Assembly (NCBI GenBank): GCA_963664585.2
Contig: CAXXEO010000015.1
Coordinates: 6,597 to 70,596 of the forward strand
From: Oscillospiraceae bacterium
Lineage (GTDB): Bacteria; Bacillota; Clostridia; Oscillospirales; Ruminococcaceae
Direction: 5' to 3'
DNA length: 64,000 bases
Positions 1 to 64,000 of the stretch are shown one piece after another. Numbering within the stretch: the stretch's first letter is position 1; the number at the start of each line of letters is the position of its first letter. The notes beneath the pieces are model-generated. The model searched no databases. It had not been told where the DNA came from and saw nothing but the letters and a program-made list of their open reading frames with translations. The position numbers and the translations under genes are program-made.

Positions 1-659
1 TCATCCCGGATAATTTCATTATACATCTGAAGCGCGGTGAGGGGCGTCTTGAGCTGATGCGATATCTCTGAAATCGTATCCTTCAGAAATTCTTGGTTTT
101 GCTTCTCCTTCGTGAGATGGGCAGTCAGCGAAGTGGCCATTACATTGACAGTGGAAAAAAGCTTAGACAAGCTCCCCTCTTCACTATCGCTTAAGCGAAT
201 GTTGTGATCGCCTGATAAAAACTGTGAAAGATCAGCATTGGCCTTTTCAAGCTTTCTGCTTTGTCCGGCAACGAAAAGAAGCAGTGGCGCAAGTATTGCA
301 AGTGACAAGGTGACGGTCAGCAAAAGTGCCCTCACTGCGTATTCTTGATGAAAGCTTCTGACCTCGGGTATCAGGCTGCTGTTGACACTGCTGTCATATC
401 CCGTTGGCTGCAGTAGAGCCCGTCCTGCCGTTAGATCCTCATTTGTTTTCTCGGCTGTAAAGGCAGTAGCAATTTGCTGCTTTTCTAAACTATTACGATA
501 TAAGTACCCTGCGACTGCATAATCGTGTGAGATCATTTCTTTTTTAATATTCTCAGAAATAATGCCTGCCGCGACCTGTCCCGCTATAATGAAACATAGC
601 AGAATCATGATGACAGCAATCAAAAAATTCCTCACATCTTTTTGGGCGAATAGCTTCAT
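1..659 (-). CDS. sensor histidine kinase, N-terminal ~219 aa (remainder lies outside the window)
   Basis: Not in the ORF track because it runs off the edge. Minus-strand reading from ATG 657-659 gives MKLFAQKDVRNFLIAVIMILL..., with hydrophobic segments and a HisKA H-box (SHQLKTPLTALQMYNEII) near position 1. It lies directly downstream of the response regulator. Confidence 0.75.
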   Translation of the reverse strand, partial: MKLFAQKDVRNFLIAVIMILLCFIIAGQVAAGIISENIKKEMISHDYAVAGYLYRNSLEKQQIATAFTAEKTNEDLTAGRALLQPTGYDSSVNSSLIPEVRSFHQEYAVRALLLTVTLSLAILAPLLLFVAGQSRKLEKANADLSQFLSGDHNIRLSDSEEGSLSKLFSTVNVMATSLTAHLTKEKQNQEFLKDTISEISHQLKTPLTALQMYNEIIRD

Positions 660-668
660 CTTACAGCC

Positions 669-1355
669 TCATTTCATAACATCCCATTTATAGCCCAATC
701 TACGGATAGTAAGCAGAAACTTTGGAGTTTCAGGATCGTCTTCAATCTTGCTTCTGAGCCTGCGCACATATACGGACAGGGTATTGTCATCCACAAAACT
801 GCCATTACCATCCCAAAGCTTGTCCAGAATCATTTCTCTTGTTAATATAATATTGGGGTTTTGCATCAGCAGGCACAAAAGCCGATACTCGGCCGCTGTA
901 AGATCAAGCTCTTTTTGATCCTTAAATGCGCGGCCTTCCGCCAGTTTGACAGTAAACCCGTTGGACTGCAGTTCAGTATGCCCCTGGTCGGATATTTTGG
1001 CACGGCGAAGTAATGCGTGGATCCTGGATACAAGCTCATTTAATTTAAACGGCTTTGTAATGTAGTCGTCACCGCCAATATCAAGCCCCATTACAATATT
1101 CACTTCTTCATCGGAAGCAGTTAAAAAAATGATAGGCACAGCCGATGACTGCCGCACTTTTTTGCAGATTTCAAAACCACTGCCATCAGGCAGCGCTAGA
1201 TCAAGAATTAACAGGTCATATTTATGATCCCTGAGCATAGAAAAGGCTTCGTTCACAGTCCTGGTTATGCTGACATCAAAGCCATTCTTTTGAAGAGAAA
1301 ATTCAAGCCCGTCGATCAGGCTCAAATCATCTTCAACCAGCAATATACGGTTCAT
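669..1355 (-). CDS. OmpR/PhoB-family response regulator
   Basis: ORF 669..1373. Receiver motifs MNRILLVEDD and LLILDLALPDGSG, plus a winged-helix C-terminus. Start moved to ATG 1353-1355, behind an AAGGGAGG RBS. Confidence 0.9.
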   Translation of the reverse strand: MNRILLVEDDLSLIDGLEFSLQKNGFDVSITRTVNEAFSMLRDHKYDLLILDLALPDGSGFEICKKVRQSSAVPIIFLTASDEEVNIVMGLDIGGDDYITKPFKLNELVSRIHALLRRAKISDQGHTELQSNGFTVKLAEGRAFKDQKELDLTAAEYRLLCLLMQNPNIILTREMILDKLWDGNGSFVDDNTLSVYVRRLRSKIEDDPETPKFLLTIRRLGYKWDVMK

Positions 1356-1411
1356 GCAAAGCCTCCCTTTCATTATGTTTCTCTTGCTATTACAATGCTT
1401 GTTTTTTTATA

Positions 1412-2341
1412 TCACAAGTCCAAATCCCAACGCTCTTCCAAAACATCTTTTCCCCATTCTGGATTTTCGTGGGTTTGCGTGATCTCAAAGCCTTTGCTCT
1501 TATAGATGTGTCTCGCCGCTTGCAGAAAGCTGATTGTTTCAAGAAAAATGTGCTGATAACCTTTTTCTCGGCAGAAATCCAATACCATATCCACAAGTTT
1601 GTTTCCTAAGCCTCTCCCCCGTGTTTCCGGTTCAAGAAGAAAATATCTGAGCTGTGCAATTTTGTCATCCACTTTGACAATCACAATGCTTCCTACAGGA
1701 TGTCCATCCAATTCCGCTATCAGCATGCACTCTTTTTGGTCATCGAAATGTTCATAAAAGTAATGTACATTCTTTTCTACATAGCTCCTAAATACAGAGG
1801 ACAAGCCATATTCTTTTTCATATAAATCCTGATGGCGCATAATGACATAATCAATATCGCTTTTTATAAAATTCCGAATAATAATGGGACTGACTGCATT
1901 AGATATCCTGTTTTGAATGACTTCCATAGCATCCATCACTTCAATAAGCTCGGCTTGACTTAGCGTCTCAATCATTTTTTTAACCTGCGCATCAGATTTT
2001 TGACTCAGCTCATCGACTTCTTGTCTCCCCTTTTCTGTAAGCATGATACAGTTCACCCGACTGTCTTTTTGGGACTGAGTCTTTACAACAAGCTGATTCA
2101 GCTCAAACCGCTTAATGATTCGGCTCATATAACTGCAGTCGATATTCAGCTGATTTACCATGGTATTTGCAGTGCAATAATCCATTTTACCAATCTCAAA
2201 TAAAACCCGTGCTTCCGTCAAAGAATAGCCGCTGTCTAGGAGGTGTCGGTCAAGTAACCCTAGCACATTGGTATAAAAACGATTAAAGCTTCTGATGTGA
2301 GCAATAGAATCTGATCGATTTTTCATATCCATCTTCTCCAT
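1412..2341 (-). CDS. MarR-type HTH fused to a GNAT N-acetyltransferase
   Basis: ORF 1412..2422. The N-terminal half is MarR-like (RSFNRFYTNVLGLL...LTEARVLFEI). The C-terminal half is GNAT-like (LLEPETRGRGLGNKLV). The start is uncertain (2341 or 2326). Confidence 0.8.
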   Translation of the reverse strand: MEKMDMKNRSDSIAHIRSFNRFYTNVLGLLDRHLLDSGYSLTEARVLFEIGKMDYCTANTMVNQLNIDCSYMSRIIKRFELNQLVVKTQSQKDSRVNCIMLTEKGRQEVDELSQKSDAQVKKMIETLSQAELIEVMDAMEVIQNRISNAVSPIIIRNFIKSDIDYVIMRHQDLYEKEYGLSSVFRSYVEKNVHYFYEHFDDQKECMLIAELDGHPVGSIVIVKVDDKIAQLRYFLLEPETRGRGLGNKLVDMVLDFCREKGYQHIFLETISFLQAARHIYKSKGFEITQTHENPEWGKDVLEERWDLDL

Positions 2342-2447
2342 ACAATAAAATAATATAGTTGACTTTGTCCACAATTCTATTGTAGGAGGAATTGAAGACT
2401 TAGTCAACTGCAATGAAAACAAATTACCAAAATCGCTTGCTTGAGAT

Positions 2448-2554
2448 TATAGCCAATTAACTTAAAAACTGGCTATATATATAACGTCATTTTCTTCCCC
2501 CGCCTTCGGCGGGGGAAGAAATCACAAGCTTGTTTTCAAATTAATCAACTATAT
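2448..2554 (+). repeat. F1 repeat copy, orientation A
   Basis: TATAGCCAATTAACTTAAAAACTGGCTATA...TTCTTCCCCCGCCTTCGGCGGGGGAAGAA...ACAAGCTTGT...TTAATCAACTATA, in a divergent intergenic region. Confidence 0.9.
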
Positions 2555-2729
2555 CATAGCGAAATATAAAACATGTACAAGAGTGGTAAGTCCTTGTCAA
2601 TTGAGAAATGCTTTTTTCATTCGAAAGACAGTCAGACTTTTATTGAAAGGGATACTGCCTTGTTATATAATCAATTATGCGACAACATATTTGTATTTAA
2701 CGAAACCTAAAAGTGCAAAGGGGTCAATT

Positions 2730-3179
2730 ATGGAGCTTCACTACATACCAACATTCGCATCAAAAGAAGACATTGAAATCTGGATGGAGCTTGTCGAACT
2801 GGTACAGGACAACTTCCCCGGTTTAGTCATCGAGGATTATAAGAAAGCGTTGGAACAAAGCATCACACAGAAGATGGCGCTTCTTGTAAAAACAGAAGGT
2901 AAAGCAGTGGGTACGATGCTGTTTTCTTATCAAAACAATGAAATATGCTTTCTTGCGGTGCACCCCCAGTACAGACAAAACGGTATTGCGACTGCATTAG
3001 TAACCGAAATGCTAAAACAGCTGCCGGAAGAGGCAAAAATCACCGTAAGCACATTCCGGCAAGATGACCCAAAAGGGAAAGCAGCACGGGCATTTTACAC
3101 GAATCTGGGTTTTACACCGGGAGCGCTCATAGAAGAATTCGGGTATCACTGTCAACAATTTGTTTATACCCGAAAGTAA
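2730..3179 (+). CDS. GNAT family N-acetyltransferase
   Basis: ORF 2583..3179, trimmed to ATG 2730 behind an AAAGGGG RBS. Acetyl-CoA motif VHPQYRQNGIATALV. Confidence 0.8.
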   Translation: MELHYIPTFASKEDIEIWMELVELVQDNFPGLVIEDYKKALEQSITQKMALLVKTEGKAVGTMLFSYQNNEICFLAVHPQYRQNGIATALVTEMLKQLPEEAKITVSTFRQDDPKGKAARAFYTNLGFTPGALIEEFGYHCQQFVYTRK

Positions 3180-3252
3180 TTAAAAATAGAGCAATACAGG
3201 TCAAGAAAACCTTCCTCCCAGCATGGTATTCTTTTTAGCAGGAGGTGAGATT

Positions 3253-4155
3253 ATGGAAAGCTGGGAAAAGATAGTTGCCGTGCAGCATATGCAGGATTAT
3301 ATCGAAGAGCATATGACAGAAACGATCACCCTCTTAATGCTGGCAAGTGCCGCCGGGTATTCGCCTTGGCACAGTGCGAGGATCTTCAAAGAGATTACAG
3401 GCAAAGCACCATTTGAATACATCCGCACCTTGCGCTTGTCCCATGCGGCCGCTAAACTGCATGATGAGGATGTCAAGATTATTGATGTAGCATTTGACTT
3501 TGTCTTTGATTCGCACGAAGGCTTCACAAGAGCATTCTCGCGAGAGTTTGGCATGACTCCGAAATACTACAGCAAGAACACGCCGCTGTTAAAGCTCTTT
3601 CTTCCCAGCCATGCCCGTGATTATTACCTTACTCAGCAAAAAGGAGATGGCAAAATGGCAAAAGATCTTCATACTGTATTTGTTCAGGTGGTTGACCGTC
3701 CAGCAAGAAAGCTGATTTTAAAGCGCGGCATCAAAGCGGCACATTACTTTGAATTCTGTGAGGAAGTCGGCTGCGAAGTATGGGATGTCCTTTCTGGCAT
3801 TAAAGAAGCTCTATATGAGCCAATTGGCATGTGGTTGCCGGAAAGCTTAAAAAAGCCCGGCACGTCGGTGTACACACAGGGTGTAGAAGTAGCTGAAGAT
3901 TATTCTGGTAAAGTACCTGAGGGATATGAATTGGTTCATCTGGCACCGTGCAAGATGATGGTTTTTCAGGGCCCGCCCTATGACGATGAGAAATTCGAAG
4001 AGGCAATCAGCGAGCTTTGGGAAGTGATGAAAAGCTATAACCCCGTGCTTTATGGCTTTGAATGGGCCGATGAGGATGGACCTAGATTTCAACTTGCACC
4101 GATGGGATACCGGGGTTATATAGAAGCGAGACCGGTTCGTCAGTTGGGCAAATAA
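3253..4155 (+). CDS. AraC-family transcriptional regulator with GyrI-like effector-binding domain
   Basis: ORF 3223..4155. Start at ATG 3253 after GGAGGTGAG. AraC HTH (SPWHSARIFKEITGKAPFEYIRTLRL...GFTRAFSREFGMTP) followed by a ~150-aa C-terminal ligand-binding-type domain. Confidence 0.85.
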   Translation: MESWEKIVAVQHMQDYIEEHMTETITLLMLASAAGYSPWHSARIFKEITGKAPFEYIRTLRLSHAAAKLHDEDVKIIDVAFDFVFDSHEGFTRAFSREFGMTPKYYSKNTPLLKLFLPSHARDYYLTQQKGDGKMAKDLHTVFVQVVDRPARKLILKRGIKAAHYFEFCEEVGCEVWDVLSGIKEALYEPIGMWLPESLKKPGTSVYTQGVEVAEDYSGKVPEGYELVHLAPCKMMVFQGPPYDDEKFEEAISELWEVMKSYNPVLYGFEWADEDGPRFQLAPMGYRGYIEARPVRQLGK

Positions 4156-4258
4156 AGCCAATTAACTTAAAAACTGGGTATATATAAAACGTCATTTTCT
4201 TCCCCCGCCTTCGGCGGGGGAAGAAATCACAAGCTTGTTTTCAAATTAATCAACTATA
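4153..4258 (+). repeat. F1 repeat copy, orientation A
   Basis: Begins TAAAGCCAATTAAC (consensus TATAGCC...). Its first 3 nt are the TAA stop of the AraC gene. Confidence 0.9.
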
Positions 4259-4347
4259 AAAATTCAATTCTTTCTTTACGAACGTCTTCCGATTTATTTC
4301 GGGTGGCGTTTTCTTCGCTCATAAAGTTTATGATTTCAAATCCCCCC

Positions 4348-4376
4348 TTGACATTTTCTATCATTTACAATACTAT
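4348..4376 (+). promoter_or_regulatory. sigma-A-type promoter, TTGACA-17-TACTAT
   Basis: TTGACA at 4348-4353, a 17-nt spacer, TACTAT at 4371-4376, about 65 nt upstream of ATG 4441. Confidence 0.55.
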
Positions 4377-4381
4377 GTACT

Positions 4382-4418
4382 TAGTGGTTTAGTAATTTAG
4401 TAATTTAGTAATTTAATA
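4382..4418 (+). repeat. 8-bp tandem repeat TAGTAATT, about 4.5 units, in the predicted 5' leader
   Basis: TAGTGGTT TAGTAATT TAGTAATT TAGTAATT TAATA, read directly. It lies between the predicted promoter and the RBS of the 4441 gene. Confidence 0.85.
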
Positions 4419-4440
4419 AACATTTAGTGAGGGATCAAAT

Positions 4441-4920
4441 ATGAAAATACCAACTACTTTAAAACACAAGCCGGTGATTGTATCCGAAAACTATGAAAAT
4501 GTTGACGGAAGAAACGCTTATAAATCCGATGCAAAAGGACTTTCCCTTGGTCTGGCGCAATGGAATGATCGCGGGAAGGTGGATATTTCTGCAAAGGTAT
4601 GGCGATATACGGGGGAAAAATGGTCGCGTCAGTCAGAAGAATTGCCCCTGCACAGAGTTATTGATCTGGCCATACTGGTTTGCCGGGCAAAGCAGCATTT
4701 CAAAGAAGCATACCGTTTTCAAAAGCTATATGACACTGAAAAGACAACAATCGACCGCATCGGCTTACAGGGCGACGTCATGACGGTTTCGATTTGTACA
4801 GATAATCCGATGATTGATGAGGACATCAAGCTGTTTTCGTCAGTCCTCAGCACCGATGATGAATTAATTGGCGAGCGTCTCTTTACCCTTTCGCGCATAC
4901 TGAAAGAAATGGGGTATTGA
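4441..4920 (+). CDS. conserved hypothetical protein (possibly a DUF6530-type family; name not certain)
   Basis: 159-aa ORF with a GTGAGGG RBS. No catalytic motif recognised. Confidence 0.5.
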   Translation: MKIPTTLKHKPVIVSENYENVDGRNAYKSDAKGLSLGLAQWNDRGKVDISAKVWRYTGEKWSRQSEELPLHRVIDLAILVCRAKQHFKEAYRFQKLYDTEKTTIDRIGLQGDVMTVSICTDNPMIDEDIKLFSSVLSTDDELIGERLFTLSRILKEMGY

Positions 4921-4923
4921 CAG

Positions 4924-5268
4924 ATGGAAAAGCAAAGCAAAAAAGAGCTGCTGGCAGCTTATAAAGAGCGTGCTATTATAGGCGGCGTTTATGCGATAAA
5001 AAATACAGCAAACGGAAAAATCCTTTTACAGTCCGCCGCTGATTTATATGGTTGTAAAAACCGCTTTGAGTTTGCACAGAAAACGGGAGGCTGTGCTGCT
5101 TTACAATTGCATGAAGACTGGAAAATATTCGGTGCTGTCGCCTTTACATTTGAAATATTGGAGCAGCTGGAGAAAAAGGATACACAAACTTTGAAAGAGT
5201 TTAGCCAAGACATTGAAGTTTTAAAAGAAATTTGGCTTGAAAAGCTGGCTGCCATTGAGCTTTATTGA
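4924..5268 (+). CDS. small GIY-YIG-like domain protein
   Basis: 114 aa. GVYAIKNTANGKILLQS...KNRFEF...FEILE resembles the GIY-(10-11 aa)-YIG, Arg and Glu pattern. Starts 4 nt after the previous stop. Confidence 0.5.
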   Translation: MEKQSKKELLAAYKERAIIGGVYAIKNTANGKILLQSAADLYGCKNRFEFAQKTGGCAALQLHEDWKIFGAVAFTFEILEQLEKKDTQTLKEFSQDIEVLKEIWLEKLAAIELY

Positions 5269-5282
5269 CAGGAGGATTGACG

Positions 5283-5558
5283 ATGCGTTCGATTGCAACG
5301 TTTTTGGATGAAGCAGGAAAGATTAAGAAGCTCCCAGCAAAAAGAGAGCCCAGACGTGCTGTCTTAGAGTATCTTGCCACCAGGTTTTCCTGTGACAGGG
5401 ATTATACAGAAAAAGAAGTAAACGTAATCATTGACAGCTGGCACACCTTCGGCGATTATTTTGTACTGCGACGTGAACTGATCGAGCAGAAGTTCCTTTG
5501 CAGAACAAGAGATGGCTCACGATACTGGAAAGAGGAAGTTGCTGCTATAGCCAATTAA
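5283..5558 (+). CDS. DUF2087-like domain protein
   Basis: ORF 5265..5558, trimmed to ATG 5283 after AGGAGG. YTEKEVNVIIDSWHTFGDYFVLRRELIE resembles DUF2087. The last four codons (ATA GCC AAT TAA) are F1 repeat sequence. Confidence 0.55.
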   Translation: MRSIATFLDEAGKIKKLPAKREPRRAVLEYLATRFSCDRDYTEKEVNVIIDSWHTFGDYFVLRRELIEQKFLCRTRDGSRYWKEEVAAIAN

Positions 5559-5644
5559 CTTAAAAACTGGCTATATATAAAACGTCATTTTCTTCCCCCG
5601 CCTTCGGCGGTGGAAGAAATCACAAGCTTGTTTTCAAGTTAATC
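5546..5644 (+). repeat. F1 repeat copy, orientation A, split by IS30-family copy 1 (remaining 11 bp at 6698..6708)
   Basis: The F1 sequence runs to ...CAAGTTAATC, then the IS end GCTACATTG. AATCAACTATA resumes after the IS. Confidence 0.9.
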
Positions 5645-6697
5645 GCTACATTGTAAAATGAAATGCGACAGAAAAAAGATAGCCCAAGGCAGCCAAAACG
5701 TGTAGAATAGAGTTTGCAACAACAACATTCACACAAGGAGGCAGCCATGAGCCACCACCATTTTACAACATTCGAACGAGGAAAGATAGAGGAACTCCGT
5801 CAAATCGGATATACGACCCGGAAAATCGCATCACGTCTGGGATGTCACCACAGCAGTATCGCTAGAGAATTGAAACGTTTTTGCGGTGCCCGAGCGTATA
5901 ACGCAGAAGAAGCACAACTGGATTACCAGAAGAAACGGCACAACAGCAAACCTCAAGGGAAATGGAACGAGGAGTTGTGCGCAGCTGTGGCAGAAAAGCT
6001 GAAAGAGACCTGGTCGCCAGAACAAATATCACATACCGTTACTTCAAGCCAACTGAGCTTTAAAACCATATACAACTGGCTTTATGCCGGACGACTGAAC
6101 GGACTTACCGCAGATGTGCTGCGCCGTAATGGAAAAAAGAGAAGCTGTAAAAATCTTGCGCATTATGCTCGTGGTACTTCTATCCGCAAGAGACCCAAAG
6201 AGGTATATACCAGAGAAACATTTGGGCATTGGGAACTTGATACGGTGGTTTTCTCTAGGGGTTCCAGCGGTTGCTTGGCCACCTTTGTGGAATGAAAAAC
6301 AAGGTTCTATACAGCCGTTCCCATTCCTGATCGAACGGCAGCTTCCATGGAAGCTGCAATCAAGCACCTGCACACTTTATTGCCACAAGGCACATTCAAA
6401 ACAGCAACAACAGATCGTGGCGGTGAATTTGCCTGTTATGATGTAATCCAGAAAGATCTAGGCTTAACTCTTTATTTCGCTGATCCATATTGTCCGCATC
6501 AGAGAGGAAGCAATGAGTACGGTAACGGTTTGCTCAGAGAGTTCTTTCCGAAAGGTACTGTTCTGTCCACTGTTTCTCATCAAAACCTATCTTCTTCTCT
6601 TCTGCTTATAAACAACAGACCCCGAAAATGTCTTAATTGGAATACACCTTCCCAGCTCTTTCTACTCGAACTGTCGCATTTGGCTTGACAATGTAGC
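5645..6697 (+). mobile_element. IS30-family insertion sequence, copy 1 (1053 bp), transposase inactivated
   Basis: Inverted repeats GCTACATTGTAAAATGAAATGCGACAG and CTGTCGCATTTGGCTTGACAATGTAGC. AATC is duplicated on both flanks. Confidence 0.9.
5747..6688 (+). pseudogene. IS30-family transposase with a nonsense mutation
   Basis: TGA at 6293-6295 where copy 3 has CGA, splitting the ORF into 5714..6295 and 6347..6688. Confidence 0.85.
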
Positions 6698-6805
6698 AAT
6701 CAACTATAGTGCTGACGCTGATCATTCGGAGAATTGACTTAGCCTGATGCATTTTAAATCCCGCCGGTTTACCGCTATTTTGGAACGCCTTTCGACATAG
6801 AAACA

Positions 6806-6847
6806 CCCCCAAAGCTAAACAGTATATATACTGTTTAGCTTTGGGGG
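6806..6847 (-). terminator. long perfect hairpin downstream of the kinase gene
   Basis: CCCCCAAAGCTAAACAGTAT AT ATACTGTTTAGCTTTGGGGG, a ~20-bp stem. On the minus strand it is followed by TGTTTCT. Confidence 0.6.
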
Positions 6848-6860
6848 TACAGCAGATTTG

Positions 6861-8300
6861 CTAGTTATTTTGATGGTAGAATTCCAGATACCGCTGATAA
6901 CGGCGTTGGTATTTTTCCCGGTTTTCCGGATGAGGGGCAATGATAAACTCTTGCCCGTTATCGAATTCCTCCAGATGTGAGATTTCGCCCATGGCAAGCA
7001 TTCCCAAACCGGCGGCTCCTAACAAAGAAGCCTGCTCATTATCGGAGACTTTCATTTCCTTTTGAAAAATATCTGCCAGCATTTGCAGCCATACGGGAGA
7101 TCTTACAATGCCGCCCGACACCTTGATCGCCTTAGGGATCGCATTTTCTTTGATAAGAACCTCATAGCACTGGAACAAATTGAACAAAACGCCTTCCAGA
7201 ATGCTGCCGTAAAGGTCACCTACAGTATGGGTGTTTTTGAGTTCTTTAAATCCGCCTAAACGCTTATCATCCCAGCCGGGGCTTCTTTCACCAAAAAGAA
7301 ACGGCAGAAAGATCGGCAGATCGTGATCATCCCGGGTGATCATTTCGTCCAGCTGGCGCAGGGAATAAGCATTTGCCATCACGCGGCCCGCAAACCACTC
7401 AAGACAGTTCGTGCTTCCTGAGGTTGCGGCCCCTACCAACCACTTTCCGGGTGCAAAATAACACCAAAGGCTTGGGACATCGGACATATAAGGACGGTCA
7501 TAAGCAACACGCAAAGCACCGCTGGTTCCTACGGAAAGGGTCATGATCCCATTTTTTAAAGCACCGCTCCCCACCTGATTCAGGGCGCCATCCGGATGCG
7601 CAGAAAGAACGGGGATGTCTTCTCTCACGCCCAGAAGCTGTGCGTACTGCGCAAGAAGCGGCTGCGTATAGGTATGGTCAACGAGTTTAGGCAGATTGCT
7701 TTTTTGCGTTTCTGTTATTTCAAGAGCATTTTGGTCCCAGTCAAGGGTATGTATGTTTAAAAGACCGGTTCCCGATGCGTTTGAAATGGATTGTGCCACA
7801 TCCCCCGTCAATTTGGAAAAAATATAACTTCCCTGATCTATAATCATATCCCCGGGCAAAATCTGAAGGCCGCTTTTCTTCAGATGTATCAGCTTAAATA
7901 ATGGATACATTGCATGAACCATGCCGCCGGTACTGTGATAATGCCGTATCGCCCAGTCGGTATCCCTTCGAAGCTCTTCTGCCTCGGCATAGGCTCCGGT
8001 GTAGGCCCATGTAAACGCACGTGTTTTGGGAATGAGATTTTGATCCACTACAAGAAGGTTATGCCAAGTACACGAGATACTGATACAGTCAATCGGATTA
8101 TCGCATATAAGCTCCCGGCCCACCTTCAGGATATATTCGAACACCTGATCAGCATCCTGACTAACAACATCGCTGCAAGACTCATCATAAGGAATCGTCC
8201 TTGTTTTGACGGGGCCGCTTAAACTGTTATAGATCATCGCTTTCGCAGAAGAAGTACTGGCCTCCAATATGAGTATATTCAAACTTAAAATCACTCCCAT
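6861..8300 (-). CDS. FGGY-family carbohydrate kinase (gluconokinase-like)
   Basis: 479 aa. FGGY features include FLPFLFGERSPGWD and GGIVRSPVWLQMLADIF. The N-terminal phosphate-1 motif is diverged (LILEASTSSAKA). Confidence 0.7.
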   Translation of the reverse strand: MGVILSLNILILEASTSSAKAMIYNSLSGPVKTRTIPYDESCSDVVSQDADQVFEYILKVGRELICDNPIDCISISCTWHNLLVVDQNLIPKTRAFTWAYTGAYAEAEELRRDTDWAIRHYHSTGGMVHAMYPLFKLIHLKKSGLQILPGDMIIDQGSYIFSKLTGDVAQSISNASGTGLLNIHTLDWDQNALEITETQKSNLPKLVDHTYTQPLLAQYAQLLGVREDIPVLSAHPDGALNQVGSGALKNGIMTLSVGTSGALRVAYDRPYMSDVPSLWCYFAPGKWLVGAATSGSTNCLEWFAGRVMANAYSLRQLDEMITRDDHDLPIFLPFLFGERSPGWDDKRLGGFKELKNTHTVGDLYGSILEGVLFNLFQCYEVLIKENAIPKAIKVSGGIVRSPVWLQMLADIFQKEMKVSDNEQASLLGAAGLGMLAMGEISHLEEFDNGQEFIIAPHPENREKYQRRYQRYLEFYHQNN

Positions 8301-8452
8301 ATCAATCTATACGATTAGTTCGTTTTTATTGAATTTTTCATCTTAAAGCCTTTTAAAAGCAAAGAATCATCCGATTTAAACAGCATAACCTGAAGCCATT
8401 TATCAAACAAAGTAAAGGTTGGCCTTTAAAGATATTGCTTCTATAGTTGATT

Positions 8453-9504
8453 GCTACATTGTAAAATGAAATGCGACAGAAAAAAGATAGCCCAAGGCAG
8501 CCAAAACGTGTAGAATAGAGTTTGCAACAACAACATTCACACAAGGAGGCAGCCATGAGCCACCACCATTTTACAACATTCGAACGAGGAAAGATAGAGG
8601 AACTCCGTCAAATCGGATATACGACCCGGAAAATCGCATCACGTCTGGGATGTCACACAGCAGTATCGCTAGAGAATTGAAACGTTTTTACGGTGCCCGA
8701 GCGTATAACGCAGAAGAAGCACAACTGGATTACCAGAAGAAACGGCACAACAGCAAACCTCAAGGGAAATGGAACGAGGAGTTGTGCGCAGTTGTGGCAG
8801 AAAAGCTGAAAGAGACCTGGTCGCCAGAACAAATATCACATACCGTTACTTCAAGCCAACTGAGCTTTAAAACAATATACAACTGGCTTTATGCCGGACG
8901 ACTGAACGGACTCACCGCAGATGTGCTGCGCCGTAATGGAAAAAAGAGAAGCTGTAAAAATCTTGCGCATTATGCTCGTGGTACTTCTATCCGCAAGAGA
9001 CCGAAAGAGGTATATACCAGAGAAACATTTGGGCATTGGGAACTTGATACGGTGGTTTCCTCTAGGGGTTCCAGTAGTTGCTTGGCCACCTTTGTGGAAC
9101 GAAAAACAAGGTTCTATACAGCCGTTCCCATTCCTGATCGAACGGCAGCTTCCATGGAAGCTGCAATCAAGCACCTGCACACTTTATTGCCACAAGGCAC
9201 ATTCAAAACAGCAACAACAGATCGTGGCGGTGAATTTGCCTGTTATGATGTAATCCAGAAAGATCTAGGCTTAACTCTTTATTTCGCTGATCCATATTGT
9301 CCGCGTCAGAGAGGAAGCAATGAGTACGGTAACGGTTTGCTCAGAGAGTTCTTTCCGAAAGGTACTGTTCTGTCAACTGTTTCTCATCAAAACCTGTCTT
9401 CTTCTCTTCTGCTTATAAACAATAGACCCCGAAAATGTCTTAATTGGAATACACCTTCCCAGCTCTTTCTACTCGAACTGTCGCATTTGGCTTGACAATG
9501 TAGC
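8453..9504 (+). mobile_element. IS30-family insertion sequence, copy 2 (1052 bp), transposase frameshifted
   Basis: Same inverted repeats as copy 1. Flanked by TATAGTTGATT and GATTAACTTG, so it sits inside an orientation-B F1 copy with GATT duplicated. Confidence 0.9.
8555..9495 (+). pseudogene. IS30-family transposase with a 1-nt deletion
   Basis: GATGTCACACAGC near 8656 versus GATGTCACCACAGC in copies 1 and 3. Only the 281-aa ORF 8650..9495 remains open. Confidence 0.85.
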
Positions 9505-9603
9505 GATTAACTTGAAAACAAGCTTGTGATTTCTTCCCCCGCCGAAGGCGGGGGAAGAAAATGACGTTTTAACTATAGCCAGTTTTTAAGTTAATTGGCT
9601 ATA
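9505..9603 (-). repeat. F1 repeat copy, orientation B, split by IS copy 2 (other 11 bp at 8442..8452)
   Basis: GATTAACTTGAAAACAAGCTTGTGATTTCTTCCCCCGCCGAAGGCGGGGGAAGAAAATGACG...TTAATTGGCTATA. The loop reads GAA on the top strand. Confidence 0.9.
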
Positions 9604-9674
9604 TATATATCTATTCTCTTGGGTTCATCTGCTTTTCCTTAAGCTTTTTATCCGCGCTGACGGCATATGAGAGG

Positions 9675-10955
9675 CTATTCCTTGCCCCAGAAGCTTTCAT
9701 GCTCCGCCCAAAGGCCAACAGCTGGATTAGATATATAAAACACCTCTTCCGAGTCGATGGTATTAAACCCATCCTTCATACTATGGATTGGGTATTTCTC
9801 CATCGCCTCTTCCAAAGACATATAGTGATAGTTGATGCCTTCAATTTCTTCCCTTGTCATATGGCCTGGAGCATAGGTAATCGTAAATCTGTCATCAGAG
9901 GAAGAATGGATGATGTGTGCCGCAACAGAAAGACTCTTTTGCAAATCCTCATTTTCCTGCGTCAGACGACAAATTCTATCCCGGCCCACATAGCCGTATT
10001 TTCGGATCAGCCTGTCGTTTTCTTTGTCCTCCCCGCAACCGCACAGACCCGGGGCAATGATAACCAGCTCTCCGCCGTCCTCTATACACATTCTGGTGCG
10101 GTAAATCGCCTTATTACCGATCCAGGTTCTTTTAAACTCTTTTTCATGCAGATAGACAATCACCTTTTTAAGTCTTTTGTCCAAAAAGGTAAGATTCTTT
10201 TGCTGGCTTATGGCAATGGCTTTTTCAAAGGTGTCTCTGTTTTCACCGATCGAAAGACATTCTACCTGAGGCTCCAAGCCTTTTACTGTAGTAACAGTGA
10301 GCATATAAAGGATGGGTACATTTTGCAAAAAATGCTCCAAAGCATAATCAAACAGTTTATGCACCGGAGTGTGGTCGCGGCCCATCATTTTTTCCATACC
10401 GTACAGCGCTCCGATATAATGGCTGGCATTGATCATCCCACTGCCGCCGCAGCCCACAAAAATATTCTTGTTATAGTTCGCCATGCCCACCACCTCGTGG
10501 GGCACTACCTGACCGACCGAAATAATGATGTCATAGCTTTTATCAAGAACGCGCTTGTTAATTTCAACGGGAACCGCTTCGCAGAAATAGCCGGCACTGA
10601 TTTCCTTGACAAATTCCGCCGGCACCTCTCCTATCTTGATGGTATCAGTCTTCCAGTTGTGTACTAAAAAACGATCATGTGGAATGGATGTATACATTTC
10701 ATCCAGCTCTTCTTCACTCATGGGCACATGGGTACCTAAGGCTGGCAGAATATCCACCTGAGCATTTTTGTCGGTCAAATACCGGTACAGCATCCGGGTG
10801 ATGGGGCCCGCATAGGAATTGGAACGTGACATATCGGGCGGAATAATCAGTGCTTTTTTAATATCCCTGTTTGCGAGTGCGTTTAATATGGCTTCATTAA
10901 TCTGCTCGTCACTGATCGGAAAGTCCTGTTTTGCATAAAGGCACAGATTACCCAT
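9675..10955 (-). CDS. LarA-like (DUF2088) nickel-dependent hydroxyacid racemase/epimerase family protein
   Basis: 426 aa with overall LarA-type organisation (...GQVVPHEVVGMANYNKNIFVGCGG...). Specificity is unknown. Confidence 0.65.
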   Translation of the reverse strand: MGNLCLYAKQDFPISDEQINEAILNALANRDIKKALIIPPDMSRSNSYAGPITRMLYRYLTDKNAQVDILPALGTHVPMSEEELDEMYTSIPHDRFLVHNWKTDTIKIGEVPAEFVKEISAGYFCEAVPVEINKRVLDKSYDIIISVGQVVPHEVVGMANYNKNIFVGCGGSGMINASHYIGALYGMEKMMGRDHTPVHKLFDYALEHFLQNVPILYMLTVTTVKGLEPQVECLSIGENRDTFEKAIAISQQKNLTFLDKRLKKVIVYLHEKEFKRTWIGNKAIYRTRMCIEDGGELVIIAPGLCGCGEDKENDRLIRKYGYVGRDRICRLTQENEDLQKSLSVAAHIIHSSSDDRFTITYAPGHMTREEIEGINYHYMSLEEAMEKYPIHSMKDGFNTIDSEEVFYISNPAVGLWAEHESFWGKE

Positions 10956-11070
10956 TTTCTTTTCTCCTATTCATTGGGGCTTATACTGTTGATACACATG
11001 TTTTCCATGTCGTCGGGAAATGGAAGCGTCTAAACTGCTGACATTACTTTCATATCAGCCCGTTTTATCA

Positions 11071-12474
11071 TCAGGCTTCGCTTTCCCACTGGGTATGGAA
11101 GTCTCCCTCGCGGTCAATACGTTGATAGGTATGAGCACCAAAACAGTCCCGCAGTGCCTGCACAAGGTTAAGCGGCATTTTATCCGTGTGTATACTGTCA
11201 TAGTAAGTGATCGTGGAGGCAAGAGCAGGCTCGGCAAGACCGGCCATCATGCCCTGCGCAACAACCTCTCTCCATGTTTTTTGCAGTTGATTTAGTTGTG
11301 GAGCAAACTCCTCGGTCAGAATAAGGTTATCGATATCCGGTTGTTGTCTGAGTGCATAGGTAATTTTCTCGAGAAGGCTTGAGCGTATGATACATCCGCC
11401 TCTCCATAGAGAAATGACATTCGGCAAATCAATCCCCCAACCGAAATCCTTGGATGCTTTTCGAATCAGCTCTATCCCCTGTGCATAACTGCAGATAATT
11501 CCGGCCAACAGTGCCTCTTCCAGGCTGTTTTGACCATTCTGTAAAACGAAGTTATGTTCTGGCGGTGTAAATAGTGCATTCCCCATCTGACGAAGATGTG
11601 TGTTCTTGGAAAGATAACGGGCAAATACTGCTTCAGAGATAGTGGGTATGTAAACGCCTCTTTCCATTCCTTCAATGAGGGTCCAACTGCCTGTTCCTTT
11701 TTGCTGCGCCACATCTAAAATATAATCAACCAACTGGCCACCTGTCAGTGGATCCTCTTTTTCTAGCACCAGCAAGGTGATATCAATCAGGTAGGAATCT
11801 AAAGCGCCCTTGGACCAGTCCTTAAAGGTTCCTGCGATCTCCTGATTGCTAAGCTTTAACCCCGTCCGCATCAAGTGATAGACATCTGCAATCAGTTGAA
11901 GAATTGCGTATTCAATACCATTATGCACCATCTTGACATAGTGTCCCGCTCCGCCGCCGCCGACATAGCCACAGCAGGAATCACTGCCGGCATGAGCGGC
12001 AATTAACTGTAAAATGCTGCCGCAATGCTCCCAAGCCTCGCGGCTTCCGCCAGCCATCATGCTGGGGCCCTCCAGAGCGCCTTTTTCACCGCCTGAAATG
12101 CCTGTTCCCAAATAGCAAATACCCTTTTCCTGTAAGGCCTGAAGCCGCCGCAAGGTATCCGTGTATCTGGAGTTTCCCCCATCAATCAATATATCACCCG
12201 GCACAAGATGGGGTGAAAGTTCCTCAATGACCATGTCAACCGGCGATCCCGCGGTAATCATAAGGAGTATGACTCTGGGCGTGGAAAGGCTTTCCACAAA
12301 TGCAGTCATCTCTTCAAAGACCTGCCAGTTCTTGTTTTCGGGACAACTAAACGATTTGCGTTCCTTTTCGGGTTTACTGTATAGTGCAGTGTTTACCCCA
12401 TGATGGATTAAATTCTTCGCCAGACTGCTGCCCATAACGCCCAGCCCATAGAGTCCAATTTGGTATTCCGTCAT
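11071..12474 (-). CDS. gnd: 6-phosphogluconate dehydrogenase, decarboxylating
   Basis: ORF 11071..12567, trimmed to MTEYQIGLYGLGVMGSSLAKNL. Contains IDGGNSRYTDTLRR and GTGISGGEKGALEGPSMMAGG. Confidence 0.9.
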   Translation of the reverse strand: MTEYQIGLYGLGVMGSSLAKNLIHHGVNTALYSKPEKERKSFSCPENKNWQVFEEMTAFVESLSTPRVILLMITAGSPVDMVIEELSPHLVPGDILIDGGNSRYTDTLRRLQALQEKGICYLGTGISGGEKGALEGPSMMAGGSREAWEHCGSILQLIAAHAGSDSCCGYVGGGGAGHYVKMVHNGIEYAILQLIADVYHLMRTGLKLSNQEIAGTFKDWSKGALDSYLIDITLLVLEKEDPLTGGQLVDYILDVAQQKGTGSWTLIEGMERGVYIPTISEAVFARYLSKNTHLRQMGNALFTPPEHNFVLQNGQNSLEEALLAGIICSYAQGIELIRKASKDFGWGIDLPNVISLWRGGCIIRSSLLEKITYALRQQPDIDNLILTEEFAPQLNQLQKTWREVVAQGMMAGLAEPALASTITYYDSIHTDKMPLNLVQALRDCFGAHTYQRIDREGDFHTQWESEA

Positions 12475-12588
12475 CAGTGTACCCGTCCTTTTTACAGTAT
12501 TGATTTGAAATTCTGCATTGCACAGTTGTCTGTTCCCTTTTGATGGTAAGTCATAACCGTCCGGCAATGGCGGACGGAAGTAAATGAA

Positions 12589-14100
12589 TCACTTACCATA
12601 ACTCATACTATTATTATCTTTGAGAACGACATCATGTGAACTTCCCTCAACGATGCTTGTCGCTGATACAAGCGTAATTTTTGCATTTTTTTGCAGCTCC
12701 GGAATCGTTAAAACGCCACAGTTGCACATGGTTGAACGAACTTTGCTTAATGAAAGCAATACATTGTCTTTGAGTTTCCCAGCGTAGGGAACATAGGAAT
12801 CAACACCTTCTTCAAAAGACAGCTTGTCATCTCCGCCCATGTCATAGCGCTGCCAGTTTCTCGCACGATTAGATCCTTCTCCCCAGTATTCTTTCATATA
12901 ATTACCGTTGATATTGATCTTGTTTGTTGGGCTTTCATCAAAACGAGAGAAATATCTGCCAAGCATGACGAAATCAGCACCCATTGCCAGTGCAAGAGTG
13001 ATGTGATAATCGTGAACAATGCCTCCGTCAGAACATACGGGGATGTAAATACCAGTTTCTTCGAAATATTCGTCACGAGCCTTTGTAACTTCAATCAAAG
13101 CGGTTGCCTGTCCCCGCCCAATTCCTTTCTGCTCACGGGTAATACAGATAGATCCGCCGCCAATGCCAACCTTAATAAAGTCAGCGCCCGCTTTGGCCAG
13201 AAATAAAAAGCCCTCGCGGTCAACCACATTTCCCGCACCGACTTTCACAGAATCACCGTATTTTTTACGAATATACTCGATCGTTATTTTCTGCCATTCC
13301 GAAAACCCTTCGGACGAATCAATGCACAGCACATCCGCTCCTGCGTTCACTAAAGCAGGAACTCGTTTGGCATAATCCCTTGTATTAATACCGGCACCGA
13401 CAACATATCTTTTGGAACTGTCGAGAAGCTCGTTTTCGTTCTTTTTATGAGAGGCGTAATCTTTGCGAAATACCATGGATTTAAGATTTTGCTGATTGTC
13501 GATCAATGGCAAAACATTCAGTTTGTTCTCCCAGATCATATCATTCGCTTCTTTGAGTGTCGTTTTTTCGTCAGCACAAACCAGATTTTCAAAATTAGTC
13601 ATAAATTCATATACTTTCAGATCGGCTGGCATTCTGCTGACACGATAATCTCTGCTTGTTACAAGGCCCACTAATTTTCCGGTCGCCGTACCATCCGACG
13701 TTACCGCAACGGTAGAATGTCCTGTTTTTTCTTTTAACATTAAAACATCAGCCAAGGTACTTTCAGGTGTGATATTTGAGTCACTCACCACAAACCCTGC
13801 TTTATAGCTTTTGACACGAGCAATCATCTGCACTTCGCTTTCGATCGTCTGCGAGCAGTAGAGAAAAGCGATTCCGCCCTCTTTTGCCAAAGCAATTGCC
13901 ATTTTGTCGTCAGAGACAGATTGCATTATAGCGGATACAAGCGGAATATTCATCTGAATGTCTGCATTTTCGCCTTTTTTGTATTTCACAACAGGTGTTT
14001 TCAGGCTTACGTTTGTCGGAGTGCATTCTGCCGACGTATACCCGGGCACAAGTAAATATTCTCCAAACGTATGTGATGGTTCCTTAAAATAAAAAGCCAT
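12589..14100 (-). CDS. IMP dehydrogenase-family protein with CBS pair
   Basis: About 503 aa. Active-site-like [17 protein letters not shown]-type insert lies between the barrel halves. Start at MAFYFKEP behind GAGGAG. Confidence 0.8.
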
Positions 14101-14144
14101 ATTCGTCACTCCTCAATCAAGTTTTTCCGATTATAATATCATAC

Positions 14145-14170
14145 CAGATATACTAAAGCAAGTATATCTG
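14145..14170. promoter_or_regulatory. 10-bp perfect inverted repeat, operator candidate
   Basis: CAGATATACT-N6-AGTATATCTG. It overlaps a minus-strand TTGCTT-17-TATTAT promoter-like sequence upstream of the IMPDH-like gene. Confidence 0.4.
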
Positions 14171-14359
14171 TGTTTTTAAATGCACTCTATTGCAATTATC
14201 TAAAAAACGAGACTTCTATCTTTCTGCCCCGCCTGCAACTGGACAGAAGGAGTTGAAATTTATATCATATGTATTTTCCCCGTCCGAGGTGGGGAAATGA
14301 TAAATTTAACGCATTTTCTATTTTGTTAAGGTGGATTTGCAAAAAACAGTTTGGTTCAA

Positions 14360-15154
14360 TCAAACATGTAAATCTCTTTTCGGGTAAAAGAAATATGCAA
14401 AAACAAAAAAAGCAGCAATAAGCATAAGCGACAGTATGACAATAAAAATATTAAGACCATATCCATCAACAAGATTTTTATAGCTGAAATATTTAAAGGG
14501 CGAAAGCAGGTTTAGAACGTTCAGCCGGTCCGTCAGGTCAGTTATTTTTGCTATTACAAAGGCAATAAACAGTATCCCCGTAGAAAAAGAGCCCGCGGAT
14601 TTCGGATTTTTCATAAAAGCAGCCAGCGCTGCTCCAAGCGACATAAAAATAAGCTGAATGATGAACATGCTCACCATAAACAAAGTAATTTCAACTGAAA
14701 TATCGTTTTCCTTATTATAAGCGGCGACCATAACGATTGAAGAGACAAGCGTGACAATATTGAGGATCACTATATTCACAAAAGCAGCAAGAAATTTGGA
14801 AGTAATAATGGCATTTCTTGAAACAGGCTTTATCATTAAGAATTCTGTGGTCTTGTCGTATTCCTCTTTGGCGATGATGCCCGCGCCAAGCAGTGCAGCA
14901 TGAATTGCAGCCGCAAGTTCAATGTAGAGGAACAACATTGCAAAATAGCCAGACATAGTGGTTATATCGAACGAACCCATTCCTATCAGCGCTTTCACTG
15001 AATATGGTATATCATTAAAAAGTGCGTAGGACTGCCCACCTGAAGAATAGGCGGTATACTTGCCCATGCCGCTCAAAACCAGCAAGAACATAGAGGTGCT
15101 CCATATGAAAAGGGATTTCCTGTTTGCTTTTATTTCCCTTAAAAAAATATTCAA
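14360..15154 (-). CDS. ABC-2 type transporter permease
   Basis: ORF 14360..15244, trimmed to a TTG start at 15152-15154 behind AAAGGAGGT (MNIFLREIKANRK...). Polytopic and similar in size and N-terminus to the adjacent permease. Confidence 0.75.
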   Translation of the reverse strand: MNIFLREIKANRKSLFIWSTSMFLLVLSGMGKYTAYSSGGQSYALFNDIPYSVKALIGMGSFDITTMSGYFAMLFLYIELAAAIHAALLGAGIIAKEEYDKTTEFLMIKPVSRNAIITSKFLAAFVNIVILNIVTLVSSIVMVAAYNKENDISVEITLFMVSMFIIQLIFMSLGAALAAFMKNPKSAGSFSTGILFIAFVIAKITDLTDRLNVLNLLSPFKYFSYKNLVDGYGLNIFIVILSLMLIAAFFVFAYFFYPKRDLHV

Positions 15155-15280
15155 AATCAGACCTCCTTTAATTATATCCCATACCAAACTGCGATTAAAC
15201 GATAATTCCAATGATGATTTCTCCGCTAACAGCGGCAAGGTCACAAACGAAAATTCAGTGTCATTTAAACTAAATTAAAT

Positions 15281-15384
15281 GCCTTGTAAAATCTAAATCC
15301 TTATGGCAATGGGTTAAATGTCTTTATATATTCCCCCGCCTTCGGCGGGGCAATATATAAGTTTAAGATGTTACATTGTACTAG
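15281..15384 (-). repeat. F2 repeat copy with GC hairpin core, orientation Y
   Basis: GCCTTGTAAAATCTAAATCCTTATGGCAATGGGTTAAATG...TATATTCCCCCGCCTTCGGCGGGGCAATATA...GATGTTACATTGTACTAG. Confidence 0.85.
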
Positions 15385-15396
15385 TATGGCAGCCTC

Positions 15397-16197
15397 TCAG
15401 TTCACACTATGAATATCCTTCTTGATATAAATAATATAACTTGCGAAAATGGCCAAAACAATAATAAGCGCTCCAGCAATCAGATATGGGGCTTCATAAC
15501 GTGCGTTATTAAGGATATAGGGTAAACTAAAGTACTTAAACGGCGAGATAAAACGAGCCAGATCGCTTTCTCCCGTTGCAATGATCGCGCCGAGAATATA
15601 GAACCCAAAGACAACGCCAAGCGAAACCGGAAGCACAGATTTAAGCTTTGGAAGGATAACCGAGATCATAAACCCTATTGCAAGAAAAATCAATTGGATA
15701 AACAGCAGAGTAAGGCTGATCATCAAGAACAGCTTGTTGTTGTAATCCGATGTTTTCACAATATTGGCGGTGATGGAAGCTCCAGCATAATAAAGCACAT
15801 TAGTAGCTAAAAGCATGGTAAGGGCAGCCAGAAGCTTTGCACTGACAATGGCACCACGTGAGACGGGCTTGACAAGAAGAAAATCCGCAGTTCGCTCACG
15901 CGTCTCCTTCGAAAGGATGGATACGCCGTAATTCATCGCCTGAATCGCCCCGCAGAGCGTGATAAATGAATATATCATCGAATAAAAGCCAAGAATTGTG
16001 GTAATGTTGTCAAGTGAAATACCCAGCATAGCCCGGATAGATGGCGGGTATCCACCCAGCAGCCTTTTGAAATCTTCAGCATCTTTCACAATGCTTGTAT
16101 AGACGGAAAAATAAATTACAGCGAGCGCTATGATGGCGCATGTCCATAGAATCGTCGACTTCCGCAGTGATTTAAGCTCATGTAAATACATATTCAT
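15397..16197 (-). CDS. ABC-2 type transporter permease
   Basis: 266 aa, six predicted hydrophobic segments, begins MNMYLHELKSLRKS. Confidence 0.75.
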   Translation of the reverse strand: MNMYLHELKSLRKSTILWTCAIIALAVIYFSVYTSIVKDAEDFKRLLGGYPPSIRAMLGISLDNITTILGFYSMIYSFITLCGAIQAMNYGVSILSKETRERTADFLLVKPVSRGAIVSAKLLAALTMLLATNVLYYAGASITANIVKTSDYNNKLFLMISLTLLFIQLIFLAIGFMISVILPKLKSVLPVSLGVVFGFYILGAIIATGESDLARFISPFKYFSLPYILNNARYEAPYLIAGALIIVLAIFASYIIYIKKDIHSVN

Positions 16198-16202
16198 GCC
16201 GC

Positions 16203-17084
16203 TTAATCCCCCTTGGCATAATAATGCATGAAGATTTCCTCAAGATCCGGCTCATCAATTGATATGTTGGTCAATTCTATATCTGCGATTTTTTTCATTA
16301 TCGAGTTAATATTTCCTTTAAATATGAAATCAGCTGTGTTTCCTTTTAGCTCCAGTTTGCTCACACCGCTGATACTCAAATATTCCCTGGGGATGGCAGC
16401 TTTTGCTTCAAAACTGATTTTTTTGTAGTTGTTTTCCTGTAGAGTGCTCATCTTTTCAAGCTCAATGATTTTGCCTTCTTTAATGAATGCTACCCTGCTG
16501 CACATTTTCTGGACCTCACTGAGAATATGCGAGGAAAAAAACACAGCCGCGCCCTTATGATTCTCTTCTGCGATCAGTTCGAAAAATTTCTGCTGCATCA
16601 GTGGATCAAGTCCACTGGTGGGCTCATCAAGTATGATTAATTTTGGCTCGTGCAAAAGTCCCTGGACGATTCCAACCTTCTTTTTGTTACCGAAAGAAAG
16701 GTCATCTATTTTCTTTTTTAGGTCAAGATCCATCATTTTTGCGAGCTCGTTCATCCGCTTTGTGCAGTTCTTTTTATAGAAGCTGGCGGAATACTCCAGC
16801 AAATCAATTACCCTCATATTGTCATAATAAAACACTTCACTTGGCAGATAGCCCACTTCGCTTCGCACCTCAGGAAACTCACTGCAGCTTTTGCCAAAAA
16901 TTGCAGCGCTGCCGCTCGAAGGGTAGATCAACCCAAGCAGAGTGCGGATAGTTGTCGACTTACCGGCACCATTCGGACCAATAAAGCCAAATATCTCGCC
17001 CTGCTCAACAGTAAGACTCACATCAATGATGCCTCTCGCCTTGCCATAATTTTTTGTGAGATTTTTGATTTCAATGACATCCAT
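16203..17084 (-). CDS. ABC transporter ATP-binding protein
   Basis: Walker A GPNGAGKST, signature LSFGNKKKV, Walker B LIILDEPTSGLD. Confidence 0.9.
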   Translation of the reverse strand: MDVIEIKNLTKNYGKARGIIDVSLTVEQGEIFGFIGPNGAGKSTTIRTLLGLIYPSSGSAAIFGKSCSEFPEVRSEVGYLPSEVFYYDNMRVIDLLEYSASFYKKNCTKRMNELAKMMDLDLKKKIDDLSFGNKKKVGIVQGLLHEPKLIILDEPTSGLDPLMQQKFFELIAEENHKGAAVFFSSHILSEVQKMCSRVAFIKEGKIIELEKMSTLQENNYKKISFEAKAAIPREYLSISGVSKLELKGNTADFIFKGNINSIMKKIADIELTNISIDEPDLEEIFMHYYAKGD

Positions 17085-17214
17085 TGATACTGCCTCCTAA
17101 AACCTGCTTAAAATCTCAATGATTTAAAATTTATCTTTAACTTTTATTATGTCAGTTTAGTCATCGTCTAATCGGATACAAAACTCATCTGCAAGCTTAA
17201 TTATAAAAATAGTA

Positions 17215-17238
17215 GGGCAGCCCCTTTCGGAGCTGCCC
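17215..17238 (-). terminator. intrinsic terminator candidate for the lipoprotein gene
   Basis: Minus strand: GGGCAGC-TCCGAAAGG-GCTGCCC followed by TACTATTTTTA. Confidence 0.5.
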
Positions 17239-17250
17239 GTGAAAGCAATG

Positions 17251-17356
17251 TATAGCCAATTAACTTGAAAATTGGCTATAGATAAAACGTCATTTTCTTC
17301 CCCCGCCTTCGGCGGGGGAAGAAATCACAAGCTTGTTTTCAAATGAATCAACTATA
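17251..17356 (+). repeat. F1 repeat copy, orientation A
   Basis: Variant with an 11-bp first stem, TATAGCCAATT AACTTGAAA AATTGGCTATA. Core loop TTC. Confidence 0.9.
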
Positions 17357-17391
17357 GTTGGCAAACCATTATGTTGATCCAGATTGTCTTC

Positions 17392-17922
17392 TTAGGTTGT
17401 TTGAAGAGGATTGTTTTTTAGAATATCCTCCACTTCTTCGTATCCTGTCAAAAATGCATAGTTGTAACGCGCTGGAAGCGCAAAAACATATTCGGAATTA
17501 TGACCCAGCTCACTAGGTCCTATTGGTGCTGCGCCAATATGGAATTTTTCTTGTTGTAATAAGTTCCATTGAGCAAGCGAAAATATCATGATAGGAATAT
17601 CCTGTCGTGGGTTTTGAGAAGTCCATTGAGGATGTCTAATGTAAATGAGAGGCCCTGTCTGGGTAGTCTTGCCATTTTGTGAACCTTCCAGATCGACTCC
17701 CTCCCATTTGTCAGTGATTATCGAATAGCCTTTCCAACTTGGCGGCAAGGAAAAGCTAAAGCTATATTGGGTGCTTTTGTAGACGACCAAGTCGGTCTTC
17801 TCATCTGTTTTACTAGTTTGTATTGGCACTTCTTTTACTTCTTCTTTCTTCGTCACATTGATGCAACCAGTCAAAGAAGAACAAAGGATTAAGACTAGTG
17901 CGAATAGTACTATCTTTTTCAT
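17392..17922 (-). CDS. putative lipoprotein of unknown function
   Basis: Signal peptide MKKIVLFALVLILCSSLTGC with a lipobox Cys. Confidence 0.65.
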   Translation of the reverse strand: MKKIVLFALVLILCSSLTGCINVTKKEEVKEVPIQTSKTDEKTDLVVYKSTQYSFSFSLPPSWKGYSIITDKWEGVDLEGSQNGKTTQTGPLIYIRHPQWTSQNPRQDIPIMIFSLAQWNLLQQEKFHIGAAPIGPSELGHNSEYVFALPARYNYAFLTGYEEVEDILKNNPLQTT

Positions 17923-18210
17923 GTTTTAACCTCCTGCAGAATACAAAAACCAACCTTATTTAGTCAGTCAGCAAATACGTTATTTGAGGAGAAACATTCA
18001 AATGCGACTTTGCTCTCACCGATCCCTGTTTAGCTATATTTACAATCATAGTATATCACGATTATTGTTAAAAAATTTTCCTTATTCATCCAATACCTCT
18101 CCAATCTCAGCCCCGGTCTAAACTAGAACCGACATGATTGGAGTATCCCGAGTATTGCAAATGAGTAAAGAGATGATAAATTACGAACTGTGCCCTAAAC
18201 CACAAACTGA

Positions 18211-19383
18211 TTAATGATGAAACAATCTGACTCTGGTGAATGCCATCGCAATGTTATATTTGTCACAGGTTCCAATCACATGATCATCGCGAATTGACCC
18301 GCCTGTTTGTGCGATGAATTCGACACCGCTTCTATGCGCACGTTCAATATTATCACCGAAAGGGAAGAAAGCGTCGGACCCCAATGATACTCCCATAAAT
18401 GTATCCAACCATCTTCTTTTTTCTTCATAGGTAAATGGGTCGGGTCTTTTTGTAAAAATTTCTTCCCAACAGCCATCCGAAAGAATTTGTGCGCTATCAA
18501 CGGAGAGGTAACCATCAATCGCATTGTCCCGTTCTGGACGTTGGATGCTTTCTTTAAAAGGGAGGTTTAGCACCTTGGGATTTTGGCGCAAATACCATTG
18601 ATCCGATTTATCCCCTGCCAGGCGAGTGCAATGAATTCTTGATTGCTGTCCGGCTCCAATCCCTATTGCCTGACTGTCTTTTACATAACATACAGAATTT
18701 GATTGTGTATATTTCAGGGTGAGTAATGCGATGATGAGATCAGTTTTAGCGTCACTGGGAATCTCTTTGTTCAGGGTTGGAATTTCTTGCAGTAATTCTT
18801 CTGAAATCTTCACCTCATTTGTTCCCTGTTCAAATGTAATTCCAAAAACGTCCTTTTGTTCAACCAAATTCGGTTTGTAATTTTCGTCGATCTGGATAAT
18901 CGTGTAAAGCCCCTTGCGCTTCTTTTTTAAAATGTCGAGTGCTTTTTCTTCATACTCGGGAGCGACAATGCCATCCGAAACTTCCCTGGCAATGAGCGTT
19001 GCCGTGGACACGTCGCAAATATCGGATAAAGCGATAAAGTCTCCATATGAAGACATCCTGTCCGCACCTCTAGCTCTTGCGTAAGCCGATGCCTGCGCGG
19101 ATAGCTCCAAATCATCCACGAAATATATTTTTCTTAGCGTTTTACTCAAAGGCTTACCTATCGCTGCCCCCGCTGGGCTGACATGCTTAAAAGACGCAGC
19201 CGCAGTAAAACCCGTTGCCTGTTTTAGTTCCTTTACCAATTGCCAACCGTTAAAGGCATCTAAAAGATTGATATAGCCTGGATTTCCATTCAGAATCTTT
19301 ATCGGCACCTCGCCGGTTTTCATAAATATTCTCGCTGGCTTTTGATTGGGATTGCATCCATATTTTAGTTCCATTTCAGTCAT
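18211..19383 (-). CDS. AICAR transformylase-type protein (PurH formyltransferase domain only)
   Basis: 390 aa. The MELKYGCNPNQKPARIF start and GIGAGQQSRIHCTRLA are typical of the AICARFT domain. No IMP cyclohydrolase/MGS domain. Confidence 0.75.
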   Translation of the reverse strand: MTEMELKYGCNPNQKPARIFMKTGEVPIKILNGNPGYINLLDAFNGWQLVKELKQATGFTAAASFKHVSPAGAAIGKPLSKTLRKIYFVDDLELSAQASAYARARGADRMSSYGDFIALSDICDVSTATLIAREVSDGIVAPEYEEKALDILKKKRKGLYTIIQIDENYKPNLVEQKDVFGITFEQGTNEVKISEELLQEIPTLNKEIPSDAKTDLIIALLTLKYTQSNSVCYVKDSQAIGIGAGQQSRIHCTRLAGDKSDQWYLRQNPKVLNLPFKESIQRPERDNAIDGYLSVDSAQILSDGCWEEIFTKRPDPFTYEEKRRWLDTFMGVSLGSDAFFPFGDNIERAHRSGVEFIAQTGGSIRDDHVIGTCDKYNIAMAFTRVRLFHH

Positions 19384-19413
19384 GCAGGTAAACTCCTATT
19401 CTAATTTATTCAA

Positions 19414-19459
19414 TAAAAAAGCCAACTATCCGGGTTGTTTGCCCAGACGGTCGGCTTTT
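19414..19459 (-). terminator. intrinsic terminator candidate
   Basis: Minus strand: AAAAGCCGAC...GTTGGCTTTTTTATTG, downstream of the flavin reductase-like gene. Confidence 0.45.
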
Positions 19460-19773
19460 ATGTCATACTCCCTTGTGGTTATCCACATCCGTCAGTAATA
19501 TGACTCTTTATTTTAGTTTAAACTCAAAATGACTGATTGTCAATGTTAAGCTATACGAAAAGTCACTGCCCTTATCCAAGTTCCATTTAACACGAATCCC
19601 AATTTCAACAGCAATGATCCACCTCTGTTTCCCCCGCCTCCGGTGGCGAAACAGAGGGAATAATTAAGTGTGATTTAGAGAAGATTCAGTATGAACGATG
19701 TAGGAAATAGGGTGATGATAAAAGGGATGTACTTATCGATCTTCACAGCCTTGTTAATGGATTTTTGTTATTT

Positions 19774-20427
19774 CTATTCGTTGATCAACTTCACAACCTG
19801 TAGTGAAGCAATGGCAGATTGACTTCCTTCTCCGTTTTTTGGATCTTTTGGAGAATGAATATTGATCATAAACCCTTTATCCCCACAAAGGGCAGTGACT
19901 CCGTTATGGCCTTCGTCAACAGCTGCATGCTGTATCCTGCCAATGATCATGGCATTTATCCCACTGCCTGAGAGATCAGCAAAGGATTCCAGTGTGCATT
20001 CATAGGTTAAAAATGCCTCTCGGATACGGGGGGGCTTTATAACTTTTGATGGTTCTGCTGTAAACCCGCCAATGGAAATTTCATCAGTATTTTCACCGTT
20101 TTCTTCGATTGTTTTGATACAGCTGTCATAATAGCTTGGGGCAAGAAAATTGATACAAAATTCTTTGTCTCTCAAAATATTCTTATAAGTATGCGTATGC
20201 TGCATTAATCCAGTTAGGATCGCAAAAAAGCCACCGCCATCACCGGAAAAAGCGCTCCATGCATGGAGGCAGACATTCGGCTTTCCGTTTTCCTTAAGCG
20301 TTGTAATCAAAAACAAAACAGACGGAACACCACCTGCGAATTCAAAGTGGGAAAATATCTGATACTGTCCCGGCCAACATTCTCTGAAATAATCCGGTTT
20401 AGAATTGCCTATTTCAACCTTCATCAT
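19774..20427 (-). CDS. flavin reductase-like domain protein
   Basis: ORF 19774..20451. The likely start is MMKVEIG behind AAAGGA. Family assignment comes from overall resemblance only. Confidence 0.5.
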   Translation of the reverse strand: MMKVEIGNSKPDYFRECWPGQYQIFSHFEFAGGVPSVLFLITTLKENGKPNVCLHAWSAFSGDGGGFFAILTGLMQHTHTYKNILRDKEFCINFLAPSYYDSCIKTIEENGENTDEISIGGFTAEPSKVIKPPRIREAFLTYECTLESFADLSGSGINAMIIGRIQHAAVDEGHNGVTALCGDKGFMINIHSPKDPKNGEGSQSAIASLQVVKLINE

Positions 20428-20518
20428 TATGTTCCTTTGCAATAAATTCATAATCCTCTATTGTATGCAAGTGCTCAGTATCAACTTCATGTGTGTGAGA
20501 CGCTCGCCCTGAATATAG

Positions 20519-21640
20519 TCAACGCTTATTCTCTTCGCATGCCTGTTTCATGACATAGGCGAATCCAAAGCGCTTATAATCTTCCCAGAATTGATGGCGA
20601 TTTTCCGGAAATTGCGATGGTTCACTCAGTCGTTTTTGTTCATGGAGGGCTTCTTCTTTCGGGCGTTCTTCTGTAAGCAAATCCTGTTGGCACCGATCAA
20701 AAAGAGCCTCACCCTTGGGTGAGTTTACCAAAATCAATGAAACTCCAAGGGAATCAAACCATTCGGGACTGTATTTTTCAATTCCCCAATAATCCGCGAT
20801 CGTCAGGTCTGAGACGCGATGAATGTCGGTAAATCGGCACTGTGAGCAGGAAGGCCGCATAATGGTCCCCGTTATAAAGAACAACTGATAAAAGCGGTCA
20901 TCCTCGTGTATCTTCGGGTTTTTGTCCATCGTAAAAAGAAAACCTCTATTGCTGTTATTACGACTCCAGCCGTTTCTCTTCGAGCGAAACTGTACGCCGG
21001 TGATCTTTCCCCCATGTTCACGCTCAAGCAAGCGCTTATACTCCTCCCAGACCAGTGGGCTTGGTATGCTGTGGCAAATCAGATCACATAGGTACAGCTT
21101 TTCTGAGAGCGGTGAACTGCCGATTAATCCGCGCAGCCCCGCCGTCTGACAGGGAGTGCCTGTGAATAGAACGACTCGTCCTTCTTTCAGATCGTCCTTG
21201 ATCTTTGCATAGGTGCTGCCCATGTCACTTTGCACATATTTAGAGATCCGCATTCGATCACGCTGTTCAGGCGTTTCCGCGCGCTGATGGAGTACATATA
21301 AATTTTCGTCGAAATCCGCCCCGTAGATGACACCGCCTTGTCGAAGGATTGCGTCCGAAATGGCGGTAAAGGCTCCGCCGGATGTGGATTCACGCAAAAC
21401 ATCCTGTGATTTATGGCGTGCCACGTAAAAACGGGGTGTATCGCTTTGCTTGTAGCTGCCCTCAACATTGAGTGGGCAGATCGCGGAACACCTGTGGCAA
21501 TCCACGCAGCGTGACTCGTCAATTTCAGGATATAAAAAGCCTTCCTCATCCGACTTCATGGTAATAGCATGTTTGGCGCAGATGCTGTAACAGGCACTGC
21601 AACCGCAGCAGTCCTCTTTCTTTTCATAAACGGATTGCAT
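20519..21640 (-). CDS. FrhB/FdhB-like (coenzyme F420 hydrogenase beta-type) protein with N-terminal 2x[4Fe-4S] ferredoxin domain
   Basis: CCGCSACYSICAKHAI and CVDCHRCSAICPL cysteine clusters. Start at MQSVYEKKE behind AAGGGAG. Confidence 0.65.
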   Translation of the reverse strand: MQSVYEKKEDCCGCSACYSICAKHAITMKSDEEGFLYPEIDESRCVDCHRCSAICPLNVEGSYKQSDTPRFYVARHKSQDVLRESTSGGAFTAISDAILRQGGVIYGADFDENLYVLHQRAETPEQRDRMRISKYVQSDMGSTYAKIKDDLKEGRVVLFTGTPCQTAGLRGLIGSSPLSEKLYLCDLICHSIPSPLVWEEYKRLLEREHGGKITGVQFRSKRNGWSRNNSNRGFLFTMDKNPKIHEDDRFYQLFFITGTIMRPSCSQCRFTDIHRVSDLTIADYWGIEKYSPEWFDSLGVSLILVNSPKGEALFDRCQQDLLTEERPKEEALHEQKRLSEPSQFPENRHQFWEDYKRFGFAYVMKQACEENKR

Positions 21641-21723
21641 GTTACACACTCCCTTCATTTTTGAGATACTGCCGATACTGGAAAGACTCGTACACGATCA
21701 TACAAATCATCAGTGAGCTTATC

Positions 21724-21762
21724 AAAAATCGGCCGTTTCATTTACAGAAATGGCCGATTTTT
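21724..21762 (-). terminator. bidirectional intrinsic terminator after the aldolase gene
   Basis: AAAAATCGGCC-N17-GGCCGATTTTT. Confidence 0.7.
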
Positions 21763-21810
21763 CGATAAACTGGCTGCCTTTCAGACAGCTTTGCATCAAT
21801 TTTTGTCTTA

Positions 21811-22746
21811 TTATGCTTTGCCGCTGCAACCAAGAACGTTTCTCATCTTATGTGCAACAACTGTTTTAATGTTTTCCCTGGCTGGAGTCAGATATTGTCT
21901 TGGGTCAAAGTGCGACGGATTCTCATAAAGGTGTTTCCTGATGGACGCCGTCATGGCAAGTCTCAGATCAGAATCAATATTTATTTTGCAGACGGCCATT
22001 GATGAAGCCCTTCTCAGCATATCTTCGGGTACGCCGATGGCATCCGGCATTTTTCCGCCGAACTCATTCACGATTTTTACATATTCAGGCATAACCGAAG
22101 ACGCCCCGTGTAAAACGATGGGGAAACCGGGTATCCTCTTTTCGATTTCTTCCAATATATCGAATCTGAGCTGGGGCTTTTGCCCCTGTTTGAACTTATA
22201 GGCTCCATGGCTGGTACCAATGGCAATGGCAAGAGAGTCGACTCCGGTGCGGGCTACAAACTCTTCCACTTCGTCGGGATTGGTAAATGCGGAATCCTTG
22301 TCTGAGACATTGATATTGTCCTCGATACCCGCAAGCTTTCCCAGTTCTCCTTCAACAACAATTCCTTTTGAATGCGCATATTCCACAATTTGTTTTGTGA
22401 TTCTGATATTTTCCGCGAACGGATATTTTGATCCGTCGATCATGACGGACGAAAAACCGCCATCCACACAGGCCATGCAAATTTCAAAATCTTCTCCGTG
22501 GTCAAGATGCAAAGCAACGGTAATTCCGGTGTCCTCAATTGCGGCCTCGACCAATTTGATCAAATAGACATGCTTCGCATATTTCCTTGCTCCGGCAGAA
22601 ACCTGAAGAATCAGCGGTGCATTTTCTTCTTTTGCCGCTTCAGCGATTCCCTGGATAATCTCCATGTTGTTCACATTGAAAGCGCCAACAGCATACTTGC
22701 CTTCATATGCCTTTTTGAACATTTCTGTAGTGGTTACAAGAGGCAT
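21811..22746 (-). CDS. fba: class II fructose-1,6-bisphosphate aldolase
   Basis: MPLVTTTEMFKKAYEGKYAVGAFNVNNME...LHLDHG...GTSHGAYKF. Confidence 0.9.
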   Translation of the reverse strand: MPLVTTTEMFKKAYEGKYAVGAFNVNNMEIIQGIAEAAKEENAPLILQVSAGARKYAKHVYLIKLVEAAIEDTGITVALHLDHGEDFEICMACVDGGFSSVMIDGSKYPFAENIRITKQIVEYAHSKGIVVEGELGKLAGIEDNINVSDKDSAFTNPDEVEEFVARTGVDSLAIAIGTSHGAYKFKQGQKPQLRFDILEEIEKRIPGFPIVLHGASSVMPEYVKIVNEFGGKMPDAIGVPEDMLRRASSMAVCKINIDSDLRLAMTASIRKHLYENPSHFDPRQYLTPARENIKTVVAHKMRNVLGCSGKA

Positions 22747-22896
22747 GGTCTGATCTCCTTTCATGCAAAAAGCCCCACAGGCTTTATCTTTCGATTATTA
22801 TTTTATCACTGCATCCATAATTTGCATAGCCTTAAGATGATGTATTTTTGTATACGAACTGTAAATACTCTTTTTTAAAAATGTCTTCGATCATTT

Positions 22897-23002
22897 TATA
22901 GTTGATTAACTTGAAAACAAGCTTGTGATTTCTTCCCCCGCCTTTGGCGGGGGAAGAAAATGACGTTTTATCTATAGCCAATTTTCAAGTTAATTGGCTA
23001 TA
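22897..23002 (-). repeat. F1 repeat copy, orientation B
   Basis: TATAGTTGATTAACTTGAAAACAAGCTTGTGATTTCTTCCCCCGCCTTTGGCGGGGG... The loop reads TTT on the top strand despite B orientation. Confidence 0.9.
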
Positions 23003-23197
23003 GTATGCACCCTTTGCGTTATGAATTGTTATAGTGCGAATATTTTAAATTATATAGGAACGCCCATTTAATGATTAATCTCAGTTACTTTTTATATTTC
23101 GAATTACATATAGAAGCGCTTACCGAAAGTAATCGGCAAGCGCTTTAGTTTTAAAAAAATATCAATGATTCGGTTGGGATATCATGAAAATCAGGTC

Positions 23198-24061
23198 TTA
23201 CTTTTTCTTTGATTGAGAAGTGACATAGGCCATGCCAGCGATACCGGCCACAAGAGCGGCAAAAGCCGCGCCCAGATTGCTGCCGGTGTTGGGGCCTGCG
23301 AGAGGGACCGGCGCTTCAGGAACGGTTACAGTAGGCGCCTCGGCCATGGGGACTTTCACTTCTGGAACAAAGGTAACCTCGCCCCAGATGGAGACTTCGT
23401 CTTTTTCGGAAGCTGTGCTGGAGGTGCTAGAGCTGGTTGAGCTGCTGTCAACTTCATAGAAGCCATACAGTATTGACGGGTAACAATGATATTCTTTCAT
23501 GAATATTTCAGTATGATACTCTAAAAATTCTTCTTCATCATCTGACTTGTCTTCACTGTCTTGAGCTTTATAGCTGCAGACCATAGGTCGTTGTACTTCA
23601 CTTTCCTTGTAATACCAGCCGGTAAATTTAAAACCGCTAAAGGTAGGCGCCTTAGGATTATATAAATCCTCATCAATTGTCGTTTGCATATTCACCGTCG
23701 TCGGCAATTCTTCGCCAGTAGAGCATCGGTAATGGAGATCTACCCTGCGGCCATCATAATACCATGTGCCAACCAGATGGACATTGCTTGTGATCTCATT
23801 TTCTGAGAAATTAAAAATTTCGCCTTTACCATCAATTTTCTATCCTCGGAAGTACCAGCAGCCTATTATCAAAGGAACATTGGGATCTTCTGCGCAAGTG
23901 TTTTCCACAATTGATTGTTTTTTGGGTGTATCAACGCTGCTGGGTGAGAGTCCGTCAAAGCTGAAAGCAACCGTATACTTGATGTCTTCCCCTGCCATCA
24001 CCAGCGATGACATTGAAAGAATCAGAAACGCCGAGATTAAAACTGCTATAAATTTTTTCAT
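23198..24061 (-). pseudogene. cell-surface protein with Listeria-Bacteroides (InlB B-repeat-like) repeats, interrupted by an in-frame TAG
   Basis: ORFs 23840..24061 (signal peptide MKKFIAVLISAFLILSMSSLVMA) and 23198..23707 share one frame. A single TAG at 23840-23842 is the only stop between them. GWY-type repeats (GCWYF, GTWYY, FTGWYY). The C-terminus has PNTG, a hydrophobic stretch, then KKK. Confidence 0.6.
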
Positions 24062-24408
24062 TTTGTTGTCTCCTTATGTAGTGTCATTTTTTATTTCAGG
24101 GTGTTTTTGCAATAAACTATCAGCAAAAAATACCCCTTTACAAACATCATGTTCTCATAAAGCCCGTTTTTTAGCGTCTTGTTGGTATTCCGGTACCTTA
24201 CTTTAGATTTTCTCAATTTTGCAGTTTTGATTAAAGTCATCACTGCTTTGTTTTTTCATCCTCGTCTATCACTATATACTTATAAAGTCACAACAATGTC
24301 ACTCAAAATTCGACATTTAAATACAATTTATTCACTATATGAATTAGATATTGATTTATACGAGTTAGTCTTTTTATTTGACAAAGCCTCCTCACAAAAA
24401 AGGGCTGT

Positions 24409-24461
24409 AAAAAAGCACCAACTCTCATCTAAATTTCTTTTAGAAAGAGAAGGTGCTTTTT
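24409..24461. terminator. A-run / hairpin / T-run bidirectional terminator
   Basis: AAAAAAGCACC...TCTCATCTAAA...TTTAGAAAGAGAAGGTGCTTTTT. The sequence is related to the hairpin at 25145. Confidence 0.55.
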
Positions 24462-24698
24462 ATTATCAAAATTTAAAGACATGGCTGTATATTTAAGAGG
24501 TCTAAAAGTTTGTACATAAAAAATAGGGATGTAAAAGAACAATAGGAGTTTCTCAGGAGCTTAGTAAGAACATTTGCAGCAAACTCCAATTTGCGTTAAA
24601 GCAGTATCGTGATGGCGAAGGCTATGATGCGTCGGAGGCAAGCCCCCCTTCAGGCGAGAGGGGTGGTGGTTGTTGACCCTGATTTTCAGTCATTAGAC

Positions 24699-24944
24699 TT
24701 ATAAAATAACCATCTTTGCTTGCACGCTTTCTAATTTGTTTAATGCTTTATCCAAGTCCAACATTTCAGCGTTCCCGCCGGCTAATTGCAGTATAAGAAC
24801 GCCTTCGTCAGAAGAGTCGTTTACAGTTTCATGCAGTCCCAATCTCATTTTTATGGAATGGCCGAATTTAGACAGTACTTCTTGTACCTCGGTGGATTTT
24901 TCTCTTCTCGCATCGATTTTCACAATCATAATATTACAGTCCAT
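24699..24944 (-). CDS. small ACT/NikR-C-like regulatory-type protein (81 aa)
   Basis: ORF 24699..25064, trimmed to MDCNIMIVKIDARREKSTEVQEVLSKFG behind GAAAGGTG. Any resemblance to the TM1266-type family is tentative. Confidence 0.4.
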   Translation of the reverse strand: MDCNIMIVKIDARREKSTEVQEVLSKFGHSIKMRLGLHETVNDSSDEGVLILQLAGGNAEMLDLDKALNKLESVQAKMVIL

Positions 24945-25144
24945 AATTACACCTTTCAAAATAAATTTTTCTAATACTAATCCCAAATAAAACGAGTTTT
25001 CTGTCTCTATTTTCCCCACCAGAGGCGGGAAAACAGAAGCAAAAATCAAGTGGCATTTAAACAAGGTTGAGTATAACTATAACACTTATCATATACAATA
25101 CTACGTTTCTTATTCAAGCAGGCATTCTTTATACCCTGCCAACC

Positions 25145-25191
25145 AAAAAGCGCCTTCTCTATCTAAAGTTTCATTTAGATAGAGAAGGCGC
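25145..25191 (-). terminator. strong intrinsic terminator after the thiolase gene
   Basis: GCGCCTTCTCTATCTAAA-GTTTCA-TTTAGATAGAGAAGGCGC, followed by CTTTTTGG on the minus strand. Confidence 0.75.
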
Positions 25192-25252
25192 ACTTTGCAT
25201 TAATCCAAATGCTCAAAAGGTTGTGGTAAATAATACGAAAAAACCGGAATAT

Positions 25253-26437
25253 TTATTTCATCCCTTCCAAAAGAGCAGAAACACCCATACCGCCGCCAAT
25301 GCACAACGTCGCCAAACCAAGCCTTGTCTTTCTCCGCTGCATTTCATGAAGTAAAGTCACTAAAATGCGGCATCCTGATGCGCCAACCGGATGTCCGATG
25401 GCAATTGCTCCACCATTCACATTCACTTTAGTGGAATCCCATCCCAGCTCCATCCCAACAGCGATAGACTGGGCGGCAAATGCTTCGTTGGCTTCGATCA
25501 GATCCAGTTGGGCAATGTTCAAACCGGTTTTTGCGAATAACTTACTGGTGGAAACCACAGGTCCAATTCCCATGATTGACGGATCAACCCCTGCAGTTGA
25601 CCCTGCAACCCATTTTGCCATAGGGGATACACCAAGTTCTTCAGCTTTTTTGGCACTCATGACAACGACTGCTGCTGCGCCATCATTGATTCCGGAAGCA
25701 TTGGCGGCTGTAACTGTACCATTTTCTTTAAAGGCAGGCCTTAACTTAGCAAGCTGTCCGGCAGTAACACCATCGCGTGGGGATTCATCTGTATCAAAAA
25801 GAATGGTTTCATTTTTTACTTTGATTGGTACAGGAACAATTTCCTCGATAAATTTCCCCGCTTTGCGGGCAGCTTCGCACTTCTGCTGGCTAAACACCGC
25901 AAATTCATCCTGCATTGCACGTGTAATGCCATATTTCTCCGCAACATTTTCCGCTGTGATTCCCATGTGATAATCATTAAACGCGTCCCACAAAGCGTCA
26001 TGGACCATTGTATCCATCAGAACGCCATCATTCATGCGATATCCATAACGCGCATTATTTAACGCGAAAGGCGCAGACGACATATTTTCCATGCCTCCCG
26101 CCACGATAATGTCGGCTTCTCCCGCCATAATCATCGCAGCGGCCAGATTTACACTTTGCAGGCCAGAACCGCACACGAGGTTAAGTGTCAGTGCAGGTAC
26201 TTCTACAGGAATTCCTGCGCTTATTGACGCCTGACGGGCGATATTTTGCCCCTGCGCGGCTTGAAGTACGCAGCCCATCAGTACTTGATCCACCTTGGCG
26301 GCAGGTATCCCCGCTCGATTAAGCGCTTCTTTTATCACGATGGAACCAAGCTGTGCGGCCGAAACATTTGTTAGCATTCCGCCCATCTTACCAACTGGAG
26401 TACGGCAAGCCCCTGCAATCACTACTTGTTTAGTCAT
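25253..26437 (-). CDS. acetyl-CoA C-acetyltransferase (thiolase II)
   Basis: [26 protein letters not shown] (active Cys), [26 protein letters not shown]. Confidence 0.92.
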
Positions 26438-26488
26438 CTTTCTCCTCCAATTTCAGATCATGACCCTCACCGCGCCTCTAGCTGCTGC

Positions 26489-27688
26489 TTAAATGACGCC
26501 ATTCTCTGCATACTTTTCCATCTGGTCCTGTGTCATTCCCAGCACGCCCATATAAATATCCTTATTATGCTGCCCAAGAGTCGGCGCAGGCACTTTAATT
26601 TGTGGTTTGGTATCCATCAGCTTTACTGGAGTACCATTCACTTTCATGGTGCCGATAACCGGATGCTCCATCTTAACAAACATTTCCCTTGCGTTTGCAA
26701 TGTGATCGTCCTCAACGATCTGTTTCAGATCATAAATCGGCCCAGCGGGGATCCCCTTACCCAGAGCAATGTCTACTACTTCATTGACGGTATAGTTTTT
26801 TGTCCATGATTCAATATATTCTTTTTGCACCTCATTATTTTTCACCCGGTCAGGGACGGTCAAAAAGCGTTCATCGGTAATCATCTCAGGCATGTGAACC
26901 ACTTCATTGCAGAATATCTCATACAGTTTTTGGTTACCGCAGGCAATAATCACATAGCCATCCTTCGCTTTATAGGAATCATACGGTGCTATGGAGGCAT
27001 AGGCATTCCCGTTTCGCTCAGGGACTTGCTTCGATTCGAAATACCGTTCAAAGGCGTTTTCCAGACTGGCAACCACAGAATCCACCAAGGACACATCTAC
27101 AACTTGACCATGCCCGATGAGTCCACGGGCATTAACAGCAGCCAGAATGCCAATGACCAGATTCATTCCTCCTAAAATATCTCCCATCGCATTACCGGAA
27201 CGGGTAGGGCCGCTTCCTTTTTGCCCGGTTAGGCTCATAAGTCCTCCCATGGCCTGCGAAATGATATCATACCCGGGGCGCTGCGAATAAGGGCCATAAC
27301 TGCCAAAGCCAGATACTGCCGCATAAATCAGCTGGTCGTTTACTTGTTTCAATACGTCATAGCCAAGCCCCAGTTTGTCCATTACGCCCGGCCGATAATT
27401 TTCGATCACGATATCTGCCTTTTTCACAAGCTCAAGAAAGATCTTTTTCCCTTCTGGATGCTTTAAGTTTAGGGTAACGCCAACTTTATTGCGGTTTAAA
27501 TTTGCGAAATAGACACTTTCCCCATTCACATAGGGAGCATAACCCCGGGCATCGTCGCCTTGCCCGGGCATTTCAATTTTAATCACATTGGCGCCTAAAT
27601 CTGCAAGCATCATGCCGCAGTATGGGCCTGCCACAACCCTCGTTAAATCCAGAACGGTCAGGTTTTCCAAAGCTTCTCTTTTTTCCAT
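26489..27688 (-). CDS. family III CoA-transferase (CaiB/BaiF type)
   Basis: LTVLDLTRVVAGPYCGMMLADLGANVIKIE and YRPGVMDKLGLGYD are typical family III motifs. Confidence 0.88.
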   Translation of the reverse strand: MEKREALENLTVLDLTRVVAGPYCGMMLADLGANVIKIEMPGQGDDARGYAPYVNGESVYFANLNRNKVGVTLNLKHPEGKKIFLELVKKADIVIENYRPGVMDKLGLGYDVLKQVNDQLIYAAVSGFGSYGPYSQRPGYDIISQAMGGLMSLTGQKGSGPTRSGNAMGDILGGMNLVIGILAAVNARGLIGHGQVVDVSLVDSVVASLENAFERYFESKQVPERNGNAYASIAPYDSYKAKDGYVIIACGNQKLYEIFCNEVVHMPEMITDERFLTVPDRVKNNEVQKEYIESWTKNYTVNEVVDIALGKGIPAGPIYDLKQIVEDDHIANAREMFVKMEHPVIGTMKVNGTPVKLMDTKPQIKVPAPTLGQHNKDIYMGVLGMTQDQMEKYAENGVI

Positions 27689-27804
27689 TATTGTTATCCT
27701 TTACGCATGACCTAATTTGTGATTGTAACTGTTAGCGCTTTTAGGTTATATGCTTTATAGTTTTGATGCGACCAGACAGTTACGGCGTATAAACGCGTGC
27801 TTTA

Positions 27805-28122
27805 TTAATCAATATTAATTTTCATTCTCATGAAAGCGGAGCCCATGGATTTGCCAAGAGAATCCAAGCGAAGAGAAAGCGTAGCTCCGCCTCCCAATGC
27901 ATGCTTCATCACAAAGTTGAACCCATGCAGAGACGGAACCTCGTACCGTATAATCTCTCCTTTGACCATATCCCCAAAATAAGCCCGGACTTTTTCGACG
28001 GTAACCTCGCGTTTGATCAGCTCATAATCTTTGGGATCGCGGGCAAACACGCAAACATTGCTGGTATCTCCTTTATCTCCAGAACGACCATGCGCTAGTT
28101 CTTTCAAGTATATCTCTGCCAT
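27805..28122 (-). CDS. DUF4387-type protein (AtuA C-terminal-like module)
   Basis: ORF 27805..28188, trimmed to MAEIYLKELAHGRSGDKGDTSNV behind GGAGGTG. It lies 2 nt after the DUF1446 gene stop. Confidence 0.6.
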   Translation of the reverse strand: MAEIYLKELAHGRSGDKGDTSNVCVFARDPKDYELIKREVTVEKVRAYFGDMVKGEIIRYEVPSLHGFNFVMKHALGGGATLSLRLDSLGKSMGSAFMRMKINID

Positions 28123-28124
28123 CC

Positions 28125-29492
28125 TTATTTCACCTCCAAAATATGAGAAGTCAGTTTCACGGCATCTCGCGGAACCAAGGTCGGCCACAGCCCGATTACC
28201 TCCTGGACACTTGCGCGGCCGCCGAAAAAGCTTGCTCCGGGAGGGCCATTGAGCTGAAGCGGCGATATTTCAGGTATCAACTTGGCTGCTTCCGTTTTTT
28301 CATTCGCGCGAATCGCGATCCGAAGTACAACTTCATTCATATTTTTAATGAATTCGGGATTCATATTGGCAACTCCTAAATGCAAAGAGTTAAGCCCTAC
28401 ATAGCTAATATGGATATCCTCTGCCTGTAAACCTTTTCGTTTCATTTTCTTCATGAGGATTTCCGCTGCAACCTGTGCCTTTTCATAAGCATCCGGCCAT
28501 GCGAAGCTCAAATAAGTGACTACTTTAAAGCCCGCATGGTAACCAATGCAAAGCTTTAGCAGATCGGGTCTTTGTTTGCCTTTGATGTTGCCGATCCGAA
28601 CACGGTTGTTTCCAACTTGCGTAATCGTGGCATTGCTGATATCCACATTAACATCCGGGGTCAAATAGTTCGCCGGATCATGTACTTCATAAAGAAATTG
28701 CTCTTTGACGGACTGCTCGCAAATAATACCGCCGCAGCCAGGGGCTTTGGTAATTTTAAAATCGTCATCCGTCATTTCAGCAATTGGAAAGCCTAACTGG
28801 TCCATATCAGGAACGCCTCTCCAGTCATACTGGTAGTTACCGCCGGCTCCCTGTCCTCCGCATTCTAGCAGGTGACCGGCCATAATACCGCGCGCCAGAT
28901 TGTCCCAGTCGTCTTTTTTCCATCCGAGCTCATGCATAAGAGGAGAAAGGAAAAGCGCAGAATCCGTAGAGCGGCCTGTTACCACTGTATTGGCACCCTG
29001 TTCCAGGCACTCCACGATGGGTTCATGACCATGGTAGACATTGACATTCAAAATTTTATCCTTAATATCATTGAAGTCGCCGATATCATCGATATTATCA
29101 AATTTTATACCCTGCGCCATCAGAGAAGGAAGCTGCTCCTTCATATCGTCGCCCAGTACATAACCGATTTTGTATCCGTGCAGTCCCTTTTCCGCCGCAA
29201 CCTTTTGAAGCTCCCCGACGCAGCCGGTAATGTTCATACCGCCGGCATTCGTGATAATACCGATATTTTTATCATAGCTCTCTTTTGCAATCTCGTTCAT
29301 CAACGTGATAAAATCCCTTGCATAACCAGCTTGCGGGTTTTTTAGCTTCTGCCGTTCCATAATGGACAGTGTCAGTTCTGCCAGATAATCACATGCCATA
29401 TAGTTTAGATTTGCGTGACGAATCATATGTATTGCTGCGTCATTGCTGTCACCCCAAAATCCCTGGCCCCCGCCAATAGCGATCTTCTTCAT
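28125..29492 (-). CDS. DUF1446 / AtuA-like (acyclic terpene utilisation family) protein
   Basis: ORF 28125..29681, trimmed to MKKIAIGGGQGFWGDS. The longer ORF would read through an F2 repeat. Confidence 0.7.
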   Translation of the reverse strand: MKKIAIGGGQGFWGDSNDAAIHMIRHANLNYMACDYLAELTLSIMERQKLKNPQAGYARDFITLMNEIAKESYDKNIGIITNAGGMNITGCVGELQKVAAEKGLHGYKIGYVLGDDMKEQLPSLMAQGIKFDNIDDIGDFNDIKDKILNVNVYHGHEPIVECLEQGANTVVTGRSTDSALFLSPLMHELGWKKDDWDNLARGIMAGHLLECGGQGAGGNYQYDWRGVPDMDQLGFPIAEMTDDDFKITKAPGCGGIICEQSVKEQFLYEVHDPANYLTPDVNVDISNATITQVGNNRVRIGNIKGKQRPDLLKLCIGYHAGFKVVTYLSFAWPDAYEKAQVAAEILMKKMKRKGLQAEDIHISYVGLNSLHLGVANMNPEFIKNMNEVVLRIAIRANEKTEAAKLIPEISPLQLNGPPGASFFGGRASVQEVIGLWPTLVPRDAVKLTSHILEVK

Positions 29493-29614
29493 AATTTTGC
29501 CTCTCATTCTTAAATCCGTTTGTTTTCTCAAACTTAATCCTGTTTCAATGGCGCTCAATTTAACTCTGTTTAGACTGCCAGAAGGAAGAAAACAGGTTCT
29601 GGATGACTGCCTGA

Positions 29615-29700
29615 CTAGTACATTGCAAAATCTTAAACTTGTATATTCCCCCGCCTTCGGCGGGGGAATATACAAGAACACTTAACCCATTGCCATAAGT
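29615..29700 (+). repeat. F2 repeat copy with GC hairpin core, orientation X, right end diverged
   Basis: CTAGTACATTGCAAAATCTTAAACTTGTATATTCCCCCGCCTTCGGCGGGGGAATATACAAGAACACTTAACCCATTGCCATAAG. Confidence 0.85.
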
Positions 29701-29738
29701 GTATCATATTTCGTGTTAATGTTAGTACAACGAAACAC

Positions 29739-29750
29739 TACAACGTTGTA
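29739..29750. promoter_or_regulatory. LacI-type operator candidate TACAACGTTGTA
   Basis: A 12-bp perfect palindrome with a central CG, plus a second GTACAACG half-site at 29725. It lies between the LacI gene and the divergent AtuA-like operon. Confidence 0.45.
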
Positions 29751-29984
29751 CTTAAAATATACAGGAAACAATAATGCTTGTCAATTCAAATTGTTGCACT
29801 TTTTTTAAAGACGTTTATAATAATATTCATCATACTATTTTAATCTGCCCCGCCTGTTGTGACAGAATTAAATTTTCCCACTTATTTGTTTATTTCGGTT
29901 TCTTTCTTCCTCCGCAGCTTAACTGCTATTTGGGGATCGTATAATATTTCGCTATTAAACCTAATTACATAAGGAGGTTTTGCA

Positions 29985-31001
29985 TTGCTTACACTAAAAG
30001 AATTAGCGGCTCATGTCGGTGTTTCTCCCAGCACAGTTTCTGTGGTTTTAAGAGGAGAATCAAAGGAAAGAAAAATTTCCAAGAAAACACAGGATAAAAT
30101 ATGGAACGCTGTGCAAGAATTAGGATATCAGCCGAATATTGCTGCTCGCAGATTGCGAAACCAGTCTGAAGAGCAAAGCCTTACGATTGCCCTATTTTGG
30201 GTTAATGATTTTCGTGCTTCTATGCTGGCACGCTTCCTGCGCGCGCTGCAAACTGCGGTTCTGCAGAGTTTCCAAAAATGTGAAATTATAATTTGCCCTT
30301 ATAGAAATGACCAGCTTTCTACAGAGTCACTTTTGAAAGGGTTGAATCTGTTTAACGCCGCGATTGTTTGTAACGCATCTCAAGCGGACATGGCGTTTCT
30401 AGAAAATACGGACTTTTACATCCCAATCGTGCTTTATAACCGACATTCCCAAAAATTTTGCACAGTCAATGTGGATGATACTCAAATGGGAATGCTCCCT
30501 GCGAAAGTATTCTCATCCAGAGGACATCGAAAAATGGCTGTGCTCACTTCATGGTCTGCTTTTATGGGGATGGATATTCGTACAAAAAGTTTTTTAGAGA
30601 CGGGGACTGAAAATCTCATGGAAACCATTGCGATCATTGAGCAAGAGAATTCCATGGCCGGTGGGTTTAAAGGAGCGCAGGAGTTATGCGCTTTGCCTGA
30701 CCGCCCGGACTGTATATTCTGCGCTTCTGACGCCATGGCTCTTGGCGCACTTCGGGCCTTTCATAATGCCAATATCCGCGTCCCAGAAGACATTGAAATC
30801 ATCAGCGTGGGCAACGGCGACCAAGAGCAGGAAGAATATTCTTTTCCTGCTCTTTCTGTGGTGCGTCTTCCTATGGAAGAAATGGCCGTGTCTTGTTTTG
30901 ATCTTCTGCTGGATCTGGTAAACAACCAAATTAAGCCTCCACATTCAGTTGAACTTCCCATTGTTTATATCCCGCGCGAAAGCTGCGGAGAATTGCTTTA
31001 A
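29985..31001 (+). CDS. LacI-family transcriptional regulator
   Basis: TTG start behind AAGGAGG. HTH LKELAAHVGVSPSTVSVVLRG followed by a periplasmic-binding-fold domain. Confidence 0.9.
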   Translation: MLTLKELAAHVGVSPSTVSVVLRGESKERKISKKTQDKIWNAVQELGYQPNIAARRLRNQSEEQSLTIALFWVNDFRASMLARFLRALQTAVLQSFQKCEIIICPYRNDQLSTESLLKGLNLFNAAIVCNASQADMAFLENTDFYIPIVLYNRHSQKFCTVNVDDTQMGMLPAKVFSSRGHRKMAVLTSWSAFMGMDIRTKSFLETGTENLMETIAIIEQENSMAGGFKGAQELCALPDRPDCIFCASDAMALGALRAFHNANIRVPEDIEIISVGNGDQEQEEYSFPALSVVRLPMEEMAVSCFDLLLDLVNNQIKPPHSVELPIVYIPRESCGELL

Positions 31002-31138
31002 TTTAATAGAAATTGGCGTCCACTTCTCAACCCGTCAACATAAAAGTCAGATGCCGAAGATTCAGTTTCAAAGTGTGAAAAGCAGTTCTTTATGGGTCTT
31101 TCTTGATTGTATTTAAGCCTTTTTGGGGCATCAGAAAA

Positions 31139-31165
31139 GCGTCTTGGATAAGACGCTTTTTGTTT
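31139..31165 (+). terminator. intrinsic terminator of the LacI gene
   Basis: GCGTCTT-GGAT-AAGACGC followed by TTTTTGTTTT. Confidence 0.8.
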
Positions 31166-31180
31166 TACTTCTTTATGAGT

Positions 31181-31286
31181 TATAGTTGATTAACTTGAAA
31201 ACAAGCTTGTGATTTCTTCCCCAGCCTTCGGCGGGGGAAGAAAATGACGTTTTATATATAGCCAGTTTTTAAGTTAATTGGCTATA
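31181..31286 (-). repeat. F1 repeat copy, orientation B
   Basis: Core CCCCAGCCTTCGGCGGGGG (loop TTC on the top strand). Its end abuts the TAA stop of the 31287 gene. Confidence 0.9.
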
Positions 31287-31973
31287 TTAGCAGCTGCACC
31301 GAGGTTCAATCACAGTTTTCGAAGAATATGGAAATGTAAACTCGACAATCCCGCTGGAATAAGGTGCAATATCATATTGTTGGAAATAGACAATCATCCC
31401 TTCTGGCGTAAGGTAAAATTGTTTTGGGTTAAATGTATTAGCTACATTCTTTTGGTAGTCCTCGAAATAGATATTACTTCCTCCTTCAATTTGTGAAGCA
31501 ATTTGCTTAATAATTGATGTCATCATGTATTCTTTATAATTTACACATGGCAGAAACATTTGCTTGAGCAGCATACATAGGCCAGTTTGCAAATTCCATG
31601 TGTCTGAGCATCTTGTTGTGTTGCCATGCGCTCCGCCCGTATACTCATACCGGTCAGAATACAAGCTGACTGCGCAGTTTTGATGATACGTTATTTCAAA
31701 TGTTAAAACTGCCTCAAAGGTCCTGATTGGAAACCCATTTGCCACCGAATCTTGATACAATTGGACAGACATTTCAAATAACTTCCGCCTACAATATTTT
31801 TGATATTCCAGCGCCCTTGTTTTATAAAAATAATTCATCTTGTTAACTGCATTGCAAAATTTTAAAGACCTAAACTGAGGGTACTCAATTTTATAGCTTA
31901 GCAACAATTCTTGTTTAAAATACATCTCCTCTTGTATTGTCATTCTAATAAACTGCAGATTATTAATTATCAT
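31287..31973 (-). CDS. DUF3298/DUF4163-type domain protein
   Basis: 228 aa. YEYTGGAHGNT motif. Confidence 0.6.
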   Translation of the reverse strand: MIINNLQFIRMTIQEEMYFKQELLLSYKIEYPQFRSLKFCNAVNKMNYFYKTRALEYQKYCRRKLFEMSVQLYQDSVANGFPIRTFEAVLTFEITYHQNCAVSLYSDRYEYTGGAHGNTTRCSDTWNLQTGLCMLLKQMFLPCVNYKEYMMTSIIKQIASQIEGGSNIYFEDYQKNVANTFNPKQFYLTPEGMIVYFQQYDIAPYSSGIVEFTFPYSSKTVIEPRCSC

Positions 31974-32216
31974 AATTCAGCTTCCCCCTTAATGCAGCAT
32001 ATGCAGCATGGAAGAAGTCCGCCTGTAATTCCACATCATTTAGATCGCCAGACAAGCATTGTTTTTAGAAAAGGCATTCTTATTATGTAATATTTATCTC
32101 GAATCACGAATATAAACGAATCTCAATCGCACAGATGCCAATGGTAATATTTATATATTTGCGATTCATTAAATACTGGAACAAGAATTGCAAACCCTAC
32201 CACTGAGGTGAAATAG

Positions 32217-32657
32217 ATGAAAAGGCAAAAGAAATATATTACAGTATACTGTATTGGCTCATTAGGATATAGCGCTATTGAAGTGTTATGGCGGGGATAT
32301 ACACATTGGACTATGGGAATTGTCGGCGGTATTAGTTTTATACTGCTGCATTTTATAAATTGCAACTTAGAAAGACATAGTCACTTAATTAAATGTATGA
32401 TCGGCTCGTTAACAATCACGTCAATTGAGTTCGCAAGCGGGTGTATATTTAATTTTGCTTTACACATGAATGTATGGGATTATTCCAATCAACCGGGGAA
32501 TATACTGGGACAAATTTGCCCCTTATACTGCCTTTATTGGTTTCTATTGTGTATTCCGACCATGGCATTTAGCAGTCTTATTCAAAAGCAAATTTTCGCT
32601 GTTTCTGCTTCTTGCTTTCCCTCGACAAATAAACCGGGATTTTCAAACCACTCATAG
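32217..32657 (+). CDS. small polytopic membrane protein (possibly the 'putative ABC-transporter type IV' family)
   Basis: 146 aa, four hydrophobic segments, AGGTGA RBS. Confidence 0.5.
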   Translation: MKRQKKYITVYCIGSLGYSAIEVLWRGYTHWTMGIVGGISFILLHFINCNLERHSHLIKCMIGSLTITSIEFASGCIFNFALHMNVWDYSNQPGNILGQICPLYCLYWFLLCIPTMAFSSLIQKQIFAVSASCFPSTNKPGFSNHS

Positions 32658-32828
32658 GTATCCAATCGCTGGATTTAGCCATGATCACTCATCCATCATA
32701 TCTTCACTTTATAGATTACGCCAATCCCCCTGTCGTAGTAATTATTCTACAACAGAGGAATTGGCGTAATGTACGTTTTACTGGTACAGTTCACTATTTT
32801 ATTGCGGGTTTATCCGCGAATTGAGCCG

Positions 32829-33038
32829 TCATTCATATTCGATTTTAAATCCGGTGTTTTCAATACAATCCTTTATTTGCTCTTCATTCGCGGGCTCGTT
32901 ATATTCAACCTTTATTGTGCCTGTAGTCAGGTTGACGCCAATTTCCTGAACCCCCTCTATTTTATCCAGCGCATTTTTTATCTGGGTTTTGCATTGCTTA
33001 TTCTGAATCCCTGAAACACTACAAAGTAACGTGTTCAT
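32829..33038 (-). CDS. heavy-metal-associated (HMA) fold protein lacking the CxxC metal site
   Basis: 69 aa with a ferredoxin-like HMA pattern (VSGIQNKQCKTQIKNALDKIEGVQEIGVNL..GTIKVEY). Only one Cys sits where MxCxxC is expected. Confidence 0.55.
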   Translation of the reverse strand: MNTLLCSVSGIQNKQCKTQIKNALDKIEGVQEIGVNLTTGTIKVEYNEPANEEQIKDCIENTGFKIEYE

Positions 33039-33053
33039 TTTAATCCATCCTTT

Positions 33054-33212
33054 TTAAATTTTATCGGTCATCATTTTTTCATGTTTGCCATCATGCACAC
33101 CAATTTTATGTCCGTCAATAATCCCTGCATCTGCATTTTCTTTTGGCTTCATTTTTCTTAATTCCGGATTGCTTTTTGGTCTGTCTTTCATTTTGTTTTT
33201 ATTATTATCCAT
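33054..33212 (-). CDS. possible 52-aa Lys/His-rich small protein
   Basis: Below the ORF-track cutoff. My own translation: MDNNKNKMKDRPKSNPELRKMKPKENADAGIIDGHKIGVHDGKHEKMMTDKI. AAGGGAAAAGGA lies upstream. The ORF ends 15 nt before the HMA gene start. Confidence 0.3.
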   Translation of the reverse strand: MDNNKNKMKDRPKSNPELRKMKPKENADAGIIDGHKIGVHDGKHEKMMTDKI

Positions 33213-33255
33213 CTAATCCTTTTCCCTTCATTCAAGTAATGGCACTGTCTTCTAG

Positions 33256-33319
33256 TGCTTTTAAAATCTAAATCTTTTATGGCAATGGGTTAAATATAAA
33301 AGTTGAAAATGTTGCATTG
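33256..33319 (-). repeat. F2 repeat copy without the GC hairpin, orientation Y, fused to an F1 copy
   Basis: GTGCTTTTAAAATCTAAATCTTTTATGGCAATGGGTTAAATATAAAAGTTGAAAATGTTGCATTGTA, joined directly to TAGCCAATT. Confidence 0.75.
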
Positions 33320-33423
33320 TATAGCCAATTAACTTAAAAACTGGCTATATATAACGTCATTTTCTTCCCCCGCTTTCGGCGGGGGAAGAAATCACAAGCT
33401 TGTTTTCAAGTTAATCAACTATA
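33320..33423 (+). repeat. F1 repeat copy, orientation A
   Basis: Core variant CCCCCGCTTTCGGCGGGGG. Confidence 0.9.
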
Positions 33424-33821
33424 CTAGTATTAATTCAATAAAATGATTTATTCAATTAGACCGATGATTCGCGCAGAAGATGAAACATCATAAACATTTT
33501 CTCATAGCTTTTTTAGTTATTTCAACCGTTATTAGGTGCGAATTTTGTCATTTTGTGTTACACTGATTCTGTAAGAAAAAATATTTGAAGAGCTATACTA
33601 TATCGCATTAAAAAAATATTTAAAAATGTATTTAGCGTTTGGAAATTGGAGGTGCCAAATGTAATCTCAGAAATAATCAGAAAAACCATGTCATCTATGG
33701 ATCAACAACCGGTGAGCAATGCAGTCTTACAGTTTAATTACTTTTTAACCCATGTGAATGGGTATTGGTTTCAAAGTATAATTATTTTTTCAACTATATT
33801 AATAATAAAGGGGATAATAAA

Positions 33822-33959
33822 ATGGGTGATAAAAGTATAAAAAATAATCAGGTTAAGAAAAAGAAGAAAGCAGATATCAGTACTTCATCTTCCCCGGCAT
33901 CATTCAAGCCGGTTGTAACACAGCCTGAATTAATCAAAAAGAAGAAAAAACCTCTCTAG
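33822..33959 (+). CDS. possible 45-aa Lys-rich small protein
   Basis: MGDKSIKNNQVKKKKKADISTSSSPASFKPVVTQPELIKKKKKPL behind AAAGGGGA. Its stop lies inside the F2 terminus. Coding status is uncertain. Confidence 0.25.
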   Translation: MGDKSIKNNQVKKKKKADISTSSSPASFKPVVTQPELIKKKKKPL

Positions 33960-34046
33960 TACAATGCAACATCTTAAATTTTCCCCCGCCTTCGGCGGGG
34001 GAAAATACAAAAACATTTAACCCATTGTCATAAAATACAAAGCCCT
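33956..34046 (+). repeat. F2 repeat copy with GC hairpin core, orientation X, internal deletion near the right end
   Basis: CTAGTACAATGCAACATCTTAAATTTTCCCCCGCCTTCGGCGGGGGAAAATACAAAAACATTTAACCCATTGTCATAAAATACAAAGCC. Confidence 0.85.
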
Positions 34047-34082
34047 AGTATTGATAAATAATCAAGATGAAATGAGAGCAGA

Positions 34083-34949
34083 ATGATAAGGCGCAAAAAC
34101 TATGCGATGACACATGGCGGAAAATTTCATGCGGATGATGTGTTTTCAGCTGCACTTTTAAAAATAATAGAACCGAGTACCGAAATTGTGCGTACTTTTG
34201 AAGTACCTGAAAATTTTGATGGAATCATTTTTGATATCGGACTTGGAAGATTTGATCACCATCAAGAAGATGCAGAGATGCGGGCAAACGGTGTGCCCTA
34301 TGCGGCATTCGGCTTATTATGGCGCGAGTTTGGAGAAAGCATCTTTGGAGCCGACTGTCCAAAAGAACAAGCAGCACGTTTTGATGAAGCTTTTATCCAG
34401 CCGCTGGATGAAAATGACAACACAGGTTGCCATAGCGATCTGGCGGGTGTAATTGGTGCATTCAACCCCACTTGGGATTCGGACGAGTCTTCTGACCGGT
34501 GTTTTGAAAGAGCTGTCGACTTTGCAACTGTCATTCTGAACAAGAAAATTGATAATATCAAAAGCATTCAAAGGGCGAAAGAGCTTGTTGAAGCTGCCCT
34601 TGCCGATTCAAGGGATAACATTGTTGTTCTGCCTAGGTTTGCCCCATGGAAAATGGTTCTTGTAGAATCCGATGCAGAGTTTGTTGTTTATCCCTCTCAA
34701 AGGGGAGGGTATAATGCGCAGGTAATTCCAGCCGACTTCGATGCAAATGAACCAAAATGTAGTTTCCCCAAGGAATGGGCAGGTAAGCCGGCAGAAGAGC
34801 TAAAGAAAATCTCCGATGTGAGTTCGCTGACATTTTGTCATAAAGGTCGCTTTCTTATATCAGCAGATCGCTTAGAGGATATAATAAAAGCTTGTAAACT
34901 TGCACGTGATAAAGCGAGTAAAGCCAGAGAGGAATACGAATCATCATGA
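34083..34949 (+). CDS. MYG1 / UPF0160 family metal-dependent hydrolase
   Basis: MTHGGKFHADDVFSAALL and GRFDHHQ motifs. The start may be ATG 34107. Confidence 0.8.
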   Translation: MIRRKNYAMTHGGKFHADDVFSAALLKIIEPSTEIVRTFEVPENFDGIIFDIGLGRFDHHQEDAEMRANGVPYAAFGLLWREFGESIFGADCPKEQAARFDEAFIQPLDENDNTGCHSDLAGVIGAFNPTWDSDESSDRCFERAVDFATVILNKKIDNIKSIQRAKELVEAALADSRDNIVVLPRFAPWKMVLVESDAEFVVYPSQRGGYNAQVIPADFDANEPKCSFPKEWAGKPAEELKKISDVSSLTFCHKGRFLISADRLEDIIKACKLARDKASKAREEYESS

Positions 34950-36094
34950 ATTTCGAAGCGCTGGGGCTGGGTGAAAACATTATCAAAGGCCTTGCCATGC
35001 AGGGGATTGACGCACCTACTTCTGTACAGGAACAGTCAATTCCAAAAATAATGGAAAATCTAGATCTTGTCATCCAGTCTGAAACAGGATCAGGCAAGAC
35101 ACTTGCGTATCTGCTTCCCATTTATGCGAGACTAGACCCCTCTCTGCGCGTTATGCAGGTAATTGTTTTAGTACCTACACATGAACTCGCCATGCAAGTT
35201 CATCATCAGGCAGAGCTGTTTTCGAAGAATTCCGAGATCGCGCTCAAATCGATCGTACTATTTGGCGATGTGAACATGAAGACGCAGATCGAAAGATTAA
35301 AAGAGAAGCCTCAGATCATTATTGGAACCGCAGGCAGGATTCTTGAGTTAATCAAGACGAAAAAGATTTGTGCCCATACAATAAAAACTATCGTGATCGA
35401 TGAGGCCGATAAGATGCTGGATGCAAAAAATATTGAGAGTGTAAAAGCAATCATAAAGTCCACGATGCGAGATACCCAAATGGTCATGCTATCAGCAAGT
35501 ATCTCTGAAAAAGCACTTAAAACGGCCAGAGAAATTGCAAAGACACCAGAATTAATAAAGACTGCGCAAACATTAAAGATTCCGGACAATATCAAACACC
35601 AGTATATTGTCTGCGACCAAAGAGACAAGACCGAAACACTGCGTAAGCTGATTCATATCCTTAACCCTCATCGTGCAATCGCTTTTATCAATAATGCAGA
35701 TGAAATTGAAGCCGCAACTGCCAAACTGAAGTATCACAAACTGAATGCTGAGTGTATTTACGGCACAAGTGAAAAACAAAATCGCAAGAATACACTTACA
35801 GATTTTGCTAGTGGAAAGCTTCAATTTCTCATTGCTACAGATATTGCGGCACGAGGACTGCACATTGAGAACATTGAAACCATATTCAACCTGAGCATTT
35901 CAGAAGATCCTCTGGATTATCTTCATCGTTCCGGCAGAACAGGTCGCGGCGACGCACCTGGATTATCCATTTCTATTGTAACTAAACGAGAACTGCCACT
36001 CATTAAAAAATACCAAAACGTCTTTAAAATTAACATCATGCAGATACAGATGCATGAAGGGAAAATAACGGATGGCAACAAGCGCCTTTTATAG
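34946..36094 (+). CDS. DEAD-box ATP-dependent RNA helicase
   Basis: Q motif PTSVQEQSIP, Walker A SETGSGKT, DEAD (VIDEADKML), SAS, HRSGRTGR. Its ATG overlaps the MYG1 stop (ATGA). Confidence 0.9.
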   Translation: MNFEALGLGENIIKGLAMQGIDAPTSVQEQSIPKIMENLDLVIQSETGSGKTLAYLLPIYARLDPSLRVMQVIVLVPTHELAMQVHHQAELFSKNSEIALKSIVLFGDVNMKTQIERLKEKPQIIIGTAGRILELIKTKKICAHTIKTIVIDEADKMLDAKNIESVKAIIKSTMRDTQMVMLSASISEKALKTAREIAKTPELIKTAQTLKIPDNIKHQYIVCDQRDKTETLRKLIHILNPHRAIAFINNADEIEAATAKLKYHKLNAECIYGTSEKQNRKNTLTDFASGKLQFLIATDIAARGLHIENIETIFNLSISEDPLDYLHRSGRTGRGDAPGLSISIVTKRELPLIKKYQNVFKINIMQIQMHEGKITDGNKRLL

Positions 36095-36171
36095 ACCTGT
36101 GACTATTGGGTGCTTTCCCTTTCTTTGATAACCGGCATACACAAGTTTGGATTTTGCATCCTATAGCCAGT

Positions 36172-36216
36172 AAAAAGCGGCTTAACCAAAAGATTTAAGC
36201 CGCTTTTTACTTTTTG
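36172..36216 (+). terminator. intrinsic terminator of the helicase gene
   Basis: AAAAAGCGGCTTAA-N9-TTAAGCCGCTTTTTACTTTTT. Confidence 0.8.
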
Positions 36217-36250
36217 TCTGGGATAGACATAAGCCTCTAAGCCAATGCTT

Positions 36251-36354
36251 AGAGTTGATTAACTTGAAAACAAGCTTGTGATTTCTTCCCCCACCTTCGG
36301 CGGGGGAAGAAAATGACGTTTTATTTATACCGGTTTTTAAGATAATTGGCTATA
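36251..36354 (-). repeat. F1 repeat copy, orientation B
   Basis: The terminus is AGAGTTGATT (not TATAG). Core CCCCCACCTTCGGCGGGGG, loop TTC on the top strand. Confidence 0.88.
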
Positions 36355-36456
36355 ATCTACAGCTTTACTTGATTTGACTTGGATTCTTTCACAGCTCAAA
36401 GAGCCTTCGGCCGTATATCTTAACAACGAGATCTCACTATAGTATAATGATGAATA

Positions 36457-36562
36457 TATAGTTGATTAACTTGAAAACAAGCTTGTGATTTCTTCCCCCG
36501 CCGAAGGCGGGGGAAGAAAATGACGTTTTATATATAGCCAGTTTTTAAGTTAATTGGCTATA
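36457..36562 (-). repeat. F1 repeat copy, orientation B
   Basis: Near-consensus. The loop reads GAA on the top strand. It lies 102 bp from the previous copy. Confidence 0.9.
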
Positions 36563-36609
36563 CTTAGCTTGTAATATATGAAACCGACTGCAAAGCGGAG
36601 GAATGGATA

Positions 36610-36933
36610 ATGAATTTATTTGACTTGTCAGATTTACCTTTGGATAAGGAGCTTATTACAGTACTAGCAGAGTTAAAAAGCACGAGAATAGAACGCATTA
36701 TAAGCACAGGGCAAATTTCTGACTGGTACGATCAAACAGAAACTGAGTTTGTGGCGCTGCTTATGGGTAAGGCAAAATTACAATTTGAAGATGGAAGAAT
36801 TATAACACTTTTCCAGGGGGATACGCTTGTATTAAAATCCCATGAAAAGCACAAAGTGGTCTATACATCCTGCAGCCCGCCTTGCGTTTGGCTGTGTGTT
36901 TTTTTAGGTGGTGAGACTGAAGATGCAGTTTGA
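36610..36933 (+). CDS. cupin domain protein
   Basis: 107 aa with a single cupin barrel pattern (FVALLMGKAKLQFEDGRIITLFQGDTLVLKSHEKHKV). Confidence 0.6.
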   Translation: MNLFDLSDLPLDKELITVLAELKSTRIERIISTGQISDWYDQTETEFVALLMGKAKLQFEDGRIITLFQGDTLVLKSHEKHKVVYTSCSPPCVWLCVFLGGETEDAV

Positions 36934-37462
36934 ATACCAACTGACCCGATCCAAAAGAAAGACTTTTTCGATCAGTATATCAAGGGATCTAAAAGTACTG
37001 ATAAAAGCGCCGCTCAAAGCATCCGTAAAAGATATTGAAGCAATGATCGCAGCTCATTCGGATTGGATAGAAAAGCACATCGTTCTCAGAAAAGAACTAG
37101 AGGAGAAAGAACAGAGCAACGTTTTAACACCTGTAGAAATTGAGCGATTGAAACAGAATGCAAAAGCCATTTTGCCCCAAAAAGTAGAACATTTTAGCAA
37201 AATCATGGGTGTAACGCCCGCTTGTGTAAAAATAACCTCTGCCACTACCCGTTGGGGCAGTTGCAGTGGAAGAAACAGTCTGTGTTTTTCATACAGACTG
37301 ATGTTGCTTCCAGAGGGCGCTATTGACTACATCGTAGTACATGAGTTGGCACATATCAGAGTTAAGAATCACAGCAAGAAGTTCTATAAAGAAATCGAGA
37401 CATATATGCCGGATTATAAGGACAGGATTATGGCCATTAAACAGTTTAATAAACAAAGATAG
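36923..37462 (+). CDS. YgjP-like (DUF45 / M48-type) metallopeptidase
   Basis: ORF 36908..37462, trimmed to MQFEYQLTRSKRKTFSI. HELAHIRVKNH zinc motif. Confidence 0.75.
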   Translation: MQFEYQLTRSKRKTFSISISRDLKVLIKAPLKASVKDIEAMIAAHSDWIEKHIVLRKELEEKEQSNVLTPVEIERLKQNAKAILPQKVEHFSKIMGVTPACVKITSATTRWGSCSGRNSLCFSYRLMLLPEGAIDYIVVHELAHIRVKNHSKKFYKEIETYMPDYKDRIMAIKQFNKQR

Positions 37463-37533
37463 CTTTAGGATCGCAATACTTCTCTATATAAGTCTATGGC
37501 AAGAAACGTGGATAAGCATACCCGTTGGGTTTA

Positions 37534-37575
37534 TATAGTTGATTAACTTGAAAACAAGCTTGTTTTGCTTCTTCG
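37534..37575 (-). repeat. solo F1 terminal fragment (B-side TIR only)
   Basis: TATAGTTGATTAACTTGAAAACAAGCTTGT, then divergence. No GC core. Confidence 0.75.
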
Positions 37576-37587
37576 TCTATTTCACTT

Positions 37588-38082
37588 TTATGATAGAGAC
37601 AGAATCACTGTATGGCTCTCAAGATATTTCGCCTGATCAGAAGTCATTTTCGCTTTATCTTTAACAATTTCCGCAGCAGTGTCAGGTATATACGTATCTT
37701 CGTTTATATCCAAAGGAAGGCCCAGATAGAAAGCCACAAACATCCTGACTGATCCGGTTCCAATTTCATGAGGGGCATTTACAAAAACTGTTTCCAGATC
37801 TTTGCATTTGAACTCACTGGCCTCGCTTTCTTTTATTAAAAAAGCATCTGCCAGATCTTTGATTGGAATGTGATAAAGATTACTGATTTCCAAAAAGGTA
37901 TAGGATCCGCGGATATCGACAGGATTATATTGATTGGAATATTCCTCTTGCTTTAATTTTTGGGGGATTTTAGTGGACTCGGTGGTCCAAAGACCGAGAA
38001 AGGAAGTTAAAACGATTCCTGCTATTGCAATACATATAGAAGCGATCAGGGAATTTTGCGGTTTAATTTTCAAATGAGCCAC
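37588..38082 (-). CDS. membrane-anchored hypothetical protein
   Basis: 164 aa with one N-terminal TM segment (LIASICIAIAGIVLTSFLGLW). It overlaps the upstream gene by 20 nt. The start is uncertain. Confidence 0.5.
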   Translation of the reverse strand: MAHLKIKPQNSLIASICIAIAGIVLTSFLGLWTTESTKIPQKLKQEEYSNQYNPVDIRGSYTFLEISNLYHIPIKDLADAFLIKESEASEFKCKDLETVFVNAPHEIGTGSVRMFVAFYLGLPLDINEDTYIPDTAAEIVKDKAKMTSDQAKYLESHTVILSLS

Positions 38083-38917
38083 CTTCTTTCTTGCAAGAAA
38101 TGGTTACGGTATCATTGATCGGACATGATATTTCGCTGGTGCACTGATGGCAGCTTATACACTGATGATCATTCACCATGTTTGAAGTTGACACTTCAAT
38201 ATTCATCGGGCATACTGCGTCGCATTTTTTACAGCCAACACAGGTGTCTTTGTTGCGCCGTATTTTAAAGATGCGGAACCGGTTAAACAGTCCAAGGAGT
38301 GCCCCATAAGGGCAAAAATACTTACACCAGGGCCTTTCTATAAATAATGAAAGGACAGTAATCACGCCAAGTGCTATGTACGCCGATAAGGCAACTTCAC
38401 TTGTAAAAAAGTTGAACAACGCATAATAAGGGTCTACTGATTGGAATAACAATTTGGCTGTGACGGCAGTTTGGTAGAGGACCATCGCCAAAACTCCGTA
38501 TCTTAAATATCGCAGCAGGTTGTCCAGCTTTTGAGGTACAAAGCAGTTGTACTTTTTGGGGAAAAGCCTTCTGCCGATTTTCCCAATCCATTCTTGAAAT
38601 GTGCCAAACGGACATATATACCCACAAAAAAGTGCCCCAAAAAGAAGTGCGACAATCATTCCCAAAATCATCAGTATGAACGATGAATTGTGGATCTTTT
38701 GAATGAAGCTTCCCGAAGTTGCGAATTCATAAATGGTTGCAACCCCTCCAAATGGGCAAACTGCGTGTAATGATGCATCTGGAAGAAAAGGTATTCTAAT
38801 CCCCTTTTCCGCTAACCACTTACTGATGGAAATGCTAAATACCAAAACCAAAACAGAAACCTGCGTCATTGTTCTCCAAGTACCCGCTTTGCTCTTTTTT
38901 GCATTCATTTGCTTCAC
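38063..38917 (-). CDS. polytopic 4Fe-4S binding membrane protein (NapH/MauN-like)
   Basis: Several TM segments, CPFG motifs, and a C-terminal CVGCKKCDAVCP ... CISCHQC cluster. Confidence 0.7.
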   Translation of the reverse strand: MKQMNAKKSKAGTWRTMTQVSVLVLVFSISISKWLAEKGIRIPFLPDASLHAVCPFGGVATIYEFATSGSFIQKIHNSSFILMILGMIVALLFGALFCGYICPFGTFQEWIGKIGRRLFPKKYNCFVPQKLDNLLRYLRYGVLAMVLYQTAVTAKLLFQSVDPYYALFNFFTSEVALSAYIALGVITVLSLFIERPWCKYFCPYGALLGLFNRFRIFKIRRNKDTCVGCKKCDAVCPMNIEVSTSNMVNDHQCISCHQCTSEISCPINDTVTISCKKEGGSFEN

Positions 38918-39191
38918 GTCCTTATCTTTATTATTTTAAAGATAACTGTCAACCATGGCAAAAATGTGTTTTTAATTTTCTTAATCTGTGGTGTCGCCTG
39001 CGAAACAATACTTCCATCTTTATTAATAGCCTCTTACTTTATCGAAAATATTTAGAGTCTTTAAATAAACCTGGTGATATCATAAAAAGAAACACGGGAG
39101 TTAGCCTGACCGGCCTCCCCACTTGACCGTCAATTTTTACAGAGTATAATTGAAAATATAATATGATAAAAGAAAGCTTACAGGTGACTTA

Positions 39192-40586
39192 ATGCATTTC
39201 AATTCTGTGAAGAGAAACATTGAGCAAAGACGCGATCTTATTTTAAATGGTCCTGTATCGACAACCATTTTACTGCTTTCCGTCCCCGCACTCATGATGG
39301 GTCTCGTACAGTCTGCAATACCGGTGATTGATGGCCTTTTTCTCAACAATATCGCCGGTACCATCGCAGCAAGCGCCGTTTCATATTGCACGCCCATTGT
39401 CAACATGGCCGTAGCGCTGGCGCAGGGCTTGAGTGTAGCCGGGATGGCAATTATCGGTCAGTCCAATGGGAAAGGAGACTTTAAAGAGGGTCAGCGCATT
39501 TCAACCCAGATGATCGTCTTTGCTTTCTTGCTGGGTTTGATTTTAGTTCCGGTTCTTATCACCTTCGCCTTCCCTGTGTCGTCGCATGTAAATGCAGAGA
39601 TTTCTCACGATGTTTTTTTATATCTTTCTCTAAGCGCTTTCGTACTGCCTTTTTCATTTATGGAATCAATCTATAATGCTATCAAGAATGCAAGCGGAAA
39701 ACCAGAGGATTCTTTTACACGAATGGCGCTCATGCTGGTACTCAAAATAATATTTAACGCTTTATTCATTGCCGTCTTCCGTTGGGGCATTATCGGTTCC
39801 GTAATGGCTTCACTGGTATCCAATATTTTAATTACCACATGGATGTATTATGAACTGTTTATCAAATCCGGCAATGACAAACTTATCTTAACTGGTTTTA
39901 AATTTGATCGTCAGATTATACGAGAGCTTCTGCATATCGGTTTACCATCCATGCTTTCAAGCGTCATGCTCAATCTGGGGTTTTACCTGATTAACAATGA
40001 GGTTCAGAAATTCGGCGCGATTGTCTTGAATGGCCAGGGTATTGCCAATAACATCTCATCCGTTTGCTTTATAGTTCCTGCATCATTTGGTTCGTCTGTC
40101 ACCACCATGGTCAGCATGAACATTGGGGCGGGTCAGGGTCAGAAAGCACGCGAATCATGTTTGGTTGGCTGTATCATTAGCGCAATCACCGCCGTTATTT
40201 TGATTGCAATTGTCGTGCCGCTGTCATCACGAATTACCATCCTTTTCACACGATCAAAAGATGTCCTTGAAATTGCAAATAACGCTTTACATATCTATAC
40301 CTATTCCGTGGTGGGCTTTGCTATATGTATGGTACAGCAAGGGGCGTTTATCGGTTTGGGACTGACGCGTGTTACTTTGGTTATCAGCATTCTGCGCGTA
40401 TGGCTTTTGCGGTATGTCTTCATCTTACTAACAGAGCGTTATCTCGGCTTTTATTCGGTATTCTGGGGCAATCTCTTTTCAAATTATATGGGTGCTGTGA
40501 TAACGACCATACTGATTTTAAGGGTAAATTGGGTCTCATCTATACCCCAAAAGGAATTGGTGAAAAACGGCATTGAAACTTCCTAA
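39192..40586 (+). CDS. MATE family efflux transporter
   Basis: 464 aa, 12 hydrophobic segments, typical MATE N-terminus (ILNGPVSTTILLLSVPALMMGLVQS). Confidence 0.85.
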   Translation: MHFNSVKRNIEQRRDLILNGPVSTTILLLSVPALMMGLVQSAIPVIDGLFLNNIAGTIAASAVSYCTPIVNMAVALAQGLSVAGMAIIGQSNGKGDFKEGQRISTQMIVFAFLLGLILVPVLITFAFPVSSHVNAEISHDVFLYLSLSAFVLPFSFMESIYNAIKNASGKPEDSFTRMALMLVLKIIFNALFIAVFRWGIIGSVMASLVSNILITTWMYYELFIKSGNDKLILTGFKFDRQIIRELLHIGLPSMLSSVMLNLGFYLINNEVQKFGAIVLNGQGIANNISSVCFIVPASFGSSVTTMVSMNIGAGQGQKARESCLVGCIISAITAVILIAIVVPLSSRITILFTRSKDVLEIANNALHIYTYSVVGFAICMVQQGAFIGLGLTRVTLVISILRVWLLRYVFILLTERYLGFYSVFWGNLFSNYMGAVITTILILRVNWVSSIPQKELVKNGIETS

Positions 40587-40597
40587 TAATATGTCGG

Positions 40598-40658
40598 CGC
40601 AATGTAACATTGTATATTCCCCCGCCTTCGGCAGGGGAATATACAAAAACGTTTAAGC
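40598..40658 (+). repeat. partial F2 repeat with GC hairpin core
   Basis: GCGCAATGTAACATTGTATATTCCCCCGCCTTCGGCAGGGGAATATACAAAAACGTTTAAGC. It lacks the TTAACCCATTGCC arm. Confidence 0.7.
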
Positions 40659-40672
40659 AAAAAATTAAAAGA

Positions 40673-40703
40673 ACAGGGACTCTGTAAAGAATCCCTGTCT
40701 TTC
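40673..40703 (+). terminator. terminator candidate after the MATE gene
   Basis: ACAGGGA-N12-TCCCTGT followed by CTTTCC. The T-run is weak. Confidence 0.4.
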
Positions 40704-40986
40704 CAAGCTAATATTTAGTATCCCCGTAGGAAATTAAGAAGCCCAACTTAACCATCCCCCATTTTCTTTATATGCTAAACTGCTCGTATCATAATGGGTT
40801 CAAAGATAGATCGTTTCAACTTAATCATCTCCGATTCCGAACTAAATCCTTGCTTGCTCTTCATATTCAATTGTTAACTTGGGTACCGATTCATAAAGAA
40901 TACTGTCATACCCAATAGTTATTATGGTCTTTCGCCCTGATATTATTCAGTTTATTTTAATCCTATATTTTCCAGAATTAAAACAT

Positions 40987-41033
40987 TAAAAAAGCTCTGC
41001 CTGATGCATGATAAACACAGGCAGAGCTTTTTT
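40987..41033. terminator. bidirectional intrinsic terminator at the LysR gene end
   Basis: AAAAAAGCTCTGCCTG-N14-CAGGCAGAGCTTTTTTT. Confidence 0.8.
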
Positions 41034-41036
41034 TGA

Positions 41037-41906
41037 TTAAATCAATGATTTGTAAACGTCCAGAAATGGCTTAATCGCAGGATTATGGTTATTGGGTGCA
41101 TGCGCAAAGACAAAGGGAGTCATAAAGGGATGCTCCCCAATGTTTGTCATGGTCACATTTGCCGGCAGAGAATTCTTTAAAAACTCGGGTAGGAATGCAA
41201 CACCCAGTTTAGATTCAATCATGGCTAGCTGAGCACATAAAAAGTTTGTTTGGAGATAATGATGGGGCCGGTATCCATGCTGTGCACAAAGCTGTTTCAT
41301 ATCGTCGCCATAATCATCTTGCAGAATAATCAGGGTTTGCTCTTTCAGTATTTTTTGATCCTCAGGCTCCATAGACATGAAAGGGTGTTCATTATGAGCA
41401 CAGATCCCCCAAGACTCCGGATAGAGATTGTTCAAGACAGGTAAATCAAACTGTTCGGCACAGCTACTAGAACATAAGGCGATATCAATAAGCCCTTTCT
41501 TATAGCGATATGCAAGAATTTTATAAGAGAACTGCAAACAGGTGATTTCTATTTGTGGGTAAAGTTCTGAAAATGCTTGCATAGCTTTACACAAAAGTGC
41601 GTGTTCATAAGGGCCAACCCCGATTTTAATAGAACCGGTAATCCCCATAGACGCCTTTTGCGTTCGGTCAACCATGCCACTATAATACTCCAGCAAAAAA
41701 ATTGCTTCGCACAAAAAATGATCTCCCGCAGGCGTCAATTCCACTACACGGCTGTCTCGATAAAGCAGTGTTACACCAAGCTGTTCTTCCAAACACGCAA
41801 TTTGTCGACTCATGGCCGTTTGTGTAATGTGACAATCTTCGGCGGCTTTGGTGAAATTAAGATGCCGCGCCACACTGACATAACACTTCAGCTTATAAAA
41901 ATCCAT
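41037..41906 (-). CDS. LysR-family transcriptional regulator
   Basis: MDFYKLKCYVSVARHLNFTKAAEDCHITQTAMSRQIACLEEQLGVTL. Confidence 0.9.
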   Translation of the reverse strand: MDFYKLKCYVSVARHLNFTKAAEDCHITQTAMSRQIACLEEQLGVTLLYRDSRVVELTPAGDHFLCEAIFLLEYYSGMVDRTQKASMGITGSIKIGVGPYEHALLCKAMQAFSELYPQIEITCLQFSYKILAYRYKKGLIDIALCSSSCAEQFDLPVLNNLYPESWGICAHNEHPFMSMEPEDQKILKEQTLIILQDDYGDDMKQLCAQHGYRPHHYLQTNFLCAQLAMIESKLGVAFLPEFLKNSLPANVTMTNIGEHPFMTPFVFAHAPNNHNPAIKPFLDVYKSLI

Positions 41907-41975
41907 TTACAACATCCTTTCCGCAGTATCGAGCACCCATAGAAATGGCAAAACATTTATTGATGGGTGCATGTT

Positions 41976-41995
41976 TTTTATGCATTGTACAAATT
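41976..41995 (+). promoter_or_regulatory. 20-nt motif TTTTATGCATTGTACAAATT, copy 1
   Basis: Identical 20-mer at 52996..53015. Contains the palindromes ATGCAT and TTGTACAA. It sits 70 bp from the LysR start and just before TATAAT at 42001. Confidence 0.5.
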
Positions 41996-42160
41996 CTTGT
42001 TATAATGCTAGAATTTCTATGGTGAACTTAACATATTTTCGTTGAATATAATGCACAATTTGCTTTTTTGATTTTTGTTTAATATTCATACATTCGAAAA
42101 TTCTTTTGTCGAAAAGGCAAGAATGCAATGTCCTATTTTGTGCTAAACAGAGGAGCGGCT

Positions 42161-42481
42161 ATGAAAAATCAAAATCAATATCGCTGGGGCCTGCCTTTAC
42201 TGTGCCTTCTGAGTTATCTGGTTTCCGGCAAAGAAAACATAGCCATGTCAATTTCCGACACCTTTTTTTTGGTGGGCATTGTCTGCTTGATTGTGGGCGG
42301 CGCGAAGATTGTAAAAAAAACGGGTTTCTTTTATCTTCCCCGATACGGATTTAAACAATTTTTTTCAATTATCACCAACGCGAAATATTCTCGAGAACCA
42401 ATAGGTGATAGTTATACAGAGTTTCTTCATTCAACTTCAAAGGATGATACATATAAGTTCCTCTCATACTGGCTTTGGTAA
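42161..42481 (+). CDS. DUF3899-like small membrane protein
   Basis: ORF 42128..42481, trimmed to MKNQNQYRWGLPLL behind GAGGAG. Confidence 0.55.
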   Translation: MKNQNQYRWGLPLLCLLSYLVSGKENIAMSISDTFFLVGIVCLIVGGAKIVKKTGFFYLPRYGFKQFFSIITNAKYSREPIGDSYTEFLHSTSKDDTYKFLSYWLW

Positions 42482-42559
42482 TGCTCGTGATTTCAGCAGT
42501 CTTCTCCTTATTATAAATGATTAAAACTTAAATGTCAAAATCATACACGGAAGTTTAAT

Positions 42560-42594
42560 AATACAAATTAACCATGGTTGTAAATTTGTATTTT
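42560..42594. promoter_or_regulatory. AT-rich imperfect palindrome centred on CCATGG upstream of the first binding-protein gene
   Basis: AATACAAATTAACCATGGTTGTAAATTTGTATTTT. It shares TACAAATT with the 20-nt motif. Confidence 0.35.
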
Positions 42595-42619
42595 AAATAA
42601 ATATCTAGGAGGAAAAAAC

Positions 42620-44392
42620 ATGAAAAAAAGAATTCCCATCGCGATACTGGCATGTGTTTTAGTGCTCTCGTCTGTTTTGGCTGGTTGTGGATCTTCGGGT
42701 GCATCACAATCTGCTAGCCAATCGAGTAAAAGCTCAGCAGTCACGGGCCCAAAAATTTTCAATTGGACAACCAATGCCGCAGCCACTACGATGAACGCGC
42801 ACACGACTGAAAAAGTTGATGTTGAAATCATCGATCTTGTACAGGCCAGTCTGTATCAGTGGATGCCCGGTGCGGACCGCAAGACCACTTATCTGGATGT
42901 AGATCTAGCTTTGGAGAAACCAACTGCCAGCACGGACGGAAGCACCTGGACGATCAAAATTAATCCTAAAGCGAAATGGGCTAATGGCGATCCGATCAAT
43001 GCGGACACCTTTATTTATTCATGGAAAATGGCCCTCGACCCCAAGATGCTCAATACCCCCGGCGGCACCACCTGTGGGACAAATTACATTAAAGTTGAAA
43101 ATGCCATGGCTTACTATACCCAGGTTTCCACCGGCAAGCCAGTGGATTGGGCAAACGTAGGCTTCAAGAAGGTTGACGACTATACGTTGTCTGTCAAAAC
43201 AGAAGGAAAGTTTACACAGCAGGAAGTCATGCAGCATTTTGCCTGGCGGACAACCGGCCCTGTGTACCAAAAGCTGTATGAGGCGGGATTGGATGCTTCA
43301 AAGCTCACAACTACATATGGTACAGATAAAGACAAATATATAGCTTCCGGACCTTTTAGCATAAAAACATGGGTCAAGGGTGCTGATATCGTTCTCGAAA
43401 AAAATGCCAACTATTTGCATGCCGACCAAGTAAAGCTTAGTGGTATCAATGTACGCGTTGCAGCCGACGATGGAACAAAGCAGCAACTGTTCGAAAAGGG
43501 AGACCTTGACTATATGCTCCTGTCGACAGGTACCCTTTCGAAATACTCCGATGACCCAAGAGTCATCTCTTATGATACACAGACCATCCGTTGCATCGAA
43601 ATCAACAGGACAAACCCGGATAAGCCCATATTACACAATAAAAACTTCTTGCAGGCTCTATATTATGCCGTAGACAGAGATGCGATGGCTAAGCTTGTCT
43701 ATGGTATCCCCTCCCCGCTTATCATTTCCACCAGATCCATGGCTTTAGACAACGGCACCAAGTACAGAGATTTGCCGGTAGCCAAAGCCAATATTCCGGA
43801 AAAGAACGGGTATAATCCCACACTGGCAAAAGAGCTTTTTGATAAAGCGCTAGCCGAAGAAAAGTTGACAAAGTTGACATTGCAGCTAAACTATTTTGAC
43901 ACGATTGAAGCGACCAAGGTATTGTCTGAATACATGCAGAAGAGCCTTGCCCAGATATTCGGAGCAGATAAATTTGAACTCAAGCTCCAGTCGTCTTCAA
44001 CAGCCCTGCAAATCATGCAAGCATCGATAACATCAAACCCTGCCTCCTATGAGCTTTCCTGGATGGGTTGGGGTCTGTCGGCTGAGGCCTATTCTCCGGC
44101 CGCAAAGTTCCAGGTTTATCTGAGTAACTCTTCGCGCAGAGTCGCAAATTATGGAAACAAAGAAATTGATGCACTGTATGCAGAGGCTATCACCGATGCA
44201 GTCAGAGCAGACAAGCAGAAAGTCGCTGAGCTGAGTGCAAAAATGGAAAAAATATTCCGTGACGAAGTCTTAAACGTACCTGTTTTCCAGGTGCAGAATT
44301 ATGTACTGCTTTCTGAAAGATTAAAGGCACCTGCAAATACCAATCTGCCCGGTTTAGGCTGGGGCTGGAAATTTGCAGATATTGTTAAATAA
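42620..44392 (+). CDS. ABC transporter substrate-binding lipoprotein, family 5 (peptide/nickel type)
   Basis: Lipobox VLAGCGSS. 590 aa. Confidence 0.88.
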   Translation: MKKRIPIAILACVLVLSSVLAGCGSSGASQSASQSSKSSAVTGPKIFNWTTNAAATTMNAHTTEKVDVEIIDLVQASLYQWMPGADRKTTYLDVDLALEKPTASTDGSTWTIKINPKAKWANGDPINADTFIYSWKMALDPKMLNTPGGTTCGTNYIKVENAMAYYTQVSTGKPVDWANVGFKKVDDYTLSVKTEGKFTQQEVMQHFAWRTTGPVYQKLYEAGLDASKLTTTYGTDKDKYIASGPFSIKTWVKGADIVLEKNANYLHADQVKLSGINVRVAADDGTKQQLFEKGDLDYMLLSTGTLSKYSDDPRVISYDTQTIRCIEINRTNPDKPILHNKNFLQALYYAVDRDAMAKLVYGIPSPLIISTRSMALDNGTKYRDLPVAKANIPEKNGYNPTLAKELFDKALAEEKLTKLTLQLNYFDTIEATKVLSEYMQKSLAQIFGADKFELKLQSSSTALQIMQASITSNPASYELSWMGWGLSAEAYSPAAKFQVYLSNSSRRVANYGNKEIDALYAEAITDAVRADKQKVAELSAKMEKIFRDEVLNVPVFQVQNYVLLSERLKAPANTNLPGLGWGWKFADIVK

Positions 44393-44412
44393 CTAGTTTC
44401 TCCTCCTTTATA

Positions 44413-44449
44413 GCAGTACAGCGGGATTAAATTCATCCCGCTGTACTGC
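44413..44449 (+). other. 14-bp perfect stem-loop just after the binding-protein gene, no T-run
   Basis: GCAGTACAGCGGGA-N9-TCCCGCTGTACTGC. Confidence 0.6.
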
Positions 44450-44632
44450 ACTTCTTAAAAAACGAATAAAATATGATGACGAAGCGATAAAGTGCATTGC
44501 TATTTGCTTTCTCTTTGGCGCTGGTGCCGTCGGTGACAGATGATTTCCCTCTTGGACTGGGCTCTGTCATTTTTATATATCAGGGATTTTAAAAATCAAT
44601 CATTCCCAAACGCAAGTAGGAGAAAAAGAACT

Positions 44633-45583
44633 ATGACCAGGTACATTATTGAGCGCATTATTGCAATGTTGCTGACTCTATTTATTATTATGACCATCGC
44701 TTTTGTTGTCGTGAGGCTGATGCCAGGCAGCGTTTATGACAATCCCGAGCTTCCACAAAGTGTCATTGAAGCTCTTGAGAAGAAAGCGCATCTGGATCAG
44801 CCCATGATTATTCAATATGGCTATTTCCTAAAGGGCATTCTTCTGGAAAATGACTGGGGCACATCGGTGAAAATTGAACCGGCGGTACCTGCTTTTGATG
44901 TGCTGAAGGCAAGAATACCCGCATCTCTCAGCGTTAATCTGATTTCATTATTTATCTCCATACCCCTTGGTATCATTGCCGGCACGATTGCAGCATTGAA
45001 AAAAAATAAAATGACAGATACCGTTATTTCATTTTTCGTTGTGGTTTGTATATCAGTGCCTTCTTTTGTTTTTGCCTCAATGCTACAGTATTTTCTGGCC
45101 TTTAAGCTAAATCTGTTCCCTCTTTTATATGAATCCACAGGCACGTTGGGGCTTAAACTGTATTCTATGATTGTGCCCGTTATTGCGTTGGCTCTTGGGC
45201 CGATTGCCACAATCACCCGGTATTTGAGGGGCGAACTGATCGAAACCTTGGGCTCCGAATTTATGCTGCTGGCTCAGACAAAGGGCCTGACGCGTGTGCA
45301 GGCGACAGTGAGGCACGCGTTTCGAAACTCCTGCGTTCCCCTTGTCAACATTATTATCCCCATGTTTACGAGCATTCTCGGCGGTTCGCTGGTCGTAGAA
45401 AAGATATTTTCCATTCCCGGTGTGGGAAATATAATGATCAATTCAATCAACAGTAACGACTATTCATTGACCGTCGCCGTCCTGATCTTTTATTCACTAG
45501 TTTCACTTATTACAATGCTGATTGTCGATATCTCTTACGGAATCGTCGATCCTCGCATCAGACTGGGAGGAAAGTCACGATGA
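44633..45583 (+). CDS. ABC transporter permease (OppB/DppB type)
   Basis: ORF 44540..45583, trimmed to MTRYIIERIIAML. EAA-like loop QTKGLTRVQATVRHAFRN. Confidence 0.88.
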   Translation: MTRYIIERIIAMLLTLFIIMTIAFVVVRLMPGSVYDNPELPQSVIEALEKKAHLDQPMIIQYGYFLKGILLENDWGTSVKIEPAVPAFDVLKARIPASLSVNLISLFISIPLGIIAGTIAALKKNKMTDTVISFFVVVCISVPSFVFASMLQYFLAFKLNLFPLLYESTGTLGLKLYSMIVPVIALALGPIATITRYLRGELIETLGSEFMLLAQTKGLTRVQATVRHAFRNSCVPLVNIIIPMFTSILGGSLVVEKIFSIPGVGNIMINSINSNDYSLTVAVLIFYSLVSLITMLIVDISYGIVDPRIRLGGKSR

Positions 45584-46707
45584 ATTCGATAGATAATATT
45601 CCTCAGGAAAAATTTGTCTTCGTCCACAACGACGAAAAAATTCTTGATGCCAAGTTTGAGACACAACCCATTGGATATTTGAAGGATGCCCTGATCAGGC
45701 TCAAAAGGAATAAAGCGTCAGTGGTGGCTTTTTATATCATCTGTATCATTGCCTTTTTCTCTGTTTTCGGACCGGCGATGAATTCATACGGCTTTAACGA
45801 TCAGAATGTGCAACACGCAAACATGCCGCCTAAAATCCCAGTTCTGGAAAATTTGGGTATTGCTGATGGAACGCGGCTGCTTTCTAACAAAAAAGCAACC
45901 AGCCTGACCGACACCAGCAAATTTCCCGAGGGCTCTATCGTCTCTGTACAAAATGAACGGCTCATCAATGGCGTCGAAATGGTCGATGTAGTCGTCGATT
46001 ATTACAAGTATGTAGGCGCTGAAGGCAAGTATTATTGGATGGGCACCGACTATCTGGGCAGGGACCAGTGGACAAGACTGTGGAGAGGCTCACGGGTGTC
46101 GCTGATTATTGCGCTTCTTTCCGTCGCTGTCAATACAATCATGGGAATTGTCTATGGTGCCATTGCAGGATACTACGGCGGCTCAGTGGACATGGTGATG
46201 ATGAGAATCACCGAAATTATCAGTGCCTTTCCCGAAGTCGTTGTTGTCACCCTTTTTATTATGTTTTTCGGTACAGGCATGACGTCCATTATTTTCGCCT
46301 TGGTCATCAGGGGATGGGTTCCAGTGGCGAGAATGGTTCGCGCACAGTTTTTTCGGTTCAAAGAAAGAGAGTATGTCTTGGCTGCCAAAACATTGGGTGT
46401 TAAGGACAGCGCTTTGATCTTCAAACACATTCTGCCCAACTCGATGGGACCCATTATCACCAGAATGATGATCGCAGTGCCGTCAGCCATCTTTACCGAG
46501 TCATTTCTGGCCTATATCGGACTGGGCCTGCAGGCTCCGGAACCATCAATCGGCATACTGCTGTCAAATGGCCAGAAAGTGCTTCTGCTCTACCCTTATC
46601 AAACACTGTTCCCCGCTATCCTGATTTCAACATTGATGATCTGTTTTAACATGTTCTCCAATGGCCTGAGAGACGCACTTAACCCAACAATGCGCGGTCA
46701 AGAATAA
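45580..46707 (+). CDS. ABC transporter permease (OppC/DppC type)
   Basis: 375 aa. MGTDYLGRDQWTRLW and LAAKTLGVKDSALIFKHILPN. Confidence 0.88.
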   Translation: MNSIDNIPQEKFVFVHNDEKILDAKFETQPIGYLKDALIRLKRNKASVVAFYIICIIAFFSVFGPAMNSYGFNDQNVQHANMPPKIPVLENLGIADGTRLLSNKKATSLTDTSKFPEGSIVSVQNERLINGVEMVDVVVDYYKYVGAEGKYYWMGTDYLGRDQWTRLWRGSRVSLIIALLSVAVNTIMGIVYGAIAGYYGGSVDMVMMRITEIISAFPEVVVVTLFIMFFGTGMTSIIFALVIRGWVPVARMVRAQFFRFKEREYVLAAKTLGVKDSALIFKHILPNSMGPIITRMMIAVPSAIFTESFLAYIGLGLQAPEPSIGILLSNGQKVLLLYPYQTLFPAILISTLMICFNMFSNGLRDALNPTMRGQE

Positions 46708-46719
46708 TGAGGTGCAAAT

Positions 46720-47775
46720 ATGAATGATCATAGAGAAGAGATATTAAGCGTAAAAGACTTACGCGTATCTTTCCGGGGTTATGCAGGGAATGTACGTGCA
46801 GTCAGGGGCGTCTCGTTTGATCTCAAAAAAGGCGAGACCATTGCTATCGTCGGTGAATCAGGCTCGGGAAAATCGGTCACCGTTAAAACCATTATGGGTA
46901 TTCTCTCAAAAAACGCCATCATAGACAGCGGCGAAATATCGTACGAGGGCAAGGATCTGACCAAAGTTTCTGAGGATGATTTTCATCAAATCCGCGGAAA
47001 AAAGATCGGACTCATCTTTCAAGATCCGTTGTCCGCTTTGAATCCCATCATGAAAATCGGCAATCAGATAACCGAGGTTCTGATACTGGAGAAAAAGATG
47101 TCAAAGGAAGTGGCGAAAGCCAAGGCCATTGAACTGATGACCGCGGTGGGTATCCCACAGCCAGAAGTGCGTTTTAACCAGTACCCATTCCAATTTTCCG
47201 GGGGTATGCGGCAAAGAATCGTCATTGCGATCGCTTTAGCCAACGATCCTGAAGTTTTAATTTGTGATGAGCCTACAACGGCACTGGATGTAACCGTTCA
47301 GGCCAAGATTTTGGAACTCATCGATCAAATTAAGAAAGAAAGAAACATCTCGGTCATATTTATCACACATGACCTGGGGGTCGTGGCCAATATAGCGGAC
47401 CGTGTCTATGTGATGTACGCAGGTAAAATCGTCGAGTATGGAACCTGTGAAGATATTTTCTTCTCTCCTGCTCATCCCTACACCTGGGCTCTGTTGTCTT
47501 CTATGCCCGATCTGGAAACCAAAGAAAAACTTCTTGCGATTCCAGGTACACCCCCCAATATGGTGTATCCACCCAAGGGGGATGCATTTGCCGAAAGAAA
47601 TCAATATGCCATGCAGATTGACTTTGAAGAGGAGCCGCCCTATTTTAAGGTAAGTGAGACGCATTATGCTGCTACCTGGCTTCTGCATCCCAACGCACCC
47701 AAAGCCTTGCCGCCGGAAATCCTCAGAAACAGAATTGCGCGCATGCGGTCAGAGGAGGTAAATAGCGTTGGATAG
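46720..47775 (+). CDS. ABC transporter ATP-binding protein (OppD type)
   Basis: [27 protein letters not shown]. Confidence 0.9.
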   Translation: MNDHREEILSVKDLRVSFRGYAGNVRAVRGVSFDLKKGETIAIVGESGSGKSVTVKTIMGILSKNAIIDSGEISYEGKDLTKVSEDDFHQIRGKKIGLIFQDPLSALNPIMKIGNQITEVLILEKKMSKEVAKAKAIELMTAVGIPQPEVRFNQYPFQFSGGMRQRIVIAIALANDPEVLICDEPTTALDVTVQAKILELIDQIKKERNISVIFITHDLGVVANIADRVYVMYAGKIVEYGTCEDIFFSPAHPYTWALLSSMPDLETKEKLLAIPGTPPNMVYPPKGDAFAERNQYAMQIDFEEEPPYFKVSETHYAATWLLHPNAPKALPPEILRNRIARMRSEEVNSVG

Positions 47776-48715
47776 TACACAAAAAGACAACCTGCTTGAA
47801 GTGAAAAATCTGAATATGCAGTTTAGTTCGGGAAAGGGAAAGAACAAAGCAGTGGTAAAGGCCATTGACAACGTTTCTTTCAACGTGCGTGAAGCAGAGA
47901 CCTTCGGCCTTGTGGGAGAAAGCGGATGTGGAAAAACCACGACAGGAAGAACTATTATCCGTTTATATGACCCCCTCAGCGGTGAAGTAAAGTTCAGGGG
48001 CCGTGAAATCACTGGAAAAATGACCGGAGATTTGCGAAAATACATAACCTCCAATATTGCGATGATCTTTCAGGACCCGGTCGAGTCGCTGAATCCCCGT
48101 ATGACTGTACGGGAAATTATTGGCGAAGGGCTTAAGGTAAAGGGAATCAAGGACACGCAGGAAATCGACCGAAGAGTCTATGATATGCTTGACAAGGTGG
48201 GTCTTACCCATGAGCACGCGAGCCGCTACCCCCATGAGTTTTCTGGCGGGCAACGTCAGCGCATTGGCATAGCGAGGGCCATCATTACAAATCCTGCTCT
48301 TGTGATTGCGGATGAACCCGTGTCGGCATTGGATGTATCGATCCGGGCACAGGTCATCAACCTGCTCAACGACCTGAAGAAGGAACTGGGTCTGACCGTG
48401 CTTTTTATTGCCCATGACCTATCGGTCGTCAAATATTTCTCCGACAGAATAGGCGTTATGTACTATGGGAAGCTGGTAGAAATAGCGGAAAGCGAAGAGC
48501 TGTATCGAAACCCTATTCATCCCTATACCAAGGCACTTCTTTCCGCGGTGCCCCAGCCAAACCCCGTTTCAGAAAAGAAAAGGGTTCGTATCGCTTATGA
48601 CCCCAAGAAACAGCATGATTACAGTGTGGAAAAACCCAGTCTTGTCGAAATCACAAAAGGGCACTTTGTATATGCGTCCCCTTCCGAAGCAGAGAGTTAT
48701 CACAAAGTTTTATAA
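47768..48715 (+). CDS. ABC transporter ATP-binding protein (OppF type)
   Basis: [31 protein letters not shown] start. Confidence 0.88.
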   Translation: MDSTQKDNLLEVKNLNMQFSSGKGKNKAVVKAIDNVSFNVREAETFGLVGESGCGKTTTGRTIIRLYDPLSGEVKFRGREITGKMTGDLRKYITSNIAMIFQDPVESLNPRMTVREIIGEGLKVKGIKDTQEIDRRVYDMLDKVGLTHEHASRYPHEFSGGQRQRIGIARAIITNPALVIADEPVSALDVSIRAQVINLLNDLKKELGLTVLFIAHDLSVVKYFSDRIGVMYYGKLVEIAESEELYRNPIHPYTKALLSAVPQPNPVSEKKRVRIAYDPKKQHDYSVEKPSLVEITKGHFVYASPSEAESYHKVL

Positions 48716-48745
48716 TAACAATCAAAAGAATGGAGGCTGTGTCTC

Positions 48746-49915
48746 TTGCTGCTGGTTAAAAACTGCAATCTAATTGATATGGCGGGAATCTATGAAGAAA
48801 AATACGATCTATTAATTGAAGAGGGTAAAATCAAGGAGGTCGGCAAAAACATCAAGGCTGTGGAAGGATGGGACGTAATCGATGCGGCGGGAAGGCTTGT
48901 GACACCCGGCATTGTAGAATCCCATTGCCACACCGGATTTTCCGCTTGGGCGGCAGACGATGCTGACGTCAATGAAACAACCAATGCCGCTGTTCCCGGA
49001 ATCCGTGGAGTGGACGCTGTCAATCCAATGGACTTCTCATTCCGAAACGCACTGGAAAATGGAGTAACCACCTTGATTACCGGACCGGGCAGTTCCAATG
49101 TGATCGGCGGAACCTTTGTTGCGATTAAATCCTATGGGAAGACCGTAGAGGAATCTGTGATCAACCCCGAAATCTGTATGAAAATGGCGCTCGGAGAGAA
49201 CCCCAAACTTAACTATGGCAAAAGAGGAAAGGCACCCTCTACCAGAATGATGAGCGCCGCCCTCATACGAGAGCAGCTTTTCAAGGCAAAGGAATACCGC
49301 CAAAACTGGCAAAGCTATCAGGATAAAATTGCGGCCAGAGAAACAGCCAGCTTTACTTATGACATCCATCTGCATTCGCTGATGCGTGTGTTTGACGGGA
49401 TGCGTGTAAAAATCCATTGTCATCAGGCGGATGATATTATAACCGCAATGCGCATTGCTGATGAATTTGGGCTTCGATACACACTGGAGCATTGTACAGA
49501 AGGACATTTGATTTTAGATGAAATCAAAAAGAGAAACGCACAGTGCATTCTGGGGCCAATCGTCGGCGGCAAGGGGAAATTCGAGCTGCGCAATAAAACG
49601 GCGCAGATCGCAGGTATTTTTGAAAAAAACGGTATTGAATTCTCCATTACCACTGACAACGGCGTAATCCCCATGGATGGACTGCTCATGCAAGTGGCTA
49701 TTTTGGTTAAAAATGGACTTTCACGAAAAGGCGCTTTACGTGCTATTACCATTAATGCAGCGAGAGTGACCGATGTTGACGGCCGTGTCGGAAGCCTTGA
49801 GATCGGAAAAGACGCGGATCTCGTGATTTGGAACGTGGATCCTTTGGCGACCATGAGTGAGGTTGGTATGGTCATTGTCGATGGCAAGGTGAGATTTGAA
49901 AGAGAGGCTGTGTAA
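48746..49915 (+). CDS. metal-dependent amidohydrolase, paralog 1
   Basis: TTG start behind GGAGG. HxH motif intact (PGIVESHCHTG). C-terminal GSLEIGKDADLVIW. Confidence 0.8.
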   Translation: MLLVKNCNLIDMAGIYEEKYDLLIEEGKIKEVGKNIKAVEGWDVIDAAGRLVTPGIVESHCHTGFSAWAADDADVNETTNAAVPGIRGVDAVNPMDFSFRNALENGVTTLITGPGSSNVIGGTFVAIKSYGKTVEESVINPEICMKMALGENPKLNYGKRGKAPSTRMMSAALIREQLFKAKEYRQNWQSYQDKIAARETASFTYDIHLHSLMRVFDGMRVKIHCHQADDIITAMRIADEFGLRYTLEHCTEGHLILDEIKKRNAQCILGPIVGGKGKFELRNKTAQIAGIFEKNGIEFSITTDNGVIPMDGLLMQVAILVKNGLSRKGALRAITINAARVTDVDGRVGSLEIGKDADLVIWNVDPLATMSEVGMVIVDGKVRFEREAV

Positions 49916-49916
49916 G

Positions 49917-51056
49917 ATGTTCATCATTAAGAATTGTAATTTGATCAATATGGCGGACATTTTCGAACAGCCCAAAGACCTGATCATTGAAGATGGAAAA
50001 ATTAAAGAGATTGTGGACTGCGGGACATTTCCGGACTTTCAGGGCGCTGAGACCATCGATGCGGGCGGATGCTATGTAACACCCGGTTTTGTTGAGCCTC
50101 ATTGTCAAGTAGGCGTCAAAGAGCAGGTATATCGCTTTGAAGGCAATGATGCTGATGAGGTGAGTGGTCCGATTTTACCCCAGCTTCGTGCGATTGATGC
50201 GATCAACCCGGGCGACGAGGGCTTCCAGATGGCATTAAAAGGTGGAGTCACTACTGTTATAACAGGCCCGGGAGATTCGAACCTCATAGGCGGAACCTTT
50301 GCAGCCGTCAAAACCTTTGGCGAAACGGTCAGCGATATGGTAATCGAAGACGAAATTGCTTTTAAAATGGTTTTGGGAAATGAGCCCAAGAATGCATACG
50401 GCAGCAAGGGTAATATGCCAAAAACCAGAATGGCGTCTGCAAGCTTAATACGCGAAGCACTTTATAAGGCAAAAGAATATTATGGGAACTACAAAAGCGC
50501 TCAATCGCAAAAATTTGATATCAAAATGCATTCACTCATGAGAGTGTTTGATGGCATGCTGGTGAAAATTAAAGCGAATCAGGCCAATGATATCATGACG
50601 GCCATCAGACTGGCCGAGGAATTTGGTCTAAATTACACGATAGACGAGTGTTGCGACGCCCATTTGATTCTCCAACAGCTTAAAGACCACAATGTGAAAT
50701 GTATTGTCGGACCGCTCTATGGTTCAATTCATGACTATGAGCACAGAAACAGGAATGCTGCTGCTGCCGGTGTTTTAGAGCAAAATCAGATACCATTCGC
50801 TGTTTCTACGGGTCATCCTGCCATGAACCAGGAATTAACGACTGTACAGCTGGCTATCTTGCATAAAAAGGGCTTGTCCCGCAAGAAGGCATTTCAAGCG
50901 GCCACGATAGACGCAGCCAGACTAGTCGGACTTGAAAACCGTATAGGCAGCCTTGAGATCGGTAAGGATGCTGATATTGTGATCTGGGACGGGGATCCGC
51001 TGGATTATTACTCTTCAGCAGTCAAAGTGATTATTAATGGAAAAATAGCGCTCTAG
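49917..51056 (+). CDS. amidohydrolase-fold protein, paralog 2, with a degenerate HxH motif
   Basis: Collinear with paralog 1 (KNCNLINMADIF..., GSLEIGKDADIVIW), but the metal motif reads PGFVEPHCQVG. Confidence 0.78.
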   Translation: MFIIKNCNLINMADIFEQPKDLIIEDGKIKEIVDCGTFPDFQGAETIDAGGCYVTPGFVEPHCQVGVKEQVYRFEGNDADEVSGPILPQLRAIDAINPGDEGFQMALKGGVTTVITGPGDSNLIGGTFAAVKTFGETVSDMVIEDEIAFKMVLGNEPKNAYGSKGNMPKTRMASASLIREALYKAKEYYGNYKSAQSQKFDIKMHSLMRVFDGMLVKIKANQANDIMTAIRLAEEFGLNYTIDECCDAHLILQQLKDHNVKCIVGPLYGSIHDYEHRNRNAAAAGVLEQNQIPFAVSTGHPAMNQELTTVQLAILHKKGLSRKKAFQAATIDAARLVGLENRIGSLEIGKDADIVIWDGDPLDYYSSAVKVIINGKIAL

Positions 51057-51198
51057 TATAGATTCAGAATATGCAAGGCTAAGATTTTACAGAGTGCTAG
51101 CAAATATTAAAATTTTGCATGTATACAGCTTGTATATCTGTGGCAGCGAAGAAAATACCCATTGGACATAAAATGACGGATGAAAAACTAGCATGCAT

Positions 51199-51233
51199 GC
51201 GGAGAAGCCCTTTCAGGGGATAGGCTTCTCCGC
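51199..51233 (+). terminator. hairpin after the first ABC/amidohydrolase operon, no clear T-run
   Basis: GCGGAGAAGCC-N13-GGCTTCTCCGC. Confidence 0.45.
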
Positions 51234-51259
51234 AATAGCTTTGCCCATTCAATTTGTCA

Positions 51260-51365
51260 TATAGTTGATTAACTTGAAAACAAGCTTGCGATTTCTTCCC
51301 CCGCCGAAGGCGGGGGAAGAAAATGACGTTATATATATAGCCAGTTTTTAAGTTAATTGGCTATA
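51260..51365 (-). repeat. F1 repeat copy, orientation B
   Basis: Near-consensus. The loop reads GAA on the top strand. Confidence 0.9.
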
Positions 51366-51507
51366 GATCACGCCAGTCTGCATACAGGATGATTGGACAA
51401 AAGACTGTGAATATAGTTTTTTTGCTAATTTCTCAAGAATCATAGACACAAAGCCATTATTAATAAAAAATGTATCAAAAGGTAACTGAGAAAGGAAACA
51501 ACAAAAA

Positions 51508-52779
51508 ATGCTGGATCAAAAAATTTATAACGAGTACATTGCTATTTTGGAAGAAGAACTCATCCCCGCTCTGGGGTGTACTGAGCCGATTGCGATTGCC
51601 TACGCGGCGGCGAAAGCAAGAGAGGTGCTGGGTGATCTTCCTGAGAAGATCATTGCAGAATGCAGTGGCAATATTATTAAGAATGTAAAAGGCGTCACTG
51701 TTCCAGGGACCGGAGACATGAAAGGCATTGAGACTGCCGCGATTTTGGGGGCAGTGTGCGGCAATTCTTCCAAAAAGCTGGAGGTGCTTGCCGAAGTAAA
51801 GCCTGCAGATGTTCTGTATGCAAAAGAACTTGTAGAAAAGAATATCTGCGAGGTTCGTCTCATCCCGAATGTCGCCGGATTAAACATCGTGATTCACGCC
51901 ATCAAAGGGGATGAAAGTGTAGTCGTAGAGCTGTTCGGCTCACATACTAATATTGTGAGAATCGAAAAAGACGGCCAAGTCATTTTAAAAACCGATCCCA
52001 ACTGTTCAAACGCCAATGCACCGGATCATAGTCTTCTGAATTTAATAGATATCTATAAATTTATAGAAGAAGTGAATATTGAGGATATAAAACTGGTACT
52101 TGACCGCCAAATTGAATTCAATATGAATATCGCAGAAGAAGGACTGCATCATCACTATGGTGCCAATGTGGGCGCAACTTTGCTCAAGCATTATGGCGAT
52201 GATGTCAAGGTGCGCGCCCGAGCTTATGCTGCTGCCGGCAGCGATGCCAGAATGGGAGGATGTGCACTTCCCGTTGTGATTAATTCAGGCAGTGGAAACC
52301 AAGGTCTGACCGCTTCTCTGCCTGTTGTCCTCTATGCCAAAGAATTGGGTGCCAGTAAAGAAGCCACTTATCGTGCGCTGGCTTTGAGCAATCTGGTAGC
52401 CATCTATCAAAAAAACGGACTGGGCAAGCTGAGTGCATACTGTGGGGCGGTTTCAGCAGCATGCGGCAGCGCAGTCGCGATCACCTATCTCATGGGTGGA
52501 GACCGTGAAGCCATGGGCAGAAGTGTGACTAATACGTTGGGCAATGTTTCAGGAATTGTATGCGACGGCGCAAAATCCTCCTGCGCTGCAAAAATCGCCT
52601 CTTCATTGGATGCGGCGATCATGGCAAGCATGATGGCCATGGACAATGAAGTGTTTGGTGTCAACGAGGGTCTGGTGAAGGGAAATGTGGAAGACACCAT
52701 CAGAAGCATCGCCAGAATGGGGCGCGATGGTATGCGCGATACTGATATAGAGATCCTGAATATTATGATTGGGAAATAG
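51508..52779 (+). CDS. UPF0597 / L-cysteine desulfidase family protein
   Basis: LIPALGCTEPIAIAYAAAKA N-terminal motif and GIVCDGAKSSCAAK. 423 aa. Confidence 0.8.
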   Translation: MLDQKIYNEYIAILEEELIPALGCTEPIAIAYAAAKAREVLGDLPEKIIAECSGNIIKNVKGVTVPGTGDMKGIETAAILGAVCGNSSKKLEVLAEVKPADVLYAKELVEKNICEVRLIPNVAGLNIVIHAIKGDESVVVELFGSHTNIVRIEKDGQVILKTDPNCSNANAPDHSLLNLIDIYKFIEEVNIEDIKLVLDRQIEFNMNIAEEGLHHHYGANVGATLLKHYGDDVKVRARAYAAAGSDARMGGCALPVVINSGSGNQGLTASLPVVLYAKELGASKEATYRALALSNLVAIYQKNGLGKLSAYCGAVSAACGSAVAITYLMGGDREAMGRSVTNTLGNVSGIVCDGAKSSCAAKIASSLDAAIMASMMAMDNEVFGVNEGLVKGNVEDTIRSIARMGRDGMRDTDIEILNIMIGK

Positions 52780-52995
52780 GGATACGCAACAAATTTTTAT
52801 GTATTTTTAATTTTTGTGCTATAATTAGAAAATGGATAATTTTGATAAATTATAAACTGCTAATATTCTCTTTTTTTAATGAAAAGATATATAGAAGGAA
52901 TATATCGCATACTTTTGTGTATATATTGCAAATTACGCTCATTAATTTGTGAGTTTATATGAATTTAGCCAAACTTTTTCTGATAGCTATATACG

Positions 52996-53015
52996 TTTTA
53001 TGCATTGTACAAATT
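52996..53015 (+). promoter_or_regulatory. 20-nt motif TTTTATGCATTGTACAAATT, copy 2
   Basis: Exact copy of 41976..41995, same orientation, in the 640-bp AT-rich region upstream of the second ABC operon. Confidence 0.5.
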
Positions 53016-53207
53016 ATTAACCTAGTGATAAGATTAATAGTGTCTGTTTGCCGAGTTTTCGAGAAATTTAAACATCTTCATAACTAGGATCTAATGGGCA
53101 GAGCATAAGCCTATGAGAAAAATGCATGACTCGAAAATATGATCGGCGGTTAAGAAAATGACAAGGATTTTATTGAATGACATGTGGCACTCTTTTGCAT
53201 GAAAATA

Positions 53208-53241
53208 TTGACAAGCCTGCAAGGTGCTATTATAATAGCAC
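53208..53241 (+). promoter_or_regulatory. consensus promoter TTGACA-17-TATAAT overlapped by an 18-bp perfect palindrome
   Basis: TTGACA 53208-53213, TATAAT 53231-53236. GTGCTATTATAATAGCAC spans 53224-53241. Confidence 0.55.
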
Positions 53242-53249
53242 ACATAGCA

Positions 53250-53285
53250 AAGGTGCTGCAGGTTTTTATCTGTAGTACCTTTTTT
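53250..53285 (+). terminator. leader hairpin plus T-run (attenuator candidate)
   Basis: AAGGTGCTGCAG-N8-CTGTAGTACCTT (two G-U pairs) followed by TTTT. It starts within about 10 nt of the predicted transcription start. Confidence 0.4.
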
Positions 53286-53418
53286 AATAAAATCATTCTA
53301 GCTACAAGTATTGTGACAAATACACTTAGAAGAATTCAGTGTGCTTAAAACAGTGATATGCCTGTCAATCTTTTATTTTGGGTTTCCTACATCACATTTA
53401 ATATATTGGAGGTAAAAA

Positions 53419-54957
53419 ATGAAAGGTCTCACAAAAATCCTAGCGCTTACGCTCTGTATGGCGATGCTGCTGACCGCCTGTAGCTCAGGTACTGCGTCCA
53501 GCTCTTCAAAATCGCAGGCGTCCTCCCAGACAACAGTGAAAGATACCCTGACAGTCGCACTTAAAAGCGAAGCGACAAATCTGGATCCTCATAACAATAC
53601 CAGCTTAAATTCGTTTATGATCGAAAACCTGATTTATGACCGCTTAGTTGACAAGAACACGAAAGGCGAAATCGTTCCGATGCTCGCTACCAAATGGGAA
53701 GTGCTCGACTCAACCACCATCAGATTCTTCCTTCGCAATGATGTGGTCTTCTCGAATGGTGAGAAGCTGACGGCTGAAGACGTCAAGTACACCATCGCCC
53801 GTGCTGAGGTTATGACCGCCAGCAAAACCTACTTCTCGAGCTTTGACGGGGCAAACACAAAGGTAATTGATCCCTATACCATTGATATTAAGATGAAGAC
53901 CCCCTTCGCGCCTGTATTCAACTATCTTGCCTCTGCCCGCGGAAATATCGTCTGTAAGAAGACGATGGAAGCCGTAGGAAGCGATGCATACGGAAGAAAC
54001 CCGGTTGGCTCTGGTAAGATGAAATTCTCCAAATGGGTTTCGGGCGACCGTATTGAGCTGGTCAGAAATGACAGCTATTGGGGCACCAAGCCCTCATACA
54101 AAAATCTTGTTCTTCGCGTAATTATCGAGCCCGCCAACCGCGCCATTGAACTTGAGACCGGCGGCGTTGACATTTCTTTCGGTATTGATCCCGGTGATAT
54201 GGATAGGCTGGAAAAGAACAAAGATACCAAAATCGTAGAAGGACCCGGATATGGTTACGGATATTTTGCTTTCAATACAATGAAATTTGATCTTTTTAAA
54301 GATATCAGAGTCAGAGAGGCGCTCTCTATTGCGCTTGACATCCCCACGTTAGTCGATTCCGTTTATAAGGGAAATGCGGAAGTGGCCAACAGTGTTCTCA
54401 ACAGCAAAATTTTCTCTTATGTGAATTCAGGCACAATCAAATATGATCCAGAAAAAGCAAAGTCCTTGTTAAAAGAAGCCGGTTTTGATTTCTCAAAGGT
54501 TATCACGATCAGCACAAATGAAGATGTAGCTGCAAAGGATGCTGCTGAAATTGTCCAAAGCATGTGGAAGAAAATCGGCGTTAACGCGCAAATCGAAAGC
54601 TATGACTTGGCTACAATGGCTTCAAAAACCACCGCTGGCGCTTTGATGTTCTACTTCCAACAATCCTCTGCTGCTACCGGTGACCCGGATCAGGGGATGG
54701 CTCTTTGGATCAGCAAAACATCTTTTGTCCATGATGAAAAGGCGATCTTTGACGCCTGTGCTCTTGGTAAAGCTACCTATGACACCAAAGAAAGAGCGAA
54801 AATATATGAAACAGCTCAAAAGCTGGCTTGGGACTACCACGGCCAAATTCCGATTTCATATGTGAACGTTGTCTATGGCACACGCGCCAATGTGCAGAAT
54901 CTTGATCCGCATCCGGGTTCTACACCTGATCTTTCCTTGATCACTTTTACCAAATAA
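53419..54957 (+). CDS. ABC transporter substrate-binding lipoprotein, family 5
   Basis: Lipobox LLTACSSG. 512 aa. Confidence 0.88.
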   Translation: MKGLTKILALTLCMAMLLTACSSGTASSSSKSQASSQTTVKDTLTVALKSEATNLDPHNNTSLNSFMIENLIYDRLVDKNTKGEIVPMLATKWEVLDSTTIRFFLRNDVVFSNGEKLTAEDVKYTIARAEVMTASKTYFSSFDGANTKVIDPYTIDIKMKTPFAPVFNYLASARGNIVCKKTMEAVGSDAYGRNPVGSGKMKFSKWVSGDRIELVRNDSYWGTKPSYKNLVLRVIIEPANRAIELETGGVDISFGIDPGDMDRLEKNKDTKIVEGPGYGYGYFAFNTMKFDLFKDIRVREALSIALDIPTLVDSVYKGNAEVANSVLNSKIFSYVNSGTIKYDPEKAKSLLKEAGFDFSKVITISTNEDVAAKDAAEIVQSMWKKIGVNAQIESYDLATMASKTTAGALMFYFQQSSAATGDPDQGMALWISKTSFVHDEKAIFDACALGKATYDTKERAKIYETAQKLAWDYHGQIPISYVNVVYGTRANVQNLDPHPGSTPDLSLITFTK

Positions 54958-54991
54958 GATTTCCTTGCGTTCGCCATAAAATCATCGTTAG

Positions 54992-55023
54992 GCAGAGCCG
55001 CCAGCTCTTACTGGAGGCTCTGC
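54992..55023 (+). other. stem-loop just after the binding-protein gene, no T-run
   Basis: GCAGAGCC-N16-GGCTCTGC. Confidence 0.5.
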
Positions 55024-55075
55024 TCTAACATGTAAGACTATTTCAATGTTTAAATGCTTCTAAGGAGTGAACCAA

Positions 55076-56086
55076 GTGTACAAGTATATAGTCCGAAGGC
55101 TCTTTTTGATGATCCCTGTGCTTTTAGGGGTCATGTTTTCGATCTTTCTGCTTCTTGAGATGACGCCCGGCGATCCTGCGCGTCTATTGCTGGGGCAGGA
55201 TGCAACCGATGAGGCTGTCGAAATCCTGAGAGAGGAGCTCGGTCTGAACAGACCGTTTCTGATAAGATTTGGGGATTTTGTATTTAAAGCGGTAACGAAA
55301 TTTGATTTTGGAACGTCATATAGTACAAAGCAGCCGGTCACTGTTGAGATCTTAGAGAGATACCCTGCCACACTGCTTTACGCGACACTGTGCATCGGAA
55401 TCTCGGTTTTAATCGGAATTCCTTTGGGAATTATTTCTGCTACAAAGCAGTATTCAATCTTCGACAATGTGGCCATGACATTTGCTCTTTTGGGTGTATC
55501 CATGCCGACATTTTGGTTCGGTCTTATGCTAATCCTTTTGTTTTCAGTAAACCTGGGCTGGTTCCCGGCCTCGGGATTTTATGGACCTGCTTATTGGGTT
55601 CTTCCCTCTTTGACGGTAGGTATCAGTTCATCGGGTACCATTACCCGTATGACCAGATCCAGTATGCTTGAGGTTGTCAGGCAGGATTATATCAGAACAG
55701 CCCGAGCAAAGGGTCAGTCTGAAAATGTAATCATTTTTAAACACGCGCTTAAAAATGCTCTGATTCCCATTATAACGGTCATCGGCATTCAGTTCGGGGC
55801 AAGCCTTGGTGGTGCGATTATATCAGAGCAGATCTTCTCAATCCCCGGGATCGGAAAGCTGATGGTTGACGCAATTAAAGCCAGAAACTTTCCTGTTGTT
55901 CAGGGTGGCGTACTTAGCATCGCGTTGGTATTCAGCCTTGTGAATCTAATTGTTGATTTGCTGTATGCCTTTATCGATCCCAGAATCAAATCACAGTTTA
56001 GCGTAAGCAAGAAGACAAAAAAAATTGCCGCTTGTGCTGTCCCTGGCGGAGATTCAACGATTTCTAAGCAAGGAGGTGTGAGTTAA
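55076..56086 (+). CDS. ABC transporter permease (DppB type)
   Basis: ORF 55067..56086. The likely start is GTG 55076 behind AAGGAG (MYKYIVRRLFLMIPVLLG). Confidence 0.88.
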   Translation: MYKYIVRRLFLMIPVLLGVMFSIFLLLEMTPGDPARLLLGQDATDEAVEILREELGLNRPFLIRFGDFVFKAVTKFDFGTSYSTKQPVTVEILERYPATLLYATLCIGISVLIGIPLGIISATKQYSIFDNVAMTFALLGVSMPTFWFGLMLILLFSVNLGWFPASGFYGPAYWVLPSLTVGISSSGTITRMTRSSMLEVVRQDYIRTARAKGQSENVIIFKHALKNALIPIITVIGIQFGASLGGAIISEQIFSIPGIGKLMVDAIKARNFPVVQGGVLSIALVFSLVNLIVDLLYAFIDPRIKSQFSVSKKTKKIAACAVPGGDSTISKQGGVS

Positions 56087-56980
56087 TTGGACACTCAAAA
56101 TGTAGCCGCTTCTGTTGAAACAAAAAAACCACACAAAAAAAAGAGCCAGTTTAAAGAGATATGGAAGAGATTTACAAGAAACAAAATGGCAGTTTTTGGA
56201 CTCTTGGTTTTATCACTGATGATCTTTGTCTCAGTCTTTGCTGATGTAATCGCACCATATGATTTCGATGCCCAAGATTTAACGGCGAAATTTCTTTCGC
56301 CGAGTGCTGCTCATCTTATGGGTACAGATAACTTCGGCCGAGATATATTTAGCAGAATTTTATATGGTTCCAGAGTTTCGCTGCAGGTCGGTTTGATTTC
56401 GGTCGGAATCGGCGCCATAATCGGCGGAGCGATGGGAGCAGTGGCCGCTTTTTACGGCGGATATGCTGACACGATTATTATGCGTATCGTCGATATTATG
56501 ATCGCGATGCCCGGTATATTGCTGGCGATTGCGATCTGTGCCGCACTGGGACCTGGAATGGTAAATACAATGATTGCGGTCGGAATCAGTTCTGTGCCCA
56601 CATATGCCCGAGTTGTCCGATCCTCGGTGCTGACAATCAAGCAACAGGAATTTATCGAGGCGGCAAGGGCAATTGGTGCCAATGACGGCCGTTTGATTCT
56701 TCGTCATATTATTCCCAACTCTCTCGCACCCATCATCGTTCAGGCCTCTTTGGGTGTTGCGAGAGCGATTCTGGCTGCTGCAAGCATGAGCTTTATCGGT
56801 CTGGGCATTCAGCCGCCTAACCCCGAATGGGGTGCCATGCTTTCTGCGGGGCGAGGCTATATCAGAAATTACCCTCATATGGTTTTCTACCCCGGCCTTG
56901 CCATTATGATCACAATCTTTTCAATGAATCTTTTGGGTGACGGTCTTCGCGATGCGTTAGATCCTCGTCTGAAGAGATAG
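56087..56980 (+). CDS. ABC transporter permease (DppC type)
   Basis: TTG start. LMGTDNFGRDIFSRILYG and AARAIGANDGRLILRHIIPN. Confidence 0.88.
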   Translation: MDTQNVAASVETKKPHKKKSQFKEIWKRFTRNKMAVFGLLVLSLMIFVSVFADVIAPYDFDAQDLTAKFLSPSAAHLMGTDNFGRDIFSRILYGSRVSLQVGLISVGIGAIIGGAMGAVAAFYGGYADTIIMRIVDIMIAMPGILLAIAICAALGPGMVNTMIAVGISSVPTYARVVRSSVLTIKQQEFIEAARAIGANDGRLILRHIIPNSLAPIIVQASLGVARAILAAASMSFIGLGIQPPNPEWGAMLSAGRGYIRNYPHMVFYPGLAIMITIFSMNLLGDGLRDALDPRLKR

Positions 56981-56995
56981 AATAGGGGTATGCCA

Positions 56996-57979
56996 ATGAA
57001 ACTGCTTGAAGTAAAAAATACTACAATCCATTATATAACCGATGATGGGACAGTAAAGGCCGTAAACGGCATTAATTTGGATATTGCAAAAGGCGAGACA
57101 TTGGGTTTGGTTGGTGAAACGGGTGCTGGGAAAACGACAACCGCATTGGGAATTTTAAGGTTGGTACCAGATCCGCCCGGCAAAATGCTCAGCGGTGAAA
57201 TACTATTTGAAGGCGAAAATCTTCTTGAAAAAACTGAATACGAAATGAGAAAGATCAGGGGAAACAAGATATCCATGATATTTCAGGACCCCATGACCGC
57301 TCTTAATCCGGTTCTCACAGTGGGCGACCAGATAGCAGAGGTGATTCATCTACACCAGAAGATAAGCCGTACCGAAGCCGTACAAAAGGCCTGTCATATG
57401 CTGGAACTGGTTGGCATCCCCCCCGAAAGAATTTCGGATTATCCGCATCAGTTTTCAGGTGGCATGAAACAACGTGTGGTCATAGCCATTGCTCTGGCCT
57501 GCAATCCAACCCTGTTGATAGCCGACGAACCAACCACCGCTCTGGATGTCACCATTCAGGCACAGGTCATTGAGATGATGGACCATTTAAAGAAAGAGCT
57601 TGGCACCTCTACCCTCTTGATCACCCATGATCTTGGCGTCGTGGCAGAGATGTGCGACCGCGTGGCAATTATGTATGCAGGTGAAATCGTGGAGAGTGGA
57701 ACGCTGGAACACGTTTATAATCATACATCTCATCCGTACACCAAGGGACTTTTTGGTTCGATACCCAATCTGATTGACGATGTCGACCGTTTAAATCCTA
57801 TCCATGGTTTGATGCCCGATCCCACCAACCTGCCCAGCGGATGTACATTTCACCCGCGTTGTCCATATAAAATGGCAGCCTGTGAAATCACCAACCCCCC
57901 TGTGATAGAGACAGAAGAAGGGCATAAGGTCAAGTGTCTGCTCTTTTCTGCGAAGGAAGAAGGTGCTTTGAATGGATAA
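56996..57979 (+). CDS. ABC transporter ATP-binding protein (DppD type)
   Basis: [28 protein letters not shown]. Confidence 0.9.
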
Positions 57980-58934
57980 GCTGCTGGAAGTAAAAAATCT
58001 AAAGAAGTATTTTAAAACACCACGTGGAATGCTCCACGCAGTGGACGGAGTCAGCTTTTCGATTGAAAAAGGGAAAACCCTCGGCGTGGTGGGAGAATCC
58101 GGCTGTGGAAAATCCACGCTTGGCAGAGTTGTGCTCAATCTTCTGGACGCTACAGACGGCGAAATATACTTCGAAGGCGAATGCGTTGGCGGAGCAAAGG
58201 GCAAAAAATTGGCAGAGCTGCGCCATAAGATGCAAATCATCTTTCAGGACCCTTTCTCATCATTGAATCCTCGTATGTCTGTCAGCGAGATTATTGGAGA
58301 ACCACTGAAGATATATAATATGTGCAAAACCAAGGATGAGTACTACGCCAGAATTGCCGAACTTATGGAGACGGTAGGTCTTGCCGAAAGGCTTGAAAAC
58401 GCCTACCCGCATGAGTTGGATGGTGGCCGCAGGCAAAGAGTAGGAATTGCAAGAGCACTGTCACTGGATCCAAAATTTATTGTCTGCGATGAGCCGGTCT
58501 CGGCTTTGGATGTTTCTATTCAGGCGCAAATACTCAACCTTATGCAGGACCTTCAAAAGCAACATGGTCTTACCTATATGTTTATTACACACAATCTTTC
58601 TGTGGTCAAGCATATTTCCAATGATATTCTTGTCATGTATCTTGGCAATGTTGTGGAAAAATGCGACGCAAAAGAATTGTTCCGTACTCACTATCATCCT
58701 TATACGCAAGCCTTGCTGTCCGCGATACCCATTCCTGCCATTGGTATGCACAAAGAACGGATTCTTCTCAAGGGAGAAATTTCTTCGCCAATAAATCCAA
58801 AACCAGGATGTCGGTTTGCTGCCCGTTGCCCCTATGCAACCGATTTGTGCACAACCCAGCAGCCTGAGCTGATAGAGCTTTCGCCAAATCATTTTGTTGC
58901 GTGCCATCATGTGAAAGAAATAAACAGCCTGTGA
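57972..58934 (+). CDS. ABC transporter ATP-binding protein (DppF type)
   Basis: [28 protein letters not shown]. Confidence 0.9.
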
Positions 58935-58951
58935 TTAAAGGAGTGGAACAC

Positions 58952-59683
58952 ATGAACAAAAAGCCTGTGATCATGATCTCTGCAGCCCATGATATCGATC
59001 CGGTGCGTCACTGTGAACAATATGTTCTCAACAAAACATATTCGCTTGCAGTGATTGCAGGTGGCGGCATTCCCGTTTTACCGGTAGACCCAGCATTGGC
59101 AGATGAGTATGTGAAAATAGCCGACGGTCTGGTACTCACCGGTGGATGGCCGATCCACCCGGCAAACATCTCCTCTGGAGCCGTTACCAAAGAGGAGCAA
59201 GCCAAATACATGAAAGAGGTTCGTGACCCCTACGACCTGAAGCTATACTGGGCGTTCAGAGATGCAGGCAAGCCCATCATGGGCATTTGCCGGGGGCATC
59301 AGATGATCAACATAGGACAGGGCGGGGATCTCATTTACGACCTTCCGGGCGTATTCGGCACCGAACATAGAGAGGGCATCTCCCATATGATTAAGACAGA
59401 GCCTGGCTCTATTGTCGCACGACTTTATGGCGAAGAGTTTTTGATCAACAGCCACCACAGCTATTATGTAAACAAGTTAGGTGAAGGCATCAAAATCACT
59501 GCCTGGTCACCAGAGGGTGTTCCCGAGGCGCTCGAGCATGAAACACTTCCTATTTTCGGACTGCAATGGCATCCCGAAAGAATGAGGGGGGAAATGGCAA
59601 ATCCTCCAAAAGGCCCAGATATGACAAAGCTGTTCCAGTATTTTGCCAATCTGTGCTGCCAATCTGAAACTGAAAAAGCGTAA
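58952..59683 (+). CDS. peptidase C26 / class I glutamine amidotransferase-like gamma-glutamyl hydrolase, paralog 1
   Basis: ORF 58901..59683, trimmed to MNKKPVIMISA behind AAAGGAG. Nucleophile elbow GICRGHQ and LQWHPE are intact. Confidence 0.8.
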   Translation: MNKKPVIMISAAHDIDPVRHCEQYVLNKTYSLAVIAGGGIPVLPVDPALADEYVKIADGLVLTGGWPIHPANISSGAVTKEEQAKYMKEVRDPYDLKLYWAFRDAGKPIMGICRGHQMINIGQGGDLIYDLPGVFGTEHREGISHMIKTEPGSIVARLYGEEFLINSHHSYYVNKLGEGIKITAWSPEGVPEALEHETLPIFGLQWHPERMRGEMANPPKGPDMTKLFQYFANLCCQSETEKA

Positions 59684-59694
59684 AGGAGTTGCCG

Positions 59695-60423
59695 ATGATG
59701 AATAAAAAACCTGTCATTGTAGTGACCAGCGAACATGGTTTTTCAGCGGCCAATATGGGTTCTGTTCCCCTTTATATTCTTGACAAAGCCTATTCTCATG
59801 CGATCACCGCCGCTGGTGGTATCCCGATTACGCCTTTGGGTCCCTGTATGGAAGACAGATATTGTGAAATGGCTGATGGCCTTCTCCTCACAGGTGGTTC
59901 AAATATCCATTCGGGGCGCTATAATACTCCGTTCATCGATCAAGATGCATCGTATGGTATCAGCTATCATCGTGACAATATAGAGTTTGACCTCTTCAAA
60001 GCATTTTTTGAAGCCGGAAAACCTATAATGGGAATCTGCCGTGGAAATCAACTGATTAACGTTGCCCTTGGCGGTACACTTGTTCAAGATTTAATGAAGG
60101 TCAAAGGCACCGAGCATTCCGATGGGAGCTCTCAGCAGATCAATGCAGAGCCTGATTCGATCCTTGAAAAGCTTTATGGCAAGGAATTTCAAGCAAATAC
60201 CTTCCATCGCCAGGCAATTGATAAACTGGGTGCGGGTCTCAAAATTACCGCCTATGCGCAAGACGGTATTCCCGAGGCGTTGGAGCATGAAACCAAACCC
60301 GTCTTTTCCGTTCAGTTCAGACCTGAGCTGATGTGCAAAGAGGCCGGGACGAATTTTGATGGGCCGGATATGATCAGCCTTTTTGAGTACTTTGTTAATC
60401 TTTGCCGCGATGAGGCAAAATAA
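59695..60423 (+). CDS. peptidase C26-like protein, paralog 2, with the His of the HPE motif replaced
   Basis: MMNKKPVIVVTS. GICRGNQ is present, but the triad motif reads VQFRPE instead of WHPE. Confidence 0.78.
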   Translation: MMNKKPVIVVTSEHGFSAANMGSVPLYILDKAYSHAITAAGGIPITPLGPCMEDRYCEMADGLLLTGGSNIHSGRYNTPFIDQDASYGISYHRDNIEFDLFKAFFEAGKPIMGICRGNQLINVALGGTLVQDLMKVKGTEHSDGSSQQINAEPDSILEKLYGKEFQANTFHRQAIDKLGAGLKITAYAQDGIPEALEHETKPVFSVQFRPELMCKEAGTNFDGPDMISLFEYFVNLCRDEAK

Positions 60424-60456
60424 AGACACGATCAGAAAACGAAATATTAATAACAT

Positions 60457-60495
60457 AAAACAATCCTCTGCCGTGATGGCAGAGGATTGTTTTTA
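60457..60495 (+). terminator. intrinsic terminator of the second ABC/C26 operon
   Basis: AAAACAATCCTCTGCC-GTGA-GGCAGAGGATTGTTTTT. The F1 terminus starts inside the T-run. Confidence 0.85.
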
Positions 60496-60504
60496 TAGTT
60501 GATT

Positions 60505-61557
60505 GCTACATTGTAAAATGAAATGCGACAGAAAAAAGATAGCCCAAGGCAGCCAAAACGTGTAGAATAGAGTTTGCAACAACAACATTCACACAAGGAG
60601 GCAGCCATGAGCCACCACCATTTTACAACATTCGAACGAGGAAAGATAGAGGAACTCCGTCAAATCGGATATACGACCCGGAAAATCGCATCACGTCTGG
60701 GATGTCACCACAGCAGTATTGCTAGAGAATTGAAACGTTTTTACGGTGCCCGAGCGTATAACGCAGAAGAAGCACAACTGGATTACCAGAAGAAACGGCA
60801 CAACAGCAAACCTCAAGGGAAATGGAACGAGGAGTTGTGCGCAGCTGTGGCAGAAAAGCTGAAAGAGACCTGGTCGCCAGAACAAATATCACATACCGTT
60901 ACTTCAAGCCAACTGAGCTTTAAAACAATATACAACTGGCTTTATGCCGGACGACTGAACGGACTCACCGCAGATGTGCTGCGCCGTAATGGAAAAAAGA
61001 GAAGCTGTAAAAATCTTGCGCATTATGCTCGTGGTACTTCTATCCACAAGAGACCCAAAGAGGTATATACCAGAGAAACATTTGGGCATTGGGAACTTGA
61101 TACGGTGGTTTTCTCTAGGGGTTCCAGCGGTTGCTTGGCCACCTTTGTGGAACGAAAAACAAGGTTCTATACAGCCGTTCCCATTCCTGATCGAACGGCA
61201 GCTTCCATGGAAGCTGCAATCAAGCACCTGCACACTTTATTGCCACAAGGCACATTCAAAACAGCAACAACAGATCGTGGCGGTGAATTTGCCTGTTATG
61301 ATGTAATCCAGAAAGATCTAGGCTTAACTCTTTATTTCGCTGATCCATATTGTCCGCATCAGAGAGGAAGCAATGAGTACGGTAACGGTTTGCTCAGAGA
61401 GTTCTTTCCGAAAGGTACTGTTCTGTCCACTGTTTCTCATCAAAACCTGTCTTCTTCTCTTCTGCTTATAAACAATAGACCCCGAAAATGTCTTAATTGG
61501 AATACACCTTCCCAGCTCTTTCTACTCGAACTGTCGCATTTGGCTTGACAATGTAGC
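60505..61557 (+). mobile_element. IS30-family insertion sequence, copy 3 (1053 bp), intact
   Basis: Same 27-bp inverted repeats. Flanked by TATAGTTGATT and GATTCACTTG (GATT duplicated), inside an orientation-B F1 copy. Confidence 0.92.
60607..61548 (+). CDS. IS30-family transposase (313 aa from ATG behind AAGGAGG)
   Basis: N-terminal HTH (FERGKIEELRQIGYTTRKIASRLGCHHSSIAREL). DDE region WELDTV ... TDRGGEF ... PHQRGSNEYGNGLLREFFPKG. Confidence 0.92.
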   Translation: MSHHHFTTFERGKIEELRQIGYTTRKIASRLGCHHSSIARELKRFYGARAYNAEEAQLDYQKKRHNSKPQGKWNEELCAAVAEKLKETWSPEQISHTVTSSQLSFKTIYNWLYAGRLNGLTADVLRRNGKKRSCKNLAHYARGTSIHKRPKEVYTRETFGHWELDTVVFSRGSSGCLATFVERKTRFYTAVPIPDRTAASMEAAIKHLHTLLPQGTFKTATTDRGGEFACYDVIQKDLGLTLYFADPYCPHQRGSNEYGNGLLREFFPKGTVLSTVSHQNLSSSLLLINNRPRKCLNWNTPSQLFLLELSHLA

Positions 61558-61656
61558 GATTCACTTGAAAACAAGCTTGTATTTTCTTCCCTCGCCTTCG
61601 GCGGGGGAAGAAAATGACGTTTTATATATAGCCAGTTTTTAAGTGAATTGGCTATA
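61558..61656 (-). repeat. F1 repeat copy, orientation B, split by IS copy 3 (other 11 bp at 60494..60504)
   Basis: GATTCACTTGAAAACAAGCTTGTATTTTCTTCCCTCGCCTTCGGCGGGGGAAGAAAATGACG...GAATTGGCTATA. Loop TTC on the top strand. Confidence 0.9.
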
Positions 61657-61674
61657 TGTTCTGAATCAATTATT

Positions 61675-62613
61675 CTATTTTGACTTTTTAGCAACATAAG
61701 AAGTTAACATAGGAACACATATTGCCGTAACCACAACTGCCGCTGCAATTTGTGCCGTAGCCACGGCAACATACGGTTGCATCGTCTTGTCCAGTAAAGC
61801 GACTGCTGCCGGGGTTGCGACTGCATTTCCAGCAGCACTCGAAACTGCGGCGGCCGCATAGCCTGGTCTTCTATTAATCGATTTATCTACTAATATGAGT
61901 GGAATACCCCCTATTGCCATGACTAAAATGCCTAGGAGAACACCACTATAACCGGCTTTCATCACATTTGTAAAGTTTATGCCGGCACCTAAAGCAAATG
62001 CAAAGCAAGGGATCATAATATCAATTCCAGGCTTAAAGAGTATTCTTATATCGTCATCCAGATTTCCTAGAATGATTCCAACTATCAATGGACCTATAGC
62101 GCCCAATAAACTTATGACAGGAATATCAGCCATACCTGATGCTCCTAGCGCGAGCAAAGTTAAAAAAGGACCGTCTTTAATGTTAAGTACGCTTAAGGCG
62201 CCAATATCTATAGGATCACCATACTCCGAAACCAGGGCGGCATATAAACCGCCATTACCGCTTGTCATAGCGCTGACTAGGGCTAGCACAGAAATCCCGA
62301 AAATCCCTTCCATCCCAAATCGTTTAGCAACCAGCAGTGCAAACCCAGCCCCGATTAAAAACTTAGCAATTACTAATACGGCTCCCCTTTTCAATGCTTC
62401 AGGAGCCTCCTTAAATTTTAACTGGCTTCCGACAAACATTAAAAATACGCCTACTAAAGCAGCTGAGCCTTTGCTTGAAAATACTGCTGTTGTAAAGGAT
62501 CCTATTTCAAGAAGTGCAGGGCAAAAGGTATTGAATGCAGCACCTATTAACAAAGGAACAACCATCAATCCCCCAGGTATTTTCTTTACCCGCGATAAAA
62601 TTTTCAAATTCAT
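61675..62613 (-). CDS. kdgT: 2-keto-3-deoxygluconate permease family transporter
   Basis: KKIPGGLMVVPLLIGAAFNTFCP N-terminus. 312 aa, polytopic. Confidence 0.8.
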   Translation of the reverse strand: MNLKILSRVKKIPGGLMVVPLLIGAAFNTFCPALLEIGSFTTAVFSSKGSAALVGVFLMFVGSQLKFKEAPEALKRGAVLVIAKFLIGAGFALLVAKRFGMEGIFGISVLALVSAMTSGNGGLYAALVSEYGDPIDIGALSVLNIKDGPFLTLLALGASGMADIPVISLLGAIGPLIVGIILGNLDDDIRILFKPGIDIMIPCFAFALGAGINFTNVMKAGYSGVLLGILVMAIGGIPLILVDKSINRRPGYAAAAVSSAAGNAVATPAAVALLDKTMQPYVAVATAQIAAAVVVTAICVPMLTSYVAKKSK

Positions 62614-62670
62614 TGTTTCCTTTCTCAGCCCCTTTTTGTTAGTTTATCATCTTTTCGCTCACATTGAAAC

Positions 62671-62776
62671 TATAGTTGATTAACTTGAAAACAAGCTTAT
62701 GATTTCTTCCCCCGCCTTCGGCGGGGGAAGAAAATGGAGTTTTATATATAGCCAGTTTTTAAGTTAATTGGCTATA
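62671..62776 (-). repeat. F1 repeat copy, orientation B, fused to an F2 copy
   Basis: Consensus core with TTC on the top strand. It ends GGCTATA, immediately followed by GTACAATGCAAC. Confidence 0.9.
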
Positions 62777-62878
62777 GTACAATGCAACATCATAAACTTG
62801 TAGTTTTTCGCGCCTTCGGCGGGGGAAACTACAAGAACATTTAACCCATTGCCATAAAAGATTTTGATTTTACAAGCC
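62777..62878 (+). repeat. F2 repeat copy with GC hairpin core, orientation X
   Basis: GTACAATGCAACATCATAAACTTGTAGTTTTTCGCGCCTTCGGCGGGGGAAACTACAAGAACATTTAACCCATTGCCATAAAAGATTTTGATTTTACAAGCC. Confidence 0.85.
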
Positions 62879-63078
62879 ACTAGAATTATGATTGGAGCCA
62901 GATCAAGAAAATCATTTATATCAGGATATCGATACCTATTTTGGACGAGTGAAATCATTTCTCAATATGCTTTGTGTTAGAATTACTAAGCATTTCTATA
63001 AATTTATATCTATACTTTATGGTCGCATGAATAAAAAAACGTTATAATAAAAATAAGAATAAAGAGGAGGTACATAAA

Positions 63079-63690
63079 GTGTCTATTGATGTTTCATTGT
63101 TTTTAGAAAACCTAGAAAAAAAGGGTTTTAAAACAAAGCACGTAAAAACCGCCAAAGATGCATGTAGTTTTCTTCTTTCTGAGATCGGCATCAATTCTTC
63201 AGTCGGAATCGGAGGATCAATGACGATTGAAGAACTTGGCATTGCGGATGCTCTTGCCGAACGGGGTAATCCTGTTTTTTGGCACTGGAAAGTTCCTTCG
63301 GAAAAAGCAAAGGAAACCAGAGAAAAAGCAAATTCATCCGATGTCTATCTCTGTTCCACGAACGCAGTTTCCATGGGCGGAACCTTTTACAATATTGACG
63401 GAACCGGAAACCGAGTTGCAGCCATTTCTTATGGAGGACAGCCTCTTTTTATCGTGATGAGCACAAGCAAAATTGCCCAAACGGAAAATGATGCAATGAA
63501 AAGGGTGAAGGATATAGCCTGTACACTCAATGCAAGGCGACTAAAACTCAATACACCCTGTGCAATAACAGGAAAATGTATTGATTGCTCTTCACCACAG
63601 CGTTTTTGCAATGTTACCTGCATTCTTGAAAGGCCAACTGGGAACCGAGAAGTACATATTGTGGTTGTAGATGAGAAACTTGGGTATTAG
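63079..63690 (+). CDS. LUD-domain (lactate utilisation protein-like, DUF162) protein
   Basis: GTG start behind AAAGAGGAGG. 203 aa. VGIGGSMTIEELGI and a C-terminal Cys cluster CAITGKCIDCSSPQRFC. Confidence 0.65.
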   Translation: MSIDVSLFLENLEKKGFKTKHVKTAKDACSFLLSEIGINSSVGIGGSMTIEELGIADALAERGNPVFWHWKVPSEKAKETREKANSSDVYLCSTNAVSMGGTFYNIDGTGNRVAAISYGGQPLFIVMSTSKIAQTENDAMKRVKDIACTLNARRLKLNTPCAITGKCIDCSSPQRFCNVTCILERPTGNREVHIVVVDEKLGY

Positions 63691-63711
63691 CCCGCATAAC
63701 ACGTATTCTTT

Positions 63712-63743
63712 AAAAACCCGTCATCAAGTATGGCGGGTTTTTT
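63712..63743 (+). terminator. intrinsic terminator of the LUD-domain gene
   Basis: AAAAACCCGTCA-N7-TGGCGGGTTTTTT. Confidence 0.75.
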
Positions 63744-63774
63744 GTATCCTGCCATCCGACTTTCATTGCATATA

Positions 63775-63880
63775 TATAGCCAATTAACTTAAAAACTGGC
63801 TATATATAAAACGTCATTTTCTTCCCCCGCCTTCGGCGGGGGAAGAAATCACAAGCTTGTTTTCAAGTTAATCAACTATA
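63775..63880 (+). repeat. F1 repeat copy, orientation A (consensus-like, 106 bp)
   Basis: The full consensus can be read directly here. Confidence 0.92.
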
Positions 63881-63925
63881 CTCTGCGCCCTGCTCTCACT
63901 ATTCTAGAATCTCCTCACTATAGTG

Positions 63926-63982
63926 CTAGTACAATGTAACATCTTTAACCCATTGCCATAAAAGATTTGGATTTTACATGGC
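63926..63982 (+). repeat. F2 repeat copy without the GC hairpin, orientation X
   Basis: CTAGTACAATGTAACATCTTTAACCCATTGCCATAAAAGATTTGGATTTTACATGGC. Confidence 0.8.
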
Positions 63983-64000
63983 GCAAAAAAAAGCAGAGAC

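Follow-up and report, generated by a model that had tools for sequence, protein, structure and literature searches.

An IS30-family insertion sequence at a single position of a dispersed miniature repeat in a Firmicute

The insertion sequence and its host repeat

We analysed a stretch of DNA of 64,000 nt (the window), which carries three copies of an IS30-family insertion sequence (IS), one intact and two inactivated, together with 14 copies of a repeat of ~106 bp (104-106 bp), termed F1 (Table 1). Eleven of the F1 copies are intact and three are split by the IS; one 30-bp fragment is also present. All are intergenic. The host is a Firmicute, as a first-pass annotation of the window had suggested, with a purH-like protein 89% identical to that of Desulfosporosinus sp. 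Tol-M.

Table 1. Copies of the IS and of F1 in the window
Feature	Position	Strand	Details
Copy 1 host F1, inner part	5546-5644	-	AATC duplication copy 5641-5644
IS copy 1	5645-6697	+	1053 bp; opposite orientation relative to F1; pseudogene (codon 183 CGA to TGA, 6293-6295)
Copy 1 host F1, outer 11 bp	6698-6708	-	AATCAACTATA on plus strand; second AATC 6698-6701
Copy 2 host F1, outer 11 bp (TATAGTTGATT)	8442-8452	+	Duplication copy 8449-8452
IS copy 2	8453-9504	+	1052 bp; pseudogene (1-nt deletion near 8657, codon 35, leading to a stop at codon 42)
Copy 2 host F1, rest	9505-9603	+	Second GATT 9505-9508
Copy 3 host F1, outer 11 bp of left terminal inverted repeat (TATAGTTGATT)	60494-60504	+	GATT duplication copy 60501-60504
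IS copy 3	60505-61557	+	1053 bp; sole intact window copy
Copy 3 left inverted repeat GCTACATTGTAAAATGAAATGCGACAG	60505-60531	+	-10-like TAAAAT at 60514-60519
Transposase gene	60607-61548	+	313 aa; HTH_38 and rve; stop codon inside right inverted repeat
Copy 3 right inverted repeat ...CTGTCGCATTTGGCTTGACAATGTAGC	61531-61557	+	-35-like TTGACA at 61545-61550
Copy 3 host F1, rest	61558-61656	+	Second GATT 61558-61561; G+C-rich hairpin, then right terminal repeat ...AATTGGCTATA
Intact F1	2448-2553	-	Variant site GATTAATT, unoccupied
Intact F1	4153-4258	-	Variant site GATTAATT
Intact F1	17251-17356	-	Variant site GATTCATT
Intact F1	22897-23002	+	Empty AGTTGATTAACT
Intact F1	31181-31286	+	Empty AGTTGATTAACT
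Intact F1	33320-33423	-	Empty AGTTGATTAACT
Intact F1	36250-36354	+	Empty AGTTGATTAACT
Intact F1	36457-36562	+	Empty AGTTGATTAACT
Truncated F1	37534-37563	+	First 30 nt only; empty AGTTGATTAACT retained
Intact F1	51260-51365	+	Empty AGTTGATTAACT
Intact F1	62671-62776	+	Empty AGTTGATTAACT
Intact F1	63775-63880	-	Empty AGTTGATTAACT

The junctions read CAAGTTAATC-IS-AATCAACTATA for copy 1 (5644/5645 and 6697/6698), TATAGTTGATT-IS-GATTAACTTG for copy 2 (8452/8453 and 9504/9505) and TATAGTTGATT-IS-GATTCACTTG for copy 3 (60504/60505 and 61557/61558). All three insertions divide F1 at TATAGTTGATT^AACTT and duplicate GATT (4 bp), and removal of the IS with one GATT restores F1 exactly. Because the IS is present in both orientations relative to F1, its tips (GCTAC...GTAGC) and the length of the target duplication (exactly 4 bp, GATT/AATC) are fixed. 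A fourth copy, with a 97% identical transposase, lies at the identical site on an independent metagenome contig (L015). All four readable copies of the exact IS (three in the window and that of L015, a sample whose size is the main limit of the analysis) thus interrupt TATAGTTGATT^AACTT with a GATT/AATC duplication. The first-pass annotation had placed three junctions at one 4-bp position of an F1 palindrome, with a 4-bp duplication and the IS inserted both ways round; all its coordinates proved accurate, the duplication is exact in every copy, and L015 brings the orientations seen in the window to 2 + 2.

The inverted repeats of the IS are 27 bp long, left and right being identical at 23 of 27 positions. 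Read directly from the sequence, TTGACA stands at a distance of 7 nt from the right tip; TAAAAT is 9 nt away from the left one. In a circle with abutted ends the two would thus form a promoter whose spacer measures 16 plus the length of the junction; such circles belong to the mechanism described for the IS30 family (PMC9333248, PMC10916398).

The transposase matched the Pfam domains HTH_38 (9e-12) and rve (4e-8), and scored 270 bits against the NCBIfam model NF033563 (transpos_IS30; cut-off 80). The catalytic residues D165, D223 and E257 are invariant among 29 relatives, with 33 residues between D223 and E257. Members of the IS30 family, according to ISfinder, have a D, D, E triad in which 33 residues separate the last two. 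The single open reading frame, the length of 1053 bp (family range ~1.0-1.25 kb) and the imperfect inverted repeats of the 20-30-bp class also conform to the family layout, as does a preference for palindromic hot spots (in the clade described below, 30 of 35 flanks show the symmetric AGTn-NNNN-nACT). The duplication, 4 bp in four of four copies, departs from the 2-3 bp of the family, which we treat as subgroup variation and not as a ground for exclusion. By its sequence, then, the element belongs to the IS30 family, where the first-pass annotation had put it. The cluster of transposases at 90% identity has 36 members, and the source genome appears to hold dozens of copies of the IS. A Y1 transposase gene lies near the IS on L015.

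The left terminal inverted repeat of F1 holds a perfect symmetric site, TAT-AGTT-GATT-AACT-TGA; the right terminal repeat is AGCCAATTAACT. TA, a putative target duplication, is present at both ends, and the repeat forms a hairpin of very high stability (-27.8 kcal/mol, z = -9.7). The empty site AGTTGATTAACT occurs nine times in the window against a chance expectation of 0.01; the annotation had counted at least nine, and every one falls within F1. No Rfam family matched F1, and its terminal repeat had no match in a scan of viral contigs. No transposase gene enclosed by F1-type ends, as expected of an autonomous parent, was found; the genes enclosed by inverted F1 pairs are all ordinary ones. 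A classification of F1 as a RAYT/REP-type element was rejected, since the inverted repeats at the ends of F1 are genuine and nothing was found to connect it with such elements. We also rejected insertion beside a sequence resembling the IS ends (IR-targeting), because, compared by eye, the F1 terminal repeat and these ends agree at only 11 of 27 positions, and the geometry does not fit.

Target sites across the transposase clade

We then located the ends of related IS elements by anchoring on the conserved end cores. Relatives with transposases 62-85% identical to that of the window form one clade, and, outward from the tip, 29 of their 37 flanks read NNNN-nACT (35 of 37 if GCT is allowed), followed either by ...CTATA or by the interior of an F1-like repeat of ~166 bp. 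When the clade was taken at >=62% identity, 30 of 35 flanks had ACT at outward positions 6-8, with T at position 8 in all 35, C at position 7 in 33 and A at position 11 in 31. Another ten flanks, taken from relatives at 78-81% identity, all showed ACT or GCT. Among relatives at 48-60% identity the ACT pattern was seen in 1 of 104 flanks, the remainder being AT-rich with A-runs; 4 bp is the commonest duplication in these AT-rich-targeting elements (exact in 17 of 45, none longer). As seen from a neighbour-joining tree, all 19 transposases with F1-type flanks fall in one clade of 23, and none of the 56 transposases outside it has such flanks (55 have other flanks and one is without flank data). 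F1-site specificity is a trait of one whole transposase clade (62-100% identity), whose members each sit in the F1-like repeat of their own host, at the corresponding point.

The clearest case, L100, reads TTATAGTTGATT^AACTTCGG with an AATC/GATT duplication, and in L101 this IS is inserted the other way round. At loci with enough flank for the reading, the inner flank crosses a repeat of 165-167 bp, which closes with a distal terminal repeat ...TTTCAAGTn-N6-CTATA (L018, L025, L031 and L102). Many relatives lie on short metagenome contigs and have two flanks without a direct duplication (outer/outer or inner/inner). Such mismatched pairs point to chimeric assembly or IS-mediated inversion, so that single flanks alone are safe evidence there.

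Proposed target choice and alternative explanations

We propose, with a probability of roughly 0.8, that the fixed position reflects choice of a target sequence by an IS30-family element that uses a symmetric site, a 4-bp stagger and copy-out-paste-in transposition. The transpososome would recognise the two-fold symmetric AGTn-NNNN-nACT, along with A-rich or TATA sequence beyond it, and would cut the strands 4 bp apart, giving the 4-bp duplication. Since the left terminal repeat of F1 carries a perfect site, every F1 copy would be a hot spot, and the symmetry of the site would let the IS enter either way. Movement would proceed by copy-out-paste-in through a circle with abutted ends. Because F1 is intergenic and multicopy, insertions probably cost the host little; the IS could then remain where it had landed and degenerate there, as has already happened to two of the three window copies, both pseudogenes. 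The clade-specific residues adjoin the catalytic residues and are absent from the first helix-turn-helix, a comparison confounded by phylogeny. It is possible that the 4-bp stagger and the new target are set by residues near the catalytic D and E (G226, H251 and Y258), and not by the helix-turn-helix, which reads the hot spots in IS30.

It is also possible that only a short palindrome of ~12-22 bp (TnnAGTn-NNNN-nACTnnA) is recognised, with F1-like repeats as its most abundant carriers and the repeat, hairpin or cruciform going unrecognised. The conserved positions of the flank profile are indeed symmetric and short; in some relatives (L021, L022, L030 and L096) TATAG-type sequence flanks the IS on either side, as a free-standing palindrome TATAGTC-NNNN-GACTATA would predict; the extended 18-bp motif has ten empty matches in the window, nine of them in F1; and IS30 accepts synthetic palindromic hot spots (PMC9333248). 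The bare motif AGT-N6-ACT is found empty ten times outside F1 and nine times inside, so that the window alone is no proof of a preference for F1 over a short motif ((12/22)^3 = 0.16). However, nearly all the relatives' flanks continue beyond the minimal motif, with CTATA exactly 6 nt from the tip or with the ...ACTTGAAAA interior of the repeat. Moreover, the outer/outer contigs may be chimeras, and the F1 hairpin may make a structural contribution. We regard recognition of the short palindrome alone as a serious possibility, though at less than even odds.

The shared position might instead be due to descent, if a single ancestral F1::IS composite (~1163 bp) had been spread by the mobiliser of F1 or by segmental duplication. 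Such a composite has intact F1 terminal repeats at its bounds and could in principle move as F1 does, and the host F1 copies of window copy 2 and L015 are 99.1% identical. Yet these two carry the IS in opposite orientations at the one site. Window copies 2 and 3, which have a common orientation, lie in F1 copies only 90.6% identical, whereas their IS sequences are 99.05% identical. Overall, the IS copies (98.6-99.2% identity) are more alike than their host F1 copies (89.6-99.1%; mean identity of all intact F1 copies 94%), which indicates independent insertions rather than one composite spreading. The DNA beyond F1 at the three window sites is unrelated, and relatives that have diverged occupy the corresponding point in repeats that have diverged too, here also with both orientations represented. 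Descent from a composite is thus largely refuted and very unlikely. Nor is coincidence a credible cause: the chance that a second or a third insertion matches the F1 position is ~2e-4 each (by our arithmetic, 14 F1 copies in 64,000 positions), which is negligible. The first-pass annotation had argued for site-specific insertion into the 4-bp-centred palindrome of a dispersed repeat and against segmental duplication; it is supported on each point by the L015 copy, the recurrence in diverged relatives, the unrelated flanks and the greater likeness of the IS copies.

Near-random insertion, followed by selection that keeps only the copies in harmless intergenic repeats, would agree with the intergenic location of F1 and with the decay of two of the three IS copies, which fits neutral residence. 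It would, however, scatter insertions over F1 and other intergenic DNA, whereas a single phosphodiester position and a single 4-bp duplication were used four times out of four, and ACT recurs at outward positions 6-8 in 29 of 37 relatives' flanks; we find such survivorship highly improbable. Least credible of all is that F1 is a deletion derivative of a longer element with F1 ends and an IS30 gene, the apparent duplication being microhomology left by loss of the interior: this would account for the exact F1 that remains once the IS and one GATT are taken out, but each junction coincides exactly with a 27-bp inverted repeat that belongs to the IS and is shared by relatives that have no F1 association, F1 ends and IS ends are unrelated on direct comparison, intact F1 copies outnumber occupied ones 11 to 3 with the IS copies being younger, and the two orientations within F1 already refute it.

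If target choice operates as proposed, the IS30 family and the Firmicutes would join the short list of IS elements known to home to a single point within a dispersed repeat, and homing would be inherited across a clade instead of being a quirk of one element. The clade would also provide a compact natural system for the study of how a DDE transposase alters its target sequence and cut spacing, with a 313-aa enzyme, a 12-22-bp symmetric site, a 4-bp stagger and, as a built-in comparison, an AT-rich-targeting sister clade; this could be relevant to engineered site-directed insertion. In annotation, copies of the IS would flag F1-type repeats, and mismatched flanks would flag IS-mediated inversions or assembly errors.

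Comparison with known mobile elements and repeats

The IS resembles IS30, IS1655 and ISApl1 in length (~1.05 kb), in having inverted repeats of ~27 bp and in encoding one transposase that combines an N-terminal HTH_38 with a DDE core. Like elements of the family it carries, as read from its sequence, promoter halves in its two ends, as for an abutted-end circle. IS1655 reportedly duplicates 3 bp of its target. The duplication is 2 bp in IS30 and ISApl1, against 4 bp here (PMC9333248, PMC10916398). IS30 itself prefers nearly palindromic hot spots, in agreement with the first-pass annotation, and this preference extends to other members of the family (PMC9333248); in those studied the hot spot is an AT-rich or GC-centred palindrome, whereas here it is AGTn-NNNN-nACT in the terminal repeat of another mobile repeat. 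IS1655 is associated with repeats in Neisseria in only 15-33% of cases (PMC1525189).

A fixed position in a dispersed palindromic extragenic repeat is also the hallmark of the REP/BIME-targeting elements ISPsy8, ISPa11, ISPpu9, ISPpu10, ISRm19 and ISRm22. IS1397 and ISKpn1 are said to be further examples. Repeat-targeted insertion in Gram-negative REPs, to which the first-pass annotation had also referred, is described for the IS3, IS110, IS4, IS5 and IS256 families, not for IS30 (PMC1525189), and that of ISPpu9 in PMC12288879. Four of four readable copies at one F1 position may represent what Tobes and Pareja (2006) call a 'type 1 association', where every copy in a genome lies at a fixed position of the repeat (PMC1525189). 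The elements nevertheless differ: the REP/BIME-targeting ones come from Proteobacteria and from the families IS3, IS110 and IS4, whereas ours is an IS30-family element of Clostridia. IS110-type elements, moreover, use a different chemistry (DEDD). The target differs as well, being the inverted repeat at the end of a MITE-like element of 106 bp in a Desulfosporosinus-like Firmicute and not the hairpin of a proteobacterial REP. The window IS works like the REP-targeting elements yet is none of the described cases, and our literature searches turned up neither an earlier account of homing to a MITE by an IS30-family element nor a description of the F1 repeat. Its behaviour is a variant of two known ones, the palindromic hot spots of IS30 and the targeting of REPs.

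The 'IScream' IS30-bound prophages of gut Clostridia (PMC12247996) have an end identical to the left inverted repeat of the IS over 26 nt in 13 genomes. In these, only a truncated IS30-type HTH gene is present, followed by phage-like genes; the prophages are of the 10-kb scale and lie in AT-rich DNA, not in F1, whereas the window element is a plain IS. A scan of genome contigs with the 25-nt left end returned 14 loci, none with this IS: 13 were prophage-type ends, and the other (L003) was a lone IS end near an F1-like motif. The IS end had no match in the scan of viral contigs, and blastn against plasmids and phages returned only distant Paenibacillus IS30 elements.

F1 itself recalls the Correia elements of Neisseria. 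The outer terminal repeats, TATAGTGGATTAAC in Correia and TATAGTTGATTAAC in F1, match at 13 of 14 positions, whereas the inner 12 nt of the 26-bp type differ (CTTGAAAAC versus AAAAACCGG or ATTTAAACC). Correia elements measure 104-108 or 153-157 bp; F1, typically 106 bp (104-106 bp), falls within the shorter class, and the relatives' repeats of 165-167 bp come close to the longer one without being identical. Both are intergenic and multicopy with TA at each end, but their cores are unrelated and their host phyla differ, since Correia elements, with a TA duplication, are restricted to Neisseria and the host of F1 is a Firmicute. We know of no IS30-family insertion at the equivalent Correia point (TATAGTGGATT^AAC). 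If the plan of the terminal repeats reflects a common mobilising enzyme, the Firmicute repeats could help to identify the mover of Correia elements. More tentatively, and with the balance tipped against it, this IS30-family clade may have co-diversified over a long time with miniature repeats of a widespread Correia-like superfamily, having a common terminal plan (TATAG-N6-nACTTGAAAA) and classes of 106 bp and ~166 bp. Each IS lineage would then parasitise its own host's repeat at the identical nucleotide, one mobile element having specialised on another.

Position of the insertions and their independence

We analysed the junctions of the three copies of the IS30-family element in the window. 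In every copy F1 (the dispersed repeat that hosts it) is split at the same point, TATAGTTGATT / AACTT, with GATT flanking the IS on each side. Copies 2 and 3 have the left end of the IS next to the outer part of F1, and copy 1 is reversed; since the base beside each tip changes with orientation, there is no ambiguity about where the IS ends or about the 4 bp that are duplicated. The intact site, AGTTGATTAACT, occurs nine further times in the window (0.01 expected), every time in F1, while the host F1 of copy 3 carries GATTCACT, consistent with a free position 5. The first-pass annotation had described three insertions at one F1 position with a 4-bp duplication, both orientations relative to F1 and at least nine unoccupied sites; these observations are confirmed, and its interpretation is supported.

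Coordinates of the features (window positions unless a locus is named)
Feature	Position (strand)	Remark
IS copy 1	5645-6697	nonsense codon at position 183 (6293-6295)
IS copy 2	8453-9504	1-nt deletion near 8657
IS copy 3	60505-61557	intact 313-aa protein encoded at 60607-61548
TAAAAT	60514-60519	9 nt from left tip
TTGACA	61545-61550	7 nt from right tip
Sugar-acid utilisation genes	9675-10955 (-), 6861-8300 (-), 61675-62613 (-)	
F1 copies differing in loop orientation	22897-23002 vs 36457-36562	the latter an example for the Correia comparison
AICAR formyltransferase gene	18211-19383 (-)	NCBIfam PRK07106, 698 bits
ZMP/ZTP riboswitch	19434-19509 (-)	Rfam RF01750, 56 bits
Y1 transposase gene	L015 3867-4325 (-)	
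26-nt IS left end (example)	L009 4352-4377 (-)	
Lone IS left end and distal motif	L003 3206-3380	

The 27-nt IS ends, GCTACATTGTAAAATGAAATGCGACAG and ...CTGTCGCATTTGGCTTGACAATGTAGC, are identical across the three copies and match each other at 23/27 positions. The transposase has the Pfam domains HTH_38 and rve and scores 270 bits against the NCBIfam IS30 model (cut-off 80); D165, D223 and E257, the last two separated by 33 residues, are invariant among 29 relatives. The element belongs to the IS30 family; its duplication length is a variant (IS30 and ISApl1 duplicate 2 bp; PMC9333248; PMC10916398) and its target class is new. Its 90%-identity transposase cluster has 36 distinct members, located on contigs at least as long as the 184,346-bp NCBI/ENA contig that encodes a protein 100% identical to the stand-alone purH-like protein of the window, which makes dozens of copies in the source genome probable. 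Genes for sugar-acid utilisation surround the IS/F1 sites: they encode a nickel-dependent putative hexonate epimerase (607 bits), an FGGY-family sugar kinase and a KdgT-type transporter. None of the three window copies disrupts a gene.

The database transposase nearest to that of the window (P0001, 97% identical) is encoded on a 40.7-kb ENA contig (L015), among neighbours different from those in the window, and its IS has entered F1 at the same point, duplicating AATC. Identity among the four IS copies is 98.6-99.2%, and among their host F1 copies 89.6-99.1%, a spread as broad as that of F1 copies generally (mean 94%). Moreover, the most similar host F1 pair carries the IS in opposite orientations, and the host F1 copies of the same-orientation window pair are just 90.6% identical. 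Segmental duplication of the IS with its flanks is rejected by these identities and orientations, as the first-pass annotation had held, and the DNA outside F1 is unrelated among the three window sites. Judged from these sequences, the spread of a single F1::IS composite is very unlikely. On L015, a gene for a Y1 (IS200/IS605-type) transposase is located ~900 bp away from this fourth F1::IS copy; we found no link between this gene and F1.

Flanks of related elements

We scanned metagenomes for relatives (80 loci, transposases 48-81% identical) and added others at 78-81% by exact look-ups; we used the conserved cores of the IS ends (ATTGTAAAATGAAGTGCGACA and the corresponding right-end core) to anchor each locus, and read the flanks outward from the IS tip. 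At ≥62% transposase identity, positions 6-8 are ACT in 30/35 flanks (T at 8 in 35/35, C at 7 in 33/35), and A stands at position 11 in 31/35. Tabulating flanks in relatives, part of the check that the first-pass annotation had proposed, gave ACT in 29/37, and ACT or GCT in 35/37, once the window and L015 were left out and new loci added. Among relatives at ≤60%, only 1/104 flanks has ACT at positions 6-8; their profile is AT-rich with A-runs, and 4 bp is again the commonest duplication length (17/45 exact, none longer). In a neighbour-joining tree, all 19 transposases with F1-type flanks fall inside one clade of 23, and 0/56 outside it have such flanks.

Two types of flank occur. One, NNNN-nACT-ATA..., places CTATA exactly 6 nt outward of the IS tip and corresponds to the outer end of an F1-like repeat; the other, NNNN-nACT-TGAAAA..., is the repeat interior. 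Where the flank is long enough (L018, L025, L031, L102), a matching distal repeat, ...TTTCAAGTn-N6-CTATA, follows after ~150 nt of interior, giving 165-167-bp elements. Two loci are clean single insertions, with duplications AATC/GATT (L100) and GATC (L027); L101 has the same IS as L100 in reversed orientation. In several short contigs (L016, L030, L096, L103) both flanks are of the outer type or both of the inner type, and their 'duplications' are reverse complement rather than direct. These pairs reflect either chimeric assembly across a multicopy IS or inversion by recombination between opposed copies, so we restricted the evidence to single flanks. Similarly, one whole 1208-bp contig (L098) has two IS left ends facing each other across ~75 bp of repeat sequence, either an assembly chimera or an IS-mediated inversion product. 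As far as flank sequences indicate, the finding is not limited to three copies; it covers a clade of transposases and a superfamily of the repeats that host them.

The exact 26-nt IS left end was also found in thirteen Lachnospiraceae/Clostridia genomes (L001, L002, L004-L014), in AT-rich flanks that are not F1. Downstream of it come, in this order, a conserved hairpin, a ~60-aa ORF that shares 44-46% identity with residues 10-57 of the transposase (the helix-turn-helix alone, without the catalytic domain) and phage-like genes. By sequence, these loci fit the truncated 'phage-facing' IS30 end of 'IScream' prophages (PMC12247996). L003 has a lone 26-nt left end without a transposase gene, with an F1-like distal motif, ...CTTTTCAAGTTGGTCGA(CTATA), ~150 nt on.

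Target recognition

IS30-family elements move by copy-out-paste-in through a circular or dimeric form whose ends abut, and target nearly palindromic hot spots or sites beside their own ends (PMC9333248; PMC10916398); the first-pass annotation had named the preference for palindromic hot spots for IS30 itself. TTGACA and TAAAAT in the IS ends are kept in all relatives, so that joining the ends would create a promoter whose spacer equals 16 nt plus the length of the junction. The target, AGTn-NNNN-nACT, is two-fold symmetric, which accounts for both orientations, and the 4-bp duplication implies that the transposase would cut the target strands with a 4-bp stagger.

The F1-targeting clade is separated from its AT-rich-targeting relatives by residues 131, 137, 174, 226, 251 and 258. 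These include G226 (after D223), H251 and Y258 (after E257) beside the catalytic residues (TDRGGEF vs ..K.. and NEY vs NEN in the others), plus K131 and L137; none lies in the first 45 residues (first helix-turn-helix). Residues of this set may contribute to target recognition; the comparison is confounded with shared ancestry.

Of the 19 empty matches to bare AGT-N6-ACT in the window, 10 lie outside F1; of the 10 empty matches to the 18-bp TnnAGT-N6-ACTnnA, nine lie in F1. GCT replaces ACT in some relatives. The right terminal repeat of F1 (AGCCAATTAACT) is occupied in 0/4 cases (P about 0.06), which is weak evidence. It is possible that the enzyme may need more than ~20 bp, or the hairpin structure.

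F1 and known repeat-targeting systems

F1 is a true dispersed repeat of ~106 bp located between ordinary genes, running from TATAGTTGATTAACTTGAAAAC through a G+C-rich hairpin to GTTTTTAAGTTAATTGGCTATA with 22-bp terminal inverted repeats; the window (42.9% G+C) has 11 intact copies, 3 interrupted by the IS, and a 30-bp fragment. Single-stranded F1 forms a long hairpin (-27.8 kcal/mol, z = -9.7). Rfam has no family for F1. The loop of the central hairpin occurs in either orientation among copies (GCCGAAGGC vs GCCTTCGGC), with the stem unchanged. Elsewhere in the window, a stand-alone AICAR formyltransferase gene has a ZMP/ZTP riboswitch upstream, and the stand-alone purH-like protein has its next-best match, at 89% identity, in Desulfosporosinus sp. 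Tol-M (Desulfitobacteriaceae, Clostridia).

At its outer end, the F1 terminal repeat (TATAGTTGATTAAC) agrees with the Neisseria Correia repeat (TATAGTGGATTAAC) at 13/14 positions; the inner parts are unlike. F1 (106 bp) falls within the shorter Correia size class (104-108 bp), and the repeats that host the related IS elements (165-167 bp) are reminiscent of the longer (153-157 bp). In the literature that we searched, neither F1 nor the homing of an IS30-family element to a MITE-like repeat is reported. Fixed-position insertion in dispersed repeats is described for IS3-, IS110- and IS4-family elements in proteobacterial REPs, in agreement with the first-pass annotation, and in the same survey the IS30-family IS1655 shows a repeat association of only 15-33% (PMC1525189). 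The window IS works in the same way as the REP-targeting elements, yet it is not one of them; homing of an IS30-family element to an F1-type repeat is a variation on known behaviour.
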